A program made the translations under genes and the position numbers. The notes under the pieces are model-generated. The model did no database searches. It saw only the letters and a program-made list of their open reading frames with translations, and was not told the DNA's origin. Shown piece after piece: positions 1-64,000 of a stretch of DNA of 64,000 bases. Source of the stretch: Candidatus Eiseniibacteriota bacterium (lineage in GTDB: Bacteria > Eisenbacteria > RBG-16-71-46 > CAVPCR01); the NCBI GenBank assembly GCA_963823555.1, contig CAWGMA010000002.1:192001-256000 (forward strand). Reading direction: 5' to 3'. The stretch's first letter is position 1. Each line of letters starts with the position of its first letter.

Positions 1-1535
1 TCGATGGCGACATGACGCTTCGGATCGAGGACGGCGCTCTCACCGTCGCCCTTGGCGACACCAGCGACACCATCGGGTTCACGACCCAGGTCGGCGCCAC
101 CGCCGGGCCCGGCGGTGTCCAGGCCGATCTCCACGGCGACCTGACGCGGGCCGGCGCCACCTTCGGGGATCTGGCGGGCGAGCTGGCCTTGCCTGCGCTC
201 ACGCACCTCTCGAGCCTCGCCGACACGCTCCAGCCGCAACCCCTGTCGGCGGAGCTCCGCATCCACTTCGTCGATCTGGGTCCGCTCGCCCTGCTGGCGC
301 CCGACGTGGACAGCCTGGCCGGGCGCCTCGCCGTCACCGTCGATGCCGGCGGCGATCTCCACCAGCCCGATATCAGGGGCGAGGCCGTCCTGAGCGAGGG
401 CATGGTCAACATCGTGGAACCCGGCCTCGAGCTCCGGGATATCGTGCTCACGGCTCGCGGCGACACGAGCGGCAAGGTCGATATCGAGAGCAGCCTCCGA
501 TCGGGCGGCGGCAGCCTGTCCCTCACCGCCCAGTCGGTGCTGGCTGATCCCGACAGCTTGCAGCTGGATATGCGCATCGAGGGTGAGCGCTTCACCGTGA
601 TGAACACACCGGAGATCCAGGTGGCGATCTCGCCCGATATCGAGGCCCGTGTCCGCGGGCGCCAGGCCGAGGTTCACGGCGAGGTCGAGATCCCGTTCAC
701 GCGGATCGAGCTCAAGGAGATCCCGCCTTCGGCGCAGAGTCCCTCCGCGGATGTTCGCTTCATCGATGCCGAGGCCGAGGAAGAGGAACCGCCCCTCGAT
801 GTCACCGCCGAGGTGCGCGTCGTCCTCGGCGACAGCGTGTCCTTCAAGGGGTTCGGGTTCTCCTCACACTTCAACGGCAGCATCAAGGTGATCGAAAACC
901 CCGGGCAGCCCACGAGCGGCACCGGCGAGCTCCGCGTGGTGAACGGGCGCTACAAGGCGTACGGGCAGGATCTCACCGTCGGAACGTGGGGCGATAGCCT
1001 GTCCGGCGAGCAAGATCCGGGGCGCATCATCTTCGCCGGCGGGCCGATCGACAACCCGGGACTCAACATGCGTGCCTTCCGTGAGGCTGACGATGGCACC
1101 ATTGCCGGTCTCTTCATCCAGGGCACGGCCAGGGCGCCCGAGATCACGCTCTTCTCAGAGCCGGCGATGCCCGAAGCCGACGTCCTGTCCTACATCGTGC
1201 TCGGCCACAAGATGGGCGAGGGCGGCGACTCGGACATGCTGGCCGACGCCGCGGTCAGCATGGGTCTCAAGGGCGGCAACATGATGGCGCGGAGCCTGGG
1301 CAGCAAGGTGGGCCTCGACACCGGCATCGAGACCGAGGGCGGGCTCGACGAGGCGGCGCTGGTGACCGGCAAGTACCTCTCGCCCAAGCTCTATGTGAGT
1401 CACGGCTACGGCCTCTTCGATCAGGTGAGCACGTTCCGGGCCCGCTACTTGCTCTCGAAGCAGGTCACCGTTCAGGCGGAGACCGGCGCCGGCTCCGGTG
1501 GCGACGTGCTCTACCGTCTCGAGCGCGGGCGATGA
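1..1535 (+). CDS. tamB: Translocation/assembly module TamB (DUF490), 5' end outside the window
   Basis: The frame is open from the window edge. It has beta-rich repeats and a typical TamB C-terminus (GRYKAYGQDL, F.GGPIDNPGL, LFSEPAMPEADVLSYIVLG, GKYLSPKLYVS.GYGLF). Confidence 0.9.
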   Translation, partial: DGDMTLRIEDGALTVALGDTSDTIGFTTQVGATAGPGGVQADLHGDLTRAGATFGDLAGELALPALTHLSSLADTLQPQPLSAELRIHFVDLGPLALLAPDVDSLAGRLAVTVDAGGDLHQPDIRGEAVLSEGMVNIVEPGLELRDIVLTARGDTSGKVDIESSLRSGGGSLSLTAQSVLADPDSLQLDMRIEGERFTVMNTPEIQVAISPDIEARVRGRQAEVHGEVEIPFTRIELKEIPPSAQSPSADVRFIDAEAEEEEPPLDVTAEVRVVLGDSVSFKGFGFSSHFNGSIKVIENPGQPTSGTGELRVVNGRYKAYGQDLTVGTWGDSLSGEQDPGRIIFAGGPIDNPGLNMRAFREADDGTIAGLFIQGTARAPEITLFSEPAMPEADVLSYIVLGHKMGEGGDSDMLADAAVSMGLKGGNMMARSLGSKVGLDTGIETEGGLDEAALVTGKYLSPKLYVSHGYGLFDQVSTFRARYLLSKQVTVQAETGAGSGGDVLYRLERGR

Positions 1536-1551
1536 CATGAAAGGACGTTCG

Positions 1552-2148
1552 ATGAGTTACAAGGGGATCGTGCTGGTTCCGGTCTTGATGCTCTCGAGCG
1601 CGGGTCCGCTCCTTGCCGGGAAGCCCAGCTTCGACTGCGAGAAGGCCCAGGGCGAGGTGGAGCAGGCGATCTGCGCCGATTCCACGCTCGCTGCTCTGGA
1701 TGTGCAGATGAGCGAGGTGTGGGGCCAGGTGATGGCGCTCGTCAAGGACAGTGACAAGCGCACCATGATCGAGGGCGAGCAGCAGAGCTGGACCCGTGAC
1801 CGCGATGCGTGCCTGAAGGAGAGCGAGATGCGGCCCTGCATCGCGCTCAAGTACAGGACCCGCATCGCCGAGCTCCAGGCCCGCTGGCAGTTGCTCCCGG
1901 CCAAGGGTCCGCTCGTCTTCGCTTGCGACGGGAATCCCGCCAATCAGGTGGTGGCGGAGTTCTTCGAGACCGATCCGCCGGCCGCGAGGCTCGAGCGCGC
2001 CGGTCAGATCGTCGTGGTCTTCCGCGCGCCGGCGGCCAGCGGCGCCAAGTACGAAGGGCGGCACGTGACCTTCTGGACGAAGGGCAGCGAGGCTCTTGTC
2101 ACCTGGGGATATGGTGCCGAAGAGATGAAGTGCGAGCTGCGTGAGTGA
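1552..2148 (+). CDS. Secreted LprI-like plus MliC/PliC lysozyme-inhibitor domain protein
   Basis: Signal peptide. PSFDC..A..VE.AIC...LAALD is LprI-like and ASGAKYEG...FWTKGSEA is MliC-like. The start was placed at ATG 1552 after AAGGAC; ATG 1537 is an alternative. Confidence 0.8.
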   Translation: MSYKGIVLVPVLMLSSAGPLLAGKPSFDCEKAQGEVEQAICADSTLAALDVQMSEVWGQVMALVKDSDKRTMIEGEQQSWTRDRDACLKESEMRPCIALKYRTRIAELQARWQLLPAKGPLVFACDGNPANQVVAEFFETDPPAARLERAGQIVVVFRAPAASGAKYEGRHVTFWTKGSEALVTWGYGAEEMKCELRE

Positions 2149-2229
2149 CGGGCGCCATCTCTCGGGCTCGTGACCTCGGTCCGAGGGCAGCTGCGGGCAG
2201 ACATCATCGGTGCTATCCGGACCGTACGG

Positions 2230-3588
2230 TCAGATCGCGTGACCGTGACATTGCTTGAACTTGCGCCCGCTCCCGCACGAGCAGGGATCGTTGCGCCCGC
2301 GGCGGGCGTCGGCGTCGGCCATCCATGCCATGACCTCCGGCGCCGGCCGCCCGGCCTTGAGCAGGCGCGCCATCTCCTCCATCGCCGGAAGGTAGTGGGT
2401 GAAGAACCGCTTCAGGCCCGCGCAGAGGTAGTTGTGGCCGGGCTCCCCGTCGGTGGAGGTCGCGAAACGATCCTTCGGACACCCGCCGTGGCACAGCGCG
2501 AGCACCTCGCATTCCCGGCACTGCCGGGTCAGTGAGTCCCTCTTGTCGCGGCCGAACTTCTGCTGCGCGGGTGAGGCGACGAGCTCCAGCATGGGTGTTT
2601 CGTGGATGTTGCCGAGACGGTATTCCGGCTCCACGTAATGGTCGCAGGAATAGAGATCCCCATTGTACTCGAGCGCCGGTCCCAGCCCGCAGGTCGGGGC
2701 GTGGATGCACAGCTTGTACTGGCCGAAAAGCGCTTCGAGCGTGACGTCGAAGAGCTGCACATAGACCCGCCCGACATCATGCCGGATCCACTCCTCGAGG
2801 ACATCGATGAGGAAGCGGCCGTACTGCTCGCCACCGATCGAGCGCTCGGTCACGAGGGCCCCGGTCTGGGTGTAGAGGAGGCGCTTCCGGCCCGGCTGAT
2901 CGCTCCAGCCCAGGTTGGCGATCGGGAGGGTCTCGGGGGTGGCCCGTTCGATGATCGGGATGAACTGGATCCACTCCGCTCCGAGCTCGTCCCGGAAGAA
3001 GCAATAGACCTGCCGGCCGTGGTCCCCGTTGGCGGCGTTCACGGTGCAGAGGATATTGAAATCCACCTCATGCCGGCGGAGGCAGGTCCAGCCCTTCATC
3101 ACCTGGTCGAAGGTGCCCTCGCCCCCCTTGTTGACCCGGTAGACGTCGTGGATCTCCTTCGGACCATCGACGCTGAGACCGACCAGGAACCGGTGCTCCT
3201 TGAGGAAGGCGCACCACGCATCATCGAGGAGAACCCCGTTGGTCTGGAAGGTGTACTCGACCCGCTGCCCCGGCCGCCGATACTTCTCCACGAACTCGAC
3301 CGACCGGCGGAAGAAGTCGAGCCCCATGAGCGTCGGCTCGCCGCCCTGCCATGCGACGGTCACCGTCGGCGTGCGATGGGACTTGAGGAGCTGGCTGATG
3401 TAGGCCTCGAGCGTGGCCTCGGACATCCTGCTCTCGGCGTTCGGATAGAGCGCTTCCTTCGAGAGAAAGAAGCAATAGGTGCAGTCGAGATTACAGGTGG
3501 AGCCGCTGGGCTTCGCCAGCAGGTGGAAGCGCGGCGGGACGGTCGTCAGAGGACCTGCGGCGCCAGCGGTCGGAGTCTGGGTGTTCAC
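2230..3588 (-). CDS. Anaerobic sulfatase-maturating radical SAM enzyme (anSME, SPASM) with C-terminal SEC-C motif
   Basis: KP.GS.CNLDCTYCFF, WQGGEPTL, YSCDHYV, CRECEVLALCHGGCPKDR and terminal GRNDPCSCGSGRKFKQCHG. GTG start after AGAGGA. Confidence 0.93.
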   Translation of the reverse strand: MNTQTPTAGAAGPLTTVPPRFHLLAKPSGSTCNLDCTYCFFLSKEALYPNAESRMSEATLEAYISQLLKSHRTPTVTVAWQGGEPTLMGLDFFRRSVEFVEKYRRPGQRVEYTFQTNGVLLDDAWCAFLKEHRFLVGLSVDGPKEIHDVYRVNKGGEGTFDQVMKGWTCLRRHEVDFNILCTVNAANGDHGRQVYCFFRDELGAEWIQFIPIIERATPETLPIANLGWSDQPGRKRLLYTQTGALVTERSIGGEQYGRFLIDVLEEWIRHDVGRVYVQLFDVTLEALFGQYKLCIHAPTCGLGPALEYNGDLYSCDHYVEPEYRLGNIHETPMLELVASPAQQKFGRDKRDSLTRQCRECEVLALCHGGCPKDRFATSTDGEPGHNYLCAGLKRFFTHYLPAMEEMARLLKAGRPAPEVMAWMADADARRGRNDPCSCGSGRKFKQCHGHAI

Positions 3589-3644
3589 GATCTGGGATTG
3601 TCCTCTTGGGGGGACCGGCGGTCAAGGTTGCGGCCGGCCAGAAC

Positions 3645-3683
3645 GGAAGCCGCCGCTTCGCGCGAGGCGAAGCGGCGGCTTCC
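3645..3683. terminator. Perfect 17-bp stem-loop between the sulfatase and maturase genes
   Basis: GGAAGCCGCCGCTTCGC-gcgag-GCGAAGCGGCGGCTTCC. There is no strong U-tract, so it may be an mRNA-stabilising hairpin or a partial terminator. Confidence 0.6.
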
Positions 3684-3706
3684 TGGCATGGTCGGCGGGT
3701 CGGGGA

Positions 3707-5212
3707 CTAGGCGCCGCCCGTCGCGCCCTGATTGAGCGCCTCCATGGCCTGATCGAGATTGAAGCTCGCCGCCTTCTGCCGCGGCGGGAACTCCTTGAGC
3801 GTTGCCAGGAACTGACCCACCAGGTTCTGCGCCGGCACGAGCAGGTAGGCGTGGTCCAGCATCCAGTCCCAGTAGGTATTCGACGTGATGTCGGCGCGCT
3901 CGTAGGGATCGGTGCGCAGGTTGAAGATCTTCGGCAGGCGCAGGGGGACGAGCGGTTCCGCCCAGATTTGCAGAGTGCCCACGGCCCGCTGCTCCATGAA
4001 GACGACCTTCCAGTTGTCGTAGCGCATGCAAGCCAGATCGCCGTCATCGGTGAAGTAGAGGAACCCCTGGCGCGGTGTCTTCTTCTCCTTGCCGGTCAAG
4101 TACGGCAGGATGTTGTGGCCGTCGAGGTGGACCTTGAAGGTCTTGTTGCCCGCCTTGTGGCCCTTCTTGAGCTTCTCCTTCACGTCCGGATCCCCGGCCA
4201 GCGCGAGCAGCGTGGGCATCCAGTCCAGATGGCTCACGATCTCGTTCGAGACCGTGCCCGGCTTGATGTGGCCGGGGAAACGCACCATCGCGGGAACGCG
4301 GAAGGCGCCCTCCCAGTTCGAGTTCTTCTCGTTGCGGAATGGCGTCATCCCGGCGTCGGGCCACGAGTTCATGTGCGGCCCGTTGTCGGTCGAGTACATG
4401 ACGAACGTGTTGTCGGTGACGCCGAGCTCGTCGAGGAGGTCGAGAAGCTCGCCCACATGCTTGTCATGATCGATCATCACGTCGTGGTACTCGGACTGCC
4501 AGCGTCCCGACTGACCGCGGCTCGAGGGCTTGACGTGAGTCCGGAAGTGCATGTGGGTCGTGCTGAACCAGACGAAGAACGGGGTCCCGCTCTTGACCTG
4601 CTTCGTGATGAACTCCTTGGCCGCCGCCAGGAACTCCTCGTCCGCGGTCTCCATGCGCTTCTTGGTGAGCGGGCCCGTGTTCTCGATCTTCTGGCCTCCC
4701 TTGCCATCCGCCCAGCAGTGGAGGACGCCGCGCGGCCCGAACTTCTTCTTGAAATCGGGAAAGTCCTTCTCGGTCGGGTAATCGGCGAGCTCCGGCTCCT
4801 CCTCCGCGTTCAGGTGGTAGAGGTTGCCGAAGAACTCGTCGAACCCGTGCATGGTCGGCAGATGCTCGTCGCGGTCGCCGAGGTGGTTCTTGCCGAACTG
4901 GCCGGTGGCGTAGCCGAGGGGCTTCAAGAGCTCGGCGATGGTCGGATCCTCGGCCTTGAGTCCGAGCGGAGCGCCGGGGAGCCCGACCTTGGTGAGGCCG
5001 GTGCGGAGCCCGCACTGCCCCGTGATGAAGGAGGCACGACCCGCCGTGCAGCTCTGCTCCGCGTAGTAGTCCGTGAACAGCATGCCCTCGTTGGCGATGC
5101 GGTCGATGTTGGGCGTCCGGTAGCCCATCATGCCCTTGGTGAAGACGCTCAGGTTCGACTGCCCGATGTCGTCACCCCAGATGATGAGGATGTTGGGTTT
5201 CTTATCAGCCAT
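3707..5212 (-). CDS. Cys-type arylsulfatase (no signal peptide)
   Basis: PNILIIWGDD, the formylglycine motif SCTAGRASFITG, GKNHLG and STDNG. AGGAG RBS. Confidence 0.93.
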   Translation of the reverse strand: MADKKPNILIIWGDDIGQSNLSVFTKGMMGYRTPNIDRIANEGMLFTDYYAEQSCTAGRASFITGQCGLRTGLTKVGLPGAPLGLKAEDPTIAELLKPLGYATGQFGKNHLGDRDEHLPTMHGFDEFFGNLYHLNAEEEPELADYPTEKDFPDFKKKFGPRGVLHCWADGKGGQKIENTGPLTKKRMETADEEFLAAAKEFITKQVKSGTPFFVWFSTTHMHFRTHVKPSSRGQSGRWQSEYHDVMIDHDKHVGELLDLLDELGVTDNTFVMYSTDNGPHMNSWPDAGMTPFRNEKNSNWEGAFRVPAMVRFPGHIKPGTVSNEIVSHLDWMPTLLALAGDPDVKEKLKKGHKAGNKTFKVHLDGHNILPYLTGKEKKTPRQGFLYFTDDGDLACMRYDNWKVVFMEQRAVGTLQIWAEPLVPLRLPKIFNLRTDPYERADITSNTYWDWMLDHAYLLVPAQNLVGQFLATLKEFPPRQKAASFNLDQAMEALNQGATGGA

Positions 5213-5290
5213 TGCGTACTCCTATGTGGACGATGCCACTTGCGGTGGATATGAGAGGGGCTTTCGATGAAAGCTCGCGGCCTTCCTTTC

Positions 5291-5842
5291 TCATCTCCTT
5301 TCGATCTCCGGGGGACGGTCGCCTCCGCCCGGCCGTTCGGCGGCGGTCGGCTCTCGCTCGGCCTTTGCCTGTTCCACACGCTGGAAGACGAGCACCACCG
5401 CGGCCAGGCCGAGGAGCGCGAGCCCGATGCCGGTTCCGAGACCCAGGATGCTGGCTTCCCCGCCCCGGGGACCGGCGACCGCGCCGAGGAAGAGGATCGC
5501 CAGCATGACGATGACGACCGCCACCAGATTGGCCTTGAGCTGCTCCAGATTGGCCACCGACAGCCAGGCGGGTAGTGGGATCGCCGGGTCGATGAACAGC
5601 TCGTAGAGCCCGATCGCGGTGACCAGGAGAATGGTCCCGAGCAGGAACAGATCGACGAGCTCGATCAGCTCGAGCGCGAACAGGCGGGCCCCTTCGGCGT
5701 TGTACATGCCGAGACCGAACGCCTCGTGGATCATGGTCGCCGTGGTGATCACGCCGAATACGAGCACGCCGACCGCACCCGCCACGAGGCTCAAGACGGC
5801 GAGGACCACCGAGTATCGGGATAGACGCAGAAGGGTCCTCAT
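5291..5842 (-). CDS. YqhA/UPF0114-family membrane protein
   Basis: Four TM segments; DLFLLGTILLVTAIGLYELFI and WL.V.NLEQLK motifs. Confidence 0.8.
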   Translation of the reverse strand: MRTLLRLSRYSVVLAVLSLVAGAVGVLVFGVITTATMIHEAFGLGMYNAEGARLFALELIELVDLFLLGTILLVTAIGLYELFIDPAIPLPAWLSVANLEQLKANLVAVVIVMLAILFLGAVAGPRGGEASILGLGTGIGLALLGLAAVVLVFQRVEQAKAEREPTAAERPGGGDRPPEIERR

Positions 5843-5853
5843 ATCTTGCTCCC

Positions 5854-6210
5854 TCAGCCGGTGAGGACGTTCATGAACGCGAGGGTGCCGATCACCCAGA
5901 GAATCGAGGCGAAAGCGAGGGGCAAGAGCCGGGGTCGCTCGCCGAGCCGGCGGAGGAACAGGATGTACTGGATGGTGGCGAGGAGCAGGGCCGCGAGGCC
6001 CATCCCGATCGGTATCAAGCCGATGGCCCGCGGCTCCCTCATCGGCATGTGGCCCGGTTGTTCGGCCATGCCGGCCAGGAACTTGTAGATCGTGAAGCCG
6101 AATCCGATGAGGGAGATGGAGGTGCGCACCCAGGCCATGAGCGTCCGTTCGGACGCCATGACGGTGCGATCGAGGGCAAGGGTGTTGCTATCCACGGCCG
6201 GAGACTTCAA
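5854..6210 (-). CDS. YidH/DUF202-family membrane protein
   Basis: LA.DRT.MASERTLMAWVRTSISLIGFGF motif and three TM segments. The start (TTG) is uncertain. Confidence 0.85.
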   Translation of the reverse strand: MKSPAVDSNTLALDRTVMASERTLMAWVRTSISLIGFGFTIYKFLAGMAEQPGHMPMREPRAIGLIPIGMGLAALLLATIQYILFLRRLGERPRLLPLAFASILWVIGTLAFMNVLTG

Positions 6211-6561
6211 GCGTGGTCCCAGTCATTAGAGGGTGGAAAAGGCCGGCACCCAGGCGGGGCTGATAGAGGAGGCGTCAAGATAGAGACTGGCCTTTCGTCT
6301 GTCAACCCTGGCCGCAAGCGACCGGGGAACCCTGGCTGAGGGTGGCTGGCGGCGAGCCGGTCGATTCGTCAGGCCCCATTCGGAAGTCTGCCACTTTGTC
6401 CGTCCGGGCCTGCACTCGATGTCAGCCTGACGGTGTAGGTCATTTATTGATAACGTGTTATGCCCCTCGGCTGGCATCCTCGGCGGGCATGCCTCTTGCC
6501 CCATAGCGGGTTGTCCCGGACCTGGATCCGATTCGATCCCGCCCAAGGCAGAGGGGATGTC

Positions 6562-9018
6562 GTGTACAAGATCGTTCACCGCGAACAGCTCAACGAGAAC
6601 ACCTTCCTGTGGCATGTCGACGCGCCGGCCGTGGCCCGCGCTGCATTGCCGGGCCACTTCGTCATGGTGCGCATCGACCGTACCGGAGAGCGCATTCCGC
6701 TCACCGTCGCCGACTACAACGCCGACCGCGGTACGGTGACCATCGTCATCCAGGCGGTGGGGAAGACCACGCGCCAGATGATGGCGCTGCGCGCCGGCGA
6801 CAGCGTCCTCGATTTCGTCGGGCCGCTCGGGCTCCCGAGCACGATCGAGCCGCAAGGCAAGGTGGTGCTGGTCGGCGGCGGACTGGGTGTCGCGCCCGTG
6901 TTCCCGCAGCTCAGGGCCTACAAGCGGCTCGGTGCCGCCACCATCTCGATCATCGGTTTCCGCACCCAGAACCTCGTCTTCTGGGAAGACCGCTTCCGGG
7001 AGTTCTCCGATGCGGTCATCGTCACCACCGATGACGGTTCCTACGGCGAGAAGGGATTCGTGAGCCAGGCCCTGGCCACGGTCCTTGCCGAGCATCACGA
7101 CATCGACGAGGTGGTGGCCATCGGCCCCTTGCCGATGATGAAGGCCTGCGCCGAGGTGACCCGCCCGCACGGCATCCGCACCATCGTCAGCCTCAACTCG
7201 ATCATGGTCGATGGCACCGGGATGTGCGGGAGCTGTCGCGTGACGGTCGACGGCGCCATCAAGTTCGCCTGCGTCGATGGGCCCGATTTCGACGGGCACA
7301 AGGTCAACTTCGAGGAGCTCATGCTCCGGCAGAAGCGTTTCGAGCGCGAGGAGAAGGAGGCGCTCGAGCGCTACATGCGCGAGACCGAGCAGGTGGCGGC
7401 GGCCGGGCGTGGCGGCGAGGATCCCGCCCAGGCGCCGTCGCGCCCGCGCGCGAGGGGCGGCGAGCCGGCCGGATCGCGCATTCCGATCCTGGAGGCGGCG
7501 ACGGCGGCGGCCGAGGCCTACGATGAGACCCGCCCGGTCCCCGAGGGCGGTGCCAAGGTGGTCAAGTCGGTGCGCAACGTGAGGCCGAAGAAGACGCCGA
7601 TGTCCGAGCAACCGGCCGACGTCAGGCGGCGCAACTTCGAGGAAGTCGCGCTCGGTTACTCCCTCGAGGAGGCGATCGTCGAGGCGGACCGGTGCATCGA
7701 ATGCAAGAAGCCGCGCTGCATCGCCGGCTGCCCGGTCGAGATCGACATCCCCGCGTTCATCCATGAGCTCCGCCATGGCAACGTGCGCGAGTCCTATCGC
7801 ATCTTGAAGTCGGCGAACAGCCTGCCCGCTGTCTGCGGCCGGGTTTGCCCGCAGGAGACGCAGTGTGAGGTGCAGTGCGTGGTCGGGAAGAAGCTCGAGC
7901 CGGTGGCGATCGGCCGCCTCGAACGTTTCGTTGCCGACGCCGCCGTGGGTCAGAGCTGGGACGAGCCGCTGCCCCCGCCCAGGGATGGTGGTGCCCGCCG
8001 CAAGGCGGCGATGATCGGATCGGGGCCGGCTTGCCTCACCTGCGCCGGTGATCTGGCCCGGGCCGGCGTCGAGGTCATCGTGTTCGAGGCGCTGCACGTT
8101 GCCGGCGGCGTCCTCAAGTACGGCATCCCCGAGTTCCGCTTGCCGAACGACATCGTCGATCTCGAGATCGCGAACCTGCTAGCGCTCGGCGTCAAGATCG
8201 AGCTCGATACGGTCATCGGCAAGGTCTACACGATCCCGTCCCTGATGAAGGACCACGGCTACGATTCGGTGTTCATCGGCACCGGCGCCGGGAGTCCGAG
8301 CTTCATGGGCATCCCCGGGGAGTCGCTGAACGGAGTCTTCTCGGCCAACGAGTTCCTGAGCCGCGTCAACCTCATGATGGGCTTCCAGGCGCCGCTCTAC
8401 GACACTCCGGTCGGGATGGGACGGCGGGTGGCGGTGATCGGGGCCGGGAACACGGCGATGGATGCCGCGCGGGTTTCGATGCGCCTGGGAGCCGAGGCGG
8501 TCTATATCGTCTACCGACGCAGCGAGAAGGAATGTCCGGCCCGGCTCGAGGAGCTGCATCACGCGATCGAGGAGGGGATCCAGGTCGAGTGGCTGACCAA
8601 CCCGGTCGGCATCCACGGCAACGAGGCCGGCTGGGTGACCGGCATGGAGTGCATTCGAATGGACCTCGGCGAACCCGACGACTCGGGACGCCGCCGCCCG
8701 ATTCCCAAGCCGGGCACCGAGTTCAAGCTCGACGTCGATACCGTGATCTATGCCCTGGGCACGACCGCGAATCCGATCATCGCGCAGACCACCCCGGGGC
8801 TCGCGACCAACAAGTGGGGCTACCTGGTGGTCGATCCGGAAACCCAGATGACATCGCTTCCCGGCGTGTTCGCCGGCGGCGACATCGTCACCGGGTCGGC
8901 GACGGTCATCGAGGCGATGGGTGCCGGCCGGCGCGCCGCGCGCGGGATCCTGCGCTTCCTTGGGATCGAGACCGGCGATCCGGCCGGAGCGCCGGCGCCC
9001 GCGACGGCGAACACATAA
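6562..9018 (+). CDS. Fused NfnA-NfnB-like electron-bifurcating transhydrogenase (PyrK/SudB-like FAD-[2Fe-2S] half plus GltD/SudA-like half)
   Basis: N-half: ERIPLT, GGGLG.AP, MVDGTGMCGSCR, CVDGP. C-half: CIECKKPRCIAGCP, CGRVCPQETQCEVQC, YGIPEFRL, GAGNTAMD, FAGGDIVTG. GTG start after GAGGGG. Confidence 0.88.
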   Translation: MYKIVHREQLNENTFLWHVDAPAVARAALPGHFVMVRIDRTGERIPLTVADYNADRGTVTIVIQAVGKTTRQMMALRAGDSVLDFVGPLGLPSTIEPQGKVVLVGGGLGVAPVFPQLRAYKRLGAATISIIGFRTQNLVFWEDRFREFSDAVIVTTDDGSYGEKGFVSQALATVLAEHHDIDEVVAIGPLPMMKACAEVTRPHGIRTIVSLNSIMVDGTGMCGSCRVTVDGAIKFACVDGPDFDGHKVNFEELMLRQKRFEREEKEALERYMRETEQVAAAGRGGEDPAQAPSRPRARGGEPAGSRIPILEAATAAAEAYDETRPVPEGGAKVVKSVRNVRPKKTPMSEQPADVRRRNFEEVALGYSLEEAIVEADRCIECKKPRCIAGCPVEIDIPAFIHELRHGNVRESYRILKSANSLPAVCGRVCPQETQCEVQCVVGKKLEPVAIGRLERFVADAAVGQSWDEPLPPPRDGGARRKAAMIGSGPACLTCAGDLARAGVEVIVFEALHVAGGVLKYGIPEFRLPNDIVDLEIANLLALGVKIELDTVIGKVYTIPSLMKDHGYDSVFIGTGAGSPSFMGIPGESLNGVFSANEFLSRVNLMMGFQAPLYDTPVGMGRRVAVIGAGNTAMDAARVSMRLGAEAVYIVYRRSEKECPARLEELHHAIEEGIQVEWLTNPVGIHGNEAGWVTGMECIRMDLGEPDDSGRRRPIPKPGTEFKLDVDTVIYALGTTANPIIAQTTPGLATNKWGYLVVDPETQMTSLPGVFAGGDIVTGSATVIEAMGAGRRAARGILRFLGIETGDPAGAPAPATANT

Positions 9019-9033
9019 GAGGAGATAAGAACC

Positions 9034-9675
9034 ATGGCCTCGCAGTGTCCCAAGTGCCAGCGTGCCGTCGAGGACGACGCCGTCTGCTGTGCCGATGTTC
9101 GTTACACCTGGAAGTGCCAGGACTGCGGCAAGCTGTCTGTTGGCTTCGTCGTCCCCTACGGGCGTTGTTTCCTCTGCGGCGGGGAGCTACGCGTGGTCCA
9201 GAGCTACCGTCTCGCCGATCCGGAGCGCATCGAGCCGATCCGGGAGGCCGTTCAGTTCGAGGTCGACATGTACCAGTTCTACCGGCTGGCTCACGGCCGC
9301 ATGAACGACCCGGACTGCAAGGCCGTGCTCGACGACCTGCTGCATCGCGAGGAAGACCATCTCAACGAGCTCTCGCAGAAGTACCACCTGCATCTCGAGC
9401 GCGAGGTGGTCGAGCCCAGGCAGGGGGCCGAGGAGGTTCTGGCCCGCGATCTCTTCAAGGGGATCGACTTCGTGACTGACGGTGCCGTGCGCGAGATCTA
9501 CAGCCGGGCTCTCGAGCTCGAGAAGCGGACACTCGCTCACTTCGAGCACCGGGCTCAGACCCTGCCTCCGGGCATGGAGAAGGAACTCTACCGCGAGCTC
9601 GCGGCCGAGGAGGTCGAGCACGTGGCGCTCCTCGAGGCGGAGATCGAGTCCCTGGGCGCGGCCCCGGCGCGCTAG
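9034..9675 (+). CDS. Cys-rich (double zinc-ribbon-like) plus ferritin-like/rubrerythrin-type diiron domain protein
   Basis: CPKC, CC, CQDC and CFLC in the N-terminus, then E...EEDH and E...EEVEH diiron-type motifs. AGGAGA RBS. Confidence 0.75.
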   Translation: MASQCPKCQRAVEDDAVCCADVRYTWKCQDCGKLSVGFVVPYGRCFLCGGELRVVQSYRLADPERIEPIREAVQFEVDMYQFYRLAHGRMNDPDCKAVLDDLLHREEDHLNELSQKYHLHLEREVVEPRQGAEEVLARDLFKGIDFVTDGAVREIYSRALELEKRTLAHFEHRAQTLPPGMEKELYRELAAEEVEHVALLEAEIESLGAAPAR

Positions 9676-9703
9676 CGGGCGGCGATCGTGTAGGATCCCG
9701 CGC

Positions 9704-11384
9704 ATGATCCGGGATCTGGACCTGCTTGCCGGGGCGAGCTTCGATCTGATCGTGGTCGGGGGCGGGATCACCGGCGCCTTCGCCGCCTGGGATGCCGCCC
9801 TCCGCGGTCTATCCGTCGCCCTCATCGAGCGCGCCGACTTCGGCGGTGCCACCTCCGCCGCTTCCTCGAAGATCCTCCACGGCGGCATTCGCTACCTCCA
9901 GAAGGGCGAGGTCGGCAAGGTTCGCGAATCGCTCGTCGAGCGCGGCCGCTTTCTGACCATGGCTCCCCATCTGGTCACGCGCGTCCCCTTCCTGATCCCG
10001 ACCTACGGTCATGGCATGAGGGGCAAGGAAGTGCTCGCGCTCGCCATGACAGCCTACGAGACGATCGGGCTCGGTTTGAACGAGCGCATCCCCGACCCCG
10101 AGAAGCGCGTGCCTCGTTTCTCGCTTCTCACGCGGCGCGAAGTGCTCGATCTCGAGCCCGGGGTCGAGGCGCGCGGCCTCACCGGCGGGGTTCGCTTCGA
10201 CGAGTGCCACATGCACAACTCGGAGCGGATGACGCTCGCCGTCGTGCGGGCGGCGGCTGCAGCCGGAGCGGTCGTGGCGAACTACGTCGAGGCCACGGGT
10301 CTTCTCCGCGATGGGATGCGGGTCACGGGCGTGCGCGCGCGGGGCATGCTGGCGCCGGCTGTGCCGGAAGATTTCGCGGTGCGAGCCCGGATCGTCGCCA
10401 ACACGACGGGACCATGGGCCCCGCTCGTCGCGCGGGGCCTCGGCCACCCCGCCGGCGAGCGCTACGCACTGGCCAAGGGCTGCCACATCGTGACCCGCCC
10501 CATCACGCGGAGCGGAGCCCTCGCCATCGCCACCCGGCACAAGCGCGAGGGGCTCGTGACCCGCGGCGGGCGTCACCTCTTCGTCATCCCCTGGCGTGGT
10601 CGTTCGCTGATCGGGACCACCAACGTGCCGTTCACCGGGGATCCGGATCAGGTCGCCGTCACCGCGAAGGACGTGACCGATTTCATCGCCGAGATCAACG
10701 CCGCGTACCCGGCCGCGGGGCTCGCCCATGAAGATGTCGAGCACGCCTTTGCCGGCCTCTACCCGCTCATCGACACCGAGGTGCGTGCGGATGTCTACCA
10801 GGGCGCAAGCAAGGTCGAGATCCACGACCACGAGAAGGATGGCATCACCGGCCTGGTGACGGTGATCGGCGCCAAGTACACGACCGCGCGTCACCTGGCC
10901 GAGCTTGCGATCAACCTCGTCCATCGCAAGCTCGGTGCCGTACCGCCGCCTTCGCGCACGGCGGAGACGCCGGTTCCCGGAGGGCGCATCGAACGCTCAT
11001 CGGATTTCCTGGCCGCCGCGCTCGCCGCCGATGCGGAGGGCGCGAGGCTCGGCGAGGAGGTGGTGCGCGAGCTCGTTCACGCCTACGGCGACGAGATGGG
11101 GACGGTCGTGGTGCGGGTTGAGACGAACCCGGACGAGGGGCGGCGAGTGGCGGCCACCCGCCCCACCATTCGCGCCATGGTGCGGCACGCCGTCCAGGCG
11201 GAGATGGCGCTCCGGCTTTCCGACGTGGTCTTCCGTCGCACCGGGCTCGGCACCATCGGTCACCCGGGTGAGGACGTGCCTCGCCGAGTGCGCGGCGATC
11301 ATGGCCGAAGAGCTGGGCTGGGACCGTGACCGCAGAGATGCGGAGATCGCCGCGGTCGAGGGGTTGTTCCCGTCACTCGGCTGA
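9704..11384 (+). CDS. GlpD-like FAD-dependent glycerol-3-phosphate dehydrogenase/oxidase family protein, with one apparent frameshift near 11275
   Basis: DLIVVGGGITG, ATSAASSKILHGGIRYL, LIGTT, GAKYTTAR and LSDVVFRRT. The family-like C-terminus (CAAIMAEELGW) continues in another frame to the stop at 11384. Confidence 0.85.
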
Positions 11385-11390
11385 GCTCGC

Positions 11391-14300
11391 TTACTTGAGG
11401 AGCTGGATCTTCTGCGTGAACTCGCGACCTCCGGCCCGGAAGCGCACGAGGTAGACGCCCGAGCTGGCGACGCCGCCGCGGATGGTGCGGCCGTCCCAGA
11501 ACGCTGAGTGCTCGCCCGCCGGGAGATCGCCCTCGACGAGGGTACGCACGAGCTGGCCGGCGACATCGTAGATCCGGAGCTCGACCCTCGCTGGCGCCGG
11601 CAGATCGAAGCGCAGCATGGTCGACGGGTTGAACGGATTCGGTCGGGCCGCGTGGAGCGCGAGCTCGGTGGGCAGTGGTGCCGCTGGGGGCTCCCCGACC
11701 GATACCGTCGTCGGCGGATCACCCAGGAAGCCATTCTCGAGGTCGCGCAGGTCGGCGAACGGGAGATCGATTCCGCCGTGACCGCGGAAGCGGACGCGAG
11801 CTACCTCGCCCGTGCCGTGGATGGTGATTCCCTGACCGAGGACCGCGGCATGAAGCCCGAGCTCGTCGCCCTCGCTGAGATGCTGGAAGAAGGTGTCAGC
11901 ACCCTGGGCGCCGAGGAGCGGCCCCGGCCCCGCCTCCACCACGCTCAGGAGCGGATCGTGGCTGAGTCGCAGGTGGAAGGCCTTCACGGTGCCCGGATTG
12001 TCGACGAGCATGAGCCGGCACAGGATGCCGTCGGCGGTGGCCTCGGTGCGGAGCACGATCGTCGGCGTGCCGCCGGGGATATCCTCGAGCCCGGGCGCCG
12101 GCGGTCCCTGGGCGCCGACGGCGCTGTAGTTGATTGCCATCAGCACCAGATCCTCGAAGTCGACGAGATCGTCGGGCACAGGTCGGGCCAGGACCGAGTA
12201 ATCCGTCGTGGGCCCGATGTCGAGGTAGTTGAACTCGGTGCCCGGGATCGTGAAGTAATGGGTGGCAAAGAGGCTCACGTCCGGGGTCGTGACGGTGTTG
12301 TCGCCCTGCCCCGGCGTGGCGCCGTCGCTGACGTCACCCAGGTGATAGTTGAGGGCGCCGGCCGTGCGATTCGAGATCGCCGCGTTTCCGCACTCGTCCC
12401 TGGTGACGGCGACGTAGTACCAGAAGCCGCGAGTCGCGGGCTCGTCGAAGCCGTCGGCCACGTTATCGAGGGCGGCAACGTGAGTCCAGCCCGCGGGCGG
12501 ATAGCTCGTGGGTAGCGTCGGCTCGCTGCCGGCGTACTCGGGATAGTCGGGGAAGGGAGCCCGCCAGATCTCGGTCGTGGCTGCATCCGCTGGGCTGGTG
12601 AACGTGAGATGGACCTCGGTGGTGCCATCCGTATCGTTGTCGGCGAGAACCTGGGTCGCCGCGAGGTCCGTGACTGCGGCCGGCGGGGTCGCATCGCACT
12701 CGGCACAGAGGATCGTCAGGTCCTCGAGTGCGGGTGTGGTGGCGTGATCGGTCGTTGCGAGCACGGCCTGGTACTGGATGTAACGGCCCGCGGCGTTCAC
12801 CGGGTCGCCCGATGCGGCGATCGGGATCCACGAGCCCATGGCCAGGGGATCGTCGCCGGTTCGCACCGAGATGTCGATGCTCGTCCCGGCCGGAGTCGTT
12901 GCGGTCCAGGTGCAGTCGCTCCAGTAGGCGCGGCTCCCGTGGTCGAGGAGTCGCGAGGTGAAGGTACCGCTGGAGGCGTAGGGGGTCATGCGGATCCAGT
13001 CGAGCGTGAGGACCGCTCCGCCGGCTTGATCGCTCGCGACAGGCCTCATCAAGGCGGTGACAGCGGTGGTATGCGCTGCCTTGAGTGTGCCATCGACATA
13101 GTAGCGAACTTGTCCCGCGTCCCATTCGATACGGAAGCGATGAGTCACTCCGATCGTGACATCGGTGAGGTCCGTGTCCAGAGGTGAGCCGCCGTTCGTC
13201 CGTGCTTTGATTACCGTCCCACCAGGAAATCCTGTGCTGAAGATGGCCCATGGAGCAGCGTTGAGATCCGTCGCGAAGCCGACATGTTGTGATGTGCCGG
13301 CCTGGAAGGTCGCCCGGAATTCGATCGCGCGGGCGGGGCCGTAGGGGGCTGGAGGATAGGTGCTGGTCGCGAGTAGCGCCCCATCGATGGTGGCGACTCC
13401 TCCGGCGACCGAGGTGCCAACCCCGCCACTCCACGGAGTGCTCGTCCATCCCGCAGGCACCGCGGTCCCAAAGAAATCGCTACCCTCGGTTGGCTTGAGG
13501 ATCACCTCGCCGTCGCCGGTCGCGGCGACGTAGGTCGCTGTGCCGAAGTCGCCCTGGATGAAGTCGGCTGCCGTGTCGTCGGCGAAGCATGCCGTGGGTG
13601 GTGCCGGCGGTGTGGTGAAGCTGAGCGGATCGTCGGGCGATGCCGGCGAGGTCGCCGAGTTGTTCGCCGGGTCCTTCGACGTGGCCCGGTAGTAGTAGGT
13701 GGTGTTCGGCATGAGGCTGCCGAGCACGAGGGAGTGAGCCGTGACGAACGCGCCGTTCGTCACGTTCTGATCGAGGAGCGTCGGGCTTGTCCCGTAGTCG
13801 ACCCGGGAATCCGCCGGCTCGTCAGTGTCCCAGGTGATCGTGGCCGCGGTTCCGCCGGGATCGACCGTGGCGGCGAGGTTGGTGATGACCGGCGGATCGG
13901 GGTCGGGGCTTGTGGTGCAAGCGATCGCGAGGTCGCTGAGGACAGGCGTCGAGGTGCCGTCGCCCGTGAGGACGGCCTGGTACTGGATGTAGCGCGAGGA
14001 GACGCCGACCGGATCGCCGTTGGCGATGGCGTTGAACACGGTCCAGGTGCCATCAGGCGTGGGGGTGTCGCCCGTGCGCACGCTCAGCGCGAGGCCGGTC
14101 CCCGATGGCGTATCGGCGGTCCACGTGATGGCGCCCCAGGTGGCCGCGCTCCCGGCATCGCCGATACGGGACTCAAAGGTACCGGCGAGCGCGTATGGAG
14201 ACATGCGGATCCAGTCGAGGGCGAGTGTCGCTCCACCAGGCCAATCACTGGCCGCGGGTCGCATCGGTCCGGCGACCGTGACCGTGTGCGTTGCCTTGAG

Positions 14301-16778
14301 CGTGCCATCGACGAAGTAGCGGACCTCGCCTGCATCCCACTCGATGCGGAAGCGATGGGGGATGCTGATCGCGACGCCGGTGAGGTCTGTGCTCGTCTCG
14401 GCGCTGATGGCGCTACGCGTTCGCGCCTTGAGCACCGATCCTCCCCCATTGCTGAAGATGGCCCACGGTGGGGCGTTGAGATCCGTCGCGAATCCGATGT
14501 GCTGACCTGTGTTGGCTTCGAACGTCGCCACGAACTCGATCGCGCGGCCGGGGCCGTAGCTGGGCGCCCCGCTCGTCGCGAGTAGCGCCCCATCGATCGT
14601 GGCAACGCCTCCGGCGACCGACGTGCCAATCCCCGCATCCCACGTAGTGCTCGTCCAGCCGGCAGGCATCGTGGTCCCGAAGAACTCGCTACCCGCGGTG
14701 GGCTTGAGGATCACCTCGCCGTCATCGGTGGCGGCGACGTAGGTATCCGTTCCGGTCGTTCCATCCAGGAAATCGTCCGCCACGTCGTCGATGAAGCAGG
14801 GCGGCGCCGGGGGTGCCGGTGTGGTGAACATGGCCGGGGGTGTGGGCTCGGTGGCCGAGTTGTTCGAGGGGTCCACCGAGGTCACCTGGAAGTAGTAGGT
14901 GGTGCTCGGTGAGAGCCCGGTGAGCCCGAGCGAGTGGTTCGTGACGAACGGCGTGCCGGTCGCGCTCTGGTCGAGCAATCCTGGATCGGTCCCGTAATCC
15001 ACTCGCGAGTTGGCCGCCTCATCGGTATCCCAGGTGATGGTGGCGATCGTGCCTCCGGGATCCGGGGTGGCGACGATGTTCGAGATCACGGGTGGGGTGG
15101 TGTCCGGGCCCACGTCGCAGCTCACACTGACGTCGGCGAGCACCGGAGTGACACGCGTATCGCTCGTGGCCAGATCGGCCTGGTACTGGATGTAGCGCGA
15201 AGCACCGCCCACCGTGGCGCCCTGCGTCACCGGGTTGAACTCGGTCCAGGTGCCGTCGGGCGTGGCCGTGTTGCCCGTGCGCACGGCCAAGGCGACCGTC
15301 GTTCCCGCGGGCGACTCTGCTGTCCAGCTGATGACCCCCCAGGTTGCCGTATCGCCGGCGTCGTAGGCGCGCGAGGTGAAGGTGCCGGCTGCGGCATAGG
15401 GGGTGATGCGCAGCCAGTTGGCATCGAGGGCGATGCCATTGGCAGCGGGTCCATCATCGCTCACCTGCACGACCATTGACGTCCCGACGGTCAGGTTGAA
15501 CGTGGCCAGCTGCACCCCGTCCACGTAGAAGACGAAGCTGTTCGCATTCCAGTCGATGCGGTAGCGGTGCGGCGTGTTGAGGAGCGATGCCGACAGGAGG
15601 GTCTCACCGGCGCTGCTTCGAGCATAGAGATTGCTTCCGGCTCCAGTTCCGCGCCCGATCACGACCCATGGTGCATTGAACGCGAAGTCCGATGCGAAAC
15701 CGATGTTCTGGTAGTCGTCGGCGCGGAAGGTCGCTTCGAATTCAAGGGATGTTCCGGGGCCGAAGAGCGCCGTGGTTGCGGCGTGAGCCTCGTCGACCGT
15801 GAGCTTGCCGCTGGCCACCGTCGCCGTGCCACCCGTTCCCCAGGCTTCCGACTGCCACCCCGCCGGAAGCGCGCTGCCCGAGAACTCCGCCCCCTCGGTG
15901 GGGCGGAGGATCACCTCCCCATCGTCGGTCATGGCGACATACGTATCCGCTCCCGTCGTCCCGGCCTCGAAGTCGGCCACCAGGTCATCGACGAAGCAGG
16001 TGAGCCCGGGCATCGTGAAGCTCAACGTGGCCGGCGGTGCCGGCTCGGTGGTCGGGTTCCCCGCGCCGTCCTCCGAGGTCACCCGGTAGTGATAGGTGGC
16101 ATTCGCCGTCAACCCCATGAGCGTGATCGAGTGGGACGTGACAAGGCTCCCACTTGCTTCGCTCAGATCGAGCAGCCCGGGATCCGTTCCGTAGTCCACG
16201 CGCGAATCGGCCGGCTCGTTCGTGGTCCAGGTGATGGTGGCTGTACCGTCGCCGTGCGGCGTGGCCACGATGGTCGTGATGAGGGGTGGCGTCGTGTCGA
16301 TGAGGTAGCTCGCCACGTAATCGCCATCCTCCGCCGGGAAAAAGGCGTACTCGATACCCTTGATGGTCTCGGTCGAATAGGTGATCGGGATCGCGTTCCG
16401 GGTGATGCCGGTGAGCTGGCCAACGGCGGCCAGGGTGGGCAGCATGCCCCGCAGGTTGCGCGAGCCGGCCGCGGTCGTGATCGAGAAGCTCAGGGTGTTG
16501 CTGTTCCAGACGAGATTCTGGAAGGCCGAGCCATTCCGGCCGTCGAGCCAGTCGAGCATCTGCTTGGCCGACACCACGGGGACATCGCGGGCCAGGGCCG
16601 AGGCGACGATCGCGTCGGAGCCGGGTGGCTCGGTTGGTCGAAGTGCATGTTGGTCGCGAACGACACCGTAGTACCCCTCGGCGCCGAGCGCGCGATCGAG
16701 GAGCGTCGATAGAGAACTGGGGAAGTCCTGGCCCGACTCGTCGGTCATCTGGGTCGTGACCTGGTAGCAGTCGATCAT
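11391..16778 (-). CDS. C-terminal part of a giant secreted multidomain protein (three ~400-aa FN3/beta-sandwich repeats, dockerin-like pair, cohesin-like domain, FlgD-Ig tail)
   Basis: Repeated DTTPPxI..I.AT/ITW.T.E.A.SRVDYGT/YIQYQA modules and terminal PNPFNPST.LRFDLP...IYDVAGQLVRTL...SSGVY. It lacks its own signal peptide and continues the upstream ORF across frameshifts. Confidence 0.8.
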   Translation of the reverse strand: MIDCYQVTTQMTDESGQDFPSSLSTLLDRALGAEGYYGVVRDQHALRPTEPPGSDAIVASALARDVPVVSAKQMLDWLDGRNGSAFQNLVWNSNTLSFSITTAAGSRNLRGMLPTLAAVGQLTGITRNAIPITYSTETIKGIEYAFFPAEDGDYVASYLIDTTPPLITTIVATPHGDGTATITWTTNEPADSRVDYGTDPGLLDLSEASGSLVTSHSITLMGLTANATYHYRVTSEDGAGNPTTEPAPPATLSFTMPGLTCFVDDLVADFEAGTTGADTYVAMTDDGEVILRPTEGAEFSGSALPAGWQSEAWGTGGTATVASGKLTVDEAHAATTALFGPGTSLEFEATFRADDYQNIGFASDFAFNAPWVVIGRGTGAGSNLYARSSAGETLLSASLLNTPHRYRIDWNANSFVFYVDGVQLATFNLTVGTSMVVQVSDDGPAANGIALDANWLRITPYAAAGTFTSRAYDAGDTATWGVISWTAESPAGTTVALAVRTGNTATPDGTWTEFNPVTQGATVGGASRYIQYQADLATSDTRVTPVLADVSVSCDVGPDTTPPVISNIVATPDPGGTIATITWDTDEAANSRVDYGTDPGLLDQSATGTPFVTNHSLGLTGLSPSTTYYFQVTSVDPSNNSATEPTPPAMFTTPAPPAPPCFIDDVADDFLDGTTGTDTYVAATDDGEVILKPTAGSEFFGTTMPAGWTSTTWDAGIGTSVAGGVATIDGALLATSGAPSYGPGRAIEFVATFEANTGQHIGFATDLNAPPWAIFSNGGGSVLKARTRSAISAETSTDLTGVAISIPHRFRIEWDAGEVRYFVDGTLKATHTVTVAGPMRPAASDWPGGATLALDWIRMSPYALAGTFESRIGDAGSAATWGAITWTADTPSGTGLALSVRTGDTPTPDGTWTVFNAIANGDPVGVSSRYIQYQAVLTGDGTSTPVLSDLAIACTTSPDPDPPVITNLAATVDPGGTAATITWDTDEPADSRVDYGTSPTLLDQNVTNGAFVTAHSLVLGSLMPNTTYYYRATSKDPANNSATSPASPDDPLSFTTPPAPPTACFADDTAADFIQGDFGTATYVAATGDGEVILKPTEGSDFFGTAVPAGWTSTPWSGGVGTSVAGGVATIDGALLATSTYPPAPYGPARAIEFRATFQAGTSQHVGFATDLNAAPWAIFSTGFPGGTVIKARTNGGSPLDTDLTDVTIGVTHRFRIEWDAGQVRYYVDGTLKAAHTTAVTALMRPVASDQAGGAVLTLDWIRMTPYASSGTFTSRLLDHGSRAYWSDCTWTATTPAGTSIDISVRTGDDPLAMGSWIPIAASGDPVNAAGRYIQYQAVLATTDHATTPALEDLTILCAECDATPPAAVTDLAATQVLADNDTDGTTEVHLTFTSPADAATTEIWRAPFPDYPEYAGSEPTLPTSYPPAGWTHVAALDNVADGFDEPATRGFWYYVAVTRDECGNAAISNRTAGALNYHLGDVSDGATPGQGDNTVTTPDVSLFATHYFTIPGTEFNYLDIGPTTDYSVLARPVPDDLVDFEDLVLMAINYSAVGAQGPPAPGLEDIPGGTPTIVLRTEATADGILCRLMLVDNPGTVKAFHLRLSHDPLLSVVEAGPGPLLGAQGADTFFQHLSEGDELGLHAAVLGQGITIHGTGEVARVRFRGHGGIDLPFADLRDLENGFLGDPPTTVSVGEPPAAPLPTELALHAARPNPFNPSTMLRFDLPAPARVELRIYDVAGQLVRTLVEGDLPAGEHSAFWDGRTIRGGVASSGVYLVRFRAGGREFTQKIQLLK
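12700..16300 (-). repeat. Three diverged ~1.2-kb intragenic domain repeats
   Basis: Units start near 16300, 15104 and 13904 on the minus strand. Each has SRVDYGT, CF.DD...DF..G, DGEVIL.PT.G, HRF/YRI.W and YIQYQA. Confidence 0.85.
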
Positions 16779-17880
16779 CGTGCCGTCGGTCGCGCGAAAC
16801 GCATCGGCATCCCGGATCCGGTGAACATGCCGGGACGATCCAGGACCCAGCTGCCGGGCCAGTAGTAGTAGTTGGTGTCGAGGCGGATGCCGTAGGCAGC
16901 CTCGACCTCGGCCCGTGGCCCAGTCGCTCCAGGCGATGCAGTGGTTGCGGTTGGTCGCAGGGACCGGGATGCTGGGGTACGGCGTTCGCGAACGTGGCGA
17001 GCTGACTCGCGTAGCCGCTTCGCAGCTGATGTTGCCGGTCCAGTCGGCGCATCCGGTGTTGACGTGCAGCGCGATCTCGAAGCCCGAGGCCGTGCATAGT
17101 AGGCGGCCTGGGCATCGGTGAACGTGCTACCCGGGTAGATGTACGCCTGTGGCGCGCACGCACTCCCAGTCGTCCACCGAGCAGCCCCCGGGGCTCTGGG
17201 CCAGGTAGAGCGTCGAAGCGCGGCTGCATGCCGTCAGCGCCGTGGTCGTCGCCGGTCATGACGATCGCGGCCTTGAGCCCCCGCGGCAGGTACCAGAACC
17301 GCGGCAGCGGATAGCGATCGACGATTGCCCTGGAGGATCAGGTTGGCGAGGAGCCGCTGCTGCTCGTCGGCCTGCGGGATCGCGACCTTGTCGAGATCGA
17401 CCCAGTCCGGCTGCGGATCGCCGGCCGCGTTCCCGTAGAAGAGATCGTCGGAGCGGATGGGTGGCTGATGCCGTCGCGCTCCTGGCCGATCCAGGCCGGG
17501 TTCCCCTGGCGGGTGTAGACCACCGAGCGCGCGAGATCGTAGGTGAAGGCCACGGCCTGCCCACCGTTGACCCCGACGTCGCGGAGCGTGACCGCGGGAT
17601 TCGTGGTCGCGGTCGTGGCGTCGGAGTAGAGCGTGGCGAGACTCGTCGCGCCGGACAGCGTGTAGAGATCGGCGGCACCGTGGAACTGGATCGTCTCCCC
17701 GACGATGCCCACGCCCGGACCCGAGGCGGTGTCGACGAGGAGGTAGCGGTCCTCGAGCGTGCCGCCGGCTAGCGTGAGTCCGAGGAGCCCGGCCAGTTGC
17801 GCGTCGGGCCGCATGGCGATCAAGAGGCCGCCCGCGTCCGTCCAGTCGCTGAGCATCGTCACGTCCGCCGCGGCCGAGCG
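16620..17880 (-). other. Indel-rich middle segment of the giant gene
   Basis: Coherent protein sequence hops between frames: VVILGEMPL > TMLSDW...QERDG > PIRSDDLF...QQRLLANLI > PRFWYLPRG..MTGDDH > RLDTNYYYWP..MFTGSGMPMR > TMIDCYQ. Confidence 0.75.
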
Positions 17881-20800
17881 GCATCTCGCCGAGGATCACG
17901 ACGTCGTAGTCCGTGAGCACGGCCGGAGTGACGAGCGAGAGATCCATGGCCGTGAACTCGTTCAGGCCCTCGGCGCGCAGGATCTCGGCGAAGTAGCGGC
18001 TGAAGGGATTGGCGCCGGTGCTGATCACGAGGATGGGTCCGCCCGGGCCCTCGGTCGGCGGCGGGCCGGCCGTGGTGAAGGACCAGCTCACATCCGCGGC
18101 GAGCGGGTTCCCGGCCACGTCCTTGATGTGAGGAGGACTGGCTCCACCGCGCAGGATCGCGGTGTAGGTCGTTGCGTAGTCGAGCGGCGAGGTGGGGGTG
18201 AGGGTGGCGGTCCGCGTCGGGTTGTCCCAGCTCACCGTGGCGCCGACCGAAGCGCTCCCCGGATCCAGGAGCTCGAAGGTGGACGAGTTCACGGTGGCCG
18301 GGTCGAGGGGCTCGCTGAAGGTGGCCGTGGCGCTCGCACTCACTGCGACATTGGTCGCGCCCGGAGACGGCGACCGCGTGATCACCGTCGGTGGCGTGAC
18401 ATCGGGGCCGACCGAGGTCGCGAACACGAGATCCACCCAGTAGTTGCTCTTGTTGTAGCTCGAGGTGGGGAAGGCACTGGAGCCGTAAACATACACACCG
18501 TTGGGACCATCCTCACCATCGGCCAGGCCTTCGAGCGGGCCGTTCACCACCGCAGAGTTGAAGTAGGGGCTCGTATCGGCGAAGTAGAGCGGACTGTGAT
18601 AGGAGATGACATAGGTCGTGTTGGCGGCGATCGGGACCGGAGCGTCAAAGGCCTGTTCCTGCCAGCCGGACGCGGTCTCGCCAACGAACGTGACCTGGGA
18701 CAGAAGCACTCCCGAGCTCGACCACAAGCTCCCGATATGCTCGCCGGTGTTCAGTGCGCCCTTGTAGAAGCGGACACCGGTCACGTATCCGTCCACGCTC
18801 GAGCGGAACTTCATCCCGAGCTCGATGGGTTGGTTGTCTGTGACGTCGGTCTGCGCCGGCAGATCGGTCGGCTGGAACACGGTGCACGGGCAGTCGAAAC
18901 TCGCGACGATGAAGCTCCAGGTGTAATCGGCAGAGAGGGCGTTACCGGCCAGGTCCTTGATGCGGGGGTCGGTCGCGCCGCCCTTCAGGGTGGCCGTGTA
19001 CTCGGTGACCTCGGCGAGCGGCGCCGATGGAGTCAGGCTGGCGGTGCGCGTGTAGACGTTGTAGCTCACGGTCGCGGGGACGAGCGTGTTCGTCGCATCA
19101 CGGAGCTCGAAGGTCGAGGTGCTGACGCTGGTCGGGTTCAGCGCCTCGTTGAAGACGGCGCTCACGACCACGCCGGGCGAGACCCCGGTGGCGCCTGTTG
19201 TGGGCACGGTCGAGACGACCGCGGGCGGCGTCACATCGGGCACCGATGTGGTGAAGGACCAGACGTAGTCGGCGGCCAGGGGATTTCCAGCCAGGTCCTT
19301 GATGCGCGGATCGGTCGCGCCTCCCCTCAGCCGCGCCGTGTAGACGGTCGAGCTCTCGAGCGCGGTTCCTGGGGTGAGCGTCGCCGTACGGCTCGGGGCG
19401 TCGTACTCGACGGTCGCCAGCACCGGGTTGTCGAGCGGATCGCGGAGGTCGAAGGTGGCGCTGCCGACCGTCGCCGGATCGAGGGGCTCACTGAAGACGG
19501 CGCTCACGACCGTGTTGGTGGCAACCCCCGTGGCTCCGTTGCCGGGGCTCGTTGCCACCACCGTGGGCGGGGTCACGTCGGGCCCGCCGGGCAGCTCGAA
19601 GACGACATCCACCCAGTAGTTGCTGGCGGCATAGAGCCCGCCGGGGGCCTGGGTGGGGAAGGCTGGACCACTGGAGGAGTAGACAAAGACCCCGTTGCTT
19701 CCATCCTCGCCGTTGGCGAGGGCGCGGAGCGGTCCGCTCACCACCGGATTCGTGAAGTAGGCGTAGTCGACCGAGAAGTAGCCGGTCGGGGAGTAATAGG
19801 AGGCGACATAGGTGGTCCCGGTCGTGACGTCGACCGGCGTTGCGAACAGCACCTCCTGCCAGCCCGAAGCGCTCTCCCCCGTGAAGGTGGCCTGTCCGAG
19901 GAGAACGCCCGTGCTCGACCACAGGCTCCCGACATGCGTGCCGGTGTTCGAGACACCCTTGTAGAAGCGGATGCCGGAAATCGTGCCGTCGGTCGTGACC
20001 TGGAACTTGACTCCGAGCTCGAGTGCCTGGCTGTCCGTGACATTGGGATACACGGGAGTCGCCGTGGGGGGGAAGATGGTGTAAGGCCCCGAGGGCGAAG
20101 CCTCGGTCACGGTCACGGTGACGGCATTCGGCGCTGGCGCGCTCGCGGCAACCTCGAGGTTCCCGAGGTCGTCGAAGGCGCGGCTCTTGATCGTGACGCT
20201 GCCGGTGGCGCCGGGAACCCAGACCAGGCTCCAGCTCGTCGTACCGGTGGCGCGCTGCCAGGTGACGCCGTCGTCCACCGAGATCTCGACTCCGGCGACA
20301 ATGCCATCGATCTCGGTCGCGGTGCCGGTGATGGTGACCGGAGTGCCGCTCGGGAGCGAGGCTCCGGGCGCGGGGAAGCCGATCGTCGATGTGGGGGCGG
20401 TGAGGTCGGCCGCGCCGGTCGCCGGCACGAGATCGCCCTGCGGCGTTGCGGGCTGGGCATTCATGTCGGCAAAGAGATTCAACGTCGCCTGCTGCATGGC
20501 GAGGCTCGGCGGATCGCTCCCCCGATCGTGAGTGCCATCGAGACCCCACGACCACTGCACGGTGCCAGCGCCGAAGACGAGGGCGCCGCTCGTGTGCCGA
20601 TAGAGCGAGAGATGGTGCGTGTGGTTGTTGTAGACGGTGGTCGAAAGATGCACGCGTCCCGGCGGGTAGTGCTCTCCGTACTGCTCGAAGTCCCACTCGT
20701 AGCCGAGGGTGCCGGGAGTGAGCGTGAGGCTCTGGCCGGATGGTAGGGTGGCGACCGCCGTGTTCCGCCAGAAGCGAAGGTTCCCGTAGGTGTCCGGAAC

Positions 20801-22003
20801 CACGATCGTGCTCGTCGTCCCGTCCCAGCTGATCTGCCCGGAGAGTGCGTTCTCGGGGTTGCAGCCGTCGGCCGGCGGTGTGAAGACGCAGCCGTCCCGC
20901 CACAGGCCGGTCCAGACGTCGGGGAGGGGATCGCACTTGCCGCCGCAGGAGTTCTCGCCGAGAGTGCCCTCCTTGTAGCAGACGAGGGTGCGGTGGGGCG
21001 TGTTGTTGCCGTCGATCGAGTTCTCCCAGCGGGTCTTCCAGTAGACCTCGTTGCCGCTAAAGAAGGCGAGGTGAACGCCCGCACCGCGCGCCGCCTCGAA
21101 CTTGGCGCGCTCGGCCGCCGACCAGTACTCGTCATGGCCCACGGAGAGGATGATCTTGTGGGTTGAGGGTGTGATCGGCGTCGAATCGCGGTCCATATCC
21201 AGGTCGGTCGTGTAGCTCACGTCGTAGCCGTTCCGCTCGAGCCAGCGCACCATCGGATATTCGGCGTTGAAGAGCCAGTCCTCCGCGGCGCCGCCCCCGC
21301 CGCCCCCGGCGCGCGTGACGAACGGCCGGTTGTAGCTCACCTTGGTGGCATGGCCGCTGGGATAGGACGTGGAACCGACGTAGAGGCTGTTGCCGCCGTA
21401 GACGTTGTAGGCCTGCCAGGTGGCGTCGGCGGTCTTGAAGAGGAGGTCCGCTGGGACACCATCCTTGCGCACGATGAAGACGATGTGGCTCGCCCCACCA
21501 TCGGCGACCCGGACGAGGCGGGCGATGTAGATGCCGGAGATAGCGGTGGTCGGCACGGTCCACGATGCGGAGACACTCCAGTTCCCGCAGTCCACGAGGC
21601 CGTTCGGGGCGTCGGTGATGGGGGCGGGCTGCACCGTACCGGTGAAGGGGATTGCCGTGCCCAGGCTATCGACGAGGCGCGCGCCGTTCCCCTGGTACCA
21701 GCCGAGGCGGTAGATCCGGATCCGGTAGTCCGCGCCATCCGTGACGTTGATCTTGAAGTCGATGGTCTCGCCGCGATTGACGCTGATGTCCGTGGCAAAG
21801 CCCTGGATGCGAGAGTCGCCGGCTCCGTTCACGTCCCATTCCGAAGGCGGCCGTCCCGGGAGCACATTCTCATCCGAGATCTCGTTCGCACGGACGGGGG
21901 CCGCGGCGATCAGGAAGAAGCCGGCGACAAGCGCCAGGGCGGTCAGCGCGGGGGTCGGCCCATCGGTTCGCGAGCGCCTGGCGGCCAGTGCAAAGCGCCT
22001 CAT
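17234..22003 (-). CDS. N-terminal part of the giant secreted protein: N,N-dimethylformamidase beta-subunit-like domain, two DUF4082 domains, three SbsA/Big_5 Ig-like domains
   Basis: Signal peptide (A-X-A). TWQAYN.YGGNSLY, VSYNRP, EYPMVRWLERNGYDV and GHDEYWS; ELG.KF...G.RFYKG...NYWVD occurs twice; DVTPP.V...P...ATGV occurs three times. GAGGAG RBS. Confidence 0.85.
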   Translation of the reverse strand: MRRFALAARRSRTDGPTPALTALALVAGFFLIAAAPVRANEISDENVLPGRPPSEWDVNGAGDSRIQGFATDISVNRGETIDFKINVTDGADYRIRIYRLGWYQGNGARLVDSLGTAIPFTGTVQPAPITDAPNGLVDCGNWSVSASWTVPTTAISGIYIARLVRVADGGASHIVFIVRKDGVPADLLFKTADATWQAYNVYGGNSLYVGSTSYPSGHATKVSYNRPFVTRAGGGGGGAAEDWLFNAEYPMVRWLERNGYDVSYTTDLDMDRDSTPITPSTHKIILSVGHDEYWSAAERAKFEAARGAGVHLAFFSGNEVYWKTRWENSIDGNNTPHRTLVCYKEGTLGENSCGGKCDPLPDVWTGLWRDGCVFTPPADGCNPENALSGQISWDGTTSTIVVPDTYGNLRFWRNTAVATLPSGQSLTLTPGTLGYEWDFEQYGEHYPPGRVHLSTTVYNNHTHHLSLYRHTSGALVFGAGTVQWSWGLDGTHDRGSDPPSLAMQQATLNLFADMNAQPATPQGDLVPATGAADLTAPTSTIGFPAPGASLPSGTPVTITGTATEIDGIVAGVEISVDDGVTWQRATGTTSWSLVWVPGATGSVTIKSRAFDDLGNLEVAASAPAPNAVTVTVTEASPSGPYTIFPPTATPVYPNVTDSQALELGVKFQVTTDGTISGIRFYKGVSNTGTHVGSLWSSTGVLLGQATFTGESASGWQEVLFATPVDVTTGTTYVASYYSPTGYFSVDYAYFTNPVVSGPLRALANGEDGSNGVFVYSSSGPAFPTQAPGGLYAASNYWVDVVFELPGGPDVTPPTVVATSPGNGATGVATNTVVSAVFSEPLDPATVGSATFDLRDPLDNPVLATVEYDAPSRTATLTPGTALESSTVYTARLRGGATDPRIKDLAGNPLAADYVWSFTTSVPDVTPPAVVSTVPTTGATGVSPGVVVSAVFNEALNPTSVSTSTFELRDATNTLVPATVSYNVYTRTASLTPSAPLAEVTEYTATLKGGATDPRIKDLAGNALSADYTWSFIVASFDCPCTVFQPTDLPAQTDVTDNQPIELGMKFRSSVDGYVTGVRFYKGALNTGEHIGSLWSSSGVLLSQVTFVGETASGWQEQAFDAPVPIAANTTYVISYHSPLYFADTSPYFNSAVVNGPLEGLADGEDGPNGVYVYGSSAFPTSSYNKSNYWVDLVFATSVGPDVTPPTVITRSPSPGATNVAVSASATATFSEPLDPATVNSSTFELLDPGSASVGATVSWDNPTRTATLTPTSPLDYATTYTAILRGGASPPHIKDVAGNPLAADVSWSFTTAGPPPTEGPGGPILVISTGANPFSRYFAEILRAEGLNEFTAMDLSLVTPAVLTDYDVVILGEMPLGRGGRDDAQRLDGRGRPLDRHAARRATGRAPRTHASRRHARGPLPPRRHRLGSGRGHRRGDDPVPRCRRSLHAVRRDESRHALLRRHDRDHESRGHAPRRRGQRWAGRGLHLRSRALGGLHPPGEPGLDRPGARRHQPPIRSDDLFYGNAAGDPQPDWVDLDKVAIPQADEQQRLLANLILQGNRRSLSAAAVLVPAAGAQGRDRHDRRRPRR

Positions 22004-22051
22004 GAAAGTCTCCTCGAATTCACCGCGAGAAGCGGCAACGACCTGCTCCTA

Positions 22052-22915
22052 TCAGTGCATGCGAACGAACTTCTGGATCAGGGGATGGCTGCCTGCGCGG
22101 AGCTCGACCCAGTAGATGCCGAGCGGGAGGCGGGTTCCATCCTCTGCGGTCAGGTTCCAGCGCAACGAACCGGAGGTCACGCCCGCGAGCGGGTGCTCGA
22201 AGCGGAGGCGCCCTGCGGCGTCGAAGACGAGAATCGAAGCCGCCCCGTCCGGGTGCTCCCAGTCGAGGCGGAGAAAATCGGAAGCCGGGTTCGGCCTGAG
22301 GAGGAGGCGAGTGGCGGAAGGTGCCATTGCCTCACCCACGCTCGTCTGCGAGCAATCGGTACAGATTCGGGCGCGGCCGTCGGTGAAGGTGGTGCCAGGG
22401 ATGAGCATTCGATTGACGTCGAGCACGTAGCTTTGACGCAGAGGTGGTGGCAAGGCCCTGTTCTCGGTGATGTCGATCGCAAGCTGGATCGGCTCGCTGC
22501 AATCCGTGACCTGGAACTCGAGGCTCGCGAGCTCCCCAGGTCCCAGTACATAGGTTCCCGCTCCGATCAGGCAATCGGCCACGGCTGTTGTGTCAGCGTC
22601 CCGCTGCGTCCACGAGAAGAACGTGGGGAAACCCGAACTTCGGAAGAGCGATCCCTCCGCCACCGATAGGAGCGCGAGACGGCTGCGATCGTATGTTATG
22701 AAGAGCTGGTAGCAGGCCAGCGACTCCGGCCCCGCATCGACCCAGACCGAGGCGGTGAAGGTGTCCCCTGTATTCTCCGTGCAGTAGGGTTCGCCATCGA
22801 AGTAGACGTTGGGCTGAGCGACGGCATTGCCCATGCCGAACAGCATGGCGCCCAGGGCGACCAGCAGCGTGATCGGGGCAGATGGACGGATGGTCCGACC
22901 AGGGAGAGAGAGCAT
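22052..22915 (-). CDS. Secreted cohesin-like domain protein with FlgD/T9SS-like C-terminal domain
   Basis: Signal peptide. FTASVWVD...YQLFITYD...GPGELASLEF is a cohesin-like beta-sandwich; the tail reads PNP...VFDAAGRL...W...G..LPLGIYW. GAGGAGG RBS. Confidence 0.72.
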   Translation of the reverse strand: MLSLPGRTIRPSAPITLLVALGAMLFGMGNAVAQPNVYFDGEPYCTENTGDTFTASVWVDAGPESLACYQLFITYDRSRLALLSVAEGSLFRSSGFPTFFSWTQRDADTTAVADCLIGAGTYVLGPGELASLEFQVTDCSEPIQLAIDITENRALPPPLRQSYVLDVNRMLIPGTTFTDGRARICTDCSQTSVGEAMAPSATRLLLRPNPASDFLRLDWEHPDGAASILVFDAAGRLRFEHPLAGVTSGSLRWNLTAEDGTRLPLGIYWVELRAGSHPLIQKFVRMH

Positions 22916-22932
22916 TTTCCTCCTCGCGGATC

Positions 22933-23004
22933 GTTCCGGGGCCCCGCTCTGGGGGGCCCCGGAACCGTCTTGTCTCCATGCGGATCTCGATTCCGATCCG
23001 CATG
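22933..23004. terminator. Two tandem intergenic stem-loops
   Basis: GTTCCGGGGCCCC/GGGGCCCCGGAAC (22933-22965) and CATGCGGATC/GATCCGCATG (22977-23004). Confidence 0.55.
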
Positions 23005-23013
23005 CTCCCGCGT

Positions 23014-25248
23014 CTACTTGAGGAGGTTCATCCTCTCCTTGGCCCGGAAGTCTCCGGCCGCCAGCTCGTAGAAGTAGACCCCGCTCGCCACGGTGCCTCC
23101 GTTCGCATCGGTGCCGTTCCATTCGACGCGGTGAGCGCCGGCAGGAAGGTTGCCGTTGACGAGAGTGCGCACCAGGCGCCCGGTGATGTCATAGATGTCG
23201 AGCCTAACCGCACCCTCGACCGGAAGGTCGAAGGCCAACGTGGTCGACGGGTTGAACGGGTTCGGCTGGGCTTCGTAGAGCCGGTACGCCGCCGGGAGCT
23301 CCGTGGCCGCGTCCGGCGTCGCGTGGCTCTCGAAGGCGTGATCATGGCGCGAAGCGAGAAGCTCCTGGTTCCCGGTGTCACGCACCTTCGATTCGGTGAG
23401 CGCCAGCGGCGAGGAGGTGTCAGTGAGCATCCGGAACTCGAGCGTGACGACCTCGCCCTCGCCGCTCATGGCCGCGCCAGTCCCGAGGAGCGCGAGACCG
23501 AGCTCGACACTGCCTGCTCGACGGATGGTCTTGAGGAAGTGCTGGTAGGAGCCGTTGGCGATGGCCTGGCTCACCTCCGCCCGCTCGAACGTCATCCGCG
23601 TGGGATCGAAGGTCACGATGGTGGTGATACCCTGCACATTCGCCACGGCACCCTGGAGCAGGAGCGGAACGCGCACGAGCTTCCCATCCCGCTCGGCCGC
23701 GGGCACCTGGCCCAGGGCGAGGCGAATGGGTCCCGAGCCCTCCTTGCCGAGAGCGACCGGGTTCGAGTGGAGCGGGGCCACTGTGTCGTAGTTGATGGCG
23801 AGAACGATCAGGTCCTCGAAGTCCACGATGCCGTCGGGCCTCGGCACGCCAAGCGGGTCGTAGTTGGGCATCACCGTCGGGGCGAAGTCGGCCTCGGGGT
23901 TTCCAGGTGTGGGGGTCGAGAGCCCGTACTGACCGGAAAGCTGAGCCAAATCCTCAAAGTTGACGTTTCCATCATAGGGTCCGCCGAACCCATAGGGTTC
24001 TTGACTGTCTTCAAGGTCCCCCAGCCAGTAGTTGCTCGCGGCGTCGGTGGCATCGGTTGTGATCTCGGTAATGAAGTCCTCGCTGAGATTCGTCTTCCCG
24101 CTACCACCAAGCTCCCCGCCGCAGCTCTTGACGAAGGCGCGATAGAGGAAGACGTCGCGTTGCCCGAAGGTGCCGTTCCCCAGGGGCTCGTCGATGTATG
24201 TCGTTCCGGTGCCCTGGTAGACCACGGTGCCGTCCGAGGTCGAGGTCGGGTAGGCGGCATCGATCCCGGTGGTGAATGGATAGCCAGTCACCGACTTCCG
24301 CACGATCCAGACTTCCTCGCCGCCGGTGAGGGTTGGCGTGGTCCAGCTGAGGGTGACCTTGTTGTTCCCGGGCGCGGCGTTGAGGCTCGTGACCTGGACG
24401 GTCGGGGCGTCCGGGTTGTAGCTGAAGTGGACGCTGTCGGCCAGGGCACAAGTGCCCGCGTTTCCCGCTTCATCAATGGCGCGCACGTAGATCGCGTAGG
24501 TTCCTGCGCTTGCTGGAGCGGCGCCTGGTGTATGCGGGCCGCTTGGTCCCCATGGGGATCCAGTCAGGGCGACACTCGCCAGAGTGGTCCAGCCGCCCTC
24601 GACGCATGGGTCCCCAGCGGACTGGTACTGGTACTGGAGCTCGACCACCTGGCCGAAGGTTGGCCCTTCGGTCCCCGACACGGTCACCGTGGGTGCCGAG
24701 TTGAAGCACACATCGGTGGAGGTCACGTCCGTCACTTCGGGAGCGGTGCAGTCGATGTTGACCGTGCCATCGGTGGCGCTGGCCGAGAGGTCAACATTGT
24801 CGGGGTCGCGAACTTTGAGCCCGGTGAGAGCAATGGTGGTCGTGCCCTCGCCTACGGGGTCGCCGACGAGACTGAAGAGGGTCCCGGAGCCGGACACGCC
24901 GGCGGTGGATCCGAGGATCGTGCAGGCAATGCTGTAGTTTCCTTCGCTGAGCCGGCGATAGACGAAGGTGGCGCCGGGGAGGAAGTTCCCGGCCCTGATG
25001 CCGTAGCTGGCCGTGTCTGGAAGCGCCAGCTTGGTCTCGTCGATCGCTACCTTGACCTCGTATCCGCGGATGACAAGCCCGTTGGTATTGATGTCGACGC
25101 TCAGGGTCAGGCTCGAGTCGTCGCACTTGGCGAGGCTCGTGCTCGGGCTGACGCTGACTTGTGCAGTCTGAGCCACCGCCAGCGCTGGGACCAGGAACAC
25201 CAGGATGAAGAACAGAGGTGCGATGAGCTTCCTACTCGACGATGGCAT
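23014..25248 (-). CDS. Secreted protein: cohesin-like, FN3-like, dockerin-like pair, cohesin-like, FlgD-Ig
   Basis: Signal peptide ending AVA-Q. DGNVNFEDL and DGIVDFEDL motifs; PNPFNPSTTLAFDLP...ASGVYFY tail. AAGGAGG RBS. Confidence 0.78.
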   Translation of the reverse strand: MPSSSRKLIAPLFFILVFLVPALAVAQTAQVSVSPSTSLAKCDDSSLTLSVDINTNGLVIRGYEVKVAIDETKLALPDTASYGIRAGNFLPGATFVYRRLSEGNYSIACTILGSTAGVSGSGTLFSLVGDPVGEGTTTIALTGLKVRDPDNVDLSASATDGTVNIDCTAPEVTDVTSTDVCFNSAPTVTVSGTEGPTFGQVVELQYQYQSAGDPCVEGGWTTLASVALTGSPWGPSGPHTPGAAPASAGTYAIYVRAIDEAGNAGTCALADSVHFSYNPDAPTVQVTSLNAAPGNNKVTLSWTTPTLTGGEEVWIVRKSVTGYPFTTGIDAAYPTSTSDGTVVYQGTGTTYIDEPLGNGTFGQRDVFLYRAFVKSCGGELGGSGKTNLSEDFITEITTDATDAASNYWLGDLEDSQEPYGFGGPYDGNVNFEDLAQLSGQYGLSTPTPGNPEADFAPTVMPNYDPLGVPRPDGIVDFEDLIVLAINYDTVAPLHSNPVALGKEGSGPIRLALGQVPAAERDGKLVRVPLLLQGAVANVQGITTIVTFDPTRMTFERAEVSQAIANGSYQHFLKTIRRAGSVELGLALLGTGAAMSGEGEVVTLEFRMLTDTSSPLALTESKVRDTGNQELLASRHDHAFESHATPDAATELPAAYRLYEAQPNPFNPSTTLAFDLPVEGAVRLDIYDITGRLVRTLVNGNLPAGAHRVEWNGTDANGGTVASGVYFYELAAGDFRAKERMNLLK

Positions 25249-25667
25249 CAGAGCCTCCTTTGCGTCGAAGGTGAAGAGCCGGCCGGCGCGTTCCCGTTCC
25301 CCGGGTGTAGGGGCCGGCGATTGAATGTCAGCTCGGACTGGAGAGGTTGCGGCGTCTGTGGAGTTTCGAGACCGGTCGGCCATTGTGGTTCCCATGTTGT
25401 GTTGCCGTGATGATCCGGACTGCCGCCGCTGGTGGAGGCGACGGCAAGCCGCTGGCACGAAGACGTTGCGGGAATGATTGGGGTATCAAGGCGGCCAAGG
25501 GGACCTCCCTATCCTGCGGCTCGGAGCGGCCTAGAGCGATGTCATTCTAGCAGTCGAGGGAATGACGATAAAGTCCAATCACACTCCTAGGTGAGAATCA
25601 ATTGATGGGGTAAGTCGTTGACTCGTAGCGGATTGGTCGATGGGCTACGGACGGCCGCGACCGGTTC

Positions 25668-26537
25668 CTACGGGGCGAGCGTAAGTCGTTGGCTCCATTG
25701 CTGGTTGTTGACCCGGAGGGTCGCGAAGTACACGCCCTCCGCCGCCCGCCTTCCGCACGCGCTCATCCCGTCCCAGACGACGGCATGCGCCCCGGCAGGG
25801 AGGTCGCCGGCCACGAGCGTGCGCACGAGCCGCCCGCTCACATCATGGAGCGAGAGCCGCACCGGCCCTGCCACAGCCATTTCGAAGGGGATGGTCGTCG
25901 CCCCGGCAAACGGGTTCGGGAACGCAGGCATCATGCGCACCGCGATGGGTGCCGTCGCCCCCGGCTCGATCCCGGTGACCGGCGCCACCGGTTGCTGGAT
26001 GGCGTAGATGAAGTCGCCGATCGGATTGTTGTTGCTGTTGGCGGCATTCCCGGCGACATAGAAGACCACCGGGCCCTCGTCCGGCGCCGTCCAGTCGAAC
26101 TGCCAGGTGACCGGGCCATCGGGGGTGTTGTCATAGGTGCCGTCTTCGGTCTGCTTGAGATAGTCGGCGTCGGTCCCCGCATTGTCCGAGAGCTGCGTGT
26201 TCAAGAAGTCGGTGACGATGAGCGTTCCTGCCTGCTCGCCGGTCACTGCATCCTGCGCTGCCAGCTCGAAGCCCCAGCGGCGCTGGCCGGGGTCGCGGAG
26301 CTCGATGCGAAGCGTGTAGGTTTGGTTCGGCACGTACCCCCCGATCGGAACATCGAGGAGCGCCAGCGCCCCGTCCCCTGCGCCTCCCACCTGATGGCAA
26401 GCGGTGCAGGTTTCGAAGAAGGGCGGGCCGCCCGCATAGCCGTCGGGCGGGCCGCCCGCATAGGCGTGTGCGGCTGCCGGCAGGCCGAGGACCAGGAGGA
26501 GGGCGAGGATGCTGTGGAGCAGGGTTGAGTTCACCAT
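25668..26537 (-). CDS. Secreted Reeler-like/choice-of-anchor V domain protein with CxxCH motif and FlgD-Ig tail
   Basis: Signal peptide (AHA-Y). TCTACH, Y.P.QTY, WGFEL, WQFDWTAP, FYVAGNAAN...GDFIY and PNPF tail. Confidence 0.78.
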   Translation of the reverse strand: MVNSTLLHSILALLLVLGLPAAAHAYAGGPPDGYAGGPPFFETCTACHQVGGAGDGALALLDVPIGGYVPNQTYTLRIELRDPGQRRWGFELAAQDAVTGEQAGTLIVTDFLNTQLSDNAGTDADYLKQTEDGTYDNTPDGPVTWQFDWTAPDEGPVVFYVAGNAANSNNNPIGDFIYAIQQPVAPVTGIEPGATAPIAVRMMPAFPNPFAGATTIPFEMAVAGPVRLSLHDVSGRLVRTLVAGDLPAGAHAVVWDGMSACGRRAAEGVYFATLRVNNQQWSQRLTLAP

Positions 26538-26565
26538 TGCGAGATTGTAGCACGGAGAGGCGGGA

Positions 26566-27351
26566 TCAGCCCGCGCTGCCTCGCCGGCGCGCGGCGAGCA
26601 GGGTCTGGAACTCGGGCGATCGCCAGCGCTCGGCGAAGAGCTCCCGCTCGTAGCGCCGCGCTGCTTCGCGCCCGCCGCGACAGAAGGCGCGGGCGAGGCC
26701 GAGGAAGCCCGCCACCGAGCCCTGCGGGCGCACGGCGATGTCGGCGGCCAGCGCCAGCGCCTCATCGATGAGAGCGGCCTGCGGCACCACGCGGTGCACG
26801 AGGCCGATGCGGTGCGCCTCCTCTGCATCGATGGTCGGCGCGGTCAGGAGCAGCCACAGCGCAGCCGGCGCGCCCACCGCCTCGATGAGGCGCACGCCGC
26901 CACCCCAGCCCGGGGCCATGCCGAGATCGCGATGGCGCATGCTGAAGGTCGCCTTCTCGCCCGCGATCCGCAGATGACAGGCGAGGGCGACCTCGCAGCC
27001 GCCGCCCACTGCGGCCCCATTCACCGCGGCGATCACCACTCGCTCGCCGCCGGCCAGCCGCTCGAGAATCGCGCCCATGCGTGTGACCGGCGGTGTCGCG
27101 CGCTCGTCACTCGGGAGCGAGGCGAAGTAGTCGAGATCCCCGCCGGCGCAGAAGCTCTTGCCGGCGCCGGTCAAGACGATGGCGCGGCAGCCGGCATCCG
27201 CCTCGAGCGCCGCGACCTCGCGGTCCAGCTCCTCGATGAGCTGGAGATCGACGGCGTTCGACTTCAGGGGGCGGTTGAAATGGAGGAGCGCGACGGCGCC
27301 CTCGGGGTGGCGGCGTTCGACGCGCACTCGGGACGGTGGATGGTGCAGCAT
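26566..27351 (-). CDS. Enoyl-CoA hydratase/isomerase (crotonase) family protein
   Basis: FNRP..SNA, FCAGGDL, AAVNGAAVGGGCEVALAC and PGWGG. The start could be TTG 27387. Confidence 0.9.
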   Translation of the reverse strand: MLHHPPSRVRVERRHPEGAVALLHFNRPLKSNAVDLQLIEELDREVAALEADAGCRAIVLTGAGKSFCAGGDLDYFASLPSDERATPPVTRMGAILERLAGGERVVIAAVNGAAVGGGCEVALACHLRIAGEKATFSMRHRDLGMAPGWGGGVRLIEAVGAPAALWLLLTAPTIDAEEAHRIGLVHRVVPQAALIDEALALAADIAVRPQGSVAGFLGLARAFCRGGREAARRYERELFAERWRSPEFQTLLAARRRGSAG

Positions 27352-27436
27352 GGCGCGAGCGTGCCCCGCCAGCGTTGTCGGCGTCAAGGGGCCCGTGATA
27401 GATTCCGCCGAACCTGTTCACCGCGCTAGGAGAACC

Positions 27437-28786
27437 ATGCTCGCCCGTATCGCCGCCGCGCTCTCCGGGTGGTCGCTGCGCTGGATCCCGGATCCGCTCG
27501 TCATTGCCGTCGCGCTGAGCGCGATCACCTTCCTCTTGGCCCTCGCCACGACGGCGGCAACTCCGCTCTCGCTCGTTGCCGCCTGGGGGGATGGCTTCTT
27601 CGGATTGAACGAGTTCGCGATGCAGATGTGCCTCGTCATCGTGACCGGCTCGATCCTCGCCGCGTCGCGGCCGTTCGCCCGTCTCCTCGACGCGCTGGCC
27701 GGCCGCGCCCGTTCACCGCGCGGGGCGATCGCGCTCATGGCCGTGTTCTCGATGGGAACGGCACTCGTGCACTGGGGCGTGTCCCTGATCGGGAGTGCGG
27801 TCTTCGCCCGCCACCTGGCGCGACGCCGCGGCGATGTCGATTACCCGCTCCTCGTCGCCAGCGCCTACCTCGGCATGGGGGCGGTGTGGCATGCGGGACT
27901 CTCGGGTTCGGTGCCGCTCCTCGTCGCCACACCCGGGCACTTCCTGGCCGAGGCGACGGGCATCGTGCCGATCACGGAGACCATCCTCCGCCCGTTCAAC
28001 TTGATCCTGCTCGCTGGCGTCTTCCTGGTCATGACCGTGGTCGCCGTGGCCATGCATCCGGCGCCGCAGCGGACGCGACTGGCCCCGCCGACGGCGGTGG
28101 CGCTATCCGCCGACGAGCGTGGGGCGCAGGGATCTGGGGCCGCCCAGCCGCCCGCAGCGCGGACCCCCGCCGCCCGCCTCGAGGCGAGCCCGGCTCTCGC
28201 CGTCCTCCTCGGCTTGAGCGGATTCCTGTGGATCATCGTGACGATTCGCGCCCAGGGGCCGGCGGCGATCACGCTCAACTTCGTGAACTTGACCTTTCTC
28301 ACCCTGGGGGTGCTCCTCCATGGCCGGCTGTCGTCCTTCCTGCGGGCCGCCGCCGAGGCCGGTCGCCATGTGTGGGGAGTCATCATCCAGTTCCCGCTCT
28401 ATGCCGGTATCATGGGCATGATGCGTGGCTCGGGCCTCGCCGATGTCATCGCCGGCTGGTTCACCCGTGCCTCGACCCCGGACACCTATCCGTCGGTCGT
28501 CCTCTGGTACTCGGCGATTCTCAACTACTTCGTGCCGTCCGGCGGATCCAAGTGGGCGATCGAGGGGCCCTACGTGCTCGAGGCGGCCCAGCGTCTCGGG
28601 GTGGCCGCGAGCGACACCGTGCTCGCCTATGCCTGGGGCGAGATGGTGACCGACATCATCCAGCCGTTCTGGGCGATTCCGCTCCTCGCCGTGGCCGGGC
28701 TCTCCTTCCGCGACATCGCCGGCTATGGGATGGCGTTCTGCCTCGTCTACGCGCTCATCGTGGGGGGCGCCTTCGCGCTCATCTGA
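27437..28786 (+). CDS. atoE: Short-chain fatty acid transporter (AtoE/TIGR00366 family)
   Basis: FAMQM.L..VTG, DYPLLVASAY, WHAGLSGS.PL, QFPLYAGIMG, NYFVPSGGSKW and IQPFWAIP. AGGAG RBS. Confidence 0.88.
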   Translation: MLARIAAALSGWSLRWIPDPLVIAVALSAITFLLALATTAATPLSLVAAWGDGFFGLNEFAMQMCLVIVTGSILAASRPFARLLDALAGRARSPRGAIALMAVFSMGTALVHWGVSLIGSAVFARHLARRRGDVDYPLLVASAYLGMGAVWHAGLSGSVPLLVATPGHFLAEATGIVPITETILRPFNLILLAGVFLVMTVVAVAMHPAPQRTRLAPPTAVALSADERGAQGSGAAQPPAARTPAARLEASPALAVLLGLSGFLWIIVTIRAQGPAAITLNFVNLTFLTLGVLLHGRLSSFLRAAAEAGRHVWGVIIQFPLYAGIMGMMRGSGLADVIAGWFTRASTPDTYPSVVLWYSAILNYFVPSGGSKWAIEGPYVLEAAQRLGVAASDTVLAYAWGEMVTDIIQPFWAIPLLAVAGLSFRDIAGYGMAFCLVYALIVGGAFALI

Positions 28787-30215
28787 GCTTGCGCGCTGCG
28801 GCGGCGATGAGGTCGATCGCCAGGTCGACCGTGTCGAGGTGGGTGCGGTAGGCGAGGATGGCGAGGCGGAGCATGACCTTGCCATCGAGCGTCGTCGATG
28901 ACAGGAAGAGGCGGCCGTCATCGAGCACCGCGGCCAGGAGCCGGCGGTTCAGCTCGTCGGCATCGCCCCGCGCCGGCACCGCGCGGAAGGTCACGATCGA
29001 GAGATCGGGCGGCGGTCCCACCTCGAACCCGGGGAGCGCCCCCAATCGCTCGTGCGCGTGGCGCGCGAGTAGGAGCTTCTCCTCGAGGGCCGCGACGAAG
29101 GGTCGGGTGCCGAGGAGCTTGAGCGGCAACCAGATTCGCAGCCCGCGGAAGTGCTTCGACAGCTCGGGCGAGAGATCGGCGGGCGAGAGCTCATCTCCGG
29201 CCTTGACCGTATCCTGCATGTAGGCGGCGCCGGTCGCGTGCGCGGCGAGGAGCGCCTGCCGATTGCGAACGAGGACCGCGCCCGCGCCATAAGGCGTGAA
29301 CAAGCCCTTGTGCGGATCGAGCGTGATCGAGTGCGAGCTCTCCATGCCGTGGAGGATTCGCCGGCCCTCGTCGGTGAGTGCGAAGAACCCGCCGTAGGCG
29401 GCGTCGGCGTGGAACCAGAGGTCGTGGCGAGCGGAGATCTCGCCGATGGCCGCGAGCGGATCCACGGCGCCGGTATCGGTCGCTCCGGCCGCGGCCGCCA
29501 CCAGCCAGGGCCGAAGTCCCGCCTTGTGGTCCGAACCGATCGCTTGCTCCAGGCGCTCGGAGTCCATGCGGTAGCGATCATCGGTGGGAACCATGCGCCG
29601 AACGCATTCGCCGAGACCGGCCACCTTGAGCGCCCGGTCGATCGAGTGATGGGACTGCGCGGTCAGGTAGACGACCGCACGCTCGAAGTCGCGCGCTCTG
29701 AGCCCGGCTGCCTCGCGGGCGGTCGTGATGGCGATCAGGTTGGCGATGCTGCCGCCGGAGGTCAGGTTGCCGTGGGCGCTCTCCGGATAGCCCACGACAT
29801 CCGCCATCCAGCGGAGAAGCAGGTTCTCCATCCGCACCGCACCCGGGCTCCCGTAGAAGTGCCCGGCATAGCGATTGCTGATCGCGGCCAGAAAGTCCCC
29901 GAGCGCCGAGTGGTAGAGCGGACACCCCGGGATGAAGCCGAGGTGCGTGCCAGCAGCCGTGTTGCCGCCGAGCGAGTCGACATGCTTCTCGAGGAGAGAG
30001 AGCGCCTCATCGATGGCGATCGGCTCCGGGCCGATCGGATGCTCGTAGAGCCCGGCGCCGTTATCGCCGGTCACGCGATAGCCCGGCGCGTGCTCGAGCG
30101 AGCGGATGAACGACTCGGCGTGCTCGACGGTCGCGCGCGCGAGCATCGCCCGCTCCTCCGCATCCGGTTCCAGGCGGCGGGCGATCCGCTCCAGCTCCTT
30201 GATGCGCTCGATCAT
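28779..30215 (-). CDS. Group II PLP-dependent decarboxylase (aromatic L-amino acid/glutamate decarboxylase-like)
   Basis: TSGGSIANL, HHS, G.TDTGAVDPL, WFHADAAYGG and the PLP lysine motif DPHKG. Confidence 0.9.
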   Translation of the reverse strand: MIERIKELERIARRLEPDAEERAMLARATVEHAESFIRSLEHAPGYRVTGDNGAGLYEHPIGPEPIAIDEALSLLEKHVDSLGGNTAAGTHLGFIPGCPLYHSALGDFLAAISNRYAGHFYGSPGAVRMENLLLRWMADVVGYPESAHGNLTSGGSIANLIAITTAREAAGLRARDFERAVVYLTAQSHHSIDRALKVAGLGECVRRMVPTDDRYRMDSERLEQAIGSDHKAGLRPWLVAAAAGATDTGAVDPLAAIGEISARHDLWFHADAAYGGFFALTDEGRRILHGMESSHSITLDPHKGLFTPYGAGAVLVRNRQALLAAHATGAAYMQDTVKAGDELSPADLSPELSKHFRGLRIWLPLKLLGTRPFVAALEEKLLLARHAHERLGALPGFEVGPPPDLSIVTFRAVPARGDADELNRRLLAAVLDDGRLFLSSTTLDGKVMLRLAILAYRTHLDTVDLAIDLIAAAARKLR

Positions 30216-30234
30216 CACCTTCGGGGTCGCGCGG

Positions 30235-30744
30235 CTAGGCGAACAGGTTCTGGTCCGCGCTCGATCCGTAGGTCGCGGGCAAGGGCACATCGAGCTGGCG
30301 CAGGTACACGGTGAGCTGACCGCGGTGGTGATACCAGTGGTTGAGGAGCACCGCTCGCACCACCGTCACCCGCGGCAGGGCGAAGATCTCGCGCCCTTCT
30401 CGCATCAGCTTCCAGGTCGCCATGACTCGCGCGTCGTCGAGTTGGTCCAGGTTCGCCTTGGCGGCGGCCACCGCCTCGTCACTGGCTCGGACGAGATCGG
30501 CGGTTGTCGTCAAGCTCGGGGGCGAGGGGGGAGGACCGGCGCCCACGTCGAGCTTGTCATCGAGAAGCCAGCCCGAGATGCGGGCCGGGAGCAGGGCGAT
30601 GTGCTGTGCGAGCTGGCCGAGCGCCATCGATTTCGAGTGTGGCTTCCAGTCGAACTTGTCGGCGGGAACGCGTTCGAGCAGGCGCCGCGTGGCCGCTGCC
30701 TCCTGCTCCAGCTCGGCGATCATGGGATCGATGATACGAGGCAT
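30235..30744 (-). CDS. DinB-family protein
   Basis: WKPHSKSMALGQLAQHI, NHWYHHRGQL.VYLR and P.TYG.SAD. AAGGAG RBS. Confidence 0.88.
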   Translation of the reverse strand: MPRIIDPMIAELEQEAAATRRLLERVPADKFDWKPHSKSMALGQLAQHIALLPARISGWLLDDKLDVGAGPPPSPPSLTTTADLVRASDEAVAAAKANLDQLDDARVMATWKLMREGREIFALPRVTVVRAVLLNHWYHHRGQLTVYLRQLDVPLPATYGSSADQNLFA

Positions 30745-30780
30745 GATGGTCTCCTTGATTTCGAACGGACTCAACCGATG

Positions 30781-32685
30781 CTACCAGCCGCCGCCGCCGC
30801 CGCCGCCCGAGCTGCCGCCGCCCCCCCCACCGCCGCCACCGCTGCTCGAGCTCGAGCTCGGCGTGGCGACCCCGGCGGCCAGCGCCCCGGTCGCCGCGAT
30901 CCAGGTTCCGCTGGCTCCGGCGCCGCCGAAGGCGCCGCCGCCCCCGGTCCAGCCGCTCGATCCCGAGCTCCCGGGCGAGCCCCCGCCCGCCATGCTCGTC
31001 ACCCCGGCGCTCTCGCCGCCGAAGGCGCGGAACCAGCGATCGGCGTTGCGCCCCAGGTCGAACGCGATCAGGTAGGGGAACCATGCATCCTCGAGCCGCG
31101 GGTGCTCCTTCCCGAGCTCCGTGGCGAAGTAGCGCTTGGCAGCGGCGAGACGCTTGCGAAGCGCGATGCCTTGCGGCGGATCGGGGGAGCGCGCGGCGCG
31201 GGCGACGATCGCCGTCATCGTCACTCCGAGAAGCGCGAGGGCGATCGCGCCCCAGGTGGAGAGCGTCTGCCGGGCCAGGATCAGGACGAGGATGATCGCG
31301 ATCCCGACGCCCAGCGGAACCAGGAAGCGCAGCGCGGCCATGGCCGGATGAGTCACGTTCCGCCGCCAGAAGTAGGCATGGAGCGCGGAGAAGAGAGTCA
31401 GGAAGACGCCGGCGCCGATCCCGATGGGGATCATCAGGAGGAGCTCCGAGCTCCGGCTCAGGCCGGCGAGGATCAGGGCACCGATCGTTGCGAGCGCAAG
31501 CAGAATGAGCGGGCGACGCGATGGGCGGCGCTCGGCGGTGGTGATGCCACGCAGCCGCTGGACCTCCTTGGTGAGAGGCTCGCGGATCAGGGCCGAGGGA
31601 TCGAACCCGGTCTTCCGGTAGTGCTCGCGAATGCGTTCGGTGCTCGTGTGATTGCCGGCGAAGAAGAGCTTATCGACGAGCGCGCGCTCGTAGCCCTGGA
31701 GCTGCTCGCGGTCGACGAGGAGCGTGAGCTCGAGGTTGTGGACGGGGAAGATCCAGGCCTTTCTCCGCACCGCGCGGCTCGAGATCTTCTTCTCCGCCAC
31801 CATGCGGGCGATGACCGCCGCCACCTCGGCGGATCCGATCGAGATGTCATAGGTGGCGCCGATCACCTCGGGCTTCATCGAGAGCAGGTGCTCGGCGATC
31901 CAGTCGGGATCCAGGCTCTCGGCCGCCGGCACCGGAGCGAAGCGGCCGAGAGCACGTTCCCGGCGAAAGAGCTGCAGCAGGAGTGCCCCGCCGAGGCCGA
32001 GCAGGATGGCGGCGAGCGCTCGGCGCAGGTTCGGCGAGGCGGTCGGGAGGACGCCCGCCGGGCGGCCCACACCCGTGTAGCGAAGCGGGAGCGAGACCAC
32101 GTAGCCCTGGCCGGGCCGGAGCGGACCGGCCGTCAGGGTGGGCTCGAATCGCATGTCCCCCGTCTTCCACATCGGGTGGATGTCGAGGTCGAGCGTGAAG
32201 CGTTCGATGTCGCCCTCGCGATCGGTGAACGCGAAGTCGTGATCGAGCAGATAGGAGTCGCCTCGTGGCACCAGGATGTTCGCGAGCCGGTAGACGAGGA
32301 TGTAGGTGATCGTGGTGTGATCGAAGGGAGGATCGTCGGGCTGGCGGCTCCGCCAGCGTAGCGTGCGCGAATCGGTCCAGTCGTAGTTGTTGGTCACCGA
32401 GAGATCGCCCCGGTCGAGCCGGGTCTCATTGCCGTCGGCATCGATGCGAGTGATCGACTCGAAATCGAGCTCCTGGCCGCGCGCGAGGCGGAAGATGCGT
32501 TCGCCCCCGTTCCAGTCGCCGGTGAAGACCATGACCTGGCGCTCGACGACATGGAGCCGGCCGTCGGCGTCGAGGTGGGCCTCGACCGCGAGCTCGGGCC
32601 AGTGGAGCTCGCGTTCCTGGGCCCCTGCTGGGCGCGGCGAGGCGGAAAGGACCACGGCCATGAGGAGGAACACGCGGAGGCGCAT
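30781..32685 (-). CDS. DUF2207-family membrane protein with Gly/Ser-rich tail
   Basis: Signal peptide, periplasmic N-domain, several TM segments, PYLIAFDL and a terminal SSGGGGGGGW. Confidence 0.8.
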   Translation of the reverse strand: MRLRVFLLMAVVLSASPRPAGAQERELHWPELAVEAHLDADGRLHVVERQVMVFTGDWNGGERIFRLARGQELDFESITRIDADGNETRLDRGDLSVTNNYDWTDSRTLRWRSRQPDDPPFDHTTITYILVYRLANILVPRGDSYLLDHDFAFTDREGDIERFTLDLDIHPMWKTGDMRFEPTLTAGPLRPGQGYVVSLPLRYTGVGRPAGVLPTASPNLRRALAAILLGLGGALLLQLFRRERALGRFAPVPAAESLDPDWIAEHLLSMKPEVIGATYDISIGSAEVAAVIARMVAEKKISSRAVRRKAWIFPVHNLELTLLVDREQLQGYERALVDKLFFAGNHTSTERIREHYRKTGFDPSALIREPLTKEVQRLRGITTAERRPSRRPLILLALATIGALILAGLSRSSELLLMIPIGIGAGVFLTLFSALHAYFWRRNVTHPAMAALRFLVPLGVGIAIILVLILARQTLSTWGAIALALLGVTMTAIVARAARSPDPPQGIALRKRLAAAKRYFATELGKEHPRLEDAWFPYLIAFDLGRNADRWFRAFGGESAGVTSMAGGGSPGSSGSSGWTGGGGAFGGAGASGTWIAATGALAAGVATPSSSSSSGGGGGGGGGSSGGGGGGGW

Positions 32686-32800
32686 GCGGCGAGGATACAG
32701 GAGTGGGGGCTGTAGGTGCGGAATCGTGGTCCGGGTCTACCGGTGCCTTCCCCCTCCGGCTACGCCTGGCCCCGGAGCGGCTCGGCCTCGCCCAGCAGGC

Positions 32801-32859
32801 GCTCGGCGGGCGCTCGCCGGGTGCTCGGCGGGTGCTCGGCGGGTGCTCGGCGGGCGCTC
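32801..32859. repeat. 11-bp tandem repeat, five copies plus a partial
   Basis: GCTCG(G/C)CGGG(T/C) at 32801, 32812, 32823, 32834 and 32845. Confidence 0.9.
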
Positions 32860-32965
32860 ATGCGCCTGCTCTGCGCAGCAGGGTTCGGTCTAGGAGCATG
32901 GTGAAGTGGGTCACCGGCGCCGACGTGTTCTGTGAAGCTGGTTCACGCTAGCTTCCTCTCTCGCA

Positions 32966-33145
32966 GCAAACGCGTTCGTGACGAGATCCGCCACCGCCAG
33001 CCGCAAACGCGGTCGCCTGCACACGGGAAGACCCACATCCTGCAAACGCGTTCGTCCATCCACCCTCTGCTCTCCGCTGATCGCCCCGCTGCGCCGCTCC
33101 ACCCACCACGGTCGCTATCCGTCTTTGCCCTGCAAACGCGTTCGT
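32966..33145. repeat. Four dispersed copies of GCAAACGCGTTCGT
   Basis: Copies start at 32966, 33003 (two mismatches), 33042 and 33132. The core AACGCGTT is palindromic. Confidence 0.85.
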
Positions 33146-33907
33146 GGTCAGGCCCGCCCCCTGACAGCATCGCGTCCGCTCTCAAGAGGACACGTGCCCC
33201 GGCCAACCAGGCCCCCGCCTCGCGCGAGCGCTCCAACTCGCTCGCAGCGCGGTCGACGGTAAGCAACGGCGATCGTGTCTTCTTCATCGATATCATCGAC
33301 GGCAGCCAGACAAGCTCCCACCTTTGTCCGCTGCGCCTCTCTCCTACATCAGACAGAAGGAGCACGGATCATGCCGAGCCTTCAGCGAGAATGAGCCACC
33401 CCGAGGCTTCACGAGGCTATCCCACGGGGTCTGATCCACGCCACGCCCGCTGACCGCCAACGCCGTTGTCACTACTGCAACCTGCGTTGACGGTGGCGGA
33501 GACAGGATCATCGTGGCCGACCAACGTCGCGGCAGGCCGCCGCCAGCTGGATCGCGAGCCAGCCGAGGGCGAACTGGTTGATTCCGCACGTCATGAGCGG
33601 CCGATCACCACGTAGGCAGTTACGGCAAGGAAGCGACCCACAGGGCGGGGCAGCCGGCTCCCCCGCGGATCCTCCGCCCATCCGGAATGGTCCGGTTGCT
33701 GGGGGGAAGGTCACCATGGCCCCGTATCTCACAGTTCTACTTGAGATATCCCACAGTAGCGCAGGCAGCCCGCGGGCCGGGCCCGTGTGCTTGGCCTGCG
33801 GGCCACCTGCGCTCCCCGTCCTCCCCGAATGACCCTAGGTTCATCACACTCCCGCACCCTCCGTCACTCATGGATCACAACGAAGCGAGCGGTACGGAGG
33901 CCAATAG

Positions 33908-34864
33908 CTAGAACCTCCTCCAGTCTTGGAATAGACCATCAGTATGGCGGAAGGTCACAACGGCTTGCGTTGCTAGGTCGATGATGGCGGAGTTGCGTCC
34001 TTCATTGAAGCAGAGCTTCGAGTCATCAGGCGACCAGGTTGGAAACCGACCCTCGACAATGAAGACTGGCTCGCCTGACGGGATCTGCAAGATGTAGATG
34101 GCCGTATCCCCCGATTGCACCGCCCCGACTCCGAATGCCAGTGCATCCTGGGTGCGGGCCCAATCCAGGTGGCCTGGATTGATGCCGAACTGTTGGCCCC
34201 ACTCGGCGTCAAGGACGGTCGTGACTTCGTTTGTGCTCAAGTCAAGGACGCGGATGGCACCACCCTCCGTGAACGCCATGAGGTCTGCGCCGGGACTCAG
34301 TGTTGGGTAGCCCAGTGAGCCAGTCGCGGATGTGTAGATCAGTGACGTGGCTCCACCAACTGCTGGAATGGTCTCGATCGTGTTGAGTTGAATATCAACG
34401 AATGCGATCTGGTCGCCGAGCGGTGACCAGGCTGGAAAGAAGAGACTACTGCTTCGATCCAGCAGAACTCGGGCATTGCTGCCAGTGGGCACCCCTCCCA
34501 CAACTTCCACATCGATCAGCCAGAGATCGAAGCCCATTTCGAATGCAATGGTGCTCCCGTCTGGAGACCAAGATGGACTACTAATCATATGCCCATCGCT
34601 CTCGAAGATTGTTGTGATGCTTGATCCATCGTCGTCCATGACCTGCAGATGGAAGTCATTTGCGGCCCAGATGGCGTAAGCAATTGCCGGCTCCGCCGGC
34701 GTCGGGGGAGGTTGGGGGGGCTTCTTCTCTAGGGACGACTGAGCCTCAGGCCCGCTCACCAGACCCGGCCCCGAGCCGTCCTGGCAGCCGGCAACCAGCG
34801 CGACAAACAGAAGTGCGATGACCCAAGGCCAATCGGCCCTGATGAATCTCGACATGCGGTCCAT
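33908..34864 (-). CDS. TolB-like (PD40) beta-propeller lipoprotein
   Basis: Lipobox LVAGC; repeated P.WSPDG/P.WSP blades. GGAGGG RBS. Confidence 0.82.
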   Translation of the reverse strand: MDRMSRFIRADWPWVIALLFVALVAGCQDGSGPGLVSGPEAQSSLEKKPPQPPPTPAEPAIAYAIWAANDFHLQVMDDDGSSITTIFESDGHMISSPSWSPDGSTIAFEMGFDLWLIDVEVVGGVPTGSNARVLLDRSSSLFFPAWSPLGDQIAFVDIQLNTIETIPAVGGATSLIYTSATGSLGYPTLSPGADLMAFTEGGAIRVLDLSTNEVTTVLDAEWGQQFGINPGHLDWARTQDALAFGVGAVQSGDTAIYILQIPSGEPVFIVEGRFPTWSPDDSKLCFNEGRNSAIIDLATQAVVTFRHTDGLFQDWRRF

Positions 34865-35200
34865 TGTGCGACCCTCCCTTCCTACTTACAGGACATGGCT
34901 TGCGGGCCAAGAGTCGTGGCCGCGCAGCCCAGCCCTGGCTGTACCACCTGCACCGTGGCTCGAGATCCTCACAAATCTCCTAAATCCGGCAAATCGGGAT
35001 ACCTGTGGCGAATGCTAAGCGCCCGTCAGAGAGCCTGTTGCGCCGGTTGTGCGCGGCCGTGGTAGCCAACCAAGTTCCTCCCCGGTTGGGATCGGCGTAG
35101 CGTAGGATGGAGTCGCAGTGGCCGGAGGGGCAAGACGGATCCGTCCCTGATTCGTGCGACCTACCGGCCCAGCGGGACCCCGTGGACGGAGGCGTTCCCC

Positions 35201-38200
35201 ATGGCCGACTGCTGCCGGATTGAGCTCCTGGGCGGTTTGCGGATCATCCATGGTGAGTCCGCGATCACGCGGTTCGCGACGCGCAAAGTCGCCGCCTTGC
35301 TCGCCTATCTTGCCCACCACTGCGATCACACGCACTCCCGCGAAACCTTGAGTGAGATGCTCTGGCCTTGGGCACCTCCGGCGGCCGGACGCAACAGTCT
35401 GAGCACCGCGCTTTGTTCCCTCCGCCGCCAGCTGGAACCGATTGGAGTGGCGCCGGGATCCATACTGCTTGCTGACTACAGTACGGTGTGCTTGAACCCG
35501 GATACGATCAGCACGGATGTGGCGGAGTTTGAGGTCGCCATAGCGCAAGCTAACAAGACCGAACTCCCTGACCGAGTACGGTGGCTTGAGGAGGCGATCG
35601 CACTCTATCGCGGAGAGCTTCTGACAGGGTTCCATGAGCCCTGGATTGCGCCAGAGTCAGAGCGCCTGGCGGCGCGCTTCATCGGTGCGACAGAAGCCCT
35701 GGCGGACATTCTTGTCGAGCAGGGGAAGACGGCAGAGGCCATCTCCCATCTAGAGCACGCGATTGCGTTCTCGCCGCTCCTCGAAGCTCCCTACCGAAAG
35801 CTCATGGGCCACTACGCGGCGATGGACTTGCCACAGGTCGCCCTGGAAGTCTACGATGAGTTGAAGACAGCGCTAGCTCAAGCCCGCGGCACAGAGCCAT
35901 CCACGGCCACACAGGAACTGGTGTACGAATTGAAGCGTCTGGCCGTGATGCCGCGGGCAACTCCTCGCGCGGCCCACCGGCCGGCGAGACGGACCACTGT
36001 CGCCCCATTGCCGGCAGGAACAGTCACTCTTCTCGCCATTCGCATGCCGGATGGAGCGGCTGGGGCAGGAGATGTGCCTGCCCTGCGCCAGGAGTTCCGG
36101 CAACACGGGGGAATAGAGATCCCATCCCCGCTTGACACCATTTCGCACATCGTCGCCTTTGCGCGGGCCGGTGATGCACCCACCTGCGCTGCCGCCTGCC
36201 AGCTCACCGCCTCTGCGGCACACCCAGCCATGGCCGTTCATACGACCGATGTTACTCTTGAACCCGATGGCACCTATCCGCACGCGGCGCTTGAGCCAGC
36301 ACTGACCCTCGCCACCGCGGCACACTCATCACAGATCATGTGCTCCGAGTCGGCAGCTAACATGATCCGGCACGGACTCAACGGCGGCCTCCGTCTTATT
36401 GAGCTCGGGACTTACCGCCTCCGTGGAACTGTACGTGCTGAACGCATCTGCCAGCTCGACTATCCGGGCGGTCCGGATGAGCTGCCGCCGCTTGGAGCCG
36501 AGACGGGGTACAGGACCCACCTTCCGCTCCGCCTCACACGCTTCTTCGGCCGCGAGCGCGAGATGTCGGAGATTGCGGCGTTACTCTCGGGCAACGCGCG
36601 GCTCGTGACGCTGGTGGGAGGGCCCGGATACGGGAAGACGCGGCTGGCAATTGAGACAGCGAGCCGGATGACCGTGACCTTCTCGGGCCGCGTTTGGTTC
36701 GTGTCGCTAGCGGACTTGCGCGAGGGTGGAGACATCCTCGATCGAACCCTCGACCCGCTTGGGATTGCCCGCTCGCCTCACGCAACACCATTGGAACAGA
36801 TCGCTGCCGCCCTCGGCGACGCATCAGCCCTCATCATCTTCGACAACCTCGAACAGCTCCTTCCTGCACCTGGCGCTCTCTCCGCTCTTCTTCAACGACT
36901 TCCACAGCTCCACTGTCTGGTCACGTCACGACGCCGCTTGGCGCTACCAGAAGAGCATGTCTGTGCAGTGGCTCCGCTGCCGTTATCTCGCGGTATCTCA
37001 CCTGAGGAGCTCCTAGCCAACGAGAGCATTCAGCTCTTTGTCGATCGCGCACAATTGGCATGCGCGGACTTCATGCTGACGGTTGACAATTCGGCCATTA
37101 TCGTTGATCTCTGCCAACGCCTAGAAGGGATACCGCTAGCGATCGAACTGGCGGCTGCGCGCGTCAACGTGCTTGCACCCTCCGAGATCCTGAAGCGGCT
37201 GGGCGAACCTGATCTCCTCACGAGCAGAAGCGGGGATCAGGACGAGCGTCATCGCTCGCTCAGGATGGCGGTCGCGTGGAGCTATTCGCTGCTCTCGCCC
37301 GAACTTCAGCGGTTCTTCTGCCAGCTGTCGGTATTTCGTGGCGGCTGGACGGCGGACGCGGCCGAGGCAGTCTGCGAGGAACCGATGGCACTGGATCTTC
37401 TGACAGAGCTTGTCGAATGCTCGCTCATCAATGCAGAGCATGGTGATCAACCTCGATTCCGCATGCTCGAGATGATCAGAGAACTCGCTCATGGCCGACT
37501 CGAGGAGGTGGGTGAGCTTGAGGAGACAAAGAACAGACACCTTGAGCACTACTATGCTTTTCTCCACTCGTTTGACAGAGAGTGGGCAGGGCCAAATCCG
37601 AAGACGGCCCTCGATCGCGTGGAGGCCGATCTGGACAACCTTCTCACAGCGATGGACTGGTGCGATATCGCACCAGATGGTGTGGCAAAGGGCCTGTCCC
37701 TCGCGGGAGCACTGTACTGGTTCTGGACAGCGAGCGGTCGCGTGCAACGGGGCCGATCAATGATAGATCGCGCCCTCCGGCGGGACCCGAGGGCAGCCCC
37801 GGCAATCCTGAGAACGCAGGTGATCAACAACGCCGGGCTCCTCGCTTTTGAGAGCGGTGATTTCACGGCGGCGAAGGTCCTGCATGAACAGGCGCTTGCC
37901 TTTTGGAGATCGCTCGGAGACAAACAAGGCATTGCTGCCTCCCTGCACAATATCGCCAAGATTCTCAGGAATCAGGGTTCCTACGCCGAGGCCAAGCAAC
38001 TCGCCAACGAAGCTCTGACGATCAACGAGGAGCTGGGTAATCGCAACTGGGCAGCGCTTAACCTCGTTGAGATTGCGTTTGCAGAGTTCTATCTTGGAGA
38101 AGCAAGAAGGGCCCGAGATTCTCTGAGACGTGCAGCTGAGATCCTCCTTGGGCTTGGCGATCTCCGCCAATACTGCTACGTTCTCGCGGACCTTGGGGAA

Positions 38201-38695
38201 ATGAACTGGGAGTGTGGGGATTACAGCGACGCACAAGATGCACTTCTGAACGCTCTGGCATGCCTTGAAGAGGTTGGCGATATCGCATTGCTGGTCAGCA
38301 CTCGACTCTCTCTCGCCAAGGTCCATGCGTCCCTTGACCAGCTCGAGCCGGCCAAAGCACTCATCGGCGAGTCACTCCCATTCGTGAGGAAGTGTGAAGC
38401 GCACTGGGTCGTCGAGAACGCCTTGCACGCAGGTGCGGTTCTATTATTGGCTCAAGCGCGAAGGCCATCAGAGGCAGACGCCCAGGCGGCTTTGACGAGA
38501 ACCGTGACTCTGATCAGCGCAAGGCACGAATCAAGAACGAGAAGAGCGTCAGTCGTTCCGCCGTCGCCCCTTGATCGAGATCTCGAGATGCTTCGATCTC
38601 GACTCAGTGCTCTCGACTTCCAGATCGCGTGGGAAGAGGGTGGGTCAATGTCCATTGAAGAAGCCGTAGGCAAGCTAGAGGGTTGGCTCGGCTGA
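35201..38695 (+). CDS. AfsR/SARP-like regulator: wHTH-BTAD, degenerate class III cyclase-like domain, NB-ARC/STAND ATPase, TPR
   Basis: IELLGGL...LLAYL...LWP and ALYRGELL; FFGRERE, Walker A GGPGYGKTRLA, IFDNLEQ, LEGIPLAIELAAAR, WSY.LL and LSVFRGGW; C-terminal TPRs. GGAGG RBS. Confidence 0.9.
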   Translation: MADCCRIELLGGLRIIHGESAITRFATRKVAALLAYLAHHCDHTHSRETLSEMLWPWAPPAAGRNSLSTALCSLRRQLEPIGVAPGSILLADYSTVCLNPDTISTDVAEFEVAIAQANKTELPDRVRWLEEAIALYRGELLTGFHEPWIAPESERLAARFIGATEALADILVEQGKTAEAISHLEHAIAFSPLLEAPYRKLMGHYAAMDLPQVALEVYDELKTALAQARGTEPSTATQELVYELKRLAVMPRATPRAAHRPARRTTVAPLPAGTVTLLAIRMPDGAAGAGDVPALRQEFRQHGGIEIPSPLDTISHIVAFARAGDAPTCAAACQLTASAAHPAMAVHTTDVTLEPDGTYPHAALEPALTLATAAHSSQIMCSESAANMIRHGLNGGLRLIELGTYRLRGTVRAERICQLDYPGGPDELPPLGAETGYRTHLPLRLTRFFGREREMSEIAALLSGNARLVTLVGGPGYGKTRLAIETASRMTVTFSGRVWFVSLADLREGGDILDRTLDPLGIARSPHATPLEQIAAALGDASALIIFDNLEQLLPAPGALSALLQRLPQLHCLVTSRRRLALPEEHVCAVAPLPLSRGISPEELLANESIQLFVDRAQLACADFMLTVDNSAIIVDLCQRLEGIPLAIELAAARVNVLAPSEILKRLGEPDLLTSRSGDQDERHRSLRMAVAWSYSLLSPELQRFFCQLSVFRGGWTADAAEAVCEEPMALDLLTELVECSLINAEHGDQPRFRMLEMIRELAHGRLEEVGELEETKNRHLEHYYAFLHSFDREWAGPNPKTALDRVEADLDNLLTAMDWCDIAPDGVAKGLSLAGALYWFWTASGRVQRGRSMIDRALRRDPRAAPAILRTQVINNAGLLAFESGDFTAAKVLHEQALAFWRSLGDKQGIAASLHNIAKILRNQGSYAEAKQLANEALTINEELGNRNWAALNLVEIAFAEFYLGEARRARDSLRRAAEILLGLGDLRQYCYVLADLGEMNWECGDYSDAQDALLNALACLEEVGDIALLVSTRLSLAKVHASLDQLEPAKALIGESLPFVRKCEAHWVVENALHAGAVLLLAQARRPSEADAQAALTRTVTLISARHESRTRRASVVPPSPLDRDLEMLRSRLSALDFQIAWEEGGSMSIEEAVGKLEGWLG

Positions 38696-38856
38696 ACGGG
38701 GAGCCTCAAGCTCCGCGAGAATCGTCTGCAGAGCCGACGGGAGAAGGGTCGTCACCGTGGATTACCGCTCCGCGCCCCGTCCGACGAGGCTGATTCTCGA
38801 TCCTCGTTTCCGACACGAACCCTCAGGAGTTCGGAGCAGCGTCGGCGGAACTCCGG

Positions 38857-40482
38857 TCAGGGTGCCGGCTCGCCGGCGCTCTCCTCGCGCTCGAGGATGA
38901 CGAGGGCGTAGCGCTTGCGTGCCGCGAGCTCGGGGGAGGCTGCCGCGCGCGCCCCTCTGAGCCCGGCGATGAGCGGCTCGATCTCGCTCCGCATGGTGAC
39001 GATCGCCACCGGGTCCGCGTCGACCGGCCAGGTCGCCTCGCCCGAGGCGTCGACCGGGAGGCGCGGCGCGTGGTCCCGGTAGTTGTAGAGCCCCACCCGA
39101 TCGAGGCGATGGCGGTAGACCGGCAATCCGCCCGCCCGCGCGGCCTCGATCGCCGGGAGCAGGAGCTCGGGCGACTTGATGCGGTTCACCCTGAGCTTGA
39201 GCGCGCCCTGGATCGCGACGATGGCCGAGGTGAGCCCGATCGCGAGGACGAGAGCGGCCAGCTCCCGCTTCCTTCGCAATGGTAGTAGTGCTGCGATCCC
39301 GCATGCCGCCGCGGCGAGCGCGAGCCAAGCGTTTGCTCCCTCGACCGGTATCCAGCGATTGATGCTCGGCACGGGAAGACCAATGGCGATGAGCGACAGA
39401 GCGGCCCACACGCCGAGCCCGATCGCCGCCCCCCGCCGGGCCACGGTCGATTCGCCGCGGAGGAGCCACTCGAGAACGAGTCCCGCGACCAGCGCGAGCG
39501 CCGGATAGACGGGCAGGAGGTACTTGGGTTCCTTGCCGGCAATGGCCGAGAACACGACCAGCGACCCGATGGCAAAGATGCCGGCGACCCGGAAGAACGG
39601 CGAAACGCGATGCGCATGGCGGCGGAAGTCGGCGCTCAGCCAGAAGCCGAGGAGCCAGGTCCAGGGCAGGAAGCCGAGCGGCAACCAGATCAGGTAGAAG
39701 AGGGGCGACCCGGCGTTGATGTCGGGGGCGGTGCGCACCCGTTCCATCGATTCCGTGTCGAGGATGGCGAGGATCTCGGCGAGGCCGACGCGCGCGATGA
39801 GAAGCGCCGTCCACGGCAACACGAGCGCCAGTCCGACGACCATGGTGACGGCCAGCACGGAAGCCTGTCGTTTGATCGCTCCGCGCTCGACGAGGGCGAT
39901 GGCGAGGGTCGAGGGGAGGATGAAGAGCGCGAGGACGGGTCCCTTGAGGAGGAGCGCGGCCCCGGCGAACGCGCCGGCGAGGATGGCTGCCCACATCCAG
40001 CTCGCGTCGCGGACCGCGCGCCACTGCCAGTACAGCATGCCGAACACGGCTGCCATGAGGAGCGGATCGATCTCGGCTTCCTGGGCGCGATCGCGAAAGA
40101 AATAGGCCGACAAGAGGATGATCGCCGACCACACCCCGGTCCTGAGATCGGCGCCGCGAGCGCCGATTGCAACCACCGCGCCGGCGAGGAGGAGGCACGC
40201 GAGAGCGATGGCGGTGCGCCCGGCCAGGGCCGATTCGCTGCCGGCGACGGCATAGGCCCCGGCGATGATCCAGTAGGTGAGCGGCGGCTTGGCGAGATAG
40301 GGTTCCTCATCCAGCGTGGGCAAGACGAAGTCGGCGCGCTCCCGCATCTCGATCGCGGGCAGGAGCCGCTGCACTTCGTTGATGTTGATGACGTCCTGGA
40401 CTCCAAGGTCATAGGCGAGAGAGATGAACGCGACCAGAACGAGTCCGGCCAGGAGCCAGCCGACACCGATGCGTTCACTCAC
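38857..40482 (-). CDS. ArnT/PMT-like (GT-C) membrane glycosyltransferase
   Basis: NE.QR...A.EM, KPPLTYW, LLKGP, LPW, GFLPW and K..KYLLP; many TM segments. Confidence 0.85.
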   Translation of the reverse strand: MSERIGVGWLLAGLVLVAFISLAYDLGVQDVININEVQRLLPAIEMRERADFVLPTLDEEPYLAKPPLTYWIIAGAYAVAGSESALAGRTAIALACLLLAGAVVAIGARGADLRTGVWSAIILLSAYFFRDRAQEAEIDPLLMAAVFGMLYWQWRAVRDASWMWAAILAGAFAGAALLLKGPVLALFILPSTLAIALVERGAIKRQASVLAVTMVVGLALVLPWTALLIARVGLAEILAILDTESMERVRTAPDINAGSPLFYLIWLPLGFLPWTWLLGFWLSADFRRHAHRVSPFFRVAGIFAIGSLVVFSAIAGKEPKYLLPVYPALALVAGLVLEWLLRGESTVARRGAAIGLGVWAALSLIAIGLPVPSINRWIPVEGANAWLALAAAACGIAALLPLRRKRELAALVLAIGLTSAIVAIQGALKLRVNRIKSPELLLPAIEAARAGGLPVYRHRLDRVGLYNYRDHAPRLPVDASGEATWPVDADPVAIVTMRSEIEPLIAGLRGARAAASPELAARKRYALVILEREESAGEPAP

Positions 40483-41782
40483 GGTGAGTTCTCCAGGTGC
40501 GGGGGATGAGGGCGAGTCCGAGTCCGGTCAGGAGAACGCAAGCGAACACGATCGTGTCAGCGGCCCGCGCCTGGGAGAGAAAGGCCAGGGCGACGACGAG
40601 TGCGATCGCCGGCAGGAGCAGGGATCGGCGGAGGCGCCGCCCGCCCTCGCGATAGCGCAGGACGAGAAGGGCAGCCGCCGTGGATGCGTATTGCATGACG
40701 ACCGCGAACACCGAGATGGCGAGGAGCCGCTCGAACACGGAGGCCCAGGCGAAAGCGGCCGAGGCGCCGGCCGTGAGGAGGATCGCAGCCACGGGTGTTC
40801 CGAACCGGGCGTGACGGGCCGCGAGGCGCCCGGGCAGGAAGCCGTCCTCGGCGAGCACGGTGAGATAGTGCGCCGCCGAGAGCGCGGTGCCGGCGTTGTA
40901 ACCGATGATCGAGATGAGTGCGGCGGCGGCAACGAAGGTCGCGCCGGGGGCTCCGAAGACGGCGCGCGCGAGGTCGGACAGCGGTCGCTCCGAGCCGGCG
41001 AGGCGCGCCGGTCCCGCCGACACGCAGAGCTGGAGAACGATGTAGACCACAACCGAGAAGAGGAGGGCGCCGACGACCGCGAACGGCACCGCGCGCCGCG
41101 CGCCCTTGACCTCGCCGGCGATGATGGGCGCCACCTCGAAGCCCTGGCAGGTGAACAGCGCCATCCACAGGGCCGCGGGAAACCCCGCCCAGGAACCGCC
41201 GGGCGGTGAGAACACCTCGAGCCGCGCCGGTTCGAGGCGCGGCACGACGACGAGGGCGAGGAGGATGAGAGGTGCAGCCTTGGCGATCGTGAGTCCGGTC
41301 GAGACCCGGGCTCCCAGGCGTACTCCGCGCACATTGACCGCTGCCAGGATCGCGATCACGACGACGGCGACCACGTGCGCGGCACCCGGGCTCCCGGCGG
41401 CCGGAATGAACACGGCGAGATAGGCGGCGATCGCCGAGGCCACTGCCGCCCATGAGATGATCGCCGTTGCCCAGGCTACCCAGCCCACGGCGAAGCCCAG
41501 GCGCGGCCCGAAGGCGGCGGCCGCGTAGAGATAGGGACCGCCGTCGCGGTCGAAGCGACGGCCGAGATCGGCGAAGGCGAGCGCGATGAAGGAGAGCCCC
41601 ACCGCGCAAGCAGCGAAGCTCCAGACCGCCGCCGGACCGAGGAGGGCATCGATGTGTCCGGGCAGGAGGTAGATGCCGGAGCCGATGATCGCGTTCACGC
41701 CCAGGCAGAGGACATCGAAGGCCGTGACCGGGCGCCGGCGGGACGCCTGGACAGCCGGCGATGGTGGGGGTGAGATCGGCAT
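40475..41782 (-). CDS. APC-family amino acid permease
   Basis: GVNAIIGSGIY, GGPYLY...AFG...GFAVGW, F.CQGFE and TP..AI; about 12 TM segments. Confidence 0.9.
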   Translation of the reverse strand: MPISPPPSPAVQASRRRPVTAFDVLCLGVNAIIGSGIYLLPGHIDALLGPAAVWSFAACAVGLSFIALAFADLGRRFDRDGGPYLYAAAAFGPRLGFAVGWVAWATAIISWAAVASAIAAYLAVFIPAAGSPGAAHVVAVVVIAILAAVNVRGVRLGARVSTGLTIAKAAPLILLALVVVPRLEPARLEVFSPPGGSWAGFPAALWMALFTCQGFEVAPIIAGEVKGARRAVPFAVVGALLFSVVVYIVLQLCVSAGPARLAGSERPLSDLARAVFGAPGATFVAAAALISIIGYNAGTALSAAHYLTVLAEDGFLPGRLAARHARFGTPVAAILLTAGASAAFAWASVFERLLAISVFAVVMQYASTAAALLVLRYREGGRRLRRSLLLPAIALVVALAFLSQARAADTIVFACVLLTGLGLALIPRTWRTHRE

Positions 41783-41854
41783 CGGCTGGAGATCGCGGTC
41801 AGCGGACCCCCGGCGCGACTGATGGGCAGGCGCGCCGGGGGAGCCGGCTCTTGG

Positions 41855-42520
41855 CTAGATCTTCTTCTTCGAGAAGTACCAGTCGGTCACCTTGATGTCG
41901 GTCATCTTGACCCGCTCGTCGGCGGCCTGCGTGGTCGTGGGCGGTGGCACGATGACCTCCTGTCCCGGAGTCCAGTTGGCCGGGCAGGCGACACCCTTGG
42001 CATCCACCGTCTGCAGCGCATCGATGACGCGCATGATCTCGTCGAAGTTGCGCCCGACATTCAGCGGGTAGTAGATCATGGCCCGCAGCACGCGCTTGGG
42101 ATCGATGAAGAAGACGCACCGCACCGCGGCGGTGGCTGCGCTCGCAGCATGCACCATGCCGTAGAGCTGCGCGACCTTCATGTCGAGATCGGCGATGATC
42201 GGGAACTTGATCTTGACCCCGAACTTGTCCTCGATGTTGCGGACCCAGGCGATATGGCTGTAGACCGAGTCGATCGAGTTGCCGATCAGGGCCACGCCCT
42301 TCTTCTCGAACTCTTCGAAGCGCTTCCCGAACTCGATGAACTCGGTGGTGCAGACCGGAGTGAAGTCGGCGGGATGGGAGAACAGGATCACCCACTTGCC
42401 TTGCTGCCAGCCCGAGAGCTTGATCGGGCCGTGGGTGGTGTTGGCTTCGAAGTCGGGCGCCGGCCCGTTGAGCTCGAGGCGCGGGCGTTCGGTCGCTGGA
42501 GGATTCATCGTGGTCGTCAA
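41855..42520 (-). CDS. Peroxiredoxin (Prx6/AhpC-TSA type)
   Basis: FSHPADFTPVCTTE, YYPLNVGRN and ACPANW. AAGGAG lies upstream of the TTG start; ATG 42508 is an alternative. Confidence 0.93.
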   Translation of the reverse strand: MTTTMNPPATERPRLELNGPAPDFEANTTHGPIKLSGWQQGKWVILFSHPADFTPVCTTEFIEFGKRFEEFEKKGVALIGNSIDSVYSHIAWVRNIEDKFGVKIKFPIIADLDMKVAQLYGMVHAASAATAAVRCVFFIDPKRVLRAMIYYPLNVGRNFDEIMRVIDALQTVDAKGVACPANWTPGQEVIVPPPTTTQAADERVKMTDIKVTDWYFSKKKI

Positions 42521-42580
42521 GTCAGGTCTCCTTGATTGGGGGATCCGTCATTTATAGAGGGTTCGGCCACTCCGTGATCG

Positions 42581-43162
42581 TCAGCCATGGGTCGGGGATG
42601 GGGTCTCGGCTGGGGCGCCCCGGAGCTCGTCGATGGTGAAGAGCGCGGCGAAGCGCACCTCCCGCCCGGCCACGTTCTCGCTCCCGCCCTGCCTGCGATC
42701 GACGATGGCCAGGGCGGCGAGAACCGTGCCGCCCTCGGTGCGGAAGGCATCGATGGCGCGGATCGTGGATTCCCCGGTCGTCACCACGTCGTCGAGGACG
42801 AGCACCCGGTCTCCGGGCTCGAAGTTGCCCTCGATGAGCCGCATCCGCCCGTGATCCTTGGCCGACTTGCGGACCGAGGCCTCACGCACGGGTCGCCCGC
42901 GCCGCCTGAGCTCCGTCCCGAGAGCGTGGGCGATGGCATCGGCCCCGAGGGTGAGCCCCCCGACGCAGTCCGGCGTGAGTTGCTCCCGCTCGAGCCAGTC
43001 GGCGATCGCGGCGCCCAGGAGCTCCCGGCCACGCGCATCGTAGGTGGTCTTCTTCATGTCGACGTAGAAGGTGGAGCGTTTGCCGGAGGCGAGGACGAAG
43101 TCGCCTTCCATGTACGAACGCTCGCGAAGCATGCGGAGCAGCTGAGTTCGGGAGTCGGTCAT
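42581..43162 (-). CDS. pyrE: Orotate phosphoribosyltransferase
   Basis: GDFVLASGKRSTFYVD, GGLTLGAD, RK..KDHG and the PRPP loop VLDDVVTTGES. Confidence 0.93.
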   Translation of the reverse strand: MTDSRTQLLRMLRERSYMEGDFVLASGKRSTFYVDMKKTTYDARGRELLGAAIADWLEREQLTPDCVGGLTLGADAIAHALGTELRRRGRPVREASVRKSAKDHGRMRLIEGNFEPGDRVLVLDDVVTTGESTIRAIDAFRTEGGTVLAALAIVDRRQGGSENVAGREVRFAALFTIDELRGAPAETPSPTHG

Positions 43163-43443
43163 CGGATCGCCTTCCTCGAATCGCGGGCCATCACCGGGTC
43201 CGGGCGTGCCGTTCGATCCGGGCCCAGGTTCTCGGGCCGGGGCCCTCCTCCGCGCATACTACTACCCCCCGGCCGGGCCTCGCTCCGGGGAACCGGTGGA
43301 TAGGGCCGGGGTTCTCGTCTACACTCGGGGGCGGCCCCCGCCACGCTGGCCCCCCCACCATGGCGAACGAGCCCGCGGTCCGAGCGATCCTCCCGGCCCT
43401 CTCCGCTGGACCCGCTCGCCGCCGCAATCCTGGCCGATCAACT

Positions 43444-44193
43444 ATGCGTATCTTACATTTCAAGGCCCACTTCGGTCCTTTCCCCGGTCTCTTCTCCGGG
43501 ATCGTGGTGGGGTTCCTCGCCCTCATGGTCACTCCTGAAGCCCTGGGGCAGGCCTACCGGCGTCCGCTGGCCGCGCCGCAAAAGGATGACGTCGCCGCCG
43601 GCTTCCGGGTGGCTCGCCTCCAGTACGGGGGGGGTGGCGACTGGTACTCGAACCCATCCTCGTTGCCCAATCTCGCCCGCGCCGTCGCCGAGCGCACGGC
43701 GATTCAGGTGCCGACCACCGAGGAGAGGCGGATCTCCCTTCTTGATGAGCGGCTCTTCGACTATCCGTATCTCTATATGAACGGGCATGGCACCGTGCGC
43801 TTCTCGCCGGAGGAAGCGGAGCGCCTGCGCACGTACCTGCTCTCCGGCGGATTTCTCTTTGCGGACGACAACTACGGCATGGACCGGAGCTTCCGCCAGG
43901 AGATCGCCAAGGCGTTCCCGGACAAGAGGCTGGTCGAAGTGCCGTTCGATCATCCGATCTATCACTGCTTCTATGATCTGCCTCAGGGTCCGCCCAAGGT
44001 GCATGAGCATGACGGGAAGCGGCCGCAGGGATTCGGCCTCTTCCATGAGGGGCGGCTCATTCTCTTCTACACGTACCAAAGCGACATCGGTGACGGGATC
44101 GAGGATCCGCATGTCCACAACGACCCGCCCGAGGTGCGGGAGCAAGCGATGTGGATGGCGGTCAATACAGTCGTCTACGCGTTCACCTCATGA
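43444..44193 (+). CDS. DUF4159-domain protein (exported)
   Basis: L.YGGGGDWY.NP..LPNL, P.LYM.GHG, L..GGFL..DDNYG, PKVHEHDG and DIGDG.ED. The start is uncertain. Confidence 0.85.
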   Translation: MRILHFKAHFGPFPGLFSGIVVGFLALMVTPEALGQAYRRPLAAPQKDDVAAGFRVARLQYGGGGDWYSNPSSLPNLARAVAERTAIQVPTTEERRISLLDERLFDYPYLYMNGHGTVRFSPEEAERLRTYLLSGGFLFADDNYGMDRSFRQEIAKAFPDKRLVEVPFDHPIYHCFYDLPQGPPKVHEHDGKRPQGFGLFHEGRLILFYTYQSDIGDGIEDPHVHNDPPEVREQAMWMAVNTVVYAFTS

Positions 44194-47100
44194 GCCTCGA
44201 GGAGATCGGACAGCGCGAGCCCAAGATGAAGCCAGAGAGCGCATCGCGATCGTCATTCAGCACGCTGGAAAGGGCATTGACCGCGGCCCGACGGCGTGTC
44301 TTCCGGCGCGTCCTCCGCCACAGTGCGGTGCGCACGCTGGCTCTCGTCGTCGCCGCTCTGGCCCTGGCCGTCATCGCCGTGATGATCTGGCCCGCGAGCG
44401 TGGTCGGGCCATTGGCCGTGCTCGGTATGGTCGCGGTCGCGGTGTTCGCGCTCGTCACGCGGTTCGCGATTCCGCTCCTCCGGGTGCCCGATGTCGCGCA
44501 GTATGCCCGCCGGCTCGACGAGTCGTATGCGAGCGCGGGCGAGAAGAACGAGTTCTTGAGCGCCCTCGAGCTGGGACGCGCGCCGGCGCGGACCGGCACC
44601 TCGCCGGAGCTCATCGAGGCGCTGGTGGCCGAGCGGATCGCGGCGATCGAACGCCTCGACCTCGATGCTCCCGGCCGCACGCCGCTCCGCCGGCGCTGGC
44701 TCGCGCTCGTCGGAGCGGGGGTGGCGGTCCTGGGTCTCTCGCTCCTCGTGTCGCCGGGACGGTTCTCCCGCGCCATGGCCGAGATCGCGCATCCGCGCTG
44801 GCCGGGAGCCGCCACGACCGCGATCGAAGTGCTCACCGGTAATCTGCGTGTCGATCAGGGAGCCGATGTCACGATCGAGGCCCGCGTGCGCGGCGGCCAT
44901 GCCCGGCCGATGCTCCACGCGCGGCGTGGGGCGGGCGTGTGGCGGGACTACGGGGGTGAGGAGAGCGAGGAATCGCTCTATCGGTTCACGATCCCCGCGG
45001 TCGAGGCCGAGACGCGATACCGCGTCGCTGCCGGCGGCGCCACCTCGCCCGAATATCTGATCCGAGTTCGAGAGCCGCTGCGCGCGGTCCGCTTTCTCCT
45101 CGAGTACCGCTATCCGGATTACACGGGACTCACACCCGAGACCCTCCAGGCAACCGACGGTGCGGTCAGCGGGCTTCCCGGCACCGAGGTCCATGTGACC
45201 TTCGAGACCAACGTCCCGGTGCGCAGCGGAGTCGCCGCAGTGGCCGGCGGCACGATGGCCAGCGTCGACATGATCGAGGCGACGCGCGGTCGCGTCGTGA
45301 TCCCGATCCGCGGCGAGACCACCTACACCCTCGATCTCGAGCGCGGGCGCGACGAGGGCGAGTCGGATCCGGCGAGCGAAAGCCTCGGTCCCTATGCCAT
45401 CACGCCGACTCCCGATCGCGAGCCGCTGGTGGCCTTGCTCGAGCCGGGTGAGGATTCCGATGTCCCCGCCGACCTGCGCGTGCCGCTGGTGATCCATGCT
45501 GCCGATGACTACGGGCTCTCGACCCTGACGCTGCACTACTCCTACGAGGGGGGTGGGCCGGCGAAGACCCTGCTCCGCCGCTTCACCGGATATCCACGCG
45601 AGGCCACGGAAAGTCACGTCTGGGATCTCTCTGGCCTCAACCTGGTTCCGGGAGACGTGGTTCGCTACTACGTCCAGGTCTTCGACAACGACACGATCTC
45701 GGGGCCGAAGAGTGCGCGTAGCCGTGTCTTCTCGCTTCGCATCCCGACGCTCGCCGAGCTCTATGCCGAGGTCGGCGAGGAGCACGAGCAAGCCGAGACC
45801 AGCCTCAAGGACGTGCGCGAGGAGGGAGTCGATCTGAAGCAGGAGCTCGAGCGTATCGCGCGCGAATTGACCAAGTTCCCCGTTGCCGACTGGGAGGACA
45901 AGCAAGAGATCGCCCAGGCATTCGAGCGCCAGGCCGAGATCCGCCAGGAGCTCGAGCAGCTCGCCCAGGATCTGGGCGAGGCGCTGTCGCGGCTCGAGAA
46001 CCAGAACCTGGTCGATGACGAGGTCCTGGCCAAGGTCTCCGAGATCCAGCGCCTCATGGACCAGGTCGCCGATCAGGAGCTCCGGGAGGCTTTCCAGCGT
46101 CTCCAGGAGCAGATGGCGCAGATGGATCCCAACGAGGTGCAGCGGGCGCTCAAGGATCTCACGCTCACGCACGAGGAGCTCATGCGCAACCTCGAGCGCA
46201 CCATCGAGATGCTCAAGCAGGTGCAGCTCGAAGAGAAGCTCGAGCACGCCGCCCAGAAGGCAGAGGAGATGGCCGAGAAGCAGGACCAGATCAACCAGGA
46301 TCTGGGCGACCTCGCGGCGGAGAAGCGGGACCCGCCCGGAGAACCCGAGGAGGGTCGCCAGCCTGACGCGGGCCGTCAGGATGACGAGAAGCAGGCCGGC
46401 TCCAAGGATGAGGGCGACCGCCAGGCGAGCGAAGGCGAGCCGGACGCTTCCGATCAGGAACAAGCCGACAGTGCCGGCGGCGAGGACGAGCTATCGCGAC
46501 TTCGTGACGAGCTCAACGATATCGCGCAGGACGAGCAGGAGAACCTGGAAGACGCCGCCGAGCTCGAGAAGCTGCTCGAGGAGCTGGCCCAGGAGCTCGA
46601 GCAGATGGACCAGCAGATGGCGCAAGAGATGGCCGAGATGTCCAAGGATGCCGGTCAGCAGAGCAGCATGCAGAAGAACATGCAGTCGGCCATGCAGCAG
46701 ATGGGCGGCGGCAAGCCGAAGGATGCCAAGAAGTCCGGCCAGCAGGCCAGCCGCGATCTGCGCTCCCTGCTCGAGCGCATGCGCATGCAGCAACAGATGA
46801 TGATGAACCAGCAGATGGCCGAGACCGCGGAGAAGCTCCGGGAGGCGGCGCGCGAGCTGCTCAAGGTCTCCACCAGCGAGGAAGACCTCATCGTCGAGAG
46901 GGATCCCGATCATCGCCAGGTGGCGAGCGACCAGCAGCGGCTCCTCGAGGCCACTCGACGGATCAATGACCTGATCGAGGAGATCGCTCGCACGTCGATC
47001 ATGGTGGGCACGGAATTCGCGGGCCTTCTCGGCCAGCCCATCAGGTCGATGGAGAACGCAGTGGCCAGCTACTCGCGCGGCAGCGTCACCAGCGGGCGGA

Positions 47101-47783
47101 CCCATGCCACCCAGGCGTTGGCGCAGGTCAACGATGCCATCCTGGAGCTGCTCTCGACCGAGGAGTCGATGTGCCAGGGCGGTGGCGGCAGCTGCAATTC
47201 GATGAAGAACTCGATGCAGCAGATGATGGGCCTCTCACAGCAGCAGCAGCAAGTGAACGAAGGCACCCGTCAGCTCATGCAGCAGGGCGGGTCACGCCTC
47301 TCCGAGGGCAGTCAGGCGCGCATGGCCCGGCTCGCCGCGCAGCAGGCGGCCATCCAGAAGGGGCTGGAGGAGGTCGCGCAGTCGCTCGATAGCCGCCGTG
47401 ACGTGCTCGGCCGGCTCGGCGATCTCTCGGAGGAGATGGAAGATGTGGCCCAGGATCTCGAGCGCGGCGAGATCGACGATCGTCTTCTCTCCAAGCAGAA
47501 TCAGATCATGAGCCGTCTCCTGGATGCGCAGCGTTCGGTGCGCAAGCGTGACCTGGGCCGGGAGCGCCTGTCGAAGACCGGCGAGGAGATGCCGCGGCCC
47601 GATGTGCTACCCGCGGTGCCGGAGGATCTCCTGTCCCGCCGTGAACGACTCGAGGCCGACATCCTCAGAGGACGCTCCGATCCCTACCCGCCCGGGTTCC
47701 GGGATCTGGTCGAGCGCTACTACCGGGCGCTCATCGAGGCCAAGGCCGAGACGGATGCCGGACCGGGCGAACAGCTGAACTAG
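44190..47783 (+). CDS. DUF4175-like membrane-anchored Ig plus long coiled-coil protein
   Basis: Three N-terminal TM segments; YPDYTG and A.DDYGL, DND.ISGPK motifs; Q/E/M-rich coiled coil ending V..YY..L. ATGA overlap with the DUF4159 gene. Confidence 0.8.
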   Translation: MSLEEIGQREPKMKPESASRSSFSTLERALTAARRRVFRRVLRHSAVRTLALVVAALALAVIAVMIWPASVVGPLAVLGMVAVAVFALVTRFAIPLLRVPDVAQYARRLDESYASAGEKNEFLSALELGRAPARTGTSPELIEALVAERIAAIERLDLDAPGRTPLRRRWLALVGAGVAVLGLSLLVSPGRFSRAMAEIAHPRWPGAATTAIEVLTGNLRVDQGADVTIEARVRGGHARPMLHARRGAGVWRDYGGEESEESLYRFTIPAVEAETRYRVAAGGATSPEYLIRVREPLRAVRFLLEYRYPDYTGLTPETLQATDGAVSGLPGTEVHVTFETNVPVRSGVAAVAGGTMASVDMIEATRGRVVIPIRGETTYTLDLERGRDEGESDPASESLGPYAITPTPDREPLVALLEPGEDSDVPADLRVPLVIHAADDYGLSTLTLHYSYEGGGPAKTLLRRFTGYPREATESHVWDLSGLNLVPGDVVRYYVQVFDNDTISGPKSARSRVFSLRIPTLAELYAEVGEEHEQAETSLKDVREEGVDLKQELERIARELTKFPVADWEDKQEIAQAFERQAEIRQELEQLAQDLGEALSRLENQNLVDDEVLAKVSEIQRLMDQVADQELREAFQRLQEQMAQMDPNEVQRALKDLTLTHEELMRNLERTIEMLKQVQLEEKLEHAAQKAEEMAEKQDQINQDLGDLAAEKRDPPGEPEEGRQPDAGRQDDEKQAGSKDEGDRQASEGEPDASDQEQADSAGGEDELSRLRDELNDIAQDEQENLEDAAELEKLLEELAQELEQMDQQMAQEMAEMSKDAGQQSSMQKNMQSAMQQMGGGKPKDAKKSGQQASRDLRSLLERMRMQQQMMMNQQMAETAEKLREAARELLKVSTSEEDLIVERDPDHRQVASDQQRLLEATRRINDLIEEIARTSIMVGTEFAGLLGQPIRSMENAVASYSRGSVTSGRTHATQALAQVNDAILELLSTEESMCQGGGGSCNSMKNSMQQMMGLSQQQQQVNEGTRQLMQQGGSRLSEGSQARMARLAAQQAAIQKGLEEVAQSLDSRRDVLGRLGDLSEEMEDVAQDLERGEIDDRLLSKQNQIMSRLLDAQRSVRKRDLGRERLSKTGEEMPRPDVLPAVPEDLLSRRERLEADILRGRSDPYPPGFRDLVERYYRALIEAKAETDAGPGEQLN

Positions 47784-47793
47784 AGGCCGCACA

Positions 47794-48858
47794 ATGAGCA
47801 CTATGGTCCAGAGGGCACGACGCCGGGAGCGACGCGCGGGAGCGGGGAGGATCTTCCCCCTGGCGCTCGCGCTCGTGTTGCTCGGCGCGCCGGCTGCGGC
47901 CGACGACCAGCAGAACGAGCGGCCGCCCGAGCCGACACCGGACGAGATCGACGCGCTGTCGCGCTCCCTGCGCGCCATTCTCGGCGATTCGCTCTTCGCC
48001 GACTCGCTCGGGGCGAGTGGGCTCGGGGTCGAGGGCCAACCGGTTCCGATCGAGCCAGGTCCGGTCGCGCCGGGCCCGAAGGTGCGAGAGGCCCCGCGGG
48101 TCGTGCCGCGAACCGGGGTCGACCCATCCCGGCTGCAAGCCTTGCCGCGTCCTGAAGTACGTGGCCCGAAGACCCCCGTCGCCGTCGCCGAGGTGCGTGC
48201 CGATACGCTCTTCGACGCCTTCCGCGCTCAGCTGGCGGCCGGACGTGATGAGGAGGCGCGCGAGACGCTGCGCGCGATCAGCAAGACCCATCGTCGCGAT
48301 CCCTTGATCCGCGAGGTCGCCGACTACGATCTCATCGAGATGGACTTCTTCGCCGCGCGGTTCGACACCTCGGCGGCGGGCTACCGCCAGTTCGCCGCCA
48401 TGAACCGGCGCGGCTACCTCACCAACGACGCGATTGCGAGGATCCTGCTCATCGACGAGAACTCGGATGCCGGTGGCAAGCCGCTCGCGCTCTATGCCCA
48501 GGCGGTCCGTCAGGAACGCCTGGGCCGGCCAGACTCGGCGCTCGCCTATCTCCGGCTGGCGCTCGACCGCTACCCCGGCGTGGCGCTCGAGGACGATGTC
48601 TGCCTCGCCATGGGTGATGCCAGTCTCGCCCTCGGTCTGCCCGCGGAGGCCAGGCGCCATTACTCGGTCGTCGCCGATTCGATGCCGGCCTCACCGCTCG
48701 CCGCCACGGCCCTGATGCGGATCGCCCAGCTCGCCGAAGGCGAGGGCGATTTGACGGCGGCGGCGGCCATCTACGAGCAGGTTCTCGAACGCTTTCCCGA
48801 ATCCGTCGAGGCCGACGAGGCGCGAGGTGCTCTCGATCGGCTGCGGAGCCGGACATGA
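47794..48858 (+). CDS. Secreted TPR protein
   Basis: Signal-like hydrophobic segment and C-terminal TPR helices ending YP/FP.S. Confidence 0.7.
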   Translation: MSTMVQRARRRERRAGAGRIFPLALALVLLGAPAAADDQQNERPPEPTPDEIDALSRSLRAILGDSLFADSLGASGLGVEGQPVPIEPGPVAPGPKVREAPRVVPRTGVDPSRLQALPRPEVRGPKTPVAVAEVRADTLFDAFRAQLAAGRDEEARETLRAISKTHRRDPLIREVADYDLIEMDFFAARFDTSAAGYRQFAAMNRRGYLTNDAIARILLIDENSDAGGKPLALYAQAVRQERLGRPDSALAYLRLALDRYPGVALEDDVCLAMGDASLALGLPAEARRHYSVVADSMPASPLAATALMRIAQLAEGEGDLTAAAAIYEQVLERFPESVEADEARGALDRLRSRT

Positions 48859-50135
48859 GCGCCACTCTCAAGCGGCCGCGGTTCCTGCTGGCGGGCCTCG
48901 TGGCGGTCGTGGCCGTTCTTCTGGCCGTCCCGGCGGGGGCCGACCTCCTCGTGCCCATGGAACTCGCGCAGACCGATCATCTCAAGGCCTATGGGCTTGC
49001 CTACTGGGTCCTCGAGCGGGGCGAGTCGGTCGAGTGGCTGCTCAACTACCGCGGCGGCTCCTTTCTGCTTCCGGATGGCGAGTCGGTCGTCCGTCAGGCT
49101 CGAGTCATGGGGGTTCACGTCGAACCCGTCGGGGCGGGCGATGTCACCCAGATTCACACCGAGATCGAGGCATCCAACATGGAGGTCGTGCTGCTCGAGA
49201 CAGCGCCCCGGGTGGCCATCTATGCTCCACCGGGATTCGAGCCCTGGGACGATGCCGTCACCCTCGCTCTCGACTACGCCGAGATCGAGTACACCGTGAT
49301 CTACGACGAGGAGGTGCTCGCCGGCGATCTCGACAAGTACGACTGGCTCCATCTCCACCACGAGGATTTCACCGGGCAGTACGGCAAGTTCTACGCCGGC
49401 TTCCGCAATCAGGAGTGGTACCAGCAGCAGAAGCGCCTGGCCGAGGAGCTCGCCCGGCGCGCCGGATTCGCGAAGGTCTCGCAGCACAAGCTCAGGGTGG
49501 CGGAGACGATCAAGGACTACATCGCTCGCGGCGGCTTCATGTTCGCGATGTGTTCAGCCACCGATACCTTCGACATCGCCCTGGCCGCGCACAGCACGGA
49601 CATCTGCGCCAAGATGTTCGACGGTGACCCGCCGGAGTCGGGCTGCCAGGCCAAGCTCGATTTCGAGGCGACGCTGGCCTTCCACAACTTCGTTCTCGAG
49701 ATGAACCCCATCGTGTACGAGTACTCGAACATCGATACCTCGGACTACCGCGTGGCGCGCGGTCCGGAGGCCGACTACTTCACGCTCTTCGAGTTCTCGG
49801 CCAAGCACGATCCCGTGCCGACCATGCTGACCCAGGACCATGTGGCGGTGGTGAACGGCTTCTTCGGTCAGACGACCGGGTTCCGGAGGAAGACGATCAA
49901 GGAGGCGGTCATCATCCTGGCGGAGACCGAGGGCACGGACGAGGTCAAGTACCTGCACGGGAACTACGGGCAGGGAACCTTCACCTTCTACGGCGGGCAC
50001 GACCCCGAGGACTACCAGCATGCCGTGGGTGATCCGCCCACCGACCTTTCGTTGCACAAGAACTCGCCTGGCTATCGGCTCATCCTGAACAACATCCTCT
50101 TCCCGGCCGCTGAGAAGAAGGAACAGAAGACCTAG
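48855..50135 (+). CDS. Conserved secreted protein of the FCB family often auto-labelled 'asparagine synthetase B'; function unknown
   Basis: Signal peptide; HLKAYG, WLLNYRGGSF, WDDAVT, HLHHEDFTGQYGKFY, FAMCSATD, GHDPEDY and SPGYRLILNN. Confidence 0.75.
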   Translation: MSATLKRPRFLLAGLVAVVAVLLAVPAGADLLVPMELAQTDHLKAYGLAYWVLERGESVEWLLNYRGGSFLLPDGESVVRQARVMGVHVEPVGAGDVTQIHTEIEASNMEVVLLETAPRVAIYAPPGFEPWDDAVTLALDYAEIEYTVIYDEEVLAGDLDKYDWLHLHHEDFTGQYGKFYAGFRNQEWYQQQKRLAEELARRAGFAKVSQHKLRVAETIKDYIARGGFMFAMCSATDTFDIALAAHSTDICAKMFDGDPPESGCQAKLDFEATLAFHNFVLEMNPIVYEYSNIDTSDYRVARGPEADYFTLFEFSAKHDPVPTMLTQDHVAVVNGFFGQTTGFRRKTIKEAVIILAETEGTDEVKYLHGNYGQGTFTFYGGHDPEDYQHAVGDPPTDLSLHKNSPGYRLILNNILFPAAEKKEQKT

Positions 50136-50187
50136 CCTTCTCCCGGTGGGTCGGCCGTCGGGCTGTAACTCCTAATTGGGCATTGCG

Positions 50188-50217
50188 TTGACACGATATC
50201 CCGGAGTCTGCTAGCCT
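50188..50217 (+). promoter_or_regulatory. Sigma70-type promoter
   Basis: Perfect TTGACA, an 18-bp spacer and an extended -10 TGcTAGCCT. Confidence 0.65.
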
Positions 50218-50294
50218 CAGGGTCCGTGTTGGCACCCGCGCCCGGTCGGGTCGTGGCCGGAAACGGATGGTATGCAGGGAGGGGAGGTTGCCGC

Positions 50295-50489
50295 ATGGAG
50301 CAGTTCAAGTTTCCGGAGTGCCTGAAGTGCGCGACCGGGGTGCTGATCCCGCTCTCCGACTACGGTCGCGAGGGAGCACCGATCACCTACAAGGCCTGGG
50401 TTTGCACGAATCCCGACTGTGGGTTCAACGTTCGCATCGACAACGGTGAGATCAGTCTCGGACGCATGATCGGTTCCTCCACGAAGTAG
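50295..50489 (+). CDS. Small (64-aa) zinc-ribbon-like protein
   Basis: CLKC...WVCTNPDC; GGAGG RBS; host-like codon usage. Confidence 0.75.
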   Translation: MEQFKFPECLKCATGVLIPLSDYGREGAPITYKAWVCTNPDCGFNVRIDNGEISLGRMIGSSTK

Positions 50490-50511
50490 GCCCTGTCCCG
50501 GTCAGTGACCA

Positions 50512-51213
50512 GTGATCAAAGCGGTCTTCTTCGATCTCGACAACACGCTCACCGACTTCATGCGCATGAAAGACCTCGCGGTCGAGTCGGCCATCCGTGG
50601 CATGGTCGATGCCGGCCTCAGCATGCGCCCCGAAGAGGCTCGCCAGAAGATCTACGCGGTCTACGATCGCGAGGGGATCGAGAACCAGCAGGTCTTCGAT
50701 CTCTTCTTGCAGCAGGAGCTCGGCGAGATCGACCACAAGATCCTCGCTGCCGGCATCGTGGCCTACCGGCGGGTGCGAGATTCGGCGCTCGTTCTCTACC
50801 CTCACGTGCAGATCACGCTGGTCGAGCTCCTGAAGCGCGGGCTCCGGCTGGCCGTGGTCAGCGACGCACCAAAAGCACAGGTCTGGCTCCGCCTCTGCTA
50901 CTTGAACCTGCATCATGTCTTCGAGCTGGTCATCACCTACGAGGACACGCGGGAGCGGAAGCCCTCACGCGCCCCGTTCGAGGCGGCGCTCGCCGGACTG
51001 GGGCTCGCCCCCCAGGAGGTCCTGATGGTCGGGGACTGGCCCGAGCGGGACATGGTCGGTGCGCACAACGTGGGCATCCGCACCGTCTTCGCGCGCTACG
51101 GCGACACCTTCGGCACGACGACATCGGGCGCCGATTTCGAGATCGACGATGTGTTCGATCTGGTCGCGATCGTCGATCGATTGAATGCCGGCGACGCGGA
51201 GCATCGGGGATGA
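50512..51213 (+). CDS. HAD-superfamily hydrolase (TIGR02253-like)
   Basis: FFDLDNTL, VVSD, RKP and MVGDWPERD. Confidence 0.9.
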   Translation: MIKAVFFDLDNTLTDFMRMKDLAVESAIRGMVDAGLSMRPEEARQKIYAVYDREGIENQQVFDLFLQQELGEIDHKILAAGIVAYRRVRDSALVLYPHVQITLVELLKRGLRLAVVSDAPKAQVWLRLCYLNLHHVFELVITYEDTRERKPSRAPFEAALAGLGLAPQEVLMVGDWPERDMVGAHNVGIRTVFARYGDTFGTTTSGADFEIDDVFDLVAIVDRLNAGDAEHRG

Positions 51214-51800
51214 CCTCGCGCGGTGATGCATCCGGCGCCTCCGCCGCCCCCATCGATGCCGCGCAACTCCTCGCCGCTTCGCGGCGCGCGCTCGCCCGCT
51301 TCCCGCAAGCGCTCGGGGCCCTGGTCGCCGATCTCGACCCCGACCCGTGGCGGGCCCGTCCGGCCCCGGGGCGTTGGGCCCCGCTCGAGATCGTGTGCCA
51401 CCTGCGCGACGAGGAGGCGGAGGATTTCGGGGCCCGCCTGCGCGTCGCCGTGGCCGGCAGCGGGCGCTTTGCGCCGATCCGACCCGCCGAGTGGGTGACC
51501 GAGCGCCGCTATCTCGATGACGACCCGGAGCGTGCGCTCGCGGCCTTCCGCGACCTGCGGCAGGGCCATCTGGGTTTCCTCGCGGAGCTTGAACCGGTCC
51601 CGGAGAAGCTACGTTCCACCGGCGAGTCTCCAGGCGGTCTCGTCCTGTCCGGGCTCGATGTGCTCGCCGCCTGGGTCGCACACGACCGCCTCCACCTCCG
51701 CCAGCTCGCCGGCACCCTGGCTCGCATCTGGGCCGCGAACTGGGACCCGCTCCGCTCCGATTACGCCGGCGAGCTTCCGTATCCACCGCCGGAGGAATGA
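51210..51800 (+). CDS. DinB-family protein
   Basis: W..LEIVCHLRDEE.EDF and WVAHDRLHLRQL. ATGA overlaps on both sides. Confidence 0.82.
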   Translation: MTSRGDASGASAAPIDAAQLLAASRRALARFPQALGALVADLDPDPWRARPAPGRWAPLEIVCHLRDEEAEDFGARLRVAVAGSGRFAPIRPAEWVTERRYLDDDPERALAAFRDLRQGHLGFLAELEPVPEKLRSTGESPGGLVLSGLDVLAAWVAHDRLHLRQLAGTLARIWAANWDPLRSDYAGELPYPPPEE

Positions 51801-53767
51801 ACGTGAACGGCCGGGATGCTCGTCTGGATCTCGGCATCGCTCTCCTCATCGCGCTCGCCGCATTCGCGGCTCTGACTCCTCTCGTGCAGCGTGACATCGG
51901 CTGGGTCGACTCGGTCGAGCTGGCGCTCGCCGGCCAGGGGCTCGGCGTTCCCCATCCCACGGGATACCCCCTCTATGCCTTGCTGGCCCGGCTCGCCGCG
52001 GCCGCAGCGGCGAGGGCCGGCTTCGACCCGGCCTTCGGGGTCAACCTGCTGTCGGCCCTGTTCGCGGCGGTCGCGGCCGCGCTCACCTATGGGCTCGGGC
52101 GCCGGCTCGGGTTCAGCGTGGTCGCGGCGGCCGCGGCGGCGCTCCTCCTCGTGGGCGCCCGCGACTTCATCGCGCAAGCCACGGTCGCCGAGGTGTATAC
52201 GCTTCATCTCCTCCTGGTCGTGCTGCTCTTCACGCTCGCACTCGATGCCGCCGGGAGCGGGCGCGCCCTCCTCGGCGCGGCGTTCGTGCTCGGTCTCGGC
52301 CTGGCCCACCATCTCACGATCGTGCTGGCAGTCCCCGCGCTTGCCGTGCTGCTCATCCGCCGCCGCCAGGCGGTGCCACGCCTCGCCCTCGGACTGGCGC
52401 TCGCGCTTCCGCTCACGCTCTATCTCGTCCTCCTGACTCGCTCGGCCCTCGATCCGGCGCTCGACCTGGGCGATCCCGAGACGGTCCCGCGTCTCCTGTC
52501 GCACGTGAGAGGCCGACAGTTCGGTTACCGCCTCCTCACCTCGGAAGCGGCCTACGCCTGGGCGGAAACGGGGCGGTTCTTCCACCTGCTGGTCGCGCAG
52601 TGGTCGCCGGTGGCGATCCCTTGGATCGTGCTCGGGGCGGTGGTGATGGCCACCGGATCGCGACTTCACCGCCGCGTTCTTGCCGCCCTCTTGCTCCTCG
52701 TTGCCGCCGTCGTCGCCCACGCCGTGGCGTATCGCATTCCCGACAAGGAGGCCTACTACCTTCCGGTCTATCTCGTCGCGGCCCTCCTTGCCGGTGCCCT
52801 GGCCCACGTGCTCCTCGTGGCGACGAGCCGGAGTCGTCACGGGCGTGCCGTCCTTGCCTATCTGGTGATCGCTCTGTCGCTGTGGCCGTTCATCGGCCAC
52901 CGGCATGGAGGCGACCGTCACGCCGATCACTCGCTGGCCGATCTCGCGCTGGAAGTGGGACGCCGCACGACAACCGGCAGTCTCATCCTTTCGGATGACA
53001 CCAGTGTCTTCTTCGCTCTGCGCTACTTGCAGGAAACGGGCCGCATGCCTGAGGACCGCACGATCGTTGCGGAGTACTTTCTCCCTCTGCCATGGTACGC
53101 GGCATCCCTCTCTGCGCTGGACCCGGCCCTGCCCGCGGAAGTCGCCGCGCATGCCGCCGATCGCAGCGGGCTGCAAGGCCGCGCGCTCGGTGATCGACTG
53201 GCCCAGGACTCGCGCGAGCTCGCCGCCGGGGTGGTGCGGCGTGCCGTCGGCCAGCGCGACGTGTTCGTCTACTTCCATGACTTTGCCACCGAAGCGACGA
53301 GCTTCGCCGGTCTGGCGCTGGCCGATCGCGGGCTCGTCTATCAGGTGGAGGGGGAAGACCGGGCCGAAAGGAGCCTCCCTGACGCCGAATTCGCCCGCTT
53401 CGCGTCCTACCGCGCCGACCGGCGGCGGACGGCGGAGGAGGGGGCGGTGGCGCGGCGATACGCCGTGGCCGCCAATCGCGCCGGCATCGCCCGGGTGAGC
53501 GCCGGAGATGCCGGGGGTGCGGAGCGAGAGTTCCGGAAGGCGCTCATCCTCGATCCGGACTATGCTCAGGCCTGGTTGAACCTCGGTCTTCTTCGCGCCG
53601 ATTATCTCGAGCGCCCGGCCGAGGCCCGCGCGGCGTGGCAGCGTTTCCTCGAGTGCGCGCCGGATGCGCCGGAGGCCCCTGCGGTGCGTGCGCGTCTCGG
53701 GAATCTCGCCGTGCCCGGCACGACAGGGGCGGGGTCGGGCGAGGGGGAAGACGAAGGGCGCGAGTGA
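51797..53767 (+). CDS. DUF2723/TMEM260-like GT-C membrane glycosyltransferase with C-terminal TPR
   Basis: DS.EL......LGVPHPTGYPLY, A.VAEVY.L, GL.LAHH and YYLP; TPR tail. Confidence 0.85.
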   Translation: MNVNGRDARLDLGIALLIALAAFAALTPLVQRDIGWVDSVELALAGQGLGVPHPTGYPLYALLARLAAAAAARAGFDPAFGVNLLSALFAAVAAALTYGLGRRLGFSVVAAAAAALLLVGARDFIAQATVAEVYTLHLLLVVLLFTLALDAAGSGRALLGAAFVLGLGLAHHLTIVLAVPALAVLLIRRRQAVPRLALGLALALPLTLYLVLLTRSALDPALDLGDPETVPRLLSHVRGRQFGYRLLTSEAAYAWAETGRFFHLLVAQWSPVAIPWIVLGAVVMATGSRLHRRVLAALLLLVAAVVAHAVAYRIPDKEAYYLPVYLVAALLAGALAHVLLVATSRSRHGRAVLAYLVIALSLWPFIGHRHGGDRHADHSLADLALEVGRRTTTGSLILSDDTSVFFALRYLQETGRMPEDRTIVAEYFLPLPWYAASLSALDPALPAEVAAHAADRSGLQGRALGDRLAQDSRELAAGVVRRAVGQRDVFVYFHDFATEATSFAGLALADRGLVYQVEGEDRAERSLPDAEFARFASYRADRRRTAEEGAVARRYAVAANRAGIARVSAGDAGGAEREFRKALILDPDYAQAWLNLGLLRADYLERPAEARAAWQRFLECAPDAPEAPAVRARLGNLAVPGTTGAGSGEGEDEGRE

Positions 53768-53835
53768 GGAAGTGGGATGCAGATGAGCCTGCGTTCGCGG
53801 TGGCGATGTGGGTGAGCCCACCCAGCGACGAGTGC

Positions 53836-53865
53836 TTGAATCCACCTGTATTCCCGCGGTAGAAT
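53836..53865 (+). promoter_or_regulatory. Sigma70-type promoter of the cyclic-nucleotide module
   Basis: TTGAAT-N18-TAGAAT, about 60 bp upstream of ATG 53925. Confidence 0.55.
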
Positions 53866-53924
53866 GAAGATCACGCAGGGCGGGTTTCCCGCCCTTTTCC
53901 CACAGCCGCGCCTGGGTCCAATCC

Positions 53925-55289
53925 ATGCAGGCTCATCTCACCCCAGATACCTCTGCGCTCACCCTCGATGACGGATCCAGGGTCGCCGTCGTGGGTGGCG
54001 GACCTGCGGGTTCGCTCTTCGCCTATTTCCTCCTCACCTTCGCCGAACGCGCTCGCCTCGAGCTCGAAGTCGAGATCTACGAGCCGCGTGATTTCTCGAG
54101 CCCGGCTCCGGCCGGCTGCAACATGTGCGGCGGCATCATCTCCGAATCGCTGGTGCAGATGCTCGCCACCGAGGGGATCGAGCTCCCGGGGAACGTCGTC
54201 CAGCGCGGAATCGACTCCTACGTGTTGCACATGGATGTCGGTACGGTGCGCATCGACACGCCGCTCCATGAGATGCGTATCGGGGCCGTGCATCGCGGGG
54301 CGGGGCCTCGCGACTTGAAGACGCCCAAGTGGGGTAGCTTCGACGGCTATCTCCTGTCCCTGGCGGTCGCGCGCGGCGCGCGCGTCAACCGGGTCAAGGT
54401 CGAGCGTGTCGTGCGGCATGACGGCCGTCCCCGGCTCGAGCTGCGAGGAGGCGAGGTCCGGGACTGCGATCTGGTCGCGATCTGTGCCGGTGTGAACTCC
54501 GGCGCCGGCCTCTGCGAGCGCATCGATACCGGATATCGCGCCCCGCGTACCGGGAAGGCCTATATCCGCGAGTTCTATCTCGGCACCGACGGGGTCACGG
54601 CCGCCCTCGGCTCCTCGATGCATGTCTTTCTGCCCGAGATCCCGGAGATCGAGTTCGCCGCCATCGTGCCCAAGGGCGACTATGCGACGCTCTGCATGCT
54701 CGGCGACAACCTGGACAAGGAGACCGTCCAGCGCTTCATGGATACACCCTGGGTGCGCTCCTGCATGCCCCCGGGTGCCCATGAGACCCCATCATGCCAG
54801 TGCTCGCCGCGGCTGAGTCTGGCCGGTGCGAGGCAGCCGTTTGCCGACCGGGTCATCTTCGTCGGCGACAGCGGAGTGACCCGGCTCTACAAGGATGGTA
54901 TCGGTGCTGCCTATCGCACGGCCAAGGCCGCGGCGAGCACGGCCGTCTTCCAGGGCATCTCGGCCGATGCCTTCCGCCACCACTTCTGGCCCGCATGCCG
55001 CCGCATCGAGCATGATAATTTCCTCGGGCGCATCGTCTTCAGCGTCACCAAGGCTCTGCAGCGGACCGCGATCGGCCGCCGCGCCGTTCTCGAGATGACG
55101 CGGCGGGAGCAGGCCCGGGATGGGGCGCGGCGGCCGATGAGCCAGGTCCTGTGGAACGTCTTCACGGGGAGCGAGCCCTACCGCCAGATCCTCTTGCGTA
55201 CGCTCAACCCGTCGTTCATTGCGCGTCTCGTCGGCCACTTGGTTGCCGCCGTCCGTCCGGCCCGCCCGGAGGCTCGTCCTTCCCGCTGA
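53925..55289 (+). CDS. FAD-dependent oxidoreductase (geranylgeranyl reductase/FixC-like)
   Basis: VAVVGGGPAG, GCNMCGG, FD..L...A...GA and VGDSG.....DGI..A..T. Confidence 0.85.
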   Translation: MQAHLTPDTSALTLDDGSRVAVVGGGPAGSLFAYFLLTFAERARLELEVEIYEPRDFSSPAPAGCNMCGGIISESLVQMLATEGIELPGNVVQRGIDSYVLHMDVGTVRIDTPLHEMRIGAVHRGAGPRDLKTPKWGSFDGYLLSLAVARGARVNRVKVERVVRHDGRPRLELRGGEVRDCDLVAICAGVNSGAGLCERIDTGYRAPRTGKAYIREFYLGTDGVTAALGSSMHVFLPEIPEIEFAAIVPKGDYATLCMLGDNLDKETVQRFMDTPWVRSCMPPGAHETPSCQCSPRLSLAGARQPFADRVIFVGDSGVTRLYKDGIGAAYRTAKAAASTAVFQGISADAFRHHFWPACRRIEHDNFLGRIVFSVTKALQRTAIGRRAVLEMTRREQARDGARRPMSQVLWNVFTGSEPYRQILLRTLNPSFIARLVGHLVAAVRPARPEARPSR

Positions 55290-55299
55290 GGAGAACGTC

Positions 55300-55680
55300 A
55301 TGACCTCATCCGCACTCGGCCGCGATTACCGGGATGGCGAGATCATCGTCCGCCAGGGCGATGAGGGGGAGAGCATGTACGTCATCCAGGAAGGATCGGC
55401 CGAAGTCGTCATCGAGAGAGACGGCAAGGAGATCCTCCTGCGCGAGCTCGGCAAGGGCCAGTTCATCGGAGAGATGGGTATCTTCGGCCGGGACGTGCGC
55501 TCGGCCACCGTCCGCGCCAAGGGCCCCGCGCGCCTTCTCACCGTGGATCGCAAGACCTTCCTCCGGCGCATCCACGAGGATCCCTCGCTGGCCTTCCGCG
55601 TCGTCGAGACCATGTCACAGCGGATCCGCGAGCTGAGTGACGAGGTGGCACGCCTGCGACTCGAGGGTGGGCAGGACTGA
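55300..55680 (+). CDS. Stand-alone cyclic-nucleotide-binding domain protein (no HTH)
   Basis: I.RQGDEG.SMYVI..G and the phosphate-binding cassette FIGEMG......RSATVRA, followed by a C-helix. 126 aa; GAGGAG RBS. Confidence 0.92.
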   Translation: MTSSALGRDYRDGEIIVRQGDEGESMYVIQEGSAEVVIERDGKEILLRELGKGQFIGEMGIFGRDVRSATVRAKGPARLLTVDRKTFLRRIHEDPSLAFRVVETMSQRIRELSDEVARLRLEGGQD

Positions 55681-55683
55681 GGG

Positions 55684-56670
55684 ATGGCCGTGCTCCGTTA
55701 CCGGTCGCCGGTGTCCCCCGGGGCGCGATCGCTCTTGCTCGTAGCCGCGGAGGGTACGCCCCAGGAGCGGCGGTTCGTCTTCTACGAGCGGATCGAGATC
55801 GGGCGGCTGGTCGAAGGACGGCCGGAGGAGGAAGGCAAGCTCCTCATCGGCGATCCCACCGTGTCCGGCCATCACTGCATCATCCTGTGCGATCCGGATG
55901 GTCGCTGTTTCATCCGCGACACCAGCCGTAACGGGACCCGGGTCGATGGCCGGCGGCTCATTCCGAACCGCGAGGTCGAGCTGTTGCCCGGTCAGGCGAT
56001 CGGCGTCGGCGCCGAGGAGACCTTTCGCTTCATCGTGCCCGAGCGTCCCGATGCCGCGGCGACAGCCGAGCCCCGGTTCGGCACGCTGGCTCAGCCCTCG
56101 GTCGGACAGGTGTCGATCCTGGTCGGTGATATCCGGGGGTATACATCGCTGATCGAGCAGGTCGAGTCGTCGGTTCTCCAGGATGCGGTGTCACGGGTCT
56201 TCATGCAGCTCAAGAACGTGGTCCTGGCGCACGCCGGTCAGGTCAAGGAGTATCAGGGTGATTCCTTGATGGCGTTCTGGGAGGCGTTGAAGCAGAGCTC
56301 GCCGGCGGTGCCGGCATGCACGGCGGCTCTCACCCTGCACCGTGCCGCCCAGGAACTGGCCCGGGACCCGGCGATATGGCCGTTTCCCGCTCATCCCCTC
56401 CAGATGGACTGGGCCGTGACCACCGGAGCGGTGACGACCATCGTCCTCGGGGAGGACCGGCCCGAGGAGCTGTCGATGGTGGGCGAGCCCGTGGTTCTCG
56501 CGTACCGTCTCGAGAAGATCGCCGGCGATCGCACCGGCTCGATCCTGGCTTGCGAGAAGACCCGAGCCGCGGCGGAGGAGAGGTTCGTGTTCCAGGATCT
56601 CGGTCAGTTCTCGCTCAACGGGTTCAGTCGCGGCGTGCGGGCCTATGCGTTGCTGGGGGAGCGCTCATGA
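55684..56670 (+). CDS. FHA-domain class III nucleotidyl cyclase
   Basis: FHA motifs IGR, VSGHH and D.SRNGT; cyclase motifs ILVGDIRGYT, KEYQGDSLMAFW and VGEPVVLAYRLE. Confidence 0.9.
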   Translation: MAVLRYRSPVSPGARSLLLVAAEGTPQERRFVFYERIEIGRLVEGRPEEEGKLLIGDPTVSGHHCIILCDPDGRCFIRDTSRNGTRVDGRRLIPNREVELLPGQAIGVGAEETFRFIVPERPDAAATAEPRFGTLAQPSVGQVSILVGDIRGYTSLIEQVESSVLQDAVSRVFMQLKNVVLAHAGQVKEYQGDSLMAFWEALKQSSPAVPACTAALTLHRAAQELARDPAIWPFPAHPLQMDWAVTTGAVTTIVLGEDRPEELSMVGEPVVLAYRLEKIAGDRTGSILACEKTRAAAEERFVFQDLGQFSLNGFSRGVRAYALLGERS

Positions 56671-57431
56671 AGGTGACGGTCGTGGCCTCGTCCCCGGCGC
56701 AGCCTGTGGAGCAGCAGTACCTCACCTCCTTCGTTGTCGACCACCGCCTCGCCGTGGACGCTGGGTCGCTCGCCCTCCACGAGAGCCCCGAGGAGCAAGC
56801 GGCGGTACGGCATGTGCTACTCACCCACTCGCATGCCGATCACATCGGCTCGCTCCCCGTCTTTCTCGAGAACACGAGCTACCGGCGACAGGGGCCGGTG
56901 TCGATCCACGGCTCGCGGGCCACGATCGAGGCGCTTCGCGCCCACATCTTCAACGATCGCATCTGGCCCGATCTATCCCGCCTCAATACCGAGGACCACC
57001 GTCTCATCGAGCTCCGTGTGCTCGAGCCGGAGGAGCCGGTCGAGATCGACGGATTCCGCGTCACCCCGGTCGCGGTGAATCACACGGTGCCCACCTTCGG
57101 CTACATCATCGACAACGGCAGCGAAGCCGCTGTCTTCGGCGGGGATTCCGCGCCCACCGACCGTATCTGGGAGCTGGCCCGGCGCGCGTCCCGCGTCCGC
57201 GCCGCCATGATCGAGTGCACCTTCCCCGCGGCCATGAGTGCTCACGCCCTGCGCACCGGGCATCTCACGCCGCTCGAGCTGGCCGCCGAGATGGAGAAGC
57301 TCCCCTCCGGGACCGCCGTCATCGCCGTGCACATCCGGGCGGCGTTCCATCCGGTCATCCGGGACGAGCTCGAATCGATGCGGCGCCCGGAACTCGAGGT
57401 CGGGCGCGGCGGGGCGACCTACGCGATCTGA
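56667..57431 (+). CDS. Class II (MBL-fold) 3',5'-cyclic-nucleotide phosphodiesterase
   Basis: VDAG, THSHADHI, HIFNDRIWPD, NH.V, GD, IECTFP, GHLTP and a final H. ATGA overlap with the cyclase. Confidence 0.88.
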   Translation: MKVTVVASSPAQPVEQQYLTSFVVDHRLAVDAGSLALHESPEEQAAVRHVLLTHSHADHIGSLPVFLENTSYRRQGPVSIHGSRATIEALRAHIFNDRIWPDLSRLNTEDHRLIELRVLEPEEPVEIDGFRVTPVAVNHTVPTFGYIIDNGSEAAVFGGDSAPTDRIWELARRASRVRAAMIECTFPAAMSAHALRTGHLTPLELAAEMEKLPSGTAVIAVHIRAAFHPVIRDELESMRRPELEVGRGGATYAI

Positions 57432-57446
57432 TATCATCCCGCGACC

Positions 57447-57830
57447 ATGGAGGAGATCACGGCTCCCGCCATCGGGCCGACGATCGGCATCGACCTGGTC
57501 GAGATCGCCCGCGTGCGCCAGGCGCTGGCGCGCCATGGCGACCGATTTCTCGGGCGCCTCTTCACTCCGGACGAGATTGCCTATTGTCTTGCGCGGCATG
57601 ATCCGGCGCCGTCGCTCGCCGCCCGCTTCGCGGCCAAGGAGGCCTGCGCCAAGGCGTTGCCGGTGGGAGCCGCTCCCTCGTGGCGCGAGATCGAGGTCGT
57701 GGTCGGCGATGGGGGCAAACCGGAGCTCCGGCTTGCTCCCCGTCTCGTTGCTCGCCTCGGCGGCCGCCGCGCTTTCGTGAGCCTTAGCCATGCGCGCGAC
57801 CTGGCGATGGCGGCCGTCATCATCACCTGA
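57447..57830 (+). CDS. acpS: Holo-ACP synthase
   Basis: IGIDLVEI.R, FT..E, LAARFAAKEA..KAL, GKP and VSLSH. Confidence 0.95.
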   Translation: MEEITAPAIGPTIGIDLVEIARVRQALARHGDRFLGRLFTPDEIAYCLARHDPAPSLAARFAAKEACAKALPVGAAPSWREIEVVVGDGGKPELRLAPRLVARLGGRRAFVSLSHARDLAMAAVIIT

Positions 57831-57851
57831 GAAGCGAGGAGGTCGAATCCA

Positions 57852-59405
57852 ATGCGACTCGTCACTCGCGACGAGATGCGCGAGCTCGATCGCGCGACGA
57901 TCGAGGAGTACGGCACGCCGGGCCTCGTCCTCATGGAACGGGCCGGTCAGGGGGTGATGCGCGCGATCCAGGCGCGGTATGGCAGCCTGGCCGGATTGCG
58001 TTGTGCCGTCGTCGCGGGCCGGGGCAACAACGGCGGCGACGGTTACGTCGTGGCGCGCCGCCTGCGCGGCCATGGCGCCGATGTCTCGGTGTTCACGACG
58101 GCGTTGCCTGCCGAGCTGTCCGGCGACGCGCATCTCAACTACGCGCGCTACGAGGCACTCGGTGCTCGTGTGCGGCATCTTGCGACTGAGCACGATTTAT
58201 CGCGGCTCGGTGCCGTTCTCGACGATTGCGATCTGGTGGTCGATGCGTTGCTCGGGACCGGGTTCAGAGGCGCGGTGCGCGGCCCGATGGCCCGCGTGAT
58301 CGAGCGGGTGAATGCGTCCCCGGCCTTCGTGATCGCGGTCGACGTGCCGTCGGGTCTGGATGCCGACAGCGGGACCGTGGGCGGCCCGGCCGTGGCGGCC
58401 GATCTGACCGTGACCTTCGGCTGCGCCAAGATCGGTTGCTACGTCGATCCCGGCCGCGGCCTCTGTGGGGACATCGAGGTCGTCGATATCGGGATCGCCG
58501 CCGGGGCCCTGGCCGCGGTTCCGGAAACCTACCAGCTGATCGATGCTGCGGCCGCCGCCCGGCTCTTGCCGCGGCGCGAACCTGCGGACCACAAGGGCCG
58601 CTTCGGGCGGCTCCTCGTCATCGGCGGCTCGGCGGGGCTCACCGGCGCGGTGGCGATGGCGGGGGAGGGGGCGCTCCGCGCCGGCGGCGGGCTCGTCACC
58701 GTCGCCTTGCCGCGAAGCCTGCAAGACACGCTTGCCGCCAAGCTCACCGAGGTGATGACGCTCGCGCTTCCCGAGACCGGACGCCGCACCATCTCGGTGC
58801 GCGCCGTGGACGAGATTCTCGCTGCGGCGGAGCGCGCGGATGCGGTGGCCATCGGCCCGGGGATCTCGCGCGAGCTGGAGACGGCCGAGCTCGTCCGCTA
58901 CATCGTGCACGAACTCGAGAAGCCGATCGTGCTCGACGCCGACGGGTTGAACGCCTTCGAGGGCAGAGCGCCGGAGCTCGCGCGGTCGCGCGCGGAACTC
59001 ATCCTGACGCCGCATGTGGTGGAGATGGCCCGCATTTCCGGTCTCGATCCGCGTGCGGTCGAGACCGAGCGGCTCGACTTGCCCGGGCGCTTCGCCGGCG
59101 AGATCGGACACGTGGTCCTGCTCAAGGGATCGCCGTCGGTGGTCGGCGCCCCTGTCGCCCCGACCGTGCTGTCGAGCCGGGGCAACCCGGGGATGGCGAC
59201 AGCCGGATCGGGGGATGTGCTGACCGGAGTGATCCTCGGTCTTCTCGGGCAGGGACTCGTGCCGCGAGAGGCCGCGGCGCTCGGCATGTTCGTTCATGCG
59301 CGCGCCGGGGACCTGGCTGCCGGGCGTCTGGGGGAACACGGCATGATCGCCGGCGACATCCTGGCCGAGGTCCCGGCCGTGCTCCGCGCCCTCGCCGCCG
59401 GGTGA
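57852..59405 (+). CDS. nnr: Bifunctional NAD(P)HX epimerase/dehydratase
   Basis: LMERAG, GRGNNGGDG, DALLGTG, DVPSG, HKG.FG, DADGLN, LTPH and MATAGSGDVL. Confidence 0.95.
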   Translation: MRLVTRDEMRELDRATIEEYGTPGLVLMERAGQGVMRAIQARYGSLAGLRCAVVAGRGNNGGDGYVVARRLRGHGADVSVFTTALPAELSGDAHLNYARYEALGARVRHLATEHDLSRLGAVLDDCDLVVDALLGTGFRGAVRGPMARVIERVNASPAFVIAVDVPSGLDADSGTVGGPAVAADLTVTFGCAKIGCYVDPGRGLCGDIEVVDIGIAAGALAAVPETYQLIDAAAAARLLPRREPADHKGRFGRLLVIGGSAGLTGAVAMAGEGALRAGGGLVTVALPRSLQDTLAAKLTEVMTLALPETGRRTISVRAVDEILAAAERADAVAIGPGISRELETAELVRYIVHELEKPIVLDADGLNAFEGRAPELARSRAELILTPHVVEMARISGLDPRAVETERLDLPGRFAGEIGHVVLLKGSPSVVGAPVAPTVLSSRGNPGMATAGSGDVLTGVILGLLGQGLVPREAAALGMFVHARAGDLAAGRLGEHGMIAGDILAEVPAVLRALAAG

Positions 59406-59500
59406 CGTCGCGAATCAGGCCCAGTGCAGCCGATCGGCTGTTGATATACAATCCCTTTCCACGATCCGAAACGAAGGGGTCTCGTAGGCGAGGAGTGGCG

Positions 59501-60142
59501 ATGGCGAGCACCGGGCAGATGAAGAAGGAGCTGATCGAGGTTGCGGGACACCTGAGCCGGCTGGGATACCTCGTCGCGGACTGTGGCCTCTTGAGCGCCC
59601 GCGTCGGCGATGAGATCCTCATCACACCGGATGGCGCTCATCGGGCTCGTCTCGACCCCCGGCAGATCGAGTCCGTGCGCCTCGACGGCAAGAGCAAGAC
59701 CGAGATCCGGCCATCATCGGATCTGTGGACCCATCTTGTCATCTATCGCGAACGCGAAGACGTGGGTGCCGTCCTGTTCGCCCAGCCACCCCACGCCACT
59801 GGTTTCGCCGTGGCCGGTGAAGCGCTCGAGGAGCATGTTCTGCCGGAGATGGTTCTCCGTCTCGGACATGTGCCCCTGGTGACCCAGGATGGCCCGGTCG
59901 GCATGGGCGAATCGATCAAGCCGCACCTCGGTGAATCGTCGACCTTCGTGCTGGCCAACCGCGGCGTGATTGCGATCGGTCACGATCTCTGGCAGACGGC
60001 GGCCAGGCTCGAGCTCGTGGAGCACTATGCCCGTGTGCTCCTGCTGGCGCGGACCCTGGGCCGCGTCCGCGAGCTCCCCGAGTCCTTGCTGAGCCGCCTG
60101 GTCGAAACTCGGTTCACCGAGGAAGGCGGACGGAACCGCTGA
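59501..60142 (+). CDS. Class II aldolase/adducin-fold protein lacking the Zn-binding histidines
   Basis: G.LSAR, ILITP.G, PSS...H..IY..R.DV.AV, PPHATGFA and LE.VEHYA. GAGGAG RBS. Confidence 0.8.
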   Translation: MASTGQMKKELIEVAGHLSRLGYLVADCGLLSARVGDEILITPDGAHRARLDPRQIESVRLDGKSKTEIRPSSDLWTHLVIYREREDVGAVLFAQPPHATGFAVAGEALEEHVLPEMVLRLGHVPLVTQDGPVGMGESIKPHLGESSTFVLANRGVIAIGHDLWQTAARLELVEHYARVLLLARTLGRVRELPESLLSRLVETRFTEEGGRNR

Positions 60143-60196
60143 GAGAGAGCCGGGGCGGCCGCTCGTGGGTCCCCGGACAGGAGCCCTCGTCGCTCC

Positions 60197-60225
60197 TTGC
60201 TTCCCGGCCCTTCTCCCTCTAGAAT
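60197..60225 (+). promoter_or_regulatory. Sigma70-type promoter upstream of the mini-ORF/ATPase pair
   Basis: TTGCTT-N17-TAGAAT. Confidence 0.55.
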
Positions 60226-60293
60226 AGCCCCTCTCCTCCGTCCAACCGGGCCGCGCAGGATGCTCGCCGGCCGCTGCTCCAGGAGCCGACACC

Positions 60294-60482
60294 ATGCCCA
60301 TGCTGCACGAGGATCTCCCCCCCATCCGTCCCCCGCGCGAGGAGTTCGAGGGGTTCGTCAGGCGCCGTCTGGCCACTCATCGCCGTCTGCGCGACGAGGG
60401 CGAGGTGATCCGGATCGAAGAGGCCTTGCACCGCGGGCTCGAGCTGCTCGCCGCCGCCGAGGAAGAGCATGATCCTGACTAA
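60294..60482 (+). CDS. Small (62-aa) helical protein coupled to the Rad50-like ATPase
   Basis: AGGAG 8 nt before the ATG, host-like codons, and a 14-nt overlap with the next gene. Confidence 0.6.
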   Translation: MPMLHEDLPPIRPPREEFEGFVRRRLATHRRLRDEGEVIRIEEALHRGLELLAAAEEEHDPD

Positions 60483-63327
60483 GCTCTCCGCGACGAACTT
60501 CATGAAGTTCCGCGAGCTCGAGCTCGATGATCTGCCGCGCACGGGCCTCGTCGGCATTCTCGGCGAGAACGAAGCAGGCAAGAGCACCATCGGCCACGCC
60601 ATCTGCTTCGCGCTGTTCGGGCGCACCGCACACCTGGATCAGGAGAGCCTGACCTCCCTCATCCGATGGGGTGCCGACTTCACCGAAGTCGAGCTGTGTT
60701 TCGAGATCCCCGGCCGTGGTTCATTCCGCGTGTTCCGCGAACTCGACCGCCTGGGAGAGCATCTGGCCCAGCTCGAGGACCTGGACGGTGGTCGTGCCGT
60801 GGGTGGGACCTATCAGGTGGCCTGCGAGCTCAATCAGCTCCTTGGTTACTCCTATGCTGATTTCCGTTCGAGCTTGTTCATGGCTCAGGGTGAGCTCGAT
60901 CAGCCGCGGGAACGCGAAGATCTCGCGGCGTCCATCGATCGCCTGAGCGGCGCACGGCTCTTCCAGCGAGCGGTCGCGCTGTCGAAGCAGCATGTGACCG
61001 AGCTCATGCGGGTGCGCTCCGAGGTGGAGCAGTCCCTGGCTGCCGCGCTCCCGGCCCGCACCACGGGCGCCGCCGCCGAGGAGGCCACGCTGCTCGCCGT
61101 CATCACCGACCACGATCGAGAGCTCGATTCACTCCGCAATCAGCTCGCCGAACGCGAGGCTCACGTCGGGCGGGTCCGGGATCGCCTCCGGCTCCGCGAT
61201 GAGCTGGCCCAGGGCCTCGATCGGCTGGCCGCGATGGCTGGAGCTCGCGACCTGGCGTCGCGGCTGGATCCGCTCCGGACCGCCATCCGTGCCGGCCTGG
61301 CCGCGCTGCCCGCTGAACGTGCCAGCGCCGCGCTGAGGGCGTTGACGGCTCGCGAGAAGCGGGGACGCAGCGAGCATTTCCAGGAGGAACTTGCGCGTTT
61401 TGCCGAGCGGGTCGCCGCGCGGCGCAACGATCTCCAGCGGATGCTCGATCCCGGGCGCAGCGGCAGTGTCGTCGACTACCGGCTGTGCGTGGTTGCAGAG
61501 GCCACGCACTCCGTGCGGCGCGGTCAGCGGTTGGTTCTGATCGGGCTCGTGCTTGCCATCGGCGGCGTGCTGGGCGCCATCCTCACCGGAATCGATCTGC
61601 CATTTCTCAAGGTGGCGCCCGTGTTCGGCAAGAAGATGGCCTATCGTTTTCCGGACTGGATTCCCTACATCGACTTCTTCGCCGCGGTCGTGGGCGTGGC
61701 CCTGACCGGGGCCGGTCTGTGGCAGCGCCGGCTGGGCAGGAAGGCGGCGGCTCGATACGAGCATGAGCTCGCCGAGATCGACGAACGCATCGAGGAGCTC
61801 CAGCACGAGTCGCAATTGCTCATGACACACGATCCCCTGGTCCTGATCCAGCGCGATTCGATCTTCGCGGTGAACGACCCTGGGCTCCGCGAGATGGTCG
61901 CGCGCCTCAAGGGCGAGTACGGGACCATGATCGTCATGGAGGATGCTGCCGAGGTCCAAGCTGGTCCCGAGGCCGGGGAGGAAGTCGAGAAGGAAGAGCA
62001 TCGCTTCCATGATCTCGGCGCTGCCGCCGAGCGGTTGGAGCGCGGCCTGGATCGTCTCGATTCCTGCCGTGACTTGCTGCGCCAGCTGGGGATCGTGGAT
62101 CGCATCGACGTCGAGGAACACGGCGAGGACGCGAGTGAGATCCTGACCATGGCTCCGGCGGACGGGACGGTCCCTCCCGCGAGGGGTGACGATCCCGCCG
62201 CAGGTCGTGAGACCGGAGCGGGGCATGAGCCGATCCCCGCTCTCCTCGATCGCCTCGAGCAATTCGAATCCGAGATGACGGTTGTTCTCCGGCGGCTCGA
62301 GGGTGAGACCGGCGCCACGGCTGTACCCGCGATTGCCGACGTGGCTCTCGAGGTGCTGGGGGAGGAGTCTCTGGCCGAGTCGCCGCTCACCCTTGCCGAG
62401 CGAGCGGTGGCCCTGGAGCGACTTTCCAGGGAGATGGCCGGGAATCAAGCGGTCCACGCCCAGCTCCAGGATCTCGTCGCCCGGGCCGAGGAGGCGGATG
62501 CCCAGGTCGGAGCCGCCAGGTCCCTCTCGCCCGTTGCCAGCGGAGCGCTGGCCCGCGTTGCGGACCGGGCCGACGCCGCCCTTGCAGCCCTGCCCGAGGC
62601 GGAGCCGCTGGCCGACGAGCTGCGCTCGGCCAGCGAAGAGCGAGATGCGCTCGCCCGCCGCATGGGCGCGCTCGAAGGGGATCTTGCCTCATGCCGCGCC
62701 GAGTTCGCCGTCCGGCAGGAGGAGTTCGGACTTCTCCGGCAAGCCCGTGCGGAGACCGACGAGCTCGAATCGCGCCGCCAGGAGCTGGACACCGATCTGG
62801 AGAAGGAGCACCTGGCCGCGAAGCTGCTCGATGGCGCTGCGCAGCAGCTGGGAGGGCGAGTCGTCCCGCACCTCACGCGTGCCATCGGTCGCGCGCTGGG
62901 TCGAATCACGGGCGGACGTTACAGCCGCGTGGAGATCAGTCGCGGGACCCGAGTGCGAGTCTATTCCGACGAGAAGGATGCCTTCGTCGACCCCACCGAG
63001 CTATCGAGTGGGACGCAATCTCAGATCCACCTCGCTGTGCGCCTCGGTTTCGCCGAGGCCCTGCTCTTGGCCAAGGGGCTCAGGGGAGCCCATTTCCTCT
63101 TCCTCGACGAGCCCCTGGGCGGGTTCGATCCGCAGCGGAGCCGCGGGTTCATCGATCTCCTGCGCGAGTTCACGCCGGTATTTCCCCAGATCTTCTTCGC
63201 TGCCGGCGATACCGGTCTGGGGCATGCCTTCGAGCAGGTGGTGGAGGTGAACCATGCAGCCAGCGAGCTCCGTCTGAGTGCGGAGGACGTGGTGGTGCCG
63301 GTAGAGGCGTTCGAGCACCAGACCTGA
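60469..63327 (+). CDS. SbcC/Rad50/YhaN-like SMC-type ATPase with two internal TM helices
   Basis: NFMKF, Walker A GENEAGKST, Q-loop FMAQGE, coiled coils, signature LSSGT and Walker B/D-loop LFLDEPLGGFD. Confidence 0.85.
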   Translation: MILTKLSATNFMKFRELELDDLPRTGLVGILGENEAGKSTIGHAICFALFGRTAHLDQESLTSLIRWGADFTEVELCFEIPGRGSFRVFRELDRLGEHLAQLEDLDGGRAVGGTYQVACELNQLLGYSYADFRSSLFMAQGELDQPREREDLAASIDRLSGARLFQRAVALSKQHVTELMRVRSEVEQSLAAALPARTTGAAAEEATLLAVITDHDRELDSLRNQLAEREAHVGRVRDRLRLRDELAQGLDRLAAMAGARDLASRLDPLRTAIRAGLAALPAERASAALRALTAREKRGRSEHFQEELARFAERVAARRNDLQRMLDPGRSGSVVDYRLCVVAEATHSVRRGQRLVLIGLVLAIGGVLGAILTGIDLPFLKVAPVFGKKMAYRFPDWIPYIDFFAAVVGVALTGAGLWQRRLGRKAAARYEHELAEIDERIEELQHESQLLMTHDPLVLIQRDSIFAVNDPGLREMVARLKGEYGTMIVMEDAAEVQAGPEAGEEVEKEEHRFHDLGAAAERLERGLDRLDSCRDLLRQLGIVDRIDVEEHGEDASEILTMAPADGTVPPARGDDPAAGRETGAGHEPIPALLDRLEQFESEMTVVLRRLEGETGATAVPAIADVALEVLGEESLAESPLTLAERAVALERLSREMAGNQAVHAQLQDLVARAEEADAQVGAARSLSPVASGALARVADRADAALAALPEAEPLADELRSASEERDALARRMGALEGDLASCRAEFAVRQEEFGLLRQARAETDELESRRQELDTDLEKEHLAAKLLDGAAQQLGGRVVPHLTRAIGRALGRITGGRYSRVEISRGTRVRVYSDEKDAFVDPTELSSGTQSQIHLAVRLGFAEALLLAKGLRGAHFLFLDEPLGGFDPQRSRGFIDLLREFTPVFPQIFFAAGDTGLGHAFEQVVEVNHAASELRLSAEDVVVPVEAFEHQT

Positions 63328-63413
63328 GCGCCTGGAGCGGCCCCCCCGCCCCGGAGCGTTCGAGCACTCGAGCGCCGCGGTCCACCTCTGATCGTCAGCG
63401 TTTCAGCCCGTCT

Positions 63414-64000
63414 CTATTCCTCATCGAGTCCGTCCAGGATCCGGCAGTAGCTCGTGTAACGGCGAGACGAGATGATGCCGGCCGTCACCGCTTCCTTGAC
63501 GGCGCAATCCGGCTCGTGGCTGTGCGTGCAGTTCGCGAACCGGCATCGAGAGCGCAGTGCGAACATCTCGGGGAAGTGGCGATCGAGCTCGAGCGGGTCC
63601 GTTTCCCACAGGGTGTAGGCGCGGATCCCCGGGGTGTCGATGACGAAGCCGCCCTCCGCAAGCGGCAGCAGACTCGAATACGTCGTCGTGTGCCGTCCCT
63701 TTCCGGTGGCAGCGGAGATCTCCCCCGAATGGAGTTCGAGTCCGGGTTCGACGGCATTCAAGAGCGCTGATTTCCCCACGCCGGACTTTCCCGCGAAGAC
63801 GCTGGTTCGCCCGGCAAGTTGCCGGCGGAGGGCCTCGATCCCTGTGCCCGTCGCCGCGCTCGTCCAGAGAACCGGGATGCCGAGGGAGAGATAGGGTTCG
63901 ACCTCGGGCTCGGCCGCGGCACGATCCCCGAGGTCGACCTTGTTGATGCAGATCGCCGGGGCCAGGCCGCCGCGGCCCGCGGCCACCAGGTAGCGGTCGA
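63414..64000 (-). CDS. rsgA: Ribosome small subunit-dependent GTPase A, 5' end outside the window
   Basis: NKVDL, GKSGVGKS, GKGRHTTT, DTPG and the Zn finger CRFANCTHSHEPDC. Confidence 0.95.
   Translation of the reverse strand, partial: DRYLVAAGRGGLAPAICINKVDLGDRAAAEPEVEPYLSLGIPVLWTSAATGTGIEALRRQLAGRTSVFAGKSGVGKSALLNAVEPGLELHSGEISAATGKGRHTTTYSSLLPLAEGGFVIDTPGIRAYTLWETDPLELDRHFPEMFALRSRCRFANCTHSHEPDCAVKEAVTAGIISSRRYTSYCRILDGLDEE

Follow-up and report, generated by a model that had tools for sequence, protein, structure and literature searches.

Among the described systems closest to the locus analyzed here are Pycsar (PMC11224242) and Pucsar (bioRxiv 10.64898/2026.08.12.744502), in which, according to the sections of these sources drawn on here, a class III cyclase has a cognate cNMP-binding effector as its partner. 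Pucsar, as those sections describe it, makes cGMP, and one base-reading place of its cyclase PucC is occupied by Glu. The cited part of the work on Xanthomonas campestris XC_0250/XC_0249 (PMC3770947) likewise describes a cGMP-making class III cyclase coupled to a cNMP domain through which an enzyme is controlled, and in Rhodospirillum centenum CgrA and Sinorhizobium Clr the cGMP reader is a cNMP domain of CRP type that has a C-helix (PMC10187061, in the portion cited).

The present locus is a four-gene cassette within a 64,000-nucleotide stretch of Candidatus Eiseniibacteriota DNA (the window). Effectors of Pycsar and Pucsar are CNBD-TIR or 3TM proteins in the cited sections (PMC11224242; bioRxiv 10.64898/2026.08.12.744502). 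No defence-island context was seen for the cassette in the neighbours sampled. In the Xanthomonas pair the effector is a fused GGDEF diguanylate cyclase, by the cited account (PMC3770947), whereas the cassette has a GGR/FixC-fold flavoenzyme, a receptor that is mostly a separate protein, an FHA input and its own class II phosphodiesterase (PDE). CgrA and Clr are, in the portion cited, HTH transcription factors (PMC10187061), whereas the cassette receptor has no HTH, carries Leu at the T127 place, and has a PKG-type beta5 Arg. The Pucsar main text contains none of the words FHA, oxidoreductase, reductase or phosphodiesterase, and its Table S1 could include this cyclase clade (bioRxiv 10.64898/2026.08.12.744502). 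No description of the four-gene architecture was met in the literature searched, which comprised titles and abstract openings, most subscription papers being outside reach.

Results

The four genes lie on the forward strand. An FAD-binding GGR/FixC-fold oxidoreductase (53925-55289, 454 aa), the putative output enzyme, is followed by a stand-alone cNMP-binding protein without HTH (the receptor; 55300-55680, 126 aa), an FHA plus class III cyclase protein (55684-56670, 328 aa) and a class II (metallo-beta-lactamase fold) cyclic-nucleotide phosphodiesterase-like protein (56667-57431, 254 aa). The tight coupling reported in the initial annotation is borne out, with spacers of 10 nt and 3 nt and then an ATGA overlap, as is the unrelatedness of the flanking genes, which domain searches identify as a TMEM260-like membrane protein upstream and acpS plus YjeF/nnr downstream. 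The cassette's own promoter, also claimed there, did not hold up, since the promoter-like site (53836-53865, forward strand) is no better than chance (1 site found vs. 0.7 +/- 0.8 in shuffles). Between it and the first ATG lies a GC-rich hairpin (53877-53895) with a run of four T (the whole at 53877-53898, forward strand; -15.8 kcal/mol), a possible weak terminator that was not called by the terminator scan. Because acpS begins only 15 nt after the end of the PDE gene, a self-contained transcript is not established. One metatranscriptome (share 0.08) yielded two contigs of 151 bases, at depth 2, that match the oxidoreductase gene exactly; contigs from it cover none of the receptor, cyclase and PDE genes and are uninformative on co-transcription.

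Within the window's genome (92.5% complete), no PF00211 match lies outside the cassette, and no intact phosphate-binding cassette (PBC) was found besides that of its receptor; no CYTH cyclase was found. The earlier notion of a private circuit fits this genome in both respects. The same genome encodes 15 Ser/Thr kinases.

Domain searches agree with the assignment of the third gene, giving FHA (PF00498) and Guanylate_cyc (PF00211, 33 bits, cut-off 21.9). The FHA residues G40-R41, S61, H64 and N83-G84-T85 are invariant. In 13/13 aligned cyclases, the two metal-binding Asp residues (D149 and D193), the transition-state Arg (R275) and E189 are likewise invariant. E189 aligns with a Glu of the guanylyl cyclase Cya2 (2w01) and with a Lys of 6fht, and the second base-specifying place is S264. 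As given in the cited part of PMC4215837, the residue rule for guanylate cyclases is Glu plus C/S/T/H/A/G at the base-specifying places, a rule that E189 and S264 fit. A Glu at the E189 place also occurs in 80/80 metagenome cyclases, retrieved with patterns that leave out this position. As judged from E189/S264, the cyclase is predicted to make 3',5'-cGMP from GTP. The initial annotation did not mention this likely identity of the signal. The transition-state (catalytic) Asn is replaced, by V271 in the window cyclase and by Val or Thr in 14/14 family members, and such an Asn-less cyclase may be weak or inactive; Ma1120, according to the portion of PMC4215837 cited, is an active cyclase although it lacks this Asn. 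Matches to known cyclases include CyaB (E 6e-25) and 7r65 (E 3e-7), with PycC models at no more than 33.6 bits.

The receptor is HTH-less, as first proposed: PF00027 alone is found (residues 8-92), the CRP/FNR HTH domain is absent from its 126 residues, and the CRP profile match stops at position 139/214. Its PBC has the expected Gly-Glu ... Arg-Ser/Thr-Ala residues (G57, E58, R67, S68 and A69), with conservation of at least 90%. Beta5 reads L47-R48, by position a guanine reader of the PKG type, and L112 stands at the place of CRP T127. In PfPKG, by the part of PMC4412288 cited, L472/R473 recognise guanine and T493 binds N2; counted from the PBC Glu, L47, R48 and S68 occupy the positions of these three residues. 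The likeness to the PKG carboxyl CNB domain thus comprises the beta5 Leu-Arg and the hydroxyl after the PBC Arg at equal offsets, whereas that domain regulates a eukaryotic kinase, has Thr in place of the receptor's Ser, and uses other capping residues (PMC4412288, same portion). From R48 and S68 we infer a preference for cGMP. PucC, in the cited section, reads the base with E118/K195 (bioRxiv 10.64898/2026.08.12.744502); together with the receptor's Ser at the T493 place, this means that such residue rules are not absolute.

Receptor and cyclase types go together across loci. R48 occurs in 47/47 unique receptor rows beside Glu-type cyclases and in 0/24 beside K/R/N-type cyclases, and versions of cAMP type seem to exist in the wider family, with Lys-type cyclases and Ala/Gly at receptor position 48. 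On a quick tree (58/92 rows kept, those with D-type or no cyclase excluded), the R48/E189 covariation comes down to two changes and one independent pair on starred branches (sign test p = 1). R48 is retained in four loci without an adjacent cyclase. Glu-type cyclases stand without a receptor of this kind in 30/70 informative metagenome loci, and of the unrelated receptors near them, 5/10 have a beta5 Arg.

The oxidoreductase scores below every Pfam and NCBIfam cut-off, including that of TIGR02032, the geranylgeranyl reductase family (35.9 bits, cut-off 158.8). A PDB sequence search returned nothing at E < 0.001, and ESM Atlas matches were unnamed FAD-oxidoreductase clusters only. Its predicted model (pLDDT 86.6) has the GGR/FixC FAD fold, of PHBH/GGR type (TM 0.62), with best matches to 3oz2 (Z 31.9), FixC 7koe (Z 30.2) and 3atq (Z 28.5), over 360-372 aligned residues at rmsd 3.2-4.5 A and 16-17% identity. 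The motifs C65-N-x-C68-G-G, C291-x-C293-x-P, H102 and GD-x4-RLxKDG are invariant, the four Cys (CxxC plus CxC) being kept in 71/71 aligned orthologues and in 41/41 longer relatives. Among the latter, the added modules are Pyr_redox_2 in 32 (18 with NDH2_C), a GltD-like Fe-S flavoprotein in 2, and SDR-DUF2867 in 4; a cyclase domain occurs in none, and a receptor domain is missing from the NDH-2-fused subfamily. The enzyme shares its fold, GxGxxG, CGG loop and GD motif with the GGR/FixC clade (3oz2, 3atq, 7koe), but differs in adding the CxxC + CxC set and a cNMP subunit, as well as in its TIGR02032 score. It carries FAAIxPKG and RLYKDG where GGRs have WxFP and PxxGxG.

Neighbourhoods were sampled at 80 oxidoreductase loci with 15 phylum labels. 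The receptor lies immediately 3' of the oxidoreductase in 72/80; of the other eight, four are cut by contig ends and three (L006, L042 and L074) have no receptor despite ample flank. Oxidoreductase-cNBD fusions, which the initial annotation had proposed to look for, are present in 9/80 loci, with short linkers and five changes of fused state on the tree, and PF00027 is found on 5 of the best 120 oxidoreductase database matches. Adjacency, fusions and tree changes together give strong genomic support to the suggestion that the receptor works as the oxidoreductase's regulatory subunit. A class III cyclase, of varying type, occurs in 43/80 loci. Cyclase neighbours were counted in 31/50 cases vs. 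1.4 expected, and in 24/26 vs. 0.2 expected for genomes with no more than four cyclase matches; 37/80 loci show no cyclase, including 17/24 from cyclase-rich genomes. As a conserved unit the four-gene architecture fails: the full ordered set is found in 1/80 genome loci, and the PDE behind the cyclase in 3/80 cyclase-anchored metagenome loci. The conserved unit is the oxidoreductase plus the stand-alone receptor, the cyclase being swappable and the PDE an optional accessory.

The class II PDE assignment is upheld by PDEase_II (PF02112, 66 bits vs. cut-off 23.7), pointing to a phosphodiesterase with T53-H54-x-H56-x-D58-H59, H139, D160 and H222. The HxHxDH metal motif is invariant in 6/6 sequences, the best PDB match is 4ojv, cyclic-nucleotide phosphodiesterase 1 (E 1.9e-10), and a family orthologue occurs in only 4/80 oxidoreductase loci. 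Identification as the anti-Pycsar protein Apyc1 was rejected (NF041851, 40.9 bits vs. cut-off 400; PF23023, no match). An accessory protein, F24, was rejected as a core partner, being found in 1/61 class genomes (the window genome only) and 4/80 loci; its START/polyketide-cyclase matches in the ESM Atlas fall under 0.9 and are a lead only.

Discussion

We favor, as the reasonably probable reading, a cassette that works as a local cGMP switch of a flavoenzyme. Input would be taken by phospho-Thr binding at the FHA domain, whose pThr residues are intact in a genome with 15 Ser/Thr kinases, and the FHA-cyclase would convert GTP to 3',5'-cGMP. The cGMP would then be bound by the stand-alone receptor, which would act as regulatory subunit of the four-cysteine flavin enzyme, the short-linker fusions suggesting physical contact between the two. 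The enzyme is likely a reductase, which might receive electrons from an NAD(P)H-oxidising partner via a Cys4 metal/Fe-S site or dithiol near the FAD and reduce a hydrophobic substrate, e.g., a quinone or isoprenoid lipid; this reductive reaction and its substrate are the weakest of the proposed steps. The PDE would reset the signal.

It is unlikely that the messenger is cAMP or a cAMP/cGMP mixture, or that the cyclase without its Asn is a pseudo-enzyme, with the receptor serving as a ligand-independent structural subunit. The uniform replacement of the Asn by Val or Thr, the CRP-like Arg-Ser kept in the receptor, the equal binding of both substrates by Cya2 (PMC4215837, in the part cited), and the one or two events on which the R48 covariation rests speak for such a reading; they are countered by the invariance of D149, D193, R275 and E189, by the Glu in all 80 of the metagenome cyclases retrieved, by the conserved PBC and by the PDE co-encoded in the window.

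Signal flow could also run in reverse, with the flavoprotein as a redox, oxygen or metal sensor that the receptor links to the cyclase or other targets, and no output enzyme, although we regard this as improbable. The cyclase has its own FHA input, the fusion partners of the enzyme are the receptor and NAD(P)H-oxidising modules, with a cyclase domain in 0/41 longer relatives, and the complete GGR/FixC fold is retained in the model. Consistent with a sensor, the CxxC by the flavin loop and the CxC could form a sensing dithiol or cluster, no conserved substrate gene lies next to the enzyme, and Glu-type cyclases also adjoin multiheme cytochrome c/TM-cNMP pairs, sigma54-cNMP-4Fe-4S proteins and globins.

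An anti-phage system resembling Pycsar or Pucsar, with the oxidoreductase as effector, is very doubtful, and the Pycsar analogy drawn initially breaks down on both effector and genomic context. The cassette is patchily spread (10/61 class relatives, not found in the four nearest) at a variable insertion site, its PycC/PycTIR domain matches are weak, STAND fusions occur among the neighbour cyclases, and cGMP is the anti-phage messenger of Pucsar, rare loci of which contain monooxygenases, in the section cited (bioRxiv 10.64898/2026.08.12.744502). Nevertheless, there is no TIR or 3TM effector, the cyclase's neighbours being the flavoenzyme and the PDE; PycTIR matches span the cNMP domain only; and PADLOC matches at E <= 1e-30 occur in 4/192 sampled neighbours, all generic domains. 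Identity of 51-61% across phyla is unlike that of arms-race genes, GC3 matches that of the flanks, and a co-encoded PDE and FHA input suit homeostatic signalling. Chance clustering of a flavoenzyme gene with an unrelated signalling operon, to which the loci missing a receptor or cyclase might point, is hardly credible given the 72/80 adjacency, the repeated fusions and the excess of cyclase neighbours (31 vs. 1.4 expected).

The local cGMP switch can be extended, tentatively and at somewhat less than even chances, to a hitherto undescribed, phylum-spanning family of GGR/FixC-fold flavoenzymes with a four-cysteine metal/Fe-S site, switched by a PKA/PKG-like two-subunit arrangement in matched cAMP and cGMP versions. 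The cGMP version, with its kinase-gated, Asn-less FHA-guanylate cyclase and PKG-Arg receptor, would then be a first bacterial cGMP pathway leading straight onto redox or membrane-lipid metabolism.

Conclusions

Four proteins, all small and soluble, make up the entire circuit, and with natural fusions and versions of cAMP type at hand as controls, ligand choice, subunit contact and activity are directly testable. The cassette probably represents a type of second-messenger-controlled redox enzyme that has not been described before. Bacterial cGMP receptors known so far are few, namely CRP-type factors, one GGDEF enzyme and anti-phage TIR effectors; the cassette predicts a new class of cGMP output, a metabolic flavoenzyme whose cNMP subunit is a protein of its own, in many mostly uncultured phyla, and the predicted family of FHA-gated guanylate cyclases would connect Ser/Thr kinase signalling with cGMP.

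Anatomy of the cassette

The cassette comprises four genes on the + strand, encoding an oxidoreductase (53925-55289, 454 aa), a cNMP receptor (55300-55680, 126 aa), an FHA-cyclase (55684-56670, 328 aa) and a PDE (56667-57431, 254 aa). Their tight coupling, as claimed by the initial annotation, is borne out, with spacings of 10 nt and 3 nt followed by an ATGA overlap. Pfam searches place the cNMP-binding domain of the receptor (its only domain), FHA and Guanylate_cyc in the cyclase, and PDEase_II in the PDE above cut-off; FAD-family matches to the oxidoreductase are all sub-threshold. The same annotation described a self-contained group behind its own promoter-like site. The anatomy agrees, but a separate transcription unit does not follow, because promoter-like sites occur at chance level (1 site versus 0.7 +/- 0.8 expected), a hairpin (-15.8 kcal/mol, with four T) comes after that site and before the first ATG, and the last cassette stop codon precedes acpS by 15 nt.

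Conserved core of the module

With the oxidoreductase as anchor, 140 genome loci were retrieved, of which the best 80 (51-61% identity) span 15 phylum labels among the 65 loci labelled, although five 'Eubacteriales' rows may be mislabelled, the three present in the tree grouping with Aminicenantes. An orthologous receptor lies directly behind the enzyme in 72 of these 80 loci, two of the receptors being partial; the eight misses comprise four loci cut by contig ends, one truncated 423 nt from an end, and three (L006, L042 and L074) where the receptor is missing. Oxidoreductase-cNBD fusions, proposed earlier as something to seek in homologues, do occur: enzyme and receptor form one ORF in 9/80 loci, a state that changes five times on the tree, and fused proteins also make up five of the best 120 database hits. 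The complete four-gene architecture is not what is conserved: all four genes stand in order at a single locus (1/80, L069).

A class III cyclase falls within the fetched flank of 43/80 enzyme loci. Across the 50 longer loci with genome-counted cyclases, a cyclase neighbour was observed 31 times versus 1.4 expected; it occurs in 24 of 26 loci (0.2 expected) from genomes with at most four cyclase matches and in only 7/24 from cyclase-rich genomes, counts in which related loci are not independent and for which the cyclase profile was trained on these same loci. The builds vary, including FHA-cyclase (13 loci), FHA-GAF-cyclase, cyclase-STAND-TPR and CHASE2-cyclase. Other companions of the enzyme are a PDE orthologue (4/80), a second MBL family (6/80) and an SDR-DUF2867 protein (13/80). 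When the cyclase was the anchor (best 80 of 215 metagenome loci), the receptor was directly upstream in 40, absent despite enough flank in 30 and undecidable in 10, with the PDE behind the cyclase in 3/80. From both sets of counts, therefore, the conserved core is enzyme plus receptor, and cyclase and PDE are modular. Receptor and enzyme very probably work together.

Identity of the messenger

The cyclase keeps both metal Asp residues and the Arg, with the Asn replaced by Val; one active cyclase without this Asn is described in PMC4215837. At the base-specifying place stands Glu189, which aligns with the Glu that Cya2 (2w01), a guanylyl cyclase, has there; the adenylate-cyclase entry 6fht has Lys in that column. 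The second place is Ser. By the rule given in PMC4215837, guanylyl cyclases carry Glu at the first specifier and C/S/T/H/A/G at the second. The Glu recurs in 80/80 metagenome cyclases (best 80 of 215), found with search patterns that excluded the position. In the receptor, beta5 position 48 is Arg, aligned with S62 of CRP. Counted from the phosphate-binding cassette Glu, L47/R48/S68 fall where PfPKG has L472/R473/T493, of which, according to PMC4412288, L472/R473 read guanine and T493 contacts N2.

Among 105 unique receptors, R48 is found beside Glu-type cyclases in 47/47 cases, K/R/N-type in 0/24 and D-type in 1/2, and in 4/32 without an adjacent cyclase; unrelated cNMP domains near a Glu-type cyclase have Arg in 5/10. 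Since this label needs only four changes (92-row quick tree) and a paired test of R48 against cyclase type (p = 1) could draw on a single independent pair on starred branches, the case for cGMP rests on the agreement of two distinct structural rules and not on statistical proof. Given an active cyclase, the messenger is probably cGMP.

Variants were seen elsewhere. At L007 (3954-7568 and 14287-14664), an Asp-specifier CHASE2-cyclase adjoins an Arg-type BTAD-cNMP protein and a Lys-type cyclase fragment lies near a Gly-type enzyme receptor, combinations that fit matched pairs. Lys-type modules, mostly in Aminicenantes, neighbour a cNMP-acetate kinase-phosphate propanoyltransferase fusion and MscS-cNMP proteins (L008:11574-13895, L024, L051, L052, L072). 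Recurrent partners of receptor-less cyclase loci include a sigma54-cNMP-4Fe-4S protein and a NapC/NirT-like multiheme cytochrome c with a membrane protein bearing a C-terminal cNMP domain (L103:3565-4922, L104, L115, L140, L152:8608-9893, L169:1754-3021). This cytochrome family, beside Glu-type FHA-cyclases in 10/80 loci, possibly forms with its membrane partner another cGMP-linked redox module. An Apyc1-like MBL hydrolase (PF23023, 124 bits) immediately follows a Glu-type FHA-cyclase at L148:2824-3636.

The flavoenzyme

For an enzyme model built from a 71-row alignment (pLDDT 86.6, pTM 0.89), the nearest structures are those of archaeal geranylgeranyl reductases and FixC (Z 31.9, 30.2, 28.5; 16-17% identity), and in the Foldseek ranking kynurenine monooxygenase stands alongside FixC and GGR; membership of TIGR02032 was rejected by profile search. 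C65, C68, C291, C293 and H102 are invariant in 71/71 aligned orthologues, and both Cys motifs are kept in 41/41 longer relatives, down to 30% identity. A Pyr_redox_2 module is found in 32 of these relatives, in 18 of them with NDH2_C, the others having a GltD-like Fe-S flavoprotein (2), SDR-DUF2867 (4), receptor plus methyltransferase (1), a FecR domain (1) or a Cys-less paralogue (1). We infer a reductase receiving electrons from NAD(P)H-oxidising partners, the putative electron route being either a metal/Fe-S site held by the four Cys or a dithiol, next to the flavin. Its substrate, at a guess from the fold and START-like neighbours, may be hydrophobic.

The database proteins P0130-P0161 form a distant four-cysteine subfamily fused to an NDH-2-like module, with no cNMP domain. 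A Cys-poor paralogue (25-31% identity; L013:6429-7679, L053:4921-6201, L057:6650-7915, L092-L094, P0129) is the enzyme's tandem neighbour at three Anaerolineales loci, and P0129 is a fusion of it with a four-Cys copy, which suggests a heterodimer.

Genomic setting

The cassette lies between a TMEM260-like gene and acpS, nnr, and its GC and GC3 match those of the flanks. In G002, a member of the same family, these flanks adjoin directly; in G001, which belongs to the same genus, they enclose a 747-aa repeat protein unrelated to the cassette. The gap (window 53767-57447; L186:1016-3259; L187) is a variable-cargo site. The oxidoreductase is present in 10/61 genomes of the class, the host included, and was not found in the four nearest the host (81-99% complete); four class loci are identical to loci recorded as Ca. 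Eisenbacteria or uncultured bacterium. In the host genome (92.5% complete), the cassette supplies the sole PF00211 match, the only close PDE match and the only intact Gly-Glu...Arg cassette among four cNMP domains; no CYTH domain was found, and there are 15 Ser/Thr kinases. Orthologues of the accessory neighbours F24 (uncharacterised, START-like) and SDR-DUF2867 occur on contigs C2 (L176:7288-8067) and C3 (L175:8419-9903). By eye, small genes and a 526-aa protein on C3 (L175:13171-15936), near a ribosomal protein operon, resemble a serine-recombinase mobile element. Upstream of a HAD hydrolase in the window, a Cys-rich 65-aa ORF (50292-50489) has two CxxC-like motifs and no Pfam match.

Proposed circuit and relation to known systems

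A phospho-Thr partner would bind the FHA domain, whose residues G40-R41, S61, H64 and N83 are invariant; the cyclase dimer would then produce cGMP, the receptor would bind it and its CRP-like C-helix would alter the enzyme state, and the class II PDE (HxHxDH motif; top PDB match 4ojv) would terminate the signal. We lean modestly towards this whole circuit.

A CRP identity for the receptor was rejected, as profile search shows no HTH. In pairing a cyclase with a receptor of its own, the cassette resembles both XC_0250/XC_0249 and Pycsar/Pucsar, without belonging to either. Unlike Pycsar/Pucsar, it has no TIR or 3TM effector, and FHA, oxidoreductase and phosphodiesterase, all present here, are absent from the Pucsar main text (bioRxiv 10.64898/2026.08.12.744502). 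PADLOC matched 4/192 sampled neighbours (two genes each side of a locus, one representative per recurring family), all through generic domains. No description of the module was found in the literature searched, whose coverage left out most subscription papers, and it is apparently undescribed so far. The cassette is a real, conserved flavoenzyme module, probably regulated by cNMP, and the window holds it complete, in a form that is likely of cGMP type.
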